Positions 1 through 64,000 of a stretch of DNA of 64,000 nucleotides are shown piece after piece; positions within the stretch are counted from its first letter, which is position 1, and each line of letters starts with the position of its first letter. The notes under the pieces were generated by a model that was not told the origin of the DNA, ran no database searches, and was given only the letters and a program-made list of their open reading frames with translations. The stretch comes from Paraspadella gotoi (Eukaryota; Animalia; Chaetognatha). The position numbers and the translations under genes are program-made. The stretch is taken from contig CM119263.1 of NCBI GenBank assembly GCA_051294375.1, positions 26,551,702-26,615,701 of the forward strand, in the 5' to 3' direction.

Positions 1-557
1 GACGAAGGGCGACCGACGACGATGACGACGACGACGAGACCTCAATTGACTGCGGTGACGACGTGATAGAGACTTTTCATCTTAAAATAAACTCAAGTTT
101 ATGTCTTTATTCTTCTTTCTTAATATATCTCGCGTAATTTAAAATTTTTTAAATCTTTTTAGTAATTCTTTTAATTGGCTCTCTTCATTCAGTGAATGAT
201 TGATTTGTATCAAACGACAATATTTTCCCGCTTCTCATCTTTGTAACGTTTTTTCATTCGAATTCTCTGTTAGCTAGGTGTCAATTTCGTTTTCGGTTTG
301 TAAATTAGAAGACTTTTGAGCCTGAATTTGGTTCTTTGCTTACATGTCCTTACGCTTCGCGGCTCGCAAATGTCTTTTCCTCAGGTCACTTTTATTATAT
401 TTACCTCAATTAATCGCATTTAATCATAATTAATCTTTTCACGTTTTATAAAAATCGTAAAGTTCGATTCGGGTTTATATTTTTCTCTCCTTCTCATCCT
501 GCGCACTCTGTCGTGCCTTCACTACACGCTTAACATCTCTCTCTCTCTCTCTCTCTA

Positions 558-615
<58 letters not shown>

Positions 616-620
616 CTCAC

Positions 621-847
621 TATCTTCCCACAATGCCCGTAGCCAAGGGTATCCGTCCCCCCAAGGGGTGTACGACCTCGGAGCAGCCCGGGCTTCAGTT
701 CGCGAGGGCTATGCCGGACCCGGGGCTGTCGGGCGGGCCCGTGGGGAAAGGGGGAGGAGAAGTTTGACGAGAGCGAGAAGAAGAAAAAAGGGTACGCTAC
801 GTGCAATACTCACAAGTAACTGAAGGACCTCGTCGCTCGTGTTTAGG
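621..847 (-). other. Two candidate spliced exons (847-814 and 725-621) of an unidentified antisense transcript upstream of the LAR Ig1 exon
   Basis: ttgcag|34 nt|gtgagt, then a pyrimidine tract ending gacag|105 nt|gtgaga. The phases join to give LNTSDEVLQLL-PRVRHSPRELKPGLLRGRTPLGGTDTLGYGHCGKI. No family recognised. Confidence 0.3.
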
Positions 848-1034
848 CTGCAAATATAGTTAACAAACAGCGAATTATCTAATTAATACCACAGTTTTCC
901 TTGATATGTAGTTTAGAGGACCCGATTCAGAAGATCAAAACTAATTTAAAAGTTAAATTCTAAAGTTACCAACAAATGAGATTTTTAAAAAGACCAAGAT
1001 GAAAAGAAGCTGAGTTTAATCTCTCTTCGTCGTT

Positions 1035-1074
<40 letters not shown>

Positions 1075-1499
1075 AGCCGATAAAAAAATGGTGAACTTAC
1101 GTGTGGAGAATGCGAATTCAACGAAAGGGATGAAAGGCGAGAAACAAAAACCAAAAGAGATTTAATGGAAGATTTAAGACAAAAGGGAGAAGATTGATAA
1201 ACGTGGAGAAAGCAGGAGAGAGAAGAGAGAAGAGGACCGAAGAGCGAGAGGGCAGAGAGATGAGAAAGAGAGAGAGAGCGACGAATTAGAGTGGAAAGAA
1301 CGTGTGAGAGAGAGCGGACGAGAGAGTGCGGAAGACAAAAGAGTGGGAGAGAAGAGAGCATGGATAGTATTAAGAGGGAGATCGAGGAGAGAGACGAGAG
1401 GAGAGCGAACAGAGAGAAGAGAAATTATTTCCAAAATCTTCACAGTGAGTTCAAATTCCGAAAGAGGATTAGAAAAAAAATATGTGAAAATGAAAGGAA

Positions 1500-1970
1500 A
1501 GGAATGAAAAAAAAAAAAAAAAAAAAAAAATCAAGAAAATGTAAAGCTGACTTAAAAAAAAAGAAAAAAAAGAAAAAGCTAAAGTAAAGTAAAGTAAAGT
1601 AAAGTAAAAGTAAATCAGTAAAAATGTAAATTAAAAGAAAAGAAAAGAAAAAGAAAAGAAAAAAGAAAAAAAGAAAAAGAGAAAAGAAGAAGAAGAAAGA
1701 AAGAAGAAAGAAAGAAAGATAAAGAAAAAGAGAAAGAAAGAAAGAAAGAAAAAGAAATGAAAGAAAGAAAGAAAGAAAAAGAAAGAAAAAAAGACAAATA
1801 AGAAAGGAAACGGAAAAAAAAAAAAAAAGAAAAAAAAGGGGAACAAAGGAAAAAAGAAGCAGGGCGACGGAAGGAGAGAAGCGCAGAAAAGAAAAGAAAA
1901 GAAAGAAGAAAAAGAAAGGAAAAGAAAAGAAAAGAAAGAAAAAGGAAAGAAAAGAAGGAAAAAGAAACAA
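1500..1970. repeat. Purine-rich low-complexity tract (A-runs, AAAG, AAAGT)
   Basis: Directly visible. Confidence 0.9.
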
Positions 1971-2339
1971 GAACGGTGCTTCCAATGTATTGCGCCGCAT
2001 TTTTTTTATTTTTACCCTTGGATCAAGAATAATAACATGACATGACATGAGTAAAAAACTTTCTTAGCCCTAGTATTCATGACATTTCAGTCTTTTATTC
2101 CTTATACTTTTNNNNNNNNNNNNNNNNNNNNNNNNNNNNNNNNNNNNNNNNNNNNNNNNNNNNNNNNNNNNNNNNNNNNNNNNNNNNNNNNNNNNNNNNN
2201 NNNNNNNNNNNNNNNNNNNNNNNNNNNNNNNNNNNNNNNNNNNNNNNNNNNNNNNNNNNNNNNNNNNTGAAATCGGCGCTAGAAATCCCTTAGATTTGAG
2301 GTTTTTTTCCTCTTTTAACAAATGAGCAACCGACTATAG

Positions 2340-2505
2340 TCGAATTATATGCATTTTTAAAGTAAGTGGGACAGACTGATGGACAGACATACCAACCGAC
2401 AGATCGACAGACAAACAGAGAGACCGACCGACGGACCGACCGACGGACCGACCAAAAAGTGACTTATAGAGTTGCTCCGTGAGTACCCGCGGCGCAACTA
2501 AAAAG
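2340..2505 (-). mobile_element. End of a probable Helentron-associated (HINE/DINE-1-like) non-autonomous element
   Basis: Degenerate (GACA/GACC)n microsatellite followed by GTGACTTATAG, an AGTTGC...GCAACT palindrome and an A/T run, the usual layout of such ends. Confidence 0.45.
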
Positions 2506-2743
2506 CGCAAAGATTTGGATAAACCCTCGACGAAAAGAATCGACAAAAGGATATATCATTTTAAAGACAAAAGGGCCACAAAATGATCGATGGAAAGAAA
2601 GACTTTCCAAGGAAAAAAAGAAAAAGGGAAAGAAAGAGTAAAGAGATGGGGTGGGGGAAAGAAAAGGGCGCTAAGGATCCTTGAAAAAGCGATAAAGTTG
2701 ATTCAAGTCGATGTGGAGTGAGACGATAAAACCTCTCGATTCC

Positions 2744-2777
<34 letters not shown>

Positions 2778-2933
2778 CCGCCGAAGTCGAGCAGACAATC
2801 GTTACTTCGAAAAGAAAAGCTCGCTCACAATAAAATTTCCATTACGCGAGGATAACGATTTCTGCTCGCGTGAATGCGAATGGAAGATGCCGATGGAAAT
2901 TCTCTCTCTCTCTCCCTGTTCTCTCTCTCTCTC

Positions 2934-2971
<38 letters not shown>

Positions 2972-3247
2972 CTCGTTCTCTCTCTCTCTCCTCTCTCTCT
3001 CCTCTCTCTCTCTCCGGGAAATCTCTCTCTTCNNNNNNNNNNNNNNNNNNNNNNNNNATGTAGTTTTCTTTGTAGTCGTTAGTCGTGGATCGTTTCTAAA
3101 GATTTTTATTGAATTTGAAAAGTGAAAGGAAAAATAAAAGATTCTATTTGAATACGACGGAATGGGTCGTTCTGTCCAGAGGTTAAATTAACTTATCTGT
3201 GATTGACTCTCTCTTTAACTTACCCTTTCCACCCAACCCTTACCCAG

Positions 3248-3388
3248 GCCCGGCCAAGATCAACGACCCACCCCGCAACCAGATCGGCGTCGCCGGCGGC
3301 ATCGCCTCCTTCTTCTGTCGCGCTTCCGGAAATCCGAAGCCAAGTTTCGAGTGGCGCAAAAACGGGAAGAGGATTTCGGGCGAGGCTG
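3248..3388 (+). CDS. Lar: LAR-type receptor tyrosine phosphatase exon, first part of Ig1
   Basis: cag|...|gtaagt. PAKINDPPRNQIGVAGGIASFFCRASGNPKPSFEWRKNGKRISGEA resembles PTPRF/PTPRD Ig1 ([27 protein letters not shown]). The following Ig1/Ig2 exons probably lie in the gap 4071-4780. Confidence 0.93.
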
Positions 3389-4931
3389 GTAAGTTGTGGT
3401 TGTTGTTGTCGTTGTTGATGGCCTGGTGGGTCGGATTGGTAAATTGTTTTATTTGACGCTGGTGGTTTCCATTGTGGCCCGGAATATTCAGGAGTGAGCG
3501 AACTAAGTGTCAGTTGTGAGATATTGCTACGCTGCAGTCCCACCTTCGCTCTTAAAAGTTACGCCTTTTGGAAGAGTTAGGGAAGATAACATGAGACTCT
3601 CCTTCCACATTAAAAAAATTGTTCAGACATCACATCACATGCAGTCTCAGAATTTCATATGAAGGTTTAAATTTTAAAAACAGAGAGCGTTTCAATGGAG
3701 ATTTTCGTTCAATCTGACCTACGCAAACAATAAACGCTCCTGTAAAACTGTAAAATATCGATTGTAAAACACTATTTCGATCCTGTTGCATCTGAGGTCA
3801 AAAGCATTTTTTCTCTTGTTCAATAATCAACATCTGATATCAAAACAAGCCAGAACAATAGACTGCCTTCTGGACGGAAAATTTTCCACTTCATTTTAAA
3901 TAGAATAAAGAATTTTTTCCTGAAAACGAATAACGTGACTGAGGTATGTTCCTGTCAAAATAGTCCAATTTAATCTGTGCAATGCTGAAGCTCTCAATTT
4001 TTTTACATTATTATTTTTTAATTATACTATATTAGAATAGTCATTGGTAAATTATTCAATCTCTCTTGTGNNNNNNNNNNNNNNNNNNNNNNNNNNNNNN
4101 NNNNNNNNNNNNNNNNNNNNNNNNNNNNNNNNNNNNNNNNNNNNNNNNNNNNNNNNNNNNNNNNNNNNNNNNNNNNNNNNNNNNNNNNNNNNNNNNNNNN
4201 NNNNNNNNNNNNNNNNNNNNNNNNNNNNNNNNNNNNNNNNNNNNNNNNNNNNNNNNNNNNNNNNNNNNNNNNNNNNNNNNNNNNNNNNNNNNNNNNNNNN
4301 NNNNNNNNNNNNNNNNNNNNNNNNNNNNNNNNNNNNNNNNNNNNNNNNNNNNNNNNNNNNNNNNNNNNNNNNNNNNNNNNNNNNNNNNNNNNNNNNNNNN
4401 NNNNNNNNNNNNNNNNNNNNNNNNNNNNNNNNNNNNNNNNNNNNNNNNNNNNNNNNNNNNNNNNNNNNNNNNNNNNNNNNNNNNNNNNNNNNNNNNNNNN
4501 NNNNNNNNNNNNNNNNNNNNNNNNNNNNNNNNNNNNNNNNNNNNNNNNNNNNNNNNNNNNNNNNNNNNNNNNNNNNNNNNNNNNNNNNNNNNNNNNNNNN
4601 NNNNNNNNNNNNNNNNNNNNNNNNNNNNNNNNNNNNNNNNNNNNNNNNNNNNNNNNNNNNNNNNNNNNNNNNNNNNNNNNNNNNNNNNNNNNNNNNNNNN
4701 NNNNNNNNNNNNNNNNNNNNNNNNNNNNNNNNNNNNNNNNNNNNNNNNNNNNNNNNNNNNNNNNNNNNNNNNNNNNNNNNGTCTTCCTCGATCTCTAAGA
4801 ACGACGTAGACTCCTATTCTTATTGTTTTTGTTTGTTTTGTTTTTTTGACGAACAGCCTCTACGTAGCCTTAGTAATTATTATCAAGTCTAGATTGTGAA
4901 ATTATCTTTTTCTTTTCCCTTTCCCTGCCAG

Positions 4932-5030
4932 GTTCGCCCGAGCCTCGAATTGTCTGGCTCAAAGACTATGTGCCTTTAGACGTTTACAACAATCAGCGCC
5001 TTCGATTGATCGAGAAAGGTAAAGCCAAGG
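4932..5030 (+). CDS. Lar: LAR exon, Ig2, with two in-frame donors (after 5018 and after 5030)
   Basis: ccag|GSPEPRIVWLKDYVPLDVYNNQRLRLIEK(GKAK)G. Donors are gtaaag at 5019 and gtaagc at 5031. Confidence 0.9.
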
Positions 5031-5955
5031 GTAAGCCAATTTCGCCGCTCGCAGCGCCTCATCCCGATCCTAGCGGAATTTAGAAGAAGCACAACCGAAA
5101 TCAAAAATTTCTGGTTTGGCAACAACAAAAAAAAATTGCTTTTTTTAAAAAAAATTTTTTTCCACTTTCTTTACGGCTTAAGTTTCGTGTTACCTCTGTA
5201 GTTATTAGTTTATATATTATTTCGAAACTTTAGTTCGTTTAGCATTTAGTTTTAGCACTTTTTATCGATTTGCTTATAAACTTCAGAACATGACGCTATT
5301 CACGTGAGACAATCCTTTCTTACTCTTTGTTAAAACCATTGTGATTATGTTCGATTGGTTGCTTTCTGTTTCGTTCAGTTTATTTAATATACATAAATTT
5401 AAAACGATTAAAAATAGATATAATATTCTTGAATTTTGATTTTTTTATAAAATTTTAAAAAATGTTAAATTGAGGCGATGTTCGAGGGAAGTTGGCTGCC
5501 AATTCGATCACAATGTGGCTTTAATCACGCCAGCCTAGTCTCCACTGTGTCTAGATTTTCCTTACGAAATTTAGATTTTCAGTGATCCTGTTTTTAACAT
5601 CAAGTGAATACAATTCCATTTCTCGTGTCGGCGAATTCACTTTACGCCTTTACTCTCACTGGATCTTGACAATAAAGAAATTTTCGGGACCTAAGCATGT
5701 GATTCACCCATACAACTTTGCTCCTCGTTTGGCTTTAGATGCAATTTGGACGATTAATCCGATCTCTCACTGATTTTTAACCAGAACAGAAAATTCATCT
5801 CAATTTTTTTCCTTTTTCCTAATTTCAAAACTCCTTCCACATTTCCCGTCCACTCGCCACTTTTTCATTTCCACATCCTCCTACCCACTACCGCCACAAC
5901 GACCACACTTCCCGCACACTTTCCCTTCCGCACACCTCCCCACACTTCCCCACAG

Positions 5956-6066
5956 GATCCCTGTTGATCCAACAGGCGAGCGAGAGCGACGAGGGAAAGT
6001 ACGAATGCGTCGCCACCAACGATAAGGGCACCATATATTCCTACGCCGCCAACTTATACGTGAGAG
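5956..6066 (+). CDS. Lar: LAR exon, end of Ig2
   Basis: cacag|[37 protein letters not shown]|gtgagg, matching [22 protein letters not shown]...ANLYVR. Confidence 0.95.
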
Positions 6067-6766
6067 GTGAGGTCGAACTTACTTTTTTTCTTTGCTCCAA
6101 CTGACTTGAGTATTGGTCACCGAGAAATATGTTTTGTTTATAAATTAACCAAAAAAAAATATTCACTTCTTCCGAGAGATGTCGTCTTCCTACCGTAAAA
6201 ACCGACAATCCCGAACACAAAATTGATACACGGTGGAACCGTTTTATCCTGACACTTTCGCACGGAATCTAATGTTTTTAATTTTTGTTTTAACTTGTGT
6301 CTCATTGTATCGAATGAAGTCTGTCTGTCCTTCTTTCTTTACTTCTTTTTTTTCTCTCTTAAACTTTTATCTTAAGTTTTCACTTTTATCTTAAGTTTTT
6401 TTTATATTTTTCACTATCTTTCTATCAATCTTTACCTTTCCAGTGTCACTATTTCTGTAAAAAAATAAAAACAAATCTCATTCTGTTCCAACTTTTTCTT
6501 TTCCCTTTTACATTTTTTTTATTTTTTGCGGTGTTTTGACAACGCAATCTTCTTTATTTTTCTAAAGCACCGTCTCTANNNNNNNNNNNNNNNNNNNNNN
6601 NNNNNNNNNNNNNNNNNNNNNNNNNNNNNNNNNNNNNNNNNNNNNNNNNNNNNNNNNNNNNNNNNGTACTTGTCTCTCTCTCTTTCTAAATCTCGTCTTT
6701 TTCTTCTCTCTCTTCTCTCCTTCTCTCGTCTCTCTCTCTCTCTCTCTCTTCAAAAAATGTTTTTAG

Positions 6767-6778
6767 TTCGAGCAAAGG
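6767..6778 (+). CDS. Lar: LAR 12-nt microexon at the meB position (adds VRAK between Ig2 and Ig3)
   Basis: (CT)n tract...ttttag|TTCGAGCAAAGG|gtaaga. It is phase 1-1 and frame-preserving, with the same length and position as vertebrate meB (ELRE). Confidence 0.75.
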
Positions 6779-6840
6779 GTAAGAGAAAAACAATACACCT
6801 AGAAATATCTCTTTCCCTCCCATCAAAGAAATTTCGATCA

Positions 6841-6896
<56 letters not shown>

Positions 6897-8089
6897 GACT
6901 TTTCGTGTCCATGTTAATTAACAATGCTTTTTACTAAAATCAAAGGATTTGGGAAGGGAAAGAGACACCAAACGAGAGTTAATGAAAGCCTGGCTAACTA
7001 TATTTAAAATGGAATTAAAAGTTTAAGTAAGTAATAAATTACTATAAAGTATTTTAGTCTGGTTTTCATCTCACTCCGGCGATCCTCTGTCCGAGTCTAG
7101 AAGGTCCTTCCGCGTCCGTATTGATTGATTGAAGCAATCAATCAATCTATGAATCAATCAAAAATTAATCCATCATCAATTCAGTTCAAAATCCATCAAT
7201 ATATCTTTATTTTCATCAATCTAACGAGTATCGACCAATCTAGCAATTAATCACGAGCTTAATTAATTATTCAAAAATTTATTTTTAGATAATAATTCCA
7301 AAAATCGTTCCCTGGATCAATCAATCAATCATTGAACGGACACCTTTCACTCTGTCGCGAAGGATCTTTGCAAAGACTATGCAGACAAATAAGGATCAAC
7401 TTTTTTTCTTATTTAAAAATTTCAGTTAACGAAAAAAAAATTTCAAATGTAAAATTGATTATAATTTATAAATTTGGATTCGAATCTCTTTCGTGTTCGT
7501 AAATCGTGAAGTCTTCTTTTTTCGTTTTGTTTTAGTTTTTGTTTTTTCTTTACGAAACAAATCAAAACATAACGCTTATTTTGGCGCAAAAAAATACTGC
7601 AAAATGAATTTTCTTTATGTTATTGTCGTCGCGCCGAGAGCTTTATGTTGCTCTCTAGTAAAATTATTGTAATAAAATCCTCGATTTAAAAAAAAAAAAT
7701 TAAAAAAAAGAGAAAACAAAAAAATCAAAAATTTCTTCTTCAAAGAAACGAAAAAAACAAAATCTTCCCTCCCTGATTTTCTTCATCAAAAAAGCCACTT
7801 CAAAACAAAAATAAAAGAACATCAACAAACAAACAAACAAACAAGCAACTTCAATACTTATTTTTTTCCCTTATGGTCAAAAACTACCCTTCCTGCTCAA
7901 CCAAAACTCTCAAAACACTCCGGAAAAAAATCGTATCATTTAAAATCAAGACTTGTCCTTGTCTTTTTTAGTTAATTGAAATGTAGTACAGACATAGATA
8001 ATAGTTTTTGAAACAATGAAAAATTCTAAAAAAATTGATTTCTTTAATTTTGTTTTTCATATATATATATTGTCTTTGAGTTAAATTAG

Positions 8090-8341
8090 ATTTCTTCGTT
8101 CCCCCACTTTCCTTCTTCTTTCATCCCTTACCCTTCACTCCCCACCATCTTCCTTAACTTTACCATCCTCACATTTTTTGGACGGAATCCCCGCTCGGTT
8201 GTCCCCCCCCCTCGCCTGCTCTCTTTGTGCTCTTCGCCTGCCGCCCCGCCCACTTTGCTCGCTTCAAAATCACACGACTGACGGGGTCGCCTTTTGATTC
8301 TTTTTTGTTTTTCCCTTAACCGCTCTCTCTCTCTCTCTCCT

Positions 8342-8423
<82 letters not shown>

Positions 8424-8813
8424 GTTTCGATTCGTGACCCGCATTTCGACGCTGCTTGCTCGTATCATCGTCGTCGATTGTTTTGTATTGTTTTTGTTTT
8501 GGTTAACGTTGTATGTTTCGACGTTAACGCGCTGGCATGCATCTTCCCCTACGGCTCTGCGCCGTCGCTGCCGTCCCTCGCCGTCCCTGCCTCCACCGCC
8601 CTACCCAACTTTCTTTCTATCCTTCGCCCTCTTCTTTCTTTCCTCTTTTTCGTCTTCGATCTTTCTCACCTTCACTGAAACACGCTCGTTGCTTTTCTTA
8701 CCTTTCCTTACTTACCCATTCAACATTACCCACCCACCTTGGTCACCCTTCCCCTCTTACAACCGCCCACCTTCCCACAACCGCCACCATCCCCCCACCA
8801 TCTTGTGTCGGGC
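8090..8813 (+). promoter_or_regulatory. 724-nt AG-dinucleotide exclusion zone before the Ig3 acceptor
   Basis: By eye, no AG occurs between 8088-8089 and the acceptor AG at 8814-8815. The zone is C/T-rich and has GCATG at 8535-8539. Confidence 0.7.
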
Positions 8814-8815
8814 AG

Positions 8816-8941
8816 TGCGCCGCGTCCCTCCCCACTTCTCCATTCCGCCCGATGGGTCGTACGAGGTGATTCCGGGCAACGACCTCAACATCACCTGCGT
8901 GGCCGTCGGGTCACCGATGCCTTTTGTCAAGTGGAGACTCG
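8816..8941 (+). CDS. Lar: LAR exon, first part of Ig3
   Basis: [42 protein letters not shown], with cag/gtgag boundaries. Confidence 0.96.
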
Positions 8942-9275
8942 GTGAGGAGAAGATGGGTCAAAATCAATCAATCAATCAAGAGATCCATCATTTAATCAAC
9001 TAGCTTAAATATTATACCGAATATTATAATGAGTTAGGTCAAATAAAACTATAAATAATGAATAAGTCCTCAACTGATAATCGCTCAAATTGACCTTGTT
9101 AATTGAGAATTTTAATCAATAAAATCAATTGTAACTTGATATCAATCAATCAATCAATCAATAGATTTTCTCGAATCAATCCATCCTCTCGATAAAACAT
9201 AAAAAACAAGAAACAATCTCTCAAATCAATCGGTCAATCAAACAATCGGTCAATCAATCATTCTTCATCTCATAG

Positions 9276-9422
9276 GCGATCGCGATCTCACGCTCGAAGA
9301 CGAAGTCCCAGTTGGCAGAAACATCCTGATGTTGACGAACATCTTGGAGTCGAGGAACTACACTTGCGTCGCATCCTCGGACTTGGGCAACATTGAAGTA
9401 GTGACCAGAGTCAAAGTCAAAG
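9276..9422 (+). CDS. Lar: LAR exon, end of Ig3
   Basis: GDRDLTLEDEVPVGRNILMLTNILESRNYTCVASSDLGNIEVVTRVKVK, with tag/gtggg boundaries. Confidence 0.95.
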
Positions 9423-10041
9423 GTGGGTCCCTTCGCGTTTTCGATTCGTTTTCTGATGATAAATTACTATGCCGAGTGGATATATCCATAATTTTGGCCC
9501 CTTTTTTATGTTTCGATTAAACTAAAAATATAGAGATTACTAAGTGAGAGATTTTAGGGTAAATTTCTAATATGTGAAATGAAATTTTTATACAAAAATT
9601 AATTCTTAATTACATTTGGAAAATAAATGTAATTTTTTTTTCAAACTTTCTTTTTTCAGATTCGGGTAAGAAATTTATTTTTTTGCAAAAAAACAAAATT
9701 ATCTCCTTTTTTTAAATATATTTTTATAACTACTTTTTCTCCGCTTAAAGGTTGATTGAAAATAGTTGAAAATTAGATAGTAAAATCTTTATTATAGAGC
9801 CTTTTCTTTTCTGCCAATTACGGTATTACCCATTTAATACTGAGAGAAAAGTACAAATGGTCGATTTCGTGGTTTTGGTCCAAACTCGTTCTGTGCCATA
9901 GCATAGAAGTTACGGTAATTTTTATAACCGATTTTTTTAAATAATATATTTTTTCCTACTTTGCTTGGAGCAACCAAAAAGAGCATTCTATTATCATGAA
10001 GGAGAGAGACCTACTTGCCATAATGATTGATTGTTTCGAGC

Positions 10042-10131
10042 GCAATTAGACTAAACATTTTCGATTTGCTTGACAGCACTTCCCAAGCAATAAGACTAAA
10101 CATTTGCGATTTGCTTGACAGCACTTCCCAA
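10042..10131 (+). repeat. 45-bp tandem duplication spanning the 3' splice site of the first FN3 exon
   Basis: gcaat(t/a)agactaaacattt(t/g)cgatttgcttgacagcacttcccaa occurs twice. Confidence 0.9.
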
Positions 10132-10191
10132 GCCTTCAACGCAGCTCAAGACCATCGAAGTAGAACACAATGCGGTCAAGCTGGATTGGAG
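10122..10191 (+). CDS. Lar: LAR exon, start of FN3-1
   Basis: ALPKPSTQLKTIEVEHNAVKLDW; the phases fit both neighbouring exons. Confidence 0.88.
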
Positions 10192-10442
10192 GTGAAGATC
10201 GATTCCATTTATACCAATTTAAATTTTCATAATCTCTCTCGGTTCCTCTTTCATGTAATAATATTATATATATTAAATGCGAATATCCTGATTTAATGGT
10301 TAGAAACAGTTTTCATTAAACTTTAATGATTTTAGAAATGAAAGAACAACCTGAACTTATTAATCGGTTTAACAAATATACAATGGAAATTGACGTAAGA
10401 AATATAAGTTATCAAAGTAATTAAAAAAATAAATTCGTTCAG

Positions 10443-10522
10443 GTTTGACCAGATGAAGGTTCAACCCATTCAGTATTTCATCATCCTCTACAAAAATCAC
10501 CGAAAAGATCAGGCCTTTACAG
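10443..10522 (+). CDS. Lar: LAR exon, middle of FN3-1
   Basis: ttcag|RFDQMKVQPIQYFIILYKNHRKDQAFT|gtaagt; the phases (2 in, 1 out) fit. Confidence 0.85.
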
Positions 10523-10636
10523 GTAAGTCGTGCAAGGGACGCGGGACGAGGTAAAAAAGTCTAGACATTTCAAAGTGGTGAAGTCAGGTGATCTGTCTCG
10601 CTCTCTCTCTCTCTCTCTCCCTCCCACCCTTTCCAG

Positions 10637-10878
10637 AAATCCCCGAGATCAACGGCCCGCCGTACCGCGTGACCGGCCTTCGTCCGCACGTCGAGTACGA
10701 ATTCCGCGTCGTGGCCGTGAACACGATCGGACGCGGTCCACCCAGCGCACCCATCTACGTGACCACGGACGAGCTGGCTCCCGACGGTCCGCCCAGGAAC
10801 GTGCGGTCGAGGCCCCTCTCTCGAACAACCATCCTCGTCCAGTGGGACGCGCCAGAGTTTCCCAACGGAAAGATCCTG
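10637..10878 (+). CDS. Lar: LAR exon, FN3-1/FN3-2
   Basis: EIPEINGPPYRVTGLRPHVEYEFRVVAVNTIGRGPPS...APDGPPRNVRSRPLSRTTILVQWDAPEFPNGKIL. Confidence 0.96.
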
Positions 10879-11155
10879 GTGAGTTTCTGTCAGTTAAATT
10901 TCGAGCTTAATAAAGTTTTTATCGAAGGGTGAAACTTAAAGTTGAGTTGTCAGCAAAATCGCTGATAGTCAAATTGAGCTATGATGCTAATAGATAAGTA
11001 TATTGATTAGTAAAAGTCAAACGTGATTGACATACGTTAGACCAGGTCTAATCAGCCGTCAGCGAAGCCTCATAACCCTTTTACCAGCAAGACAATCAAA
11101 TTCCAAGCAAAAACACAACCTTTTTCATCACAACCTTATCTCAATTCCATCTCAG

Positions 11156-11305
11156 GGATACCGCGTCTACTACACGACCAACTCTAACTTACCCATCGGT
11201 CAGTGGAAAATGGCGACGTCGAAAAACGGGGCGGAATCCGTCACCATTAGCAACATGATCCCCATGACAATGTACACCACCCGCGTTCTCGCCTTTAATT
11301 CAAAG
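11156..11305 (+). CDS. Lar: LAR exon, FN3-2
   Basis: GYRVYYTTNSNLPIGQWKMATSKNGAESVTISNMIPMTMYTTRVLAFNSK. Confidence 0.95.
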
Positions 11306-11454
11306 GTGAGGCCAAAGTGTTACAGAGCGAATGCGCTATTTTATTGTCTTTTATTGTGTTTGATGTTATTAATCTTAATGTCTAATATTATTATCAATAG
11401 TATTTTTAGTATTATAAGTATTGATATTTTAATTTATATTTCTTTTTTTTTCAG

Positions 11455-11503
11455 GGAGACGGGCCTCCATCCAAACCGGAACAAATAATTACCCAACAAG
11501 GAG
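11455..11503 (+). CDS. Lar: LAR exon, end of FN3-2
   Basis: tcag|GDGPPSKPEQIITQQG|gtgagt. A damaged duplicate lies at about 13877-13928. Confidence 0.93.
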
Positions 11504-12466
11504 GTGAGTACAAACCGGTGATTAATTTGCATGATTTTGTCCTTCACTCGTTTTTGCTCTCTCACCCGTTTTTCTGCCATACGCGCTATTTAGGTTGATT
11601 ATATTTTTATTTCTAGACATTTTATTTTTATATACCTCGCGAAAATGGTAGATTTAATCCTGGTAACACACGATTTCGTATTTCATAATTTTCTTTTTTT
11701 TTTTTCGATTTTAAAAAAATCCCAAAAGATTCAACCCAGAAACCGAATACGTATTTTCATCCATCAGGTAGTAAGTTCCGCTATCGTTCAATTTTTGACA
11801 CGCTGTCACATCCAGAGAGGGTCCCCAGATCGTTTTTGTCTACACTCCCGGTTCAGACCGCAAGATGCATGTGTGGTTCGTTTTTAAATGAAAATTTATC
11901 GATACAAGAAAAGTTCAGAATTTCCTTTGGGTTTATTGTTTATTGTTTATTGTTTATTGTTTATTGTTTATTGTTTATTGTTTATTGCGAGTGAGACAAT
12001 TGGCTGCACTAATACATTTGGATTGCAGTGAAGGCTTAATCGTCCATAAACAACGAATCAGACTTTTGTGTTTAAAAAAAAAAATGTTTTATATTTTTCA
12101 TCTTCGTTGTATTTTGCATAAAATGTTATAAAACAATTTTTTTATATCTTTTCATACATGTGCAAAGAAGAATACCAGACGAATAGCAGGCGAATACCAA
12201 GAGAAACAGAAAAACGCAAACGAAAAAAAAAGTAAAAGTAAAAGTAAAAGTAAAAGTAAAAGTAAAAAAAGGTTATATGAAGTTACCTATATTGGTACAA
12301 GTACACCTAAGCAAGTGATATCCTCAGTAATAAAAAAAAAGACAATTATGTACAATGCCGCAATCTAATAACTAAAACCTTATAAAAAAAAAAAGTAACC
12401 GCGCCTGCGGCCCAAAGCAACCAAAAGCAAAACATAAAATCAAGTCTATTTATTGACGTCATTTCT

Positions 12467-13639
12467 TCATTCTTCGGCTTCTCCTACAATCTTGACGACG
12501 GCGTCTCCAAACATCCCGGCCGACGCCTCATCCAGAAACAGCGGGGTCTCGATGAGCTCCACCTCCATCAAATAAGCGACCCCGTCTTTCTCCAGCCTCA
12601 CTCGCAACGGCTCGTCCGCTTCCTTCGCACGCCCGCGACTCCTTCCGCCATTGTCGACAACTACATCAACCCTGGCGTAAAGCAAATCTCCCTCCACCAG
12701 ATCCTACACCCCCGAAGCCGCCTCCACCATCCGCTGGTCCGGAACGCACCTGCGGAACCGCTGGCCGCCCTCGACGCGTCCGGGCCCGTGGCGGGGCGAG
12801 GTGGCCACGGCGTGACTGAAGCGACGAGAGAGGAAGACCAAGTTGATCTCCCACTCGGTGTCGATGGCATCGAGGTATTCTTGGATCATAACCCCTGAGC
12901 CGGAACCGATTTGGGAGCGGAGGCGGCGTTCGTTGGCGTCGGACATTTTGGAAACTTGGAAGCACCATTGGGATACGGCGTCTTGGGAGGAGGAAGTGGA
13001 GGAAAAGTAGAGGAATAATTTAAATTTAAAGATATCCAGTAATGATAAAAAGAAATTTAGGATTAAAAATATTAATTTAATGATTAATCTAAAAAAAAAA
13101 TAAAACCTAACAAATTAACAAAATATTTTTTAAAAAATTAATTAAATAATTAATTAAATATTTAATTCGAAACTGTGTCTACTTCAATTGACAATTAAAA
13201 CAAAAAATAAATGAAACTCACCACAACCAATGATAGGCTTAACGACGCCCGTCCGGAATCCCCTCTTCTCCAACTCTCCCTTCAAGTCGACCTCTTCGAT
13301 GTCTTCGACTCCGTCCAACCACCAAGTCTTCGTCAGCTCAACTCCCTCGGGCAAACCTTTCTCCTCGCAAATATGTCTTCTCCATATTTTTCCGGACGAC
13401 GTTGACGGAATTGAGCACGGTGACCCCCAACTTCTCCAGCCGGTCGAGCCAGCTTCGGAAGCGGGTCACGTGATGGATGTAGTTGTAGCATCCGCGGAGG
13501 ACGACGTAGTGGAAGCGACTCCAGTCGACGGACTCGTCCTCCCATGGAACCTCGACCACGAGGGAGTTTGGGACGCGAGATTCGATGCTGGGGATCAGGA
13601 GGGCGTCGCCTTTGACGAGGAAAGGGTAGAACGATGTTG
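12467..13639 (-). CDS. DcsG/RimK-like ATP-grasp ligase, copy 1 (exons about 13639-13222 and 12981-12467; 5' end uncertain)
   Basis: Motifs VPWEDESVDWSRF, VLNSVNVVRKNMEKTYL, VVKPIIGC, MIQEYLDAIDTEWEINLVF...FSHAV, YARVDVV and LMEVELIETPLFL. GT-AG intron 13221-12982; AATAAA at 12454-12449. There is one frameshift near 13360 and a TAG at 12706-12704 that reads TTG in copy 2. Confidence 0.85.
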
Positions 13640-14885
13640 CTTAATTAACTTTGTCGATATCTATGTTATTTGTTTATAATTTAATACCTTTAATGGTTTT
13701 GTTAGATCGTCTCAATTGCCGCATTTGACTTCGAGTTTCTCTCATCCGTCTTGTCTCTTTCTGTTGTCTCATTTTCCTCATTCCTCTCATTCCCCTCATT
13801 TCCCTCTTTCCCCTCATTTCCTTCATTTTCCTCATTCCTCTCATTTCCCTCATTCCCATATTTCTTTTTTTTTCAGGGGAGACGGCCCTCCATCCAAAAC
13901 CGAGAACAAATAATTACCCAACAAGTAGTGAGTACAACCGGTGATAATTTGCATGATTTTGTCCTTCACTCGTTTTATGCTCTCTCACCCGTTTTTCTGC
14001 CATACGCGCTATTTAGCGTTGATTATATTTTATTTCTAGACATTTTATTATATACTCGCGAAAAGGGTAGAATTTAATCCTGGTAACACACGATTTTCTA
14101 TTTCATATATTTCTTTTTTTTTTTTTCGATTTTAAAAAAATCCCAAAAGATTCAACCCATGAAACGAATACGTATTTTCATCCATCAGAGTAAGTTCCGC
14201 TATCGTTCAATTTTTGAACACGCTGTCACATCCAGAGAGGGTCCCCAGTCGTTTTTTGTCTACCACTCCGTTTCAGACCCGCAAGATTGCATGTGTTGGT
14301 TCGTTTTTAAATGAGAAAATTTAGTCGATACAAGAAAAGTTCAGAATTTCCTTTGGGTTTATTGTTTATTGTTTATTGTTTATTGTTTATTGTTTATGTT
14401 TATTTATGTTTAGCGAGTGAGACAATTGGCTGCACTAATACATTTGGGGATTGCAGTTGAAGACTTAATCATCCAAAAACAAACCGAATCAGGACTTTTG
14501 TGTTAAAAAAAAAAATGTTTATATTTTCATCTTCGTTGTATTTTTGCATAAAATGTTATAAAACAATTTTTTTATATCTTTTCAAACATGTGCAAAGAAG
14601 AATACAGACGAATAGCAGGCGAATACCAAGAGAAACAGAAAAAAACGCAAACGAAAAAAAGTAAAAGTAAAAGTAAAAGTAAAAGTAAAAAGTAAAAAAG
14701 TAAAAGGTTATATTGAAGTTACCTATATTGGTACAAGTACACCTAAGCAAGTGATATCCTCAGTAATAAAAAAAAAACAATTATGGTACAATGCCGCAAT
14801 CTAATACTAAAACCTTATAAAAAAAAAGTAACCGCGCCTACGGCCCAAAGCAACCAAAAGCAAAACATAAATCAAGTCATTTCTT

Positions 14886-16057
14886 TCATTCTTCGGCTTC
14901 TCCTACAATCTTGCACGACGGCGTCTCCAAACATCCCGGCCGACGCCTCATCCAGAAACAGCGGGGTCTCGATGACTCCACCTCCATCAAATAAGCGACC
15001 CCGTCTTTCTCCAGCCTCACTCGCAACGGCTCGTCCGCTTCCTTCGCACGCCCGCGACTCCTTCCGCCATTGTCGACAACTACATCAACCCTGGCGTAAA
15101 GCAAATCTCCCTCCACCAGATCCAACACCCCCGAAGCCGCCTCCACCATCCGCTGGTCCGGAACGCACCTGCGGAACGCTGGCCGCCCTCGACGCGTCCG
15201 CGGCCCGTGGCGGGGCGAGGTGGCCACGGCGTGAACTGAAGCGACGAGAGAGGAAGACCAGTTGATCTCCAACTCGGTGTCGATGGCATCGAGGTATTCT
15301 TGGATCATAACCCCTGAGCCGGAACCGATTTGGGAGCGGAGCGGCGTTCGTTGGCGTGACATTTTGGAACTTGGAAGCACATTGGGATACGGGTCTTGGG
15401 AGGAGGAAGTGGAGGAAAAGTAGAGGAATAATTTAAATTTAAAGATATCCAGTAATAGATAAAAAAGAAATTTAGGATTAAAAATATTAATTTAATGATT
15501 AATTAAAAAAAAAAATAAAACCTAACAATTAACAAAAATATTTTTTAAAAATTAATTAAATAATTAATTAAATATTTAATTCGAAACTGTGTCTACTTCA
15601 TATGACAATTAAAAAACAAAAAAATAAATGAAACTCACCACAACCAATGCATAGGCTTAACGACCCGTCCGGAATCCCCTCTTCTCCAACTCTCCGTTCA
15701 AGTCGACCTCTTCGATGTCTTCGACTCCTCCAACCACCAAGTCTTGCGTCAGCTCAACTCCTCGGGCAAACCTTCTCTCCTCGCCAAATATGTCTTCTCC
15801 ATATTTTTCCGGACGACGTTGACGGAATTGAGCACGGTGACCCCCAACTTCTCCAGCCGGTCGAGCCAGCTTCGGAAGCGGGTCACGTGATGGATGTAGT
15901 TGTAGCATCCGCGGAGGGAGACGTAGTGGAAGCGACTCCAGTCGACGGACTCGTCCTCCCATGGAACCTCGACCACGAGGGAGTTTGGGACGCGAGATTT
16001 CGATGCTGGGGATCAGGAGGGCGTCACCTTTGACGAGGAAAGGGTAGAACGATGTTG
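14886..16057 (-). CDS. DcsG/RimK-like ATP-grasp ligase, copy 2 (exons about 16057-15639 and 15394-14886; many indels)
   Basis: Near-identical to copy 1, but with different frameshifts. Confidence 0.75.
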
Positions 16058-16189
16058 CTTATTATAACTTTGTCGATATCTGTGTTATTTGTTTATAATT
16101 TAATACCTTTAATGGTTTTGTTGGATCGTCTCAATTGCCGTCATTTGACTTCGAGTTTCTCTCATCCGTCTTGTCTCTTTCTGTTGTCT

Positions 16190-16620
16190 CATTTTCCTCA
16201 TTCCTCTCATTCCCCTCATTCCCTCTTTCCCCTCATTTCCTTCATTTTCCTCATTCCTCTCATTTCCCTCATTCCCCTCATTTTGCTCATTCCTCGCATT
16301 TTCCCTCATTTCCTCATTCCTTGCATTTCCATCATTTCTCTTCATTCCCGTAATTTTCTCATTCCCTTCATTTTCCTCATTTCCCTCATTCCCCTCATTT
16401 TCCTCATTCTTCATTTCCCCTCATTCCCCTCATTCCTCCAATTTCTCATTCCCTCATTTCCTCATTTCTCTCATTCCCCTCATTTCCTCATTCCCCTCAT
16501 TTTCCTCATTCCTCATTTTTCTCATTCCTTGCATTTTCCTTCATTCCCCTCATTCCTCTCATTTCCCTCAGTCCCCTATTTCTCTCATTTCCTCATTTCT
16601 CTCATTCCCCTCATTTCTCT
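16190..16620. repeat. About 9-bp minisatellite (CCTCATTYY)n
   Basis: The order of variant units in 16278-16620 is the reverse complement of 21270-21618. Confidence 0.9.
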
Positions 16621-16961
16621 TTCCCTGATCTTCCTCCTTTTCCTCTTTCACTATCCGCTTCATCATTCTGATTCTCTTCCTTTTTCCCCTCTCCTTACAA
16701 TTCCTCCTTCTCCTTTTTCCACATCGTCTCTTCTATTCTCTTTCCTCTTCCTTCTTCACTATCCTTCTTCTATCATATCTCATTTCCTCTTTTCCTTCTT
16801 CACTATCCGTTCTCTTCTAAATCTCTTTCCTCCCTTCCTTCTTTGCACTATCCGTTTCTCTTCTATCTCCTTTTCCTCTTTTCCTTCTTCCACTATCCGT
16901 TCTCTTCTATTCTCTTCTATCTCTTCTATCTCTTCTATCTCGTATTCCTCTCCCTCTCCAT

Positions 16962-17520
16962 TTAAACGATCGTCTTCTCCGCTTGCCGCCGCGGATCGAT
17001 CTATAAACACCCCCACGTTGTGCAGCATCTGCCGATGTTCAACCGCAGCCGCACTTGTCGCACGCGATTCCGACGACATCGAATGAAGCCGTGATCGCAA
17101 GTCTCGCGGCCCACTAACCTCCCATCCTGGTGTTCGGGCCTTCACTTCGCGAATCAGCCCGCGGGCCATGCAGCGGCATCGGAGCCGAGCGGCAGCAGCA
17201 TTCCGACGTTCGCTTGGCCTGAAACAGCGGCGCCGCTGCGCCGCCGTGGCCCTACATACGACGACCTCCACGCAAGTCGATGGGCCTCTGCAGTAGTGAG
17301 GCCTGGAGACGGCCTCTCAAGAGAGTTCTCTTCCCAGGAAACTTGAGCCTCCGCTTCGGATCTCTTCCCACGATTTGGCCAGGGCGCGCGAGGCCCCCAG
17401 TTGCAGGGGGCGTCCTCTTCCCTGCGAGACATGCAGGCAACGAAGTTTCGGGATCCGGGGCGTCTGAAGTCGCGGGGGCCGCTTTTGTTTGGGGGGGTGA
17501 GTGTGGAGGAGGGAAGGGAC
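16962..17520 (-). CDS. PDGF/VEGF-like exon, frameshifted second copy
   Basis: Reverse complement of 34220-34760 with many indels. Confidence 0.55.
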
Positions 17521-17577
17521 CTGAATCTTGAAACGCGGCACTAATTTCACTAAATTCCCCTTTTTGTTCCTTATTCC

Positions 17578-17760
17578 TCAACCCCTAATACCTAATCCTA
17601 ACCTAATCCCGAACCTTATCTTTACCTTAATCCCTAAACCTTATCCCTTAAATCCTAAACCGTAATACCTAACCCTTATCCTTAATCAAATTTTAACCAA
17701 ATCCTTAACCCTTAACCCCTGACCCTAATCCCTACCCATCCCTAACTATTAACCTAATTA
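17578..17760. repeat. Degenerate telomere-like (CCCTAA/CCTAA/CCTTAA) array
   Basis: Directly visible; mirror copy at 33978-34160. Confidence 0.75.
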
Positions 17761-20349
17761 ACTCAGGACTTTTCTTCTCATTCCCGCTTTCTCCGGCCCC
17801 GCAATCTCTGCCCCGCCCTTCTTCTCACGCCGGGCGCTGCGCGTCCAACGCCGCCTCTCGCGCCAACAACTCGGATCATCGACGGTACGCACGTTGGCGG
17901 CCGGATGTGCCGTGCCGGTTACACATCCGGTGCTTCAACAGTACTCGTCGACTGGAACTTATTTCTTTTATAAAAAATATTTTAAGAGTTCCTCTTTTTA
18001 TTTTTTTTCTTTCTTTCTTGACGTCAACGTTCTACTTGGTACATTTTCTAATCTGCGCAATAGAAGATTCGATTAGCTAATTAAGATATTTAGGAAAATT
18101 AAAGCTGGGCTTCTTAATTCAATCAGATAACCAAACTAAACAAACACCATGACAATGATATTATTGAACGAAAGAAAAAAAAAAGAGTTAATCTGAAATA
18201 ATTTAATTTCCTTCCTTTTCCTTTATGTTCTTTTCTGCCGAACCGGTTTTGTGTGACGGTTTTGTGTGACGGGTCGGATCTCCGATTTCTCGCGACGAAA
18301 CAAACCGACGACGACGGACGAACGACGACAGACGCGAGCGACAGCCAAGCTTGGGTTGGTACGAAAGTAAGGAAGAAAGACGCTCGAATTCGAGAATAAA
18401 AAAAAAAGCTTTATCATCGATATCCTTTTTTTGGTTTTGTTGTTTTTTGGTTGCAGGTTTGTCGGTGGAGGCGGCCGTCCGCGTGAATTTGTAGGATCGA
18501 AAAATATCGGTGATACGAGAGACGAGGGTAAACAATCGACGTCCAGGACGATTTATTCAAAATTTTCGAAATTTATGTAGATTACTATGGTTTCTACCTA
18601 ATTTCAACCAGAAAGAGAGGGTCGCGTAAGGTTTCAGTTACAAAATATATTTTAAAAATCTTAGTTCGCAACGGCTTATCAACCCTCTTCTGTGAAAATA
18701 CGAAGATGGTAAGGAAATTTGAACTCACCATACTCTTTCTGGAGCTGTGAGCGGAGCGCGAGGGCGGACCCTCCCGGCACTCTGACTCGGCGCCACCCGG
18801 AGTGAATAACTCCGAATTAGGTTGGAGCGCCTCAAGGAGAAACGCTTCGTTGGCCGGGATGGTCGGTGGTGCTGTCGACGTGACATTGTGCTAGAGGTAG
18901 AAGAGCAAAAATTCGGAGTTTTTTTTAACATTCTTATATTCAATTTGACTTTTAATTTTTTGATTCATTAATTAAAAAAAAACCTGCCCGGTAGTCTAAA
19001 AAATAAATTATTTCTGTATTAAATAGTCCACGGTGAGACGTTTTTACAATTTTTCAGAACAAGGTTGAGTTACAAATTTTTTACTTGAGACTTTAAGAAT
19101 CCAGATGTTACTTTGCCATCCCCTCCCAGTCAGGAGTTACATAATAGTAACAAAAAAATCACACTCCATAAAACTCACTATTTCTGCAACATAAAATTTT
19201 TTTAAACGAACACTCAATTCTTAACACATTAATTTATTCAAATATTTATCTATTGTTATATTCAAACCTGTTCCAGTAGAGTTCGTAGAAGTAATTTTCT
19301 CCGGATCGTCCGTCGACGGAGATTCCACCGCAGTGAATGAAGTGGCCGAAACGGCTTGGCCTTGGAGATTCGTGGGTGGTTCGGAACTGGCAGGGGTGGT
19401 GGGTCAGGGGGTGGTTACGGTGGCAAGGAGAGGAAGGCAGGGGGGAAATCTAGCTTAAGAAAAGGAAAGAATATTTAGAAAAAAATATTTTCAATAATTG
19501 TTTTTCTTTAAAACAACGATTTTTATTTAAAGAGAAAGAAAATAAAAAAAGAGAACGCAAATGGTAAACAAAAGAAAGGAAGAAGGGAGAAAAAAGAAAA
19601 TTTGAAAAAGTTAAAAGTTATAAAAAAGCTGGCGTGCATTTTGTTTTTTCTTCTACTCTAAATTCAGTTTCGCAAAAGTCTCTCAAAGTTCCAAAAATCA
19701 AGATACCGACATTGAGACAAAGTTTTAGTTCTTTCCTGGAGATGGAGTTAGTAGAACGTTCAAGAAAGAATCCGAACAAAAATATCTTTAATTTAATTTC
19801 GTGGAGGAGATTGAAAAGTTCATGATAACTATCATGATAGATATCCGCTAACATTTCAAAGTTTGAGATGCAATGGGAAGGTGGCAACAAAGCGGAAGCA
19901 AACGGGGTTCTATGGATCTCTTTTATCCTTATTTTCAGGGAAAAATCTTTGCTCATCAGGCAAAGGGTCAGAAAAGGATCTCAGCAATGTTTCATCCAAG
20001 CACTATATAACTAAGAAATATTTTTTATTTCGTTTGGATCTGTTTATTTGTTCAGACTTCCTTTGCGTTCCGTATGGACATCTAAAGCACATTTAAATCA
20101 ACAAATATTAAAATTTTGTGATCCAAAAATCATAACAGGTCACGAAGATTTGAATTTTTAATGAATCATTAGCACCAAAAGTATCGGGATTCAGGTTTCA
20201 AGTAAAAATCCGGCTCTAATTACTTGCGTAGGTTGTAGGCTAATTAAAACACCAAAGTAGCTCCAAAAGCAATTTTACGACTTTTTAAGATATTTTAGTT
20301 CTTGCTCTAGGAATGTTTCTCCCGACTAATTTTTACCCGAAAAAAACTT

Positions 20350-20900
20350 ACCCATCACCTTTTGAAACGAATATTCTCTTCCATTTCTAGAATACCGTAG
20401 AACCCCATCTAAACCAGTGCTTCAGGTTTTCGAGCTTCCCCTTCGGATCCGTCTAGAATTCATTCTTATACTTTTATACTTCAGTCTCAATCGAAATGCA
20501 ACTTCAGAATTGAATTGGTCGTGGGTCGTCACGCCCTTGACGAAGCCCTCGACGAGAGTTCGAAAAGCGCCTTCGAGTTTCAAGGCCGCTCATTCCCTCG
20601 AAGAGCTCCTTTGGAGGATGCGGAGGAAGATTACGTCGACGTCGAGGAGGATGCTGAGTGCGGCGATGGTGAAAACCAGGTTGGTTCTGGAGATTGATTA
20701 AATGATTCGTGTGAACTTATAGGCTTGTCTTAATGCAAATATTTTTTTGTTTTTTTATGAATGAGATAAAACCTTATTTATGCTTACCACACATTTGCTA
20801 AACAGATTTTCATCGCGATTGTGACGAGCCTCGGGAACGAGAAGCGAACGAGGAGAAGATGCGACCGTCTCTCGAATGAAGAGAATGCGCGGAATGATTC
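20350..20900. other. Exon-like GC-rich blocks of an unidentified gene, strand unresolved; second copy at 21660-22220
   Basis: The - strand has strong gtaag donors (near 20350 and 20797) and a ctccag acceptor. The + strand gives SQSKCNFRIELVVGRHALDEALDE...DGENQ spliced to IFIAIVTSLGNEKR..., running into the NE-repeat satellite. Confidence 0.35.
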
Positions 20901-21618
20901 CAATGAGAGGAATGAGATCAATGAGGGGGAGGAGGGAAATGAGGAAATGAGGGGAATGAGGAAAATGAGGGGAATGAGAAAATGAGGGAATGAGGGAAGT
21001 GAGGGAAGAGATGGAATAGGAAAATGAGGGTATGAGGGAAATGCGAGGAATGAGGGGAAGAAGATGAGGAATGGAAAAAATGAGGGAAGAGGGAATGCGA
21101 GGAATGAGGAAAATGAGGGAATGAGGAAAATGAGGGCTGAGGAATGAGCGGGAATGAGGGAAATGAGGAAAATGAGAAAAATGAGGGAATTGCAAGGAAT
21201 GAGGAAAATGAAGGAAATGACGAGGAATGATTGGAAATGAGGGAAATGAAAGGAATGAGGAAAATGAGGGAATACGAGAAATGAGGGGAATGAGAGAATG
21301 AGGAAAATTGAGAGAAATGAGCGGACTGAGGGAAATGAGAGGAATGAGGGGAATGAAGGAAATGCAAGGAATGAGAAAAATGAGGGAATGAGGAAAATGA
21401 GGGAATGAGGGAAATGAGGGAATGAGAGAAATGAGGAAATGAGGGGAATGAGAGAATTGAGAGGAATGAGGGAATGAGGGAAATGCAAAGAATGAGGAAA
21501 ATGAGGGAATGAGGAAATGAGGAAAATGAAAGGGAATGAGGAAATTACGGGAATGAAGAAATGAGGGAAATGCAAGGAATGAGGAAAATGAGGGAAATGC
21601 GAGGAATGAGCAAATGGG
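20900..21618. repeat. About 9-bp minisatellite (AATGAGGRR)n; a more degenerate copy lies at 22215-22568
   Basis: Directly visible. Confidence 0.92.
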
Positions 21619-23399
21619 NNNNNNNNNNNNNNNNNNNNNNNNNTTATCGAAAAAACTTACCCATCACCTTTTGAACGAATATTCTCTTCCATTTTTAGCG
21701 AGAATACCGTAGTACCCCATCTAAACCAGTGCTTCAGGTTTTCGAGCTTCCCCCCTTCGGATCCGTCTAGAATTCATTCTTATACTTTTATACTTCAGTC
21801 TCAAATCGAAATGCAACTTCAGAATTGAATTGGTCGTGGGTCGTCACGCCCTTGACGAAGCCCTCGACGAGAGTTCGAAAAGCGCCTTCGAGCTTCAAGG
21901 CCGCTCACCCTCGAAGAGCTCCTATTGGAGGATGCGGAGGAAGATTACGTCGACGTCGAGGAGGATGCTGAGTGCGGCGATGGTGAAAACCAGGTTGGTT
22001 CGTGAGATTGATTAAATGATTCGTGTGAACTTATAGGCTTGTCTTAATGCAAATATTTTTTTGTTTTTTTATGAATGAGATAAAACCTTATTTATGCTTA
22101 CACACATTTGCTAAACAGATTTTCATCGCGATTGTGACGAGCCTCGGGAACGAAAAGCGAACGAGGAGAAGATGCGACCGTCTCTCGAATGAAGAGAATG
22201 CGCGGAATGATTCCAATGAGGAAGGAATGGAGAATCAATGAGGGGAAATGAGGGGAAATGAGGATAATGAGAGTAAATAATGGGGAATGCAGGAATAATG
22301 AGAGGGAAATGGGATGGAATAGGAAAATGAGGGGATGAAAATGCTGAGGAATGAGGGGAATGAGGGAGAAAATGAGCAGGAAATGAAGGGATAATAATGA
22401 GGGAATGAGGGAAATGCGTAGCGAATGAGGGGAATGAGGAAAGCAAAATGAATGAGAAAAATGAAGAATGAGGGAAATGCGAGATAATGAGGAAAAAGAG
22501 GATAATGAGGGAATGAGAAAATGAGGGGTAATGAGGGGAAATGCGAAAAGGAATGAGAAAGGAAATGCTAGGGTGTGTCAAAATCAAAAGATTGCATTTC
22601 TCGAATCACTATTCCTAATCTAACCATCGATGGAAATAAGGCAAGGTTCAATAAATAAATACGAGTGTAATATTCACGAAATCGCCATTTCAAATTGGTC
22701 TACACACTCACTTAGACAGCATACCCTGCATTAAAAAGAAACTCAGATTATGCACACCTTTCACATCAATAAGTCATGGTCTAAAGTATGAGAAAAGAAT
22801 AATTTGAGTCCACCTTAATTTATTAGTTAAAAAATGTTGCAAAGTTAACTAATATAAAATTTCAAGTCCTACCCATCGCGTGCGTCCACAACAGCATCCA
22901 CAACCTGCTGAGAGATAATACGTTAACAAGCCCGCATTGACATACTAGCGATAGTACATTATACTATGGAAGGATAATTGGAGGTCACTCTACTTTAAAT
23001 TTCTCCCAAAACATTATCAAACATAGCATTAAGGCCTTCTTCTGTTTGACACCAATTTTTACTTCATTTTTTTTTTAAAATATGTGTAGTCACATCCTGG
23101 AGGAATAAATCCTGTACAGATTCTTTTAAAAAATAACTATGACAAATAGTTATCATAATTTTTGCTTATGGTAATCATCAATTAAAGGTAGATGGTATGC
23201 AGTGTATGTTAAATTTCATTTTGATTGACCATGTACTTTCCAAGATAGCCCGTTTTAAAGCATTTTCAAAAAAAAAAATTAAACACTGACGGTAAAAATA
23301 TTAATATTATTTCTTCCAAAGGGCTTCATTAGTTGAGAAAGACTAACTTATATTTTAACCATAAATTTTCATGAACTTCAATATCAACATGTTGTAAGA

Positions 23400-25754
23400 C
23401 GGCATTCCTAAATTTTTGAAGGATGTGGAACGAACGGTTGTGGCTGAAGATCAACATTATAAAAGCAAATAAGATTTTGTTGTATATGAAAAATTTATTT
23501 TTTTTATTATATTGGACTTACTCTTTGAACTTTTTCATTAGGGTGTGTCCAATTTTGTAGATATTTGGATTTTCAAACTGCTTGGAGGATTGTAAACCTG
23601 TTATATTTCAAAAAAAGTAAAAAAACATAATTCCTTTGTCAGTCCCGTCCCTTAATCTGCGTTGGACATTCACTTATATGTCAGAAAATCGAATTATGAT
23701 TAAATTATGCCAAAGAAATGAATGTCTGTCCATCCGTCTGTATCTGTCCGTCCATCCCCCTTAGCAAAAACACACCAATTACTTCGTATTAGATGGATGG
23801 ATTGGAATTAATTTGGTGTCTGGGACCTGTTAGGAAATTGTGTGATGAGCTGGAAATAAAGTTTTGATGGAATCGTCCGAGTGGAAATGAGTTAAAATAG
23901 GAAAAAAACAAAAAAATATATTTCACTATTTGAATGGCAACTACTCATTGACTGCATGAGACGATTTTGTATGTGGGTAGGAAAGTGTGATTGAGCAGCG
24001 AAATAAAGTCTCAATGGAATCGTCTGAGTGGAAATTAGTTTATATGGAAAAAAAAAACTGTTTTACTAATTGATTAGTTCTTTTTCTTTTATATTAAATG
24101 TAAATTCAAGTTTTATTAAGTTAATAAAATAATTCCATTAGTTTTAATCAATTAAGTCAATTAAATAATCAATAACTATTAATCAGTCAAATAATTAAAT
24201 AAATTGATTATTCAATCAATCTAATTATCTATTAATTATTTAATCAATCTGTTTAAGCTGCCTCGGTTTAATATCAAAATTGTCTATTTTTGGCTGACTT
24301 TCTCGTAGACAACAATCGAGAATCCCAACGATGTTTTAAATGTTTGAATTCTTTCGAGACAGATGGAGACGAGGAATAACACAGTTTCAATTGTTTGTCA
24401 CAATAAACAACTCGTTAAAATTCACTTAAAAACAGTTTAATAAACAACGTCGCCAGTAAACGAGGCAACTGCTTTCTGACTTTTCTTCAGTTCAAACGTT
24501 TAAAATCAGCCAGATATTCGCTTTCTTCTTCATATTAATCGGGAAACTTGGGACTTTCAGATGTCGAAATCTCTGCCGTCGGACCGTTGAGCCGTCCTGC
24601 CCCCTACGGCGATGCCGCGATTGCGCACCGCGAACGCCAATACACAGTCAATCGTTATCGGCATTATTGTCGTCGTCGCCAATCATCTTTCATTGCTTTT
24701 AATCTTGGTCAGTGACGAAAAAGACTTAAAAACAAACCATTTTGGGAAATTAATTAATTTACTTGAATAAATTAATTAATTTTCCGCTAATTATCGTGGG
24801 GCAGATCCGACATTGTTTGCTTAAACTTGTGAAATTGCTTTTTAACTTCGTTTATTTTTCGTGGCCTTTTACTTGATACAAGTTTAAACTCGCTTATCTT
24901 CGAATTCGTGGCCGATGAAATTTTAGGTTCATCAAGCGCAAGAATCAGACATATACCATTTAAATAGTAAATTAAGGACAACTTATAGTTGGTTAATTGA
25001 GGAAAGAGGGGATGATTCGTCCTGCTGTGTAAAATAATACGAAAAAAATATGAAATGTAGCATTTAATTTAGATAAGAAAGTTATACTGAAGTCTAATTA
25101 AATGAAGCACTCATCGTAGAGATCTTGTTTATTATTACATAGATGTTTCTGATTTGGATCAGCGATATGTGGTATCTCAAAGCTGATTGACGGAAGCAAC
25201 GGACAAAATAATTAGCACAGACTTAATGTTTTCACATTTTCAATGACAAATGTTATTTGATGAATAATTATAAAATACTTTATTTAAAATAATAATAATT
25301 TTATTTTTAAAATCCGCTCAACCGTTCCATTAACTCAATACATCGAATATTGAATGTTTATTATTGATGTTCTTTGCATAGTTTTATTTGTAAATTGTAT
25401 GTTTGGAAGTTTTAAACAAACAACTGAAGCAAGCTTTTTTGCTATTTTGCGCGCGTTTTGGCTATTATGATAATAAACGTTTTATTTGTGAGAAATAAGC
25501 TTTAATATTTTTTACACATTAATATTGGTATATGATATGTATAAACGGTAATATTTCTATTATCAATCTTCAAGCAGACTGAACATCCAAGTATCCAGGA
25601 AAATGTGGGCACACCCTAATGAAAAGTCAAAGTGTAAGTCCAATATCAATAAAAAAAATAAATTTTGAATATACAATAAATCTTACTGCTTTTTTAAACT
25701 TGATCTTCAGCCACAACCGTTCGTCCACATCCTTCAATAATTTAGGAAATGGCC
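23400..25754. mobile_element. Diverged inverted repeats of about 190 bp (23400-23592 and 25562-25754), probably DNA-transposon derived
   Basis: gaaggatgtgga(a)cgaacggttgtggctgaagatcaa...ttttcattagggtgtg recurs in inverted form. TAGGGTGTG also opens the segment at 22569. No target-site duplication seen. Confidence 0.6.
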
Positions 25755-26888
25755 TCTGGCACACAAATGGAGCTATTGTTTTTGTTATTATTTGACTATT
25801 GTTTCATGAAGAGTGTAGGCTTCGGATTATAGATGAGTTGTTTATGCATAATACTTAAAGTCGTGATTTTCCTCCCGAGACTAGGTTTAATTGTAAGCTC
25901 TACGTTTTTGAAAGAAATCTAGAGAGGCATCGGAGGAGGTCGGGAATGAGAGGCGCACTTTATTCCTCATCTGATTCCAAGAGACATAGTTTTGCAATTC
26001 TAATTCCTTTATACGATTGGACAGTGTCAGGAATCAGTAACAATAAGAGGCATCGATAATCAAGCGGAAGTTGCCATAAATTGGGGAAATTTTATTCTAA
26101 TGAAAATCAAAAACTAATTACTTTATTGGCATTATTCATTCCAAGGATTTTGAGGAAATCGTTTAAAAAAAATGTTTACATTGGTTTGTAAAAGCGAATT
26201 TGGTGGGTTTGAATTTTCTTTTTCGTTTTATTTGTCATTATATTTTCATTATATTTTTCTTATAATCATAACATTACTTTATGCTTGTATGATAAAATAA
26301 AGGCATTGATTCATTTTAACAGTATATTGTAAATGTAATTTAAGTGACAAATGATGGGAAATTGATTTTTATATCCAATTAACGAATTGTTTTTTAATTA
26401 CTTTTTTGAATTATTATATTATTATTATTTATTTTTAGTGACTTGTTTTTAATGCTAAGATGAATTTAATGTACCATGTAATATTTCATTAATATATAAT
26501 TTTAATTTACTACTTGTAATGCAATAATATGTTTACTTTTTAAACGATTTTTTTAAAATATTATATTTCGAAATTTTATAAAGTCAATATTTTTAGAAAC
26601 GGACTCTGTTGCAGAATATATACGGTAATATGGTCTCAACCTCAAAGTATTTGATTTCAAAAACAATATTAGAGAAGTATACTTGTCTTTTCCGCCAAAG
26701 CTCTAAACTAAAACAAATTATTCGAAAAGACAAAGACACTAATGATTAAGTCTAGTAAAAAAGTCACGCAGCAAAAGTCAATACAAGATTCAAAATTCGA
26801 GGAAAAACTTTAAACAGCCCAAATTTCTTTTTCCCCAAAGTCACCCAATCTTTTATTGCAATCTTAAAGTTTTTTTAGTTACCTTAGG

Positions 26889-29193
26889 TCACACACTCAC
26901 GAAGAGAGCAGTAAAGACAGACACAGGCGCTTTTTTAAACAAATGGCTGTTCAGGATGGGCCTGAGCTTCATTTTCAACAAACTTTGTTGCATGCAATGT
27001 CGACATAAAATTTGAATTCCTCGAAACCTAAGATTGACGCCCAAAGCGGGCAAGGTTTTACAATGAATTACAGGATCTGTCAATAGTACACGGAGAGATC
27101 CTATTTTTTTGCCCTGGAAGAATCAACCAACAATTAAATAACCTTGGTGGTTACATTCATAAGTCAATGACTAAATGCCTGGTATGAAGCCTGGGAAAGA
27201 TTCTTATCCACCACCAAAACCCCCCAAATTATTTGGTAATTTCTGAAACTCCATCCAAATAATTGGTCTTTTGGAAAATACTCTGAGTCATTTGATTGTT
27301 TAGTTGGTAGATAAGACATTCTTTGCTCCTTTTTGGCTTAACTTTGGCTAAAGCAATTGGCAAAAAAGGATGCTATTGCTTTGTGTTTCCATTTCACTCC
27401 ACGATTTCTCCTTTTATATCTAATTTTTTGTAATCCTTGATGAGCATAGGTTTCCATTTCTTGAATCGTGTTGGCCGCGCTTCTTTGGCGGTGAAAAGCT
27501 ATTTATGTGCCTTCGGCAAATGGGTTCGGAGCAATTCTGAATCACACCATGGCTTGTCCTCATTTCATAAATCCGATTTCACTATTCCGCTATTTTTGAG
27601 CTGGTTTCGGATGCAGGGAGTACCGGAAGAACAAAGCATATTGCCATTCGTTATTCTTATTTTTAATCGGAAATTCAATTCCAGTTTCGGAATATTTTGT
27701 ATCCAATTGTAAACTCTTTCCATTTTACCCCCACCCCTGGAATAAATGTTGCTACAGTCCTGGTTTCTGGGATCATAAATGGAAGATATAATCGTTTTTG
27801 AAATTACAGTTTCATTAGAATATCCAATGACGTCAAATGACATAATTTTAGCCATCACTTGTTACTCAAAATTTCTTTGTTCTATCTATCATTTTGTCAG
27901 TTGAGTTATTTATTCGGAAAACAAATTAAATATGGTTAGAGCTTACTCTGAGCTGTTTCAACAGTATTCTGCTTGAACCTGTTGGGATCGGCCTGCAGGA
28001 TAATCATCCCGACAAAGAATGAAAGCGTTTTTCCATGACGAGGGAGCGTCAGCAATATGGATCAGAATCTGGTCATTGGCGCCGACAATCAAGGGAGATT
28101 GCTTTTGGGAAAGCCCCGGCCAAAGAACGTTCTTCAAGGCCCATCACCCCCTCCGTCCGCTTTCACGTAGAAAATCTTTAAACTGTTTCAAGTGAATCGG
28201 TGAATGGGAGTATGCTGTACTGAGCATAGCTTTTTTCCGCGTCGCAATTGATCCGGTAAAGCGACAAAAGCCAGATTCAGTTCAATGGAATGTTTCCATT
28301 GAGAGTTTGTGACTGTGTCCTTGATTTCGTCCTCGAACCTGAATTAATGTAAGAACCTCATGGTTGCCAGTGGCATCGACTAAAAAGCAAAAATCACTAT
28401 TTGCCGGTTTTTCAAAGTTCTTCAACAGTTGAGCGATTTCCTCCTTCTCTTCATCACGTCGTTTCAACTCTCCTTTTCTTTCTGCTTTGGTGTAGCTTAA
28501 CTCTCTCGTCAAATCCGCCGCCTTGAACTGCTTCCTCCTTTTCCTCTCATTCTCCATTTTTGTATCCTTTTCATTCTCCTTGAGTCTCCTCCGCGTCCGC
28601 GGCTTTCTTCTTCCCCGACTTCTCCCAAAAATCTCCGTCGTCCTTTGGCCTTTTTCAAAGCCTCGTGCATCTTTTTGCGCTCGACTCCTGAGCGTGGGCG
28701 CTCCGAAGGAGTCCGTAACTCTCCATTTTCTCCTCTCACTCTGTCTTTCTTGCGACTTTTCCTATCTCTTTTTGAAGCTTTCTGCATTTCTTGGAGCAAT
28801 AAATCGTCCACATTTCCTCTGACCAACTCTTCGAATCTCTGGACCGCGTCAGTGTGTCCTTCAATTGTGTGTTAGCATCTCGTTCTTTCTTCACCTTTCC
28901 TTTGCCTCTTTTAACATCGCTCAATCTCTTCAAGATCCGCCTTTTTGTCTTCTTCTTTTCTTTAGGTTCATGAGACGCCCCATTCGTCTGGAAGCTTACG
29001 AGATGCTCACTTTTGACTCTCAGGGATTCTTCTCTTTGCCGATCTTAATCCGCTTCTTCTGATCTTAAAGCAGCGACCAAAACGTACTATCTCTTCATCA
29101 TCATCCTCATCGTCTTGGTCGTATTGATCGCAGAATAATTATCTGGCAACCGAATCACGTTAATTTCCGTCATAAATAGTTGGTTTCCTCCAT
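26889..29193 (-). pseudogene. vWA-domain plus alpha-kinase (VwkA-like) gene, apparently intronless and heavily frameshifted (pseudogene or read error)
   Basis: Reading across frameshifts: acidic/coiled N-terminus, DFCFLVDATG (MIDAS-like), VKADGGGDG and ILIHIADAP, then kinase motifs IAPNPFAEG, QAFSH, LIV.D.QG, LLTDPVIHC, NL.FRGI and a terminal His/Cys cluster. Confidence 0.8.
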
Positions 29194-31195
29194 GATTGTT
29201 CCTTTTTTCTTAAAAAGCTTAACATACTGTAGTTTAAAAAAATATTTTTTTTGGGGATTTACGTATTTAACATTGAATTGATTCGAGAAAAAAATAGAAA
29301 AAATAAAATTTTTTAAATGTCATATTTACGAGAGTGCTTCACGTCCATTGATAGTACTGCTTCCCTCGCGATAATAAATAAGGCTATTTTTCCCCTGAAT
29401 TTTGACTGTCTCCGATAGATTAAAAGACCTCCATGCCAAGACTTTTTCCAGTCTAATTTTTATTAGTTGACTTGGCCCTGAAAAGGCTTCGTATAATTTA
29501 GTCATATGGTATTGGAGTCCATAACCTCAAAACTTTCCAATTTGTATGAGAAAAAAATCTTGATTTACGTTTATTAAAGATTGATAATTTTATAAAGGGA
29601 TTGTTGTACCAAACTTCAATAACTTCAGTTCTATAACGCATTTACAACCAATTTTTTTGAGGGTTTAATCCCTGACGGCATATTGTGGGACGAAGTTGCT
29701 GTAAACGCTCCTTGAAGTCAATTTTTGGTTAGTTTGTTTTTGCCTCTCCGCAGAGAGAGGCAATCAACGGGAAAGTCGAACTTGATATTTAAAAAAAAAA
29801 TCGACAACCTTATTATTTACGGCAAAAGCAAAAATAGCGAAATACGCAAATTATTGATAGATAAAATTTAACTATGTTAAATATTTATTTTGATAAGATT
29901 GCCGAAATATTTTAGTTTTAGACATTAAAACCGCTTTCAATTGTTAAGTAGGAAAGCTAAAATGGAACAGTCGGGATTTCCAAAGAAAAACGAGAAGAGT
30001 ACTATCGGCGTATGAAATTTTTTTTCATTCTCTCAGTTGATTTCCTATTCGTAGCTACCACGAAAAGCATGGTCGACCGTCTGAGGGAGGTAAAAAATTG
30101 ATACTTGTTTTTAATTCTAACTTTTATTTTTTCTTTCAGAAGAAAAGAAAGCAAGAAAAATAGAAGAAAGGAACAGAACAGATGTAAAAAGAAAAGAAAG
30201 GAAAGAATTATGCCAGTTCAACAAACCTGAATAATTTTTTTCTTGGTCGATGATTCAGTGAAATCTTTATCTCTCTCTTCTCTGCTCTCTCTCTCTCTCT
30301 TTTCTCTCCCTCCTCTCTCTCTGTTCTCTCTCTTCTCTTCTCCCTTCTCTCCCTCTTTAGTAGCCTCTTTTTGCGTTTACTTATACTAATATGTACGTGA
30401 AGTAAAGCTTTTTATTTTTGGGTATTTTAATGTTTTTCATTACTGTTTTTTTTTTTATGAGACTCTCACTTATCTACTTTGAATCATTTATACTTTCACG
30501 TTTCTTCTTTTTTCACCTCTCTTTATTCATTTCTCTAAATTTTTTTAAATTTCAATTTGTTTTCGCTTAAGTCATGCCCATCAATTTTTGGGTTTTTATC
30601 TCTTTAACCAATGGTGAGTTTTACGTTAAGTGAGAAAGGGACAGTACAGGAGGGAAGGAGGGAGGTTAGATTGGGAGAGGGAGAAGATGAGGAGAAGAGA
30701 GAGGAAAAGAAGCGAATAATTAACGGCAGTGAAAGCTCGTTGTAAATGCGCCATGCCAACATCATTCCTTCGTGCCTGACAACATCACTCGTTCACGTTC
30801 CACAACATTATTTGTTTAAAATATGTTTTCTACCCTTCTGCTCAACAAGCCACTTTCTTCTTTCTTTCTTTCTTTTTCTTCTTCACCCAGTCTCCTCCTC
30901 CTCCTCCTTACCTTCTTCTCACTGTCTTGGCGCTGGGTTCCTCATCCTCCATTATTGTCAGGGTCTTGGCTTCCCCTCACGATGCATTCTCCTCCTGTTC
31001 CTCCTCCTCATCTATCTCTAGTCTCATTCTCTTAACATCAATATGTATGTGTAGTTTTTTGACCCAAGATTTTCCAGCCACGAGTTTGAATTCGGGATGA
31101 TATTCAACCATATTGAATCGTTACATAACTTAATTCGAAGTTTGTTTAATTATACTTGAGAGTCGATTCAATAATTAATAAAATAATAAATTAAA

Positions 31196-31270
31196 GCGTG
31201 ATGACTCAGGATCGAACCCAGGACTTTTCAGCCATGAGCAGCGATCCCAGCCAGAGTCAGCCACTGGTAC
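31196..31270 (-). mobile_element. tRNA-derived SINE head / tRNA-like relic
   Basis: A-box-like TGGCTGACTCTGG and B box GGGTTCGATCC; no full cloverleaf. Confidence 0.5.
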
Positions 31271-32555
31271 AATAAAGATGATATTGACTCAGGGCTTTTT
31301 TAATGGTTAATGCCTATCTTATAGTGTCCATGCCTTTGTTGTACTAAAAAAAGAACACCAAGTAAATAAGTCGTGATTCCTTTTTATTTGTTTCCCATCT
31401 GGGCTGACTTATTTTGATAACTTCCATAACTTCCTGGAAAAACCTAACAAAGGAATTTTTATTGGAAGCAGGGCTTGTTATACTTTATTATTTGTGTAAT
31501 GAACATTTGTTAATTTCGTTGATTAATTAATTAATTAATTATTATTCTTTATTGTTGCAATTTTGCATATGATATTACGTAAGGCTAATTAGCTATGAAA
31601 AATTAGTCGGGAGAAACATTCCTAGAGGCAAGAACTAAAATATCTTAAAAAGTCGTAAAATTGCTTTTGGAGCTACTTTGGATGGTTTTAATTAGCCTAC
31701 AAACCTACGCAAGTAATTAGAGCCGGATTTTTACTTGAAACCTGAATCCCGATACTTTTGGTGCTAATGATTCATTAAAAAATTCAAACTTCGTGACTCT
31801 GTTATGATTTTTGGATCACAAAATTTTAATATTTGTTGATTTAAATGTGCTTTAGATGTCCATACGGAACGCAAAGGAAGTTCTGAACAAATAAACAGAT
31901 CCAAACGAAATAAAAATATTTCTTAGTTATCATAGTGCTTGGATGAAACATTGCTGAGATCCTTTTCTGACCCTTTGCCTGATGAGCAAGATTTTTCCCC
32001 TTGAAAAATAAGGATAAAAGAGATCCATAGAACCCCGTTTGCTTCCGCTTGTTGCCACCTTCCCATTGCATCTCAAACTTTGAAATGTTAGCGGATATCT
32101 ATCATGATAGTTATCATGAACTTTTCAATCTCCTCCACGAAATTAAAATTAAAGATATTTTTGTTCGGAATTCTTTCTTGAACGTTCTACTAACTCCATC
32201 TCCAGGAAAGAACTAAAACTTTGTCTCAATGTCGGTATCTTGATTTTTGGAACTTTGAGAGACTTTTGCGAAACTGAATTTAGAGTAGAATGAAAAAACT
32301 AGCACGCCAGCTTTTTTATAACTTTTAACTTTTTTCAAATTTTCTTTTTCTCCCCTTCTTTCCTTTCTTTTGTTTACCATTTGCTTTCTCTTTTTTTATT
32401 TTCTTTCTTCTTTAAATAAAAATCGTTGTTAAAGAAAAACAATTATTGAAAATATTTTTTTTCTAAATATTCTTTCCTTTTCTTAAGCTAGATTTTCCCC
32501 CCCTGCCTTCCTCTCCTTGCCACCGTAACCACCCCTGACCCACCACCCCTGCCAG

Positions 32556-32679
32556 TTCCGAACCACCCCACGAATCTCCAAGGCCAAGCCGTTTCGGCCA
32601 CCTCCATTCAGCTGCGGTGGAATCGTCCGTCGACGGACGATCCGGAGAAAATTACTTCTTACGAACTCTACTGGAACAG
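32556..32679 (+). CDS. Lar: LAR exon, start of FN3-3
   Basis: ccag|VPNHPTNLQGQAVSATSIQLRWNRPSTDDPEKITSYELYWN; continues the phase-1 junction from 11503. Confidence 0.93.
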
Positions 32680-33054
32680 GTTTGAATATAACAATAGATA
32701 AATATTTGAATAAATTAATGTGTTAAAGAATTGAGTGTTCGTTTAAAAAAATTTTTGTGCAGAAATAGTGAGTTTTATGGAGTGTGATTTTTTGTTACTA
32801 TTATGTAACTCCTGACTGGGAGGGGATGGCAAAGTAACATCTGGATTCTTAAAGTCTCAAGTAAAAAATTTGTAACTCAACCTTGTTCTGAAAAATTGTA
32901 AAAACGTCTCACCGTGGACTATTTAATACAGAAATAATTTATTTTTAGACTACCGGGCAGGTTTATTTTTAATTAATGAATCAAAAAATTAAATAGTCAA
33001 ATTGAATATAAGAATGTTAAAAAAAACTCCGAATTTTTGCTCTTCTACCTCTAG

Positions 33055-33218
33055 CACAATGTCACGTCGACAGCACCACCGCACCATCCCGGCCAACGAA
33101 GCGTTTCTCCTTGAGGCGCTCCAACCTAATTCGGAGTATCACATCCGGGTGGCGGCGCGGTCAGAGACCGGGGAGGGTCCGCCCTCGGCTCCGCTCACAG
33201 TCAGAACAGAGCAGTATG
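33055..33218 (+). CDS. Lar: LAR exon, end of FN3-3
   Basis: STMSRRQHHRTIPANEAFLLEALQPNSEYHIRVAARSETGEGPPSAPLTVRTEQY|gtgagt. Confidence 0.93.
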
Positions 33219-33977
33219 GTGAGTTCAAATTTCCTTACCATCTTCTATTTTCACAGGAAGAGGTGAAAGCGTTGCGAACTAAGATTTTTAAAATATATTT
33301 NNNNNNNNNNNNNNNNNNNNNNNNNNNNNNNNNNNNNNNNNNNNNNNNNNNNNNNNNNNNNNNNNNNNNNNNNNNNNNNNNNNNNNNNNNNNNNNNNNNN
33401 NNNNNNNNNNNNNNNNNNNNNNNNNNNNNNNNNNNNNNNNNNNNNNNNNNNNNNNNNNNNNNNNNNNNNNNNNNNNNNNNNNNNNNNNNNNNNNNNNNNN
33501 NNNNNNNNNNNNNNNNNNNNNNNNNNNNNNNNNNNNNNNNNNNNNNNNNNNNNNNNNNNNNNNNNNNNNNNNNNNNNNNNNNNNNNNCAAATAATCATTG
33601 TCGGTGTTTTGTAATTGGTTATCTGATAGATTAAGAAGCAGTTTAATCCTAAATATCTTAATTAAGCTAATCGGAATCTTCTATTTGCGACGATTAAAAA
33701 TTACAAGTAGAACGTTGACGTCAAAGAAAGAAAAAAAAAATAAAAGAGGAACTCTTAAAATATTTTTTATAAAAGAAATAAGTTCCAGTCGACGAGTATG
33801 TTGAAGCACCGGATGTGTAACCGGCACGGCACTCGGCCGCCACACGTGCGCTACGTCGATGATCCCGAGTTGTTGGCGCGAGAGGCGGCGTTGGACGCGC
33901 AGCGCCCAGCGTGAGAAGAAGGGCGGGGCAGAGATTGCGGGGCCGAGAAAGCGGGAATGAGAAGAAAGGTCCTGAGT

Positions 33978-34160
33978 TAATTAGGTTAATAGGTTAGGGA
34001 AATGGGTTAGGGATTAGGGTCAGGGGTTAAGGGTTAAGGATTTGGTTAAAATTTGATTAAGGATAAGGGTTAGGTATTACGGTTTTGGATTAAGGGATAA
34101 GGTTAGGGATTAAGGTAAAGATAAGGGTTCGGGATTAGGTTAGGATTAGGTATTAGGGTT
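33978..34160. repeat. Degenerate TTAGGG/TTAGG-like array in the presumed intron before the VEGF-like exon
   Basis: ggttagggattagggtcaggggttaagggttaagg... Confidence 0.75.
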
Positions 34161-34219
34161 GAGGAATAAGAACAGAAAAGGGGAACTTTAGGAAATTAGT
34201 GCCGCGTTTCAAGATTCAG

Positions 34220-34760
34220 GTCCCCTTCCCTCACTCCACACTCACCCCCCCCCAACAAAAGCGCCCCCCGCGACTTCGACGCCCCGGATCCCGACTTCGT
34301 TCCCTGCATGTCTCGCAGGGAAGAGGACGCCCCCTGCAACTGGGGCCTCGGCGCCGCCCTGGCCAAACAGTGGGAAGAGATCCGCACGGAGGCCAAGTTC
34401 CTGGGAGAGAACTCTCTTGAGAGCCTCTACCAGGCCTCCTACTGCAGGCCCATCGACTGCGTGGAGGTCGTCGAGGGCCACGGCGGCGGCAGCGGCGGCC
34501 GCTGTCTCAAGCCCAGCGAACGTCGGATGCTGCGCCGCTCGGCTCCGCTGCCCTGCATGCCCGACGGGCTGATTCGCGAAGTGAGGCCCGACACCCAGAT
34601 GGAGGTCGTGGCGGCGACGAGATTCGATCACCGGCTTCATTCGATGTCGTCGGATCCGTGCGACAAGTGCGGCTGCGAGTTGAACATCGGCCAGATGCTG
34701 CACAACGTGGGGGTGTTTAAAGATCGATCCGCGGCGGCAGCGGAGAAGACGATCGTTTAA
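34220..34760 (+). CDS. Terminal exon of a divergent PDGF/VEGF-family-like protein; a probable upstream exon lies at about 33790-33970
   Basis: Open for about 180 codons, with GC3-rich codons. LYQASYCRPI-x18-KPS...MLR...DGL...QMEV...MS..DKCGC parallels VEGF-A VYQRSYCHPI-x18-KPS...LMR...EGL...TMQI...MS..NKCEC. Confidence 0.6.
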
Positions 34761-36393
34761 ATGGAGAGGGAGAGGAAAGAGATAGAAGAGATAGAAGAGA
34801 TAGAAGAGATAGAAGAGAACGGATAGTGAAGAAGGAAAAGAGGTCCGCACATAATGACAAGGATCTTTTCTTTTGACTCCTTTCCANNNNNNNNNNNNNN
34901 NNNNNNNNNNNNNNNNNNNNNNNNNNNNNNNNNNNNNNNNNNNNNNNNNNNNNNNNNNNNNNNNNNNNNNNNNNNNNNNNNNNNNNNNNNNNNNNNNNNN
35001 NNNNNNNNNNNNNNNNNNNNNNNNNNNNNNNNNNNNNNNNNNNNNNNNNNNNNNNNNNNNNNNNNNNNNNNNNNNNNNNNNNNNNNNNNNNNNNNNNNNN
35101 NNNNNNNNNNNNNNNNNNNNNNNNNNNNNNNNNNNNNNNNNNNNNNNNNNNNNNNNNNNNNNNNNNNNNNNNNNNNNNNNNNNNNNNNNNNNNNNNNNNN
35201 NNNNNNNNNNNNNNNNNNNNNNNNNNNNNNNNNNNNNNNNNNNNNNNNNNNNNNNNNNNNNNNNNNNNNNNNNNNNNNNNNNNNNNNNNNNNNNNNNNNN
35301 NNNNNNNNNNNNNNNNNNNNNNNNNNNNNNNNNNNNNNNNNNNNNNNNNNNNNNNNNNNNNNNNNNNNNNNNNNNNNNNNNNNNNNNNNNNNNNNNNNNN
35401 NNNNNNNNNNNNNNNNNNNNNNNNNNNNNNNNNNNNNNNNNNNNNNNNNNNNNNNNNNNNNNNNNNNNNNNNNNNNNNNNNNNNNNNNNNNNNNNNNNNN
35501 NNNNNNNNNNNNNNNNNNNNNNNNNNNNNNNNNNNNNNNNNNNNNNNNNNNNNNNNNNNNNNNNNNNNNNNNNNNNNNNNNNNNNNNNNNNNNNNNNNNN
35601 NNNNNNNNNNNNNNNNNNNNNNNNNNNNNNNNNNNNNNNNNNNNNNNNNNNNNNNNNNNNNNNNNNNNNNNNNNNNNNNNNNNNNNNNNNNNNNNNNNNN
35701 NNNNNNNNNNNNNNNNNNNNNNNNNNNNNNNNNNNNNNNNNNNNNNNNNNNNNNNNNNNNNNNNNNNNNNNNNNNNNNNNNNNNNNNNNNNNNTTGCGGA
35801 ATGTAAATATACGTGTTGTGATGTATCCAAATTTTTAAAAAAATGTGAACTGTTAAAATTTAGACGTCTTAGAAATGATATATTAAATTGGTGACGAATT
35901 GATTAATTTTATTTTTATTCTAAATCGGCTTCGATTGTCCGAAAGCATTTTTCGTTTTTCCCGGCGCTGTCGGGTGGAACATAAAGATTCCGGCGGCGAG
36001 AAATTGTACTTCGTCAATCCGGATTTCGATAATGAGAAGCGGGAATCGGAGAAATCCCAACAGCGATTCTGCGACGCAGGAACTGTCGAGCGAGACTGGA
36101 GAAGCGAGCTTTGTTATGGGGCGTGATATCCGTCTGGGGTGAAAGTGGTTTTGAATGTTGCGAGGCAACACTAGTTGAATTTAATTATCTTGATATTATC
36201 AGTATGATCCCACAGTCAAAAAGAAGAATTTATTAACAGTAGCAGAAAGTTATCAAAAAACCAGTTTCAGAATGAATGGTGCTAAACTTACGCTTACACT
36301 CACACCACCACAAAAAAGCAACAGTTTGACGTCTTATCTCATACATATTTGTATTTTTATTTCTTTTTATATCATAACGCAATCTTGAGTCAT

Positions 36394-37038
36394 TTCTGGT
36401 AAACCCGCCACACTTTTGGTGGATTCATTTTATTACTTGCGTCGTTCCGACGTTGGGAAAGCGAACCCGATCTAAAATAGCCACTGCTTCCNNNNNNNNN
36501 NCTCCGCATCATAAGTCATTTTTCATGCGAGTTTTGGTTCAGGCGTTGCCATAAGATTCTTTCGTCCATTTATAACTTGTCTCCCTTGATTTGACATTAG
36601 TGTAAGGATAAGTATTGTATTTGTAATGTTGTATTTTGTCCGGAGCAAACTTTTAAAGTTTTAGGTTGTTATTAGATTTTAATGAAGTACGACAGTATAA
36701 TACAGATATGAAATTGGTTATGTTATTAATTATCAATAGTCCGCTTGAATTCGTCTCATTACGTAAAATCAGCAAAACATAAGTTTTAAACTTACTCTGA
36801 CGTAAATAGTATGTACCTTCCTCGATGGTCATATTTCTTTGTCGAAACTTAAAATTTATCGTACGTTGGTTGTCTCCATGTCGCCTTCGTCGGCGGCGTC
36901 GTCGTTCGCATCGTTGATGGAGAGACGCACCTCATCTCCCGCTCCGTTTCTGTTTCCTCTTTTGCCCCGAGGAACTACTTTTTTCGTTTTTTTCTCCGCG
37001 TCGCTTCCGTCGTTGTGGTTCTCCGCCGATTTTCCCAT
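36394..37038 (-). CDS. Possible small two-exon gene of unknown function
   Basis: MGKSAENHNDGSDAEKKTKKVVPRGKRG..., a donor near 36816, then ...EAVAILDRVRFPNVGTTQVIK*. Joining needs a frameshift and one stop to be corrected. Confidence 0.25.
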
Positions 37039-38039
37039 TTTTACGTATGTCGAATGGAAGGGCCACGATCTTTGTCAAAATATTTTGTGGTTGGACGCGA
37101 TTCTTTTTTAATATTAAAATTAATACCTTTCTGAAAAAAAAATTAAGTGATTCCTGTTTTAATCTACCAAAACGTCTCCGACATACTATTTTTTCGAACG
37201 GTTTTTAATGTCCAGTATATATTAAATTATGAACGAAAAATGAAATGGATGTCTTTTGTTTTCTGAAAATATTTCGTTAAATCTCTTTCAGAGCGAAGCA
37301 CAGGTTTCTCTAGAGCTTGCGCTGTGTCGGACAAACAAAACAGCAGCTTCGTTTTAAAAAAAAATATTGATATTTTATAATATATATTTCATGTGATTTT
37401 TCTTGCATTTCACCCAATTAATGATGATTATAATTAATTACTAAATTTCAGTAACCTTTTTAAACGCTTATTTTTTCTGAAGATATCTTATTTTGAAGGA
37501 AGGACAGAAAAAACAAAATTGATATTGAAAAAGAGATGGAGAGAAAAAAACGGATATTGATGATCCAAGAAAATGAGAAGGGGGTGATGGTGATCAGAAA
37601 GTGGAAGAGTTCTTTTAAAAAATAGGAGGTTGAGAAGTAGAAAAAGCTTAATTAGTTAATATAAATGAAATAAATAAAAAAGAAATATGTCAATGAGACG
37701 GAGAAGGGATTATAAACCATGAAGAAAAAAAGGACAAAAAAAAAAGATGGATGGGTGAAGAGGCGGAATTAAGACGCAATGGAGAAGGTGAAAGAAAAAG
37801 AGGGAGGGAATTCCCGACTTTTCCTTCCGGAATCCTCAGAGATGTCCTCGGAGTGATGAATGGTTGCCCTGGGAAACCGCGGTTGCCAAGGAGACCCTCC
37901 GGACCCCGGTTAGACCCGCAATTAAGATCACGGAATTGACAAACACAGAGGCGCTTCATCCGATATTTTTTTTTCGGCGTTCAAAAGCTCGAGTTCCAAC
38001 TGATTGCGAAGTCTCAGTTCTGTGTTTATAGTCTTTTAG

Positions 38040-38320
38040 CTCTCTTTTGACATTTTCAGTTGTCAGTTAACATTCTTAGCTTCGTCTCGATACATTAGCA
38101 TTTTCTCGACATTCCTTGTTTTCTGTTGACATTCTTAGCTTTCTCTCGACATTCTAAATTTTCTTTTAGTTTTCTTAGCTTTCTCTAGACTTTCTTAGCT
38201 CTCTGCCGGTTTGCTTAACTCTATACCGACATTCCATCTCCCCGACTATCTAGCTGTCTTCTAAAAGTTATAATATTATAAGTCCTTAGTCGACATTCTT
38301 AGCTCTCTACCGACATTCCT
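38040..38320. repeat. Degenerate minisatellite of about 20 bp (gacattcttagctttctctc)
   Basis: Repeated units visible. Confidence 0.7.
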
Positions 38321-39497
38321 TCTCCCTTTCCCTGGAGATAATCTTTGATACTTTTTGACTCGTAGGCTTTTAGTTTACTCCTCCCTCTCTGTCTAAAGAG
38401 ATCTGCGGTGATCAGGTGTCCGTCGGTTGCCCGAATCATCTTTCTCGGCTTCTTTCGAATGCGCGGCCATTTTTGGAACGAGGTTGAAAGAGTTTTGAGT
38501 CAAGAGTTCAAGTCCTTTCATTTTAGTTTTAATTACTTTTATTCGAGTTAACTCAACAAACTTTTCAGCCAAGAAAATGTAATATGTGTTTATTTTAAAA
38601 TTCCTTTATCGTAACTATTAAGAAAGCCTTTCCGGGCCACTCCAAGTCGGTGGATTGTTGATGTTCGTTTAAAAGGAATTCGATTTTTTTTTTCATTCTT
38701 TTTTCTCTTTCGATTTTTCGTTAATTTTCTTTCGTCTTTGTCGTTGACGTTTGATGTCGGCTGGTGACGTTTCTTTCACTCCACATCCTTCGCCGATTCA
38801 CTTTTATCCTTCGAAGTTCTCGGCTCAAATTCACTGTTCACGACTTAAATTCGACGTTTTTCGTTAGGGTTGTAATTTCATTCTTATTGTTACGTATTTA
38901 TAGGTGTAAATTTGTTTCTCTTATTTAAACTACTTTTACCTGACGTCAACACATACTTGGTATGAGTCTCTCTGCCTCCTTCTCTTCTCTCTCTTCGCCT
39001 CTCTTCTCCTATAAGAGCTAAAACTATACTTTTCTTATAATAATTATCTTCTCTGTCTCTGTCTTTCCTGCGCTTAACTGTCTCCTCTCTCCCCTTCTCG
39101 TCTTTCTCTTCATCTCCCCTTCTCGTCTTTCTCTTCATCTCCCCTTTTCTTGTCTTTTCTTATTCTTTCCTTTTTCAATCTCTCATTCTCCTTACCTCCC
39201 TAATTCACAGTCACGTCTTGGGCCCACGCGATCCCAACGAAACATCCTTCTTCCTCGCTCTCTTCTTCCCTTCCTCCCCGCCCCTTCTTCTTTCCTCTCG
39301 GGGCTCTCCCTCTCTCCCTCCCTCTCTCCCTCCCTCCTTGCCCCGTCCCGTCAGCTGTCGGGGCGAAATTCATTTTCGTTGTCGTTTTCACGATTTCTTT
39401 TCGGCTTTCTTCAAAGACATTCACGCAAACATTTTCCATTTTATCGATTCGATCTCTCTCTCTCTCTCTCTCTCTCGTCTCTCTCTCTCCTCTCTCT

Positions 39498-39543
<46 letters not shown>

Positions 39544-39619
39544 TCTCTCTCATTGAGCGCTTTGATTATTTACTTCGATTTCAACGGATGGTCCCCGTAG
39601 AGGTGGTCAGAAATCATCC

Positions 39620-39694
<75 letters not shown>

Positions 39695-40602
39695 CTCTCT
39701 CTCTCTCTCTTTTCCCCTCTCCCCCTGACCCCCCCTCTTTGCGTGTGGTATGAAATTTTTAGTTGGTCGTTCGAAGTTTCAAATTACCTAAAACAAATGC
39801 TCTCCTCTTTCACTGTCTCTTTTTTTTTCTCGCTCCTTTTTTCGTGAGGGCACGCGCGTGTGAAGGTGTAAACGTGACATGCGATTGCGCGCGCTCGTAT
39901 ATACGTACCTGCGTGCGAACCGGGGGCGTCGGGGGAGAGAACGATCGAGAGAGTTGAAGGACGAAATGATGACCCGACCGTTCCCGACCCCGATGGGCAG
40001 GGCTGAAAAGAGCCCGCATAGAAAGGGGAGTGGGGCTGAGCCGTCGGGATCCTCGCTGGGAGACTTGACTTTATTCAGTTCTTTTACATTGACCAAGCAC
40101 TTCGGGCAAAACTGATTGGTCTTTACTCCTACGTTTAATCATCGCCTCCAAACTTAACTCATTAAAAAAAAAATTGATATTTAAAAAAAAAACACCAAAA
40201 AAAACTTGTGATGTGTTTTTTTTTACTATTTACAGATTTAGTCATTTTTTTTTTGGCCACAAAATCTTCGTTGAGGTTTTCAAATTTTTTGCTCCGCTGA
40301 TCCCATTATAATAAATGATCTTCACGTGCAACGGATTTCGTATAAAAATTCAAACCTCGAGAGATTATTTAGGGAGGAGAAAGTGAGGTGGAGGCTGGGG
40401 GGTAAGACGTGGTGGGGTTTGAGAGGGGGAGAGACAGAGAGGAATGAGGGACGGAAACAGGGGTATGAGATGGAATATATACATTATACAATATTGAATA
40501 TTATTAAAATCGGAAAGGTTGTAGTGGTAAGGTGGGAAAAGACAATAAATATAAGCGGGAGTGTTTAACAAAGTATAGTGATTCAAGGATTGGTGAGAAA
40601 GA

Positions 40603-40633
<31 letters not shown>

Positions 40634-41475
40634 CGAAGGAGTGAAAAAGTTGGAAGGGTTCGATGAGTTGGGCGTGAATCGAATCGAGTTCGAGGCCGAG
40701 ATTTTGCTGGAGAAGGACGAGCGATGTCGAAAAGGGATGATGGAGAGGGTGATGGAGATAGATGGGATAGAGATGTGTCGAATTGGGAATACAGATGGGG
40801 AGGAAAAAGATAAGAAAGAAGCGTTGATGCGATGGTGAAATTCGATAATGGCGGAGAAGCGCTGATGTGGTACCAACGAATCGCAGAAAATAAAAATGGA
40901 ATGAAAAATGAAAGATTCGATAAAGAAGATTTGATTGGGGGAAAAAAAGAGCATAAAAAAAATGAAATAAAAAAAAATAATCGCGAGAAAGTTAAAATTT
41001 AAAAGGAAAAAGAAAAAAAAAGAAAGAGAAAAAATAGAATCGAAAGTCAATACACTTTTTTCGCTCGAAAACAAAAATATTGAGAATCGATAATAACGAA
41101 ATTGGACGATGGACTTTCGGTGGTGACAGATTCATTCACAAGTAATAAATACTGTTGCTATAACTTATTGTATTTGTGTAGTATTCAAGTCTTGTTCGTT
41201 CAGACTTTTTTGTTTTGTTTATTTTTTATTTTTATTTTGTTTTTAGTATTTTGTGTGAAAAGAGAGGAATGTTTGTTTCGACGCTTTTGAAAAAAATAAC
41301 AACCCAGTTAGTATTTGTATTATTTTGTTTCTTTTTCTTCCTGATTCGGTTTATGGGAATTTTTTTGCCTCTACCCACATTTTATGATATCTTTGCATCT
41401 GAGATTGCGTTTCAATCATCTTATATGGCTGTTTTCAGATTACTCAACAACGAAAACCATTAAAGGCAGAGAAGA

Positions 41476-41555
<80 letters not shown>

Positions 41556-43074
41556 GATGAAAAGAGTCCATTTTTGACTCTCGATGATTTAACCCTCCTT
41601 TCAATTTTTTTTCCTTAGATCTGTTTGGGCCTTATTTTTTTCTCTGGTCTTAAAAAAAATGAGGTGCGTTTGAAATTAGTTTTTTAGACATTTGTATAGG
41701 ACGCGCCACATGTTCGATCGTTTAAAGAAGGATAAATTGTTTTTCTTCCTTTTTTAACTAATTCCTCGTGAGTTTTATCACAAAATTCATCCGCCTTCAT
41801 TTTTTTTTGAAGAAGAATTCGTCGGCGGAATAAGTTTTAAAGTTTTAACTTCTTTCTTTCCTCCAAAGAAAAACAAATAAACAAAAAGACAAATCTGCAG
41901 TAATTTTCGTCTTTCCCGCCCTCTCAACTTTGTCACTTTTACTTATAATATCTTCTCACAGCTTAATTAACTTTTACCTTTTATATTTGTGCAGTTTCTC
42001 ATAATTCAATGGACTAAGTAGTAAGTAATAAGTATACCAGTAGATTCTCCTTCAAAACACCGTAATTGTTTTTTGCTTTATTTTTTAAATTCAGCTCAGG
42101 GATGAAATTTGTTGGTTCATATAGTTTGTATGTATAACGAGCGTTAGTGAAAGAAATTAATAGCCTAAATTATAGTAAAACATATCATTAAAATGAGATA
42201 CAGAACGCTTTTCAGAGAAGTGCGGCCTGGGCCCTTTTTATTGAGGCAGGATCTTGCATTCAGCATCACAATTCTCTTGGGCATTCCCATTTCGTTTAAA
42301 ATGCAAAGATTATTCAAAGAATTGCAAATACAAAGAACATTCATTCTGCTAATCAATTTTGTCATTCTTCATCAGAAATTCACCATATTTGAAGAAGAAT
42401 AAATTAAAACGTGAGTAATTATCACATCTCACATAATTTTTCACAGTCACGTCTCGGGCCAACGCGATCCCAACCGAAATCCTTCTTCCTCAACTGTGAT
42501 CTTTTCACGTCGCCCTCAGTCCCACGCAAAGCCTCACGACCAACGAGCACGAGTTCGAATCCAAGGCAATGATTATCAGTGCCAAGTTACATCCCCCTTC
42601 CCCATACTCTCTCATAATATTAAATTACATTCCCTTGGACATTAACAATACGAGGTTAACGCCTTTCCTCCGATCTCGTCAATACATCTTCGGTTACATC
42701 CCTCCTTTCAGCTCGCTAGCCAATTACATACTTCAGACCTTATCCCATCCTAATTTTTGCGCTCATTTTTTTTAATTGAACTGACGGAGAATCATAATTC
42801 ACGAATGTTTTGACAAGAAAAGAAAAAAAAATAGAAAGAAGAAAGAAAAAAAAAGGAAAAAGAAAATGTAATATTGGGGTGAAGAGCAAAATATGAGCGA
42901 TAAATTAAGTTTAACACAAAGGGCGGATTCGCCCGTTCAGTTTTACCTTTAAAAAGTCTTTCTTCAGCGACCATAACATTTTTTGGTTAAATTGTTTTCA
43001 AAATTTGCATTCATCCCCCGCTGCGTTGAAAAGGGAGAGAGAGAGAGAGNNNNNNNNNNNNNNNNNNNNNNNNN

Positions 43075-43140
<66 letters not shown>

Positions 43141-43149
43141 AGAAAGAGA

Positions 43150-54386
<11,237 letters not shown>

Positions 54387-56046
54387 AATTTAGTTATGTT
54401 TTCTAAGTATTTTCTAAAAAAATTCTACCTAACTGTTTTCTGAAAATAAAAAACAATTAATATCGTATTCAATGATATAATAATGAACTGAAACATTCGT
54501 ATGTTCGAAAGAGAAGGAAAAAAAAACTGATATATAAAGAAACATTTCGAAATGCTAAATCAAACAAACAAAAATAGAGAAACTGGTGAAATAGGACTAG
54601 CACGGGGTATATCCAGTCGGATCTGAGCGACGACGTAACGGAGAAAAATTAGAAAATTAGGTTACGATTGCGCGAAGAGTCTGTTTGAAAAATCGATTTA
54701 CTACCATATTGGAAAATAAATCTTATTTATGTAGCACGTTTATTATAATTTTTTTGAAATACGGAATCGTTTTCCGCAACGCTTTGCAGCTAAAATAAAG
54801 GACAATCAAAATTCAATAGTGAATAAAGAGAACAAAAAATGTAAGTTTTTAAGCCGCAGGAAAACGTTTGCTCGAATCGTCTCACATCCGCGTTGAGGCA
54901 AATTGTTTTTGTGATTCATGCATCTTTATTAAACTTGTTTTTAGTCAGTCTGTCCTGTCGCTTTGTAAATACGTAGGAAAATAAAATAGGTCTTGTTTAT
55001 TACTTTGCTTTCACTAGTCTTCTAAGTTTTTTGCCTCACGCCGTCCGATTTTGGACTGTCCAGAGCAAAGTTCTGTGAGAACAAAATTCGAAAGATTAAA
55101 AAATATAATGATTCGGCTGAAATCCATCTCTATTTCTTTTTTACATACAATTTTACAAAACGGGTAATGAGATGTAACAACTGTGGGATAGATTGACCAG
55201 CTCAACGAAAATGAACAAAATATTAAATGGCAAAAAAAAACAAAAAAAACGAGTCTAAAAAAACAAACCTAAAATTGTATCTACGATGAGAAAGGTAAAC
55301 ATCAAATATCAACGAGCATGAACTTGGACAATGGACAGCGAGAGAAAAAAAAGAGAGAACAAATGAAAAAATTGAAAGGATATAAGTGGGAAAAAGAAAG
55401 TGGTGATGTCGCCCTGGGTATTTTCTACAATTAACGGGATATTGAGCAACTTATTTCTTTGATAATTCGATTGTAAAGGAATATATTGGCAATATGCTGG
55501 CGCGTATTCGACCACGTGTCAGTCCAAACTTTAAGCTTGTCAAGAAAAAAAAATGATAATAATAATGATAAAAAAACTTGCGTGAGCCAATTGATCGAAG
55601 TGACAAATCGTTACAGTGATCTTTTGTTTTCGATCGATACAAGAATCGATATAAGAATGTAAAATTGATTGACATTTACATACAAATATCTTAAAAGTAT
55701 TTTTTCCATTTACGTTACGTCTGGAGTTAACATTGTAATGCATTAAAAAGTAATAAAATTAACAATTTTTGACTTTTTTTCTTTTTCACGATATAGCAAG
55801 GTAGTAATGTTTCACGAAAGTTTTTTTTTTTCAATTCCGGTAAAAATCCTCGAGTAAAAAGGCACCCATATGACGAGAAAATCAGTGACTAAGTTTGACG
55901 TAGCGCCATCAGCGTTCTACGCAGCCGCGCCGTCTGCATTCTCCGCCGCGGCACCGCCAGCGTTTTTCTGCCGCAGCATCGCCAAGCGTTTTCTGCCGCC
56001 ACAGCGCCGCACCCATTTCAGACGCTTACTTTACCTCTTTCTTCCT

Positions 56047-57018
56047 TCACATATAAGTCTTCCCCACGCAGACTTTGTTGTACAAGTTGACGCCGGTCTG
56101 TTCCATGACAGATGGGTAACGAAAGACGGGCGATGGCGGCGTCGTCGGATGCTGCGGCGTCGTCGGCGCCAGCGACGTCGCCGTTAAGTCGTACGAAGGA
56201 TAAATTAGGCCGGCGCCGGCGTGCTGACCCGGGCCGCCGAGAATTTGCTGCGTCGGAGGCGTGACGGCGAGGGAGGCGGCGCCCGGCCCCCAAGACGGCG
56301 TGGAGGGCGAAGTGAGCGACGGAGAGTAGAGCATGGGCGAAGCGGACGGGATGGAGAGGTAAGGGGAGGAAGGCAAGGCGATGGAGAGCGCCGCCACGTT
56401 GGCCATTTTGCGGAGGGCGCTGTGATCGCGATATGTCCCGTTGATGATCGCCAGTTCCATAAGCTGACGCTTCTTGAGGTCGTCCTCTCCATCGGGCGAA
56501 GGCTGCAGCAACTTGCGCACTTCGTCGACGGCGCGAGCGAGACGCTTCTCCGCGCGGCCTCGACTGTCCTCCACCGTGATGAGGACGTGAAGGTCTTCGT
56601 TGAGGTGTTCCCAATTTGGTTTCCCTCGGTTCTGATCTTCCTTCTTCTTGTCCCTCATGGAGCCTTTCCCACGCACCATGATCTTGCAGCCCGTGTCCTG
56701 TTCGAGCTGTTTGGCCGTCATCCCGCGAGGACCAAGGATGCGGCCAACGAAGTTAAAGTCTGGGTGTTCCTTGACGGGCACGAAGACCTTCTCGGAGAGG
56801 GTGATCTTGGGCCCGGCCGCCTCGGGCAGGTCCAGGGGAGACTTTTCCTTGTCCGTGTAAAACATTTGTCCACGGACCCGGGAGATTTCGTTGTCAAGGA
56901 GACGCTCGAGATGGAGAAAGACGTTTGGGAAGGCGGAAATCTGCTTCTTGTCCTTCAAGAGTTGCGTCAAATACTCGGCGGAGTTGGTGTCCACCTGGGG
57001 AGGGGTCATGCTCGTCAT
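56047..57018 (-). CDS. qki: Quaking/How STAR-family RNA-binding protein, single-exon CDS
   Basis: QUA1 ([12 protein letters not shown]...[16 protein letters not shown]), KH ([40 protein letters not shown]), QUA2 ([22 protein letters not shown]) and a P/Y-rich tail. Confidence 0.97.
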
Positions 57019-57028
57019 CGTCGTCGTC

Positions 57029-57061
57029 GTTAGTGGATGAAAGGGGAAGGGAGGGTTAGTA
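57029..57061 (-). promoter_or_regulatory. Tandem ACUAAC motifs (QKI response element / branch-point consensus) just 5' of the qki start
   Basis: TACTAAC at 57061-57055 and ACTAAC at 57034-57029 on the coding strand. A 5'-UTR acceptor (ttttccag) lies at about 57499. Confidence 0.5.
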
Positions 57062-57872
57062 GAAAGATGGAGGGACTCGGTGTGCCGCAGTCAGGAATTT
57101 TTTGTAGTTGTTTTTATTTTGGTAAGTTCACCGCTGTAGTTTTTTTATTTTATTTTAGAGAAGATTCTTTCGTGATCCTTTTATGTATTAGTTTTCTAAT
57201 TTTTCACAAAGACAAATTTTCAAGATTTTTTAATCATAAGGGGAATGAATTAAAAGATGTTCTTTTTTTTTTTGCTTCCAAATGTAAATTGAGCGAAAGG
57301 AGTTTTCAACTTTTCAGCTTTTTTTCAGTTACTGCTTTCGAATCGATTTATCGTTTCAATGTCGTTAATCTACGTGGAAGTTGATGTCTCTTCATCGCCA
57401 GTTCTTTTTTTTTCTTTTAATTATTATCTTCGAACTTCTTTCTTTAGTTTATAGTATTTCTTTTGTTAATTGAAAATCCAGTTTACGCGTCGCTCGATCT
57501 GGAAAAGAAAAATGAATTGAAATGATCAGTACGAACGTATGACAATCGAAACTTGATTTTTTCAAGTCATCCTCTTCGGGATTATTTTTTTCTGAACCGG
57601 TCCGCACGATGGGTTTTAAAAATTGTTAGGTAAGAAAAAAAAAGATAAATGTCAATGGTTAAACTTAATTGTATTTATAGTGTAGAGATGACAGAACAAG
57701 GTGATTGTTAAATTTCTGGTGATACAAGTTAAAAAAATGTTTTTTCCCGTTAAGAAATGCAATAATTTGAATGGAATCCCTCGTGGGAAAAGAAGAGAGA
57801 GAGAGAGAAAGAGAGAGAAAGATGAAAGAAAGATAAAGTGGAGAGAAGAGAGAGAGAGAGAATGAGAGAAGA

Positions 57873-57929
<57 letters not shown>

Positions 57930-58390
57930 ATAATTATCACGAGAGCCGAGATAAAACAATTAAAAAAAGAAAAACAGATCAAGAAAAGGAGGGAGTGAGA
58001 CGAAAGAGAAAATAATAATTCGGTGACAAAATGAAAAACAAAAAAAAAAATGGCGAAACTAAAATATGGTCTGGATATGAGACAGAACCATGTGGAGGCG
58101 AAGTGGGCAGGAAGGAGGATCGAAAAGCGACGGAAAACTGTAATCGAAATTGGACAACGTGGTTCGAAAGCGGAAAGCGAAAACGTGGCCGTAAAACGGA
58201 CGTAAGGCGCATGGACGAGAAGCGGACGTAGAGCGCATGGAAGGGAAGCGGAACCACGCCGACGGCGTCTCGAAAAAAAGTGGAGAAATCGATTAAGGGT
58301 TTCGATCTTTTGATGATCGAGAATTAAACGGTCGATTATCCGCTGAGACCGTGGAAGAAGGTGGAGGAGGATGAGGAAGAGGAGGAGAAG

Positions 58391-58428
<38 letters not shown>

Positions 58429-59900
58429 TGAGAGAGAGAAAGAGGAGAGAGAGAGAAGAAGACTGGAGAGAGAGAGACCGAGAGAGAGAGAGAGAGAGAA
58501 AGGTAAAAAGTAAGGAACTGAAACAACAGATCATTTACGATTTTCCGTCTCAACGGATGAAAAGGAGCAGCCGCGAAAAAAAGAGAAAGAAAAAAGAAGA
58601 AAAAAAAAAAGAAATTCAGAGTCCCTGTTAATGGACGCCTGCTTAACTTGGCTTTTCCTCCCCCTTTTTTTTCCAGTGCTTAGATTTGCCTTTTACCGTC
58701 CGAGTACTCAGATTTTCTCCCGGTCCTCATTTTTAGATTTGCATTTTTTCTCCTTGTCATAATAATTTCCCCCCTGTCTCTGTCCTCATTCCAAGCTTGG
58801 TACTTTTCCTCCTTCTCAGATTTTACCCCTGTCCGCGTTATTCAGATTTGTGCCCCTGTGCCCGCCCCCTTTCGCCGTTAAAGAAAGTCTGTTGAAGTTA
58901 ATATCTTCTAAAACCTAAGAAAGCATTTTCCCCGACTTTGTCATCGAAGTTTGTTTATTAGAATTATTTTTAGGACTTAAGCTCAATGAAACTATATTTA
59001 TATTATTTATATTATATTATAATATTATTATATTATATAATATATTATAACAATATTATATTATAATATTATTATATTATATAATATATTATAACATTAA
59101 GAATTCTTTTTAAGATTAATCAACAACATATTTCTAGTTGTGTCCCATTTAATTGCTTCTTATATGACCTCACATAATTTCATGACAACCCCTGTCAAGT
59201 CCTATCACTAATCTGCTCCGTCTTCCCATCCTTACTCCCCCCGTACCCCTATTTCACCCCCCCAACCCCTAAAAACGCCCCCTAAGATTCCTTCTCCCCC
59301 CTTTTTTATCGATTACGAGGGGAGGGAAAGAGAAACGGTCTCTGTTTTTTAGATCATTCCGAGAAAATGTAAACTAAGAATGTTTATATCGTGGAGGAAG
59401 AAGAGGGGGAAGTGGAAGAGGAGAAGGTCGAAGAAAAGGAGAGAGAAGAGGAAGAGAAGGAGAAGAGGGAGGCTAAATGTCAGAAAGGGGCAGTTAAGAT
59501 TTTTTTTTTTTATTTAGATCCTTTTCCAGTCGAAGGAAAACGAGGATAAAGATACACGAATTAACTTGCGTAATAAATTTTTTTCAAAGATAAGGTATTC
59601 TTACTTCATGCCAAATGTGTAACGTATACAATGTAGTATTTATTACAAAAAGATCATTTGAAAATTTTTGTTACAAAAATCTCTCTTCGTTTGTGTCATC
59701 GATAAACCAGAAAAAAAAAATAGAAAAACAAAAAACAAACGAAAAAAACAATAGATTCACTGTTTTTCACATTTACTTCGCCCCGCCTACTTTTTCCACC
59801 TGTTGGCTCGATTTTCGTCGCTATTCCGAGTCACGTGATCCAGTGAACTCGTCAGGAGAAGGAAATGAGGAGAGAAAGAGAGAGAGAGAGGAGAGAGGAG

Positions 59901-59968
<68 letters not shown>

Positions 59969-60373
59969 AGAGAAGCGATCATATTCCGGAATTCTACTTT
60001 TAGGAAGTCCGAGGGGTGAGGATTCGTTGGAGGTTAGGGGATACAAGTTGTTTGGAAAGTTAGGGTTATATTTTGGGAAAAGAGTAATGCTTGAAAAGTG
60101 GGTCTAGGATGACAGGAGAAACAAAGAAAGAAACGGAGGTAGAAATGGAGAAGAGTAAATAAGGTGAAAACAAACAAAGGAAGAAAAAAAAATAAAATGG
60201 AAAAAGAAAGAAAAGATGAAAAGGAAATATTTCGCGGTAGAAAAAAAAGGAAAAAGAAAAGATGGATGGAACTTCGTCCCGCGGGGGAATTGTGTAAAAT
60301 CGGAGAAATAAGATGAGCGAGAGAGAGAGAGAGAAGGGAAGAAAAAGAGAGGGAGGGTATGAGGCTGTTTCTC

Positions 60374-60420
<47 letters not shown>

Positions 60421-60574
60421 TCTCCTCTCTCTCTTCTCTCCATGCGAACGAAGCAGGGACGCGCCCATCCTCCCGGAAGGAGCGTCTGGGGACAAACAAC
60501 TCGGAGCGATAGCGACGCCTGTCGGGCGATGTCGTTGCCACGGGTTACGACGATGGCGCTTTTCGCGAGAGGCG

Positions 60575-60890
60575 GGACGACGACGACGACGATAACGACG
60601 ACGACGATATAGAAGAAGACGAAGACATATAAAAGTATGAGACAAAGGCGACGGCGATGAAGCTGATGAGGAAGATGAGGAAGATAAGGAAGCCTGAAAT
60701 GATGACAACGACGATGATGACAATGACAATGTTGATGATGATGATAATTACGGCGCCGATGTCAACTAAGACGACTGTGAGACTAAAGATGATGACAAAT
60801 ACAACAATGACAACGACGACGACGACGACGATGATGAGATCTAAGAGGACAAAGAAGACAACAATGATAACAGCGACAACGACGATCAAC
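60575..60890. repeat. Degenerate (GAY/RAY)n trinucleotide tract
   Basis: The Asp-rich frame contains several stops. Confidence 0.75.
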
Positions 60891-62265
60891 GCTTCGTCGC
60901 CGAATAACAAGACGTTTAGCGAGACGGCGCGATCTCGAAAGCGTCTAACCGCGAGACTGAAGCGATGGTACGACGGATTCGGCGATAAACAGAATAATGG
61001 TTAAAACGATATTCGCTTTATTGGCTTCTGTTTATCTTTGTTTACGTTTTTGTTTTGGCTTTTTAATTTTGTTTTCTAAAAGAAAAAAAAAACGAAACTT
61101 TAAATTAAAGTGCAATCGATCTTAGAATTGGGGACGGAATTAAAAAACGAAATTTCAGGAAGAAAAAAAGGAGAGGGAAAAAGTAAAAGAGAAAAAAAAA
61201 TGGCGGGTGATTTGTGTATTGGGCAGTCGCCAGTGGCAACGGAGAGACCCGTCGATGTGGTGTCGATTCGGTGGTTTTCGTGGTCGTTGTTCGAGGGAAA
61301 AGGGGGGAGGAAGGGAGGAAAGGGGGGGAAGGGCGGCGTTCGTGTTTCAGGAATCGAAAAGAAAAGTGAGGAACGAAACGAACAGGAACCGAGGAGAAAA
61401 CATATGGGAAGGCGGAGGGAAAAACATGAAAGAGGAAAAAAATTGAAGGAGGGGGAAAGGAAAAATGAATAAAAGGAGAGAAGGAAAAGGAAATAAAAAG
61501 CGTAGTGGAAATTGGAGGGAAAAAAAGAAGAAACTTTTTCAAGAGTGAGGTACGAGAAAAGGTAAGGGTAATGTGCAGGGTTGAGGGCGAGAGAAATGGT
61601 CGTCTGTTAGATTTTTAATTTGGGAAGCTGAATATTAAATAAGCAAACAAAGCGTTAAGGAGGTTATGATGATAAGATTTAAAAATAAAATATCCGGTGG
61701 ATATTGTAAACATTTTTTTTTAAATCTGGAGAAAGAAAAAAAATCTGAGAGAGAAAACAAAAGGAATAGGAGAAATAAAATCAAATGACGAATGAGAGGG
61801 GAAGTAGACGATCGATCCGGAGAAACAAAAAGAAAGAAACAAAGCAAAAAAAAAAAAAAGAAAAAAAGAAAAAGAAAACAAAAGAAAGAGAAGAGAAAAA
61901 AATCGTCGAGTCAAAAATACATTAGCGACGCGAAAGTTCGTGGAACCAAAAAAGAAAAAAAAAGAAAAAGTCGCTCAGGTTGTTCTCGGTTTTTGTTACG
62001 TTGTCGTTGTTGTCGTCATTTTTTAAGAGGAGTTTGTCAGGATATTTGTTCCATAATATAGGGGCAGGATAACTTATTTATTTAATGAATGGATAATTTT
62101 TATATCGGTTGTAACAATTTCAATCCATCTTTTTTATTGTCGAATACATAGTTAGTTGGGGCCAGTCAGTACCAATAGAAGGCGTTAAAAAACATCAATG
62201 TGGCAAAATAAAGACTTCAAACTGTATAATTGAGATGGTCAATATAAAACACAGACAAAAAAAAA

Positions 62266-62330
62266 GGCCAGCGTCAGGAGTCGAACCCGCGACCCCAACA
62301 CTCCGCTGTCATCGATCCAATCGACCAACT
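62266..62330 (-). mobile_element. tRNA-derived SINE head / tRNA-like relic
   Basis: B box GGGTTCGACTCC with an upstream A-box-like TTGGTCGATTGG. Confidence 0.45.
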
Positions 62331-62718
62331 TCCTCCTTTTTTTTCGGCGTCGGATCAATTTCGCCTGATTTCGCCTTATTTCAATTTCGACTGAAAGGAA
62401 AAGAAACTAAGGTAATGGCAGCAGTGCCGGATGGTGCCGGATCACGGCCGGACCGGGCCGGTTCCGGCATTGAGGAAGACGATGAAGCTGAACCAAAAAT
62501 GATGGTGCTGGAGAGAAAGTGATGGTTTATGCCGTTAATCATATAAACATAAAAAGACGAGACGGGAATCCGGATTTTTCAAAGAAAAAGGAGACGACGG
62601 CGACGATGACGACGACGATGACGACGACGATGAAAAAAACTTTCGATCGGCGAAGAATTAAAAGAAACAAACTTCTTCGAGAGTTTGGATTAAAAAGAAA
62701 ACGAAAACGAAATCGAGA

Positions 62719-62801
<83 letters not shown>

Positions 62802-64000
62802 AATTTCTCGATAATTTTGATGAACTATCCTCTGAGTCTGAGACGCGCCTACAAAAATCGAAAAGAAGTAAAAAAAAATAAAAAAAAGAAAAAAAAATTG
62901 AAAACGAGGTTAGTGCGAGAGAGAGACAGAGACAAAGACAGAGACAGAGTCAGCAAGACAGAGAGAGTGAGATGTTGATGGACAGAAAGTGAGATAGAAA
63001 TGAAGAGAATGTGTAAACTAAAAATCTTTCGGGAAACAGAAATAGAAAGTTTGGCAAATCAGGTTAGAAAAGAAAAGAGCAAATATTTTTTTAAAAAATA
63101 TTTTGACTTATATAACTTTTTTTGATATACAGCGATAAAAATTATAAATGATATAAGGAGTTTAACTTCAACTAAAGCACCGGACTGAAAGAATTTACAA
63201 ATAATACAATACATACAAATGATACATACAGACATAACTTTACAATATTATTAAGAACGACAGTTCCGTGTTTAGTCAACGTTATGATTTATCTAGTTTT
63301 AATTGTCGGGTAAACCCGATGCCCGACAAAACCCCCTTCTGAACCCCCCCTGCTCTCTCTCCCCTCACCGACCACCACCGACTCCCCCAAAAAAGGCAGA
63401 GTTTTCCCCTCAGAATCTCAGATTCAAACTTCCTTCTGTTTCCAGATAAAATTTCCTTCGCTCGAGTCTCCTGCTCAAGATCACGGCTCCGCATGTTAGA
63501 AGGATGAAAAAATAAAAAAAGAAAGAGAAAAATAAAGGAGAAAGGAAAAAAAAAGAAAGGAAAAAAAAATGGGAAAAAGATTCTAAAAAAAAAAGAAGAT
63601 AAAAATGCGAAGTAAAAAAAAAAGGCGAAGAAAGTTTCCATCCGTCGCCCACCGAGCGAAAATGAGGGGGGGGCGGGGGGTAGGAGGAAGGGGAAGATGA
63701 GGAGTGAACGAAATGGGGATATGAGTGAGAAAAGAAAGAAGAGTGAGAGAGGAAGAGGAAATGATAGAGGGGTAGGGGCAGAAAGGGACAAGCGCGACTG
63801 AACTCAAGAAGGGGAAAAAAAGGGATAAGTTAATTGTATAAATAATGGCGAAGGGGAGTCGGATGTGTTGATAGAGTGAAAGAGGGCGCAAAGGGAAATA
63901 TTGAGGGTGAAAATGGAGATGGGTGGATGGAAAGTGGAGATGAGGGGTGAGTAGGTGATCCTTTGATGTTTGACAAACATTTTTTTCGATGAAAGAGATG

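What the first reader, a model, noticed from the sequence alone, without database searches (positions are those of the whole stretch)
12467..13639. Bacterial-type DcsG-like ATP-grasp ligase with a spliceosomal intron, nested antisense in a LAR intron: candidate domesticated horizontal transfer
Seen: a two-exon ORF with the full ATP-grasp motif order, a GT-AG intron, AATAAA, and a position between genuine animal LAR exons, so simple contamination is unlikely. Known (from memory): WED..VDWSRF, VVKP..GC, Q.Y...D..E..L.F....SHA, RVD and E.E..E match the Streptomyces D-cycloserine synthetase DcsG/RimK-like family rather than animal glutathione synthetase, CARNS1 or RIMKLA/B. Inference: a horizontally acquired amide-bond-forming enzyme that may make an undescribed small metabolite in an animal.
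Basis: partly seen in the sequence, partly recalled or inferred. Interest (0 to 1): 0.85.

Follow-up and report, generated by a model that had tools for sequence, protein, structure and literature searches.

The report
Bacterial-type ligase gene inside animal intron
An invertebrate carries a gene for a bacterial-type ATP-grasp enzyme, with its own intron and host-like codon use, on the opposite strand right after an exon of its LAR receptor gene; distant relatives also occur in an annelid and an amoeba, so it is likely an old, patchily kept animal enzyme, possibly of bacterial origin, predicted to join an acid to an amine on an unknown small molecule.

Summary
The observation mostly holds. Two minus-strand exons (12467-13639) split by a 240-nt GT-AG intron encode a full-length DcsG-like ATP-grasp protein, next to a genuine LAR exon. 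Splice signals, GC pattern and codon use are host-like, and the ATP/Mg core residues are kept, so contamination is unlikely. Three corrections. (1) It scores far below the DcsG cut-off: it belongs to the wide, uncharacterised DcsG_N family, not to D-cycloserine synthetases. (2) The second copy duplicates a LAR exon too and differs mainly by single-base indels, so it is probably assembly noise. The region is locally scrambled, the start codon is unresolved, and copy 1 has a frameshift and a TAG that copy 2 lacks. (3) The family is not unique to this animal: Capitella teleta and a dictyostelid amoeba have members, and Capitella scores nearly as well as the best bacterium (129 vs 140 bits). The tree neither places the gene nor rejects common descent with Capitella. 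Verdict: a real, long-resident animal gene of a bacterial-type family, likely a stand-alone acid-amine ligase or cyclase. Horizontal origin is plausible but not shown; expression and intactness are untested.

The parts
11455..11503 (+). Host LAR-type receptor phosphatase exon (end of an FN3 domain), upstream border of the host intron
   Evidence: AG/GT borders; joins in frame to 32556-32679; neighbouring exons hit PTPRD/PTPRS/PTPRF structures and Pfam fn3/Ig
12449..12454 (-). AATAAA 13 nt after the stop; weak poly(A) signal candidate
   Evidence: Absent in copy 2; 121 such sites on this strand, 18% chance per 100 nt
12467..12981 (-). Ligase exon 2: ATP-grasp C-terminal part with a ~21-residue insertion between ARVD and MEVE; TGA stop at 12469-12467
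   Evidence: NF058666 E 2e-10; 6JIL; AlphaFold pLDDT 84, top Foldseek hit DcsG
12704..12706 (-). In-frame TAG in copy 1; copy 2 reads TTG (Leu) at a position that is hydrophobic in homologues
12982..13221 (-). 240-nt phase-1 GT-AG intron, about 20% GC, host-type donor and pyrimidine tract
   Evidence: homologues are contiguous here
13222..13639 (-). Ligase exon 1 (DcsG_N-like domain and lid up to VVKPIIGC); frameshift near 13360 in copy 1; 5' border unresolved
   Evidence: NF058666 E 8e-14; 6JIL E 5e-5; copy 2 keeps the frame at that site
13640..13724 (-). Unresolved 5' end: in-frame ATG at 13724 and a candidate 48-nt GT-AG intron (13687-13640) that would skip two in-frame stops; poor pyrimidine tract
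   Evidence: inferred, not tested
13768..13857 (-). 3' end of a 9-nt GGAAATGAG array directly upstream of the ligase
13858..16276 (.). Tandem second copy (damaged LAR exon 13877-13925, ligase 14886-16058); probably a noisy long-read duplicate of the same locus
   Evidence: 94% identity; 81 indels vs 26 substitutions
16188..16650 (-). 9-nt array; the same array as 21242-21615 (+), marking one end of an apparent assembly inversion
   Evidence: Alignment score 573 vs at most 349 in 200 unit-shuffled controls; rare words shared in order
19268..19386 (-). Inverted noisy copy of the next LAR exon
20485..21618 (+). Two exon-like stretches (20485-20679; from 20806, running into the array) that lie upstream of the ligase on its strand once the inversion is undone; separate gene or fused 5' part, unknown
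   Evidence: no Pfam or NCBIfam hit
32556..32679 (+). Next LAR FN3 exon, downstream border of the host intron
   Evidence: In-frame join with 11455-11503; Pfam fn3

Best explanation
This is a two-exon (or longer) DcsG-like ATP-grasp gene with host-type splice signals and codon use, on the strand opposite a LAR exon and likely nested in that LAR intron; it is likely an old resident animal gene, possibly of bacterial origin, predicted to work as a stand-alone ATP-dependent acid-amine ligase or cyclase on an unknown small molecule. Shown: fold and family, intron, host-like composition, conserved core. Inferred from ATP-grasp chemistry (residue roles recalled; DcsG numbers read off): the lysines of MEKTY and VVKP (DcsG K92, K137) and the QE motif bind ATP, the glutamates of MEVE (E269, E271) hold Mg2+, the arginine of ARVD (R254) helps form an acyl-phosphate on the substrate carboxylate, and an amine then attacks it to give an amide or lactam. 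The product is probably not D-cycloserine, because putative pocket positions differ from both DcsG and the family consensus. The second copy and probably the breaks in copy 1 are assembly noise or allelic differences.
For: Family: a profile from 168 homologues scores the X-bridged copy-1 protein at 183 bits over positions 20-287 of 291. Constraint: 27 of 37 columns that are at least 90% conserved are kept, against 27 of 157 variable columns, on an end branch of 2.09 changes per site. Host residence: exon GC 0.48-0.80 vs intron 0.07-0.35 in 60-nt bins; GC3 0.75 vs LAR 0.74 and Quaking 0.76; the host codon table fits as well as the best of 48 bacterial tables and better than the other 47; donor G|GTGAGT equals three LAR donors. 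No close relative: best of 1,417 hits among 1.84 billion representatives is 70.8 bits, 31-52% identity in the 150 listed. Breaks: the frameshift and the TAG are absent from copy 2. Stand-alone habit: no shared biosynthetic cluster among 107 flanking ORFs (of 156 picked) from 39 bacterial loci.
Against: No read-level evidence for splicing, expression, LAR linkage or intactness was obtained. Three runs that may be the source hold 0.99 of 150 sampled words of copy 1; if both the TAG and the frameshift were absent from those reads, at most 2 missing words has P about 0.02 under even sampling, so at least one break may be real in that specimen (recurrent long-read errors could also explain it; a fourth run of the same sample holds 0.90). 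Both copies show TAA just before the first conserved motif, and the start needs an atypical 48-nt intron or another unseen exon. Ten conserved columns are changed, including W, G, K, Q and the P of E-P, which could mean relaxed selection. The right-hand LAR flank rests on undoing an inversion in a noisy assembly. Bacterial origin is not shown: Capitella scores 129 bits vs 140 for the best bacterium.
Confidence: 0.55

Rival explanations
1. Origin rival A: an ancient eukaryotic or early-animal gene inherited vertically and lost in most lineages, orthologous to the Capitella gene, with no transfer into this lineage.
For: Homologues in Capitella teleta (956-kb scaffold) and Tieghemostelium lacteum. 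Capitella forms a supported clade with two unnamed proteins (98/92), one of which shares KPxIGCD with the window protein. Holding the four together costs 1.08 log-likelihood units, AU p 0.47 (group named after seeing a tree). Patchy retention in amoebae and some bilaterians is known for GH13_1 amylases (PMC7003070, abstract).
Against: 0% of 200 bootstrap trees join the window protein directly with Capitella. A profile of the Capitella clade scores it 172.6, and 15 of 60 random triplets score higher. Only 2 of 30 hits looked up were named eukaryotes, and the amoebal protein sits elsewhere in the tree.
Confidence: 0.35
2. Origin rival B: an independent horizontal transfer from a bacterium into this animal's lineage, later given an intron and adapted to the host.
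For: The family is common in bacteria (24 of 151 and 36 of 151 genomes in two phyla); all Atlas clusters shown are 94-100% bacterial; the top full-length matches are bacterial or unnamed; the amoebal, annelid and window proteins fall in three places in the best tree.
Against: No donor group: the gene is in no supported clade. The margin over the animal homologue is about 4.5 orders of E-value, short of the ten-order criterion used in PMC4729200 (passage read). Monophyly with Capitella is not rejected.
Confidence: 0.4
3. Status rival: a recently dead pseudogene or a null allele; the breaks in copy 1 are real and the locus makes no enzyme.
For: Word share 0.99 in three possible-source runs; TAA shared by both copies at the 5' end and no clear start; 10 of 37 conserved columns changed; neighbouring single-copy LAR and Quaking exons read without breaks.
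Against: Copy 2 has Leu at the TAG and keeps the frame at the frameshift; exons remain GC-rich against AT-rich flanks; all inferred ATP/Mg residues are kept.
Confidence: 0.3
4. Artefact rival: DNA of a symbiont or food organism (bacterial or protist) joined to the LAR locus by mis-assembly.
For: The window has several noisy duplicates, an inversion and nine N gaps.
Against: Spliceosomal intron with host-type signals, host codon use, a gap-free link to the LAR exon in both copies, one organism label in all listed runs, and no bacterial match above about 52% identity.
Confidence: 0.07

Closest known systems
DcsG, D-cycloserine synthetase of Streptomyces (PDB 6JIL; NCBIfam NF058666)
   Same: Best sequence and fold match among characterised proteins; same domain order; core residues and the GC after VVKP are shared.
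   Different: Scores 51 and 40 bits for the two halves against a cut-off of 360; RGCYNY vs RSPWTW and GCD vs GCY; ~21-residue insertion; intron; no dcs genes seen in the window. DcsG closes the D-cycloserine ring (PMC9298251, passage read).
Uncharacterised DcsG_N (PF27100) + GSH-S_ATP bacterial family
   Same: Full-length colinear match, 30-35% identity to most top hits, 27 of 37 conserved columns.
   Different: Long branch, spliceosomal intron, changed WDY, GE and EP motifs, altered FRVQ loop.
Capitella teleta CAPTEDRAFT_216496 and Tieghemostelium lacteum DLAC_09174
   Same: Eukaryotic members of the same family; Capitella is 30% identical over 290 columns.
   Different: Not demonstrably orthologous; their intron positions could not be examined.
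Animal ATP-grasp proteins (synapsin, RIMKLA/B, glutathione synthetase, ITPK1, CARNS1)
   Same: Same superfamily fold; synapsin is the next Foldseek hit after DcsG.
   Different: No Pfam hit to these families at E up to 1; 14-18% identity in the fold matches to synapsins.
Intron-bearing microbe-like genes in invertebrate genomes
   Same: Meets the criterion of a defined locus among real animal genes (PMC4729200, passage read).
   Different: Fails that paper's ten-order E-value margin; shared exon structure with relatives not testable.

Membership tests
DcsG equivalog (NF058666) | Score at or above the curated cut-off of 360 bits | tested here: not met
   51.4 and 40.4 bits for the two halves; close bacterial homologues also fail (151-218 bits)
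DcsG equivalog (NF058666) | Lies with D-cycloserine pathway genes | tested here: inconclusive
   None recognised among GC-rich segments of the window; no whole genome was available
DcsG equivalog (NF058666) | Cyclises O-ureido-D-serine | not testable with these tools
   Needs an assay
DcsG_N / GSH-S_ATP ATP-grasp family (PF27100) | Full-length colinear match to the family profile | tested here: met
   183 bits, positions 20-287 of 291, own profile of 168 homologues; below the lowest training member (227)
DcsG_N / GSH-S_ATP ATP-grasp family (PF27100) | Passes the PF27100 model itself | not testable with these tools
   No PF27100 row appeared in the Pfam scans, even for bacterial homologues; the family is seen only as a precomputed label
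ATP-grasp superfamily | ATP-binding lysines, Q/E motif, R-x-D, E-x-E metal ligands | tested here: met
   All present; roles recalled
ATP-grasp superfamily | ATP-grasp C-domain fold | tested here: met
   Exon-2 model pLDDT 84; Foldseek DcsG E 6e-5, TM 0.49, then synapsin, Ddl, RimK; N-terminal half not folded
Animal synapsin / RIMKL / GSS / ITPK1 / CARNS1 | Hit to their family models or solved structures by sequence | tested here: not met
   No such Pfam or PDB sequence hit
Domesticated horizontal transfer | Locus among host genes, host splice signals and codon use | tested here: met
   assembly evidence only
Domesticated horizontal transfer | Much closer to bacteria than to any other animal protein | tested here: not met
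   140 vs 129 bits; E 1e-41 vs 3e-37
Domesticated horizontal transfer | Nested in a bacterial clade with support | tested here: inconclusive
   Unplaced long branch; AU p 0.47
Domesticated horizontal transfer | Expressed, spliced, intact | not testable with these tools
   No read-level data obtained

The most novel reading that the evidence does not exclude
Distant invertebrates (this animal and Capitella) keep active members of an unrecognised eukaryotic branch of DcsG-like ATP-grasp enzymes, taken up early from bacteria, that make an undescribed cyclic or amide-linked small metabolite; here the enzyme may also carry a new acidic-repeat N-terminal extension.
Probability: 0.25. Interest if true: 0.75.

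Novelty: new member of a known kind. Interest (0 to 1): 0.47.

Why it matters
Only one member of this large family (DcsG) has a reaction known to me, and my paper searches found no report of animal members. An intron-bearing animal copy plus the Capitella protein gives two eukaryotic targets for finding the family's common substrate and a test case for transfer versus patchy loss. It also shows that a single bacteria-looking gene in a noisy assembly cannot be called lineage-specific transfer without profile-level searches.

Tried and rejected
Word-index protein searches with each exon against longer proteins: no hits among 3,618 and 79 candidates; weak evidence, and exon-2 relatives of 94-300 residues were not searched with the exon alone. 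The family-profile search listed 120 of 5,443 hits, bacterial where named; eukaryotes could be crowded out. No RNA holder listed (one run is only guessed to be RNA): no evidence either way. No reads were laid on the locus, so breaks, splicing and the tandem junction stay open. No whole genome is held, so paralogues and pathway genes were not searched. A first codon test used wrong LAR frames and was redone; first read-through and splice enumerations had frame slips and were redone. Rejected: a true tandem duplication (it damages a LAR exon and is indel-dominated); AATAAA as evidence; D-cycloserine synthesis; a 27-nt micro-intron alone (leaves a TAA in frame). The FastTree grouping of the gene with P0227 and P0228 (0.915) did not survive the mixture model (42 of 279 rows chosen by me, bootstrap not fully settled). 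Paper searches: searches found no paper on animal DcsG-like genes; (transfer in one invertebrate lineage) was seen as a listing only. Seen: passages of PMC9298251, PMC9765450, PMC8142540, PMC4729200; abstract and opening of PMC7003070; the DcsG structure paper (doi 10.1111/febs.15163) is not held, so residue roles are recalled. No supplements were read; transfer-candidate lists in genome-paper supplements may already name this gene or the Capitella one. Earlier-finding look-ups by sequence and place returned nothing.

Full report
What is there. The window is animal DNA: Ig and FN3 exons match LAR-type receptor phosphatases (top 14 rows PTPRD/PTPRS/CRYPalpha for the Ig exon; PTPRD/F/S for an FN3 exon, behind two titin entries that score through repeats), and a Quaking gene lies near 56.4-57.0 kb (E 5e-84). 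On the minus strand, 12467-13639 holds two GC-rich blocks separated by an AT-rich stretch. The blocks hit NCBIfam DcsG at E 8e-14 and 2e-10 and PDB 6JIL. No Pfam family of animal ATP-grasp proteins matched any of 6 pieces. Read through with X at its breaks, copy 1 scores 183 bits over positions 20-287 of a 291-position profile built from 168 homologues. An AlphaFold model of exon 2 (pLDDT 84) finds DcsG first, then synapsin, Ddl and RimK.

The intron. Of 30 GT/AG pairs examined, 7 keep an open frame. The three best use acceptor 12981 with similar scores (67.2, 66.6, 62.9 bits), and only donor 13221 has the GTGAGT seen at three LAR donors. The 240-nt intron falls where six plasmid-record homologues are contiguous. 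The codon formed across the junction gives KPIIGCD, and an unnamed homologue has KPSIGCD. This is sequence evidence; no transcript was seen.

Host residence. GC3 is 0.75 against 0.74 for LAR and 0.76 for Quaking; the host codon table fits the gene as well as the best of 48 bacterial tables and better than the other 47. No bacterial protein is close: the 150 best of 1,417 hits in 1.84 billion representatives are 31-52% identical over the exon-1 piece. Contamination is therefore unlikely.

The assembly is noisy here. 11436-13857 is repeated at 13858-16276 (94%). The repeat includes the LAR exon, damaged in copy 2, and differs by 81 indels and 26 substitutions, as do three other duplicate pairs; I read it as a long-read artefact or a second haplotype with noise. 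The 9-nt array upstream of the ligase is the same array as 21242-21615 on the other strand (score 573 vs at most 349 in 200 shuffles). Undoing that inversion puts the next LAR exon in order, and that exon joins 11455-11503 in frame. Nesting in this LAR intron is thus likely, but the right side is reconstructed. The same step brings two unidentified exons and about 0.8 kb of array upstream of the ligase on its strand, so a longer or fused gene is possible.

Is it intact? Copy 1 has a frameshift near 13360 and a TAG at 12706; copy 2 keeps the frame there and has TTG. Against a simple error reading, three possible-source runs hold 0.99 of 150 sampled words, which has P about 0.02 if both breaks were absent from those reads and sampling is even; recurrent long-read errors or a null allele would both fit, and a fourth run of that sample holds 0.90. 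Both copies have TAA just before the first motif. An ATG at 13724 with a 48-nt intron would give a complete frame in copy 1, but its acceptor is atypical. Long-term constraint is clear: 27 of 37 conserved columns against 27 of 157 variable ones. I put present function at about 0.6.

Origin. The family is widespread in bacteria (24 of 151 and 36 of 151 genomes; none over the DcsG cut-off). Of 30 hits looked up out of 150 (chosen for rank, odd length or tree position), 7 were named bacteria, 21 had no taxon and 2 were eukaryotes: Capitella teleta and Tieghemostelium lacteum. Full-length, the best bacterial match scores 140 bits and Capitella 129. In a 42-row mixture-model tree the gene has a long end branch (2.09) and no supported placement, while Capitella groups with two unnamed proteins at 98/92. 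Forcing the gene into that group is not rejected (AU p 0.47), yet a profile of the group fits it no better than random triplets (15 of 60 score higher). Separate transfer (about 0.4) and old shared inheritance (about 0.35, whether or not first taken from bacteria) cannot be told apart. A similar ambiguity is described for GH13_1 amylases (PMC7003070, abstract).

How it likely works. The residues that ATP-grasp enzymes use for ATP and Mg2+ (roles recalled) are all present, so acyl-phosphate formation followed by amine attack is the expected chemistry; DcsG uses it to close the D-cycloserine ring (PMC9298251, passage). Putative pocket motifs differ from DcsG and from the family consensus, and bacterial homologues show mixed neighbours: among 107 of 156 flanking ORFs from 39 loci, DEAD/DbpA helicases at 5 loci, DUF1499 at 4, Cys/Met PLP enzymes at 2, and no shared biosynthetic cluster. 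That fits a stand-alone enzyme on a common amino-acid-like metabolite, which would also let it work alone in an animal. The substrate is unknown; this step is inference.

Verdict. A real animal gene of a bacterial-type, almost uncharacterised ATP-grasp family; works like DcsG, is not DcsG; transfer plausible but not shown; intactness and expression untested. New member of a known kind, interest 0.47.

Noticed in passing
window 34200-34760 (+), noisy inverted copy 16961-17550 (-): A 186-codon cysteine-containing open frame with host-like GC3 (0.82), after a LAR exon on the LAR strand; no Pfam, NCBIfam or PDB hit. Possibly a second nested orphan gene.
   Followed up: partly
window 20485-21618 (+), second copy 21644-22560: Two exon-like stretches followed by about 0.8 kb of 9-nt repeats readable as an Asn/Glu-rich tract; no family hit.
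   Followed up: partly
window 56400-57030 (-): Quaking STAR domain encoded without an intron over 210 codons; possibly a retrocopy or intron loss.
   Followed up: no
window 18451-18530 (+): Short GC-rich stretch with a strong acceptor and a GT donor, antisense to LAR in the inverted segment; may be a further upstream exon.
   Followed up: no
window 43149-48355, 45088-54387, 16875-20334 vs 31598-34843, about 10045-10135: Several near-duplicates at 86-96% identity with indel-dominated differences, and a short tandem repeat over a LAR acceptor; signs of gap filling with noisy reads.
   Followed up: partly
P0227 and P0228: Two unnamed proteins that group with the Capitella homologue (98/92) and lack the FRVQ loop; possibly further eukaryotic members.
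   Followed up: partly
L027:2288-3334 and L031:3-1040: Cys/Met-family PLP enzyme genes directly beside DcsG-like genes.
   Followed up: no
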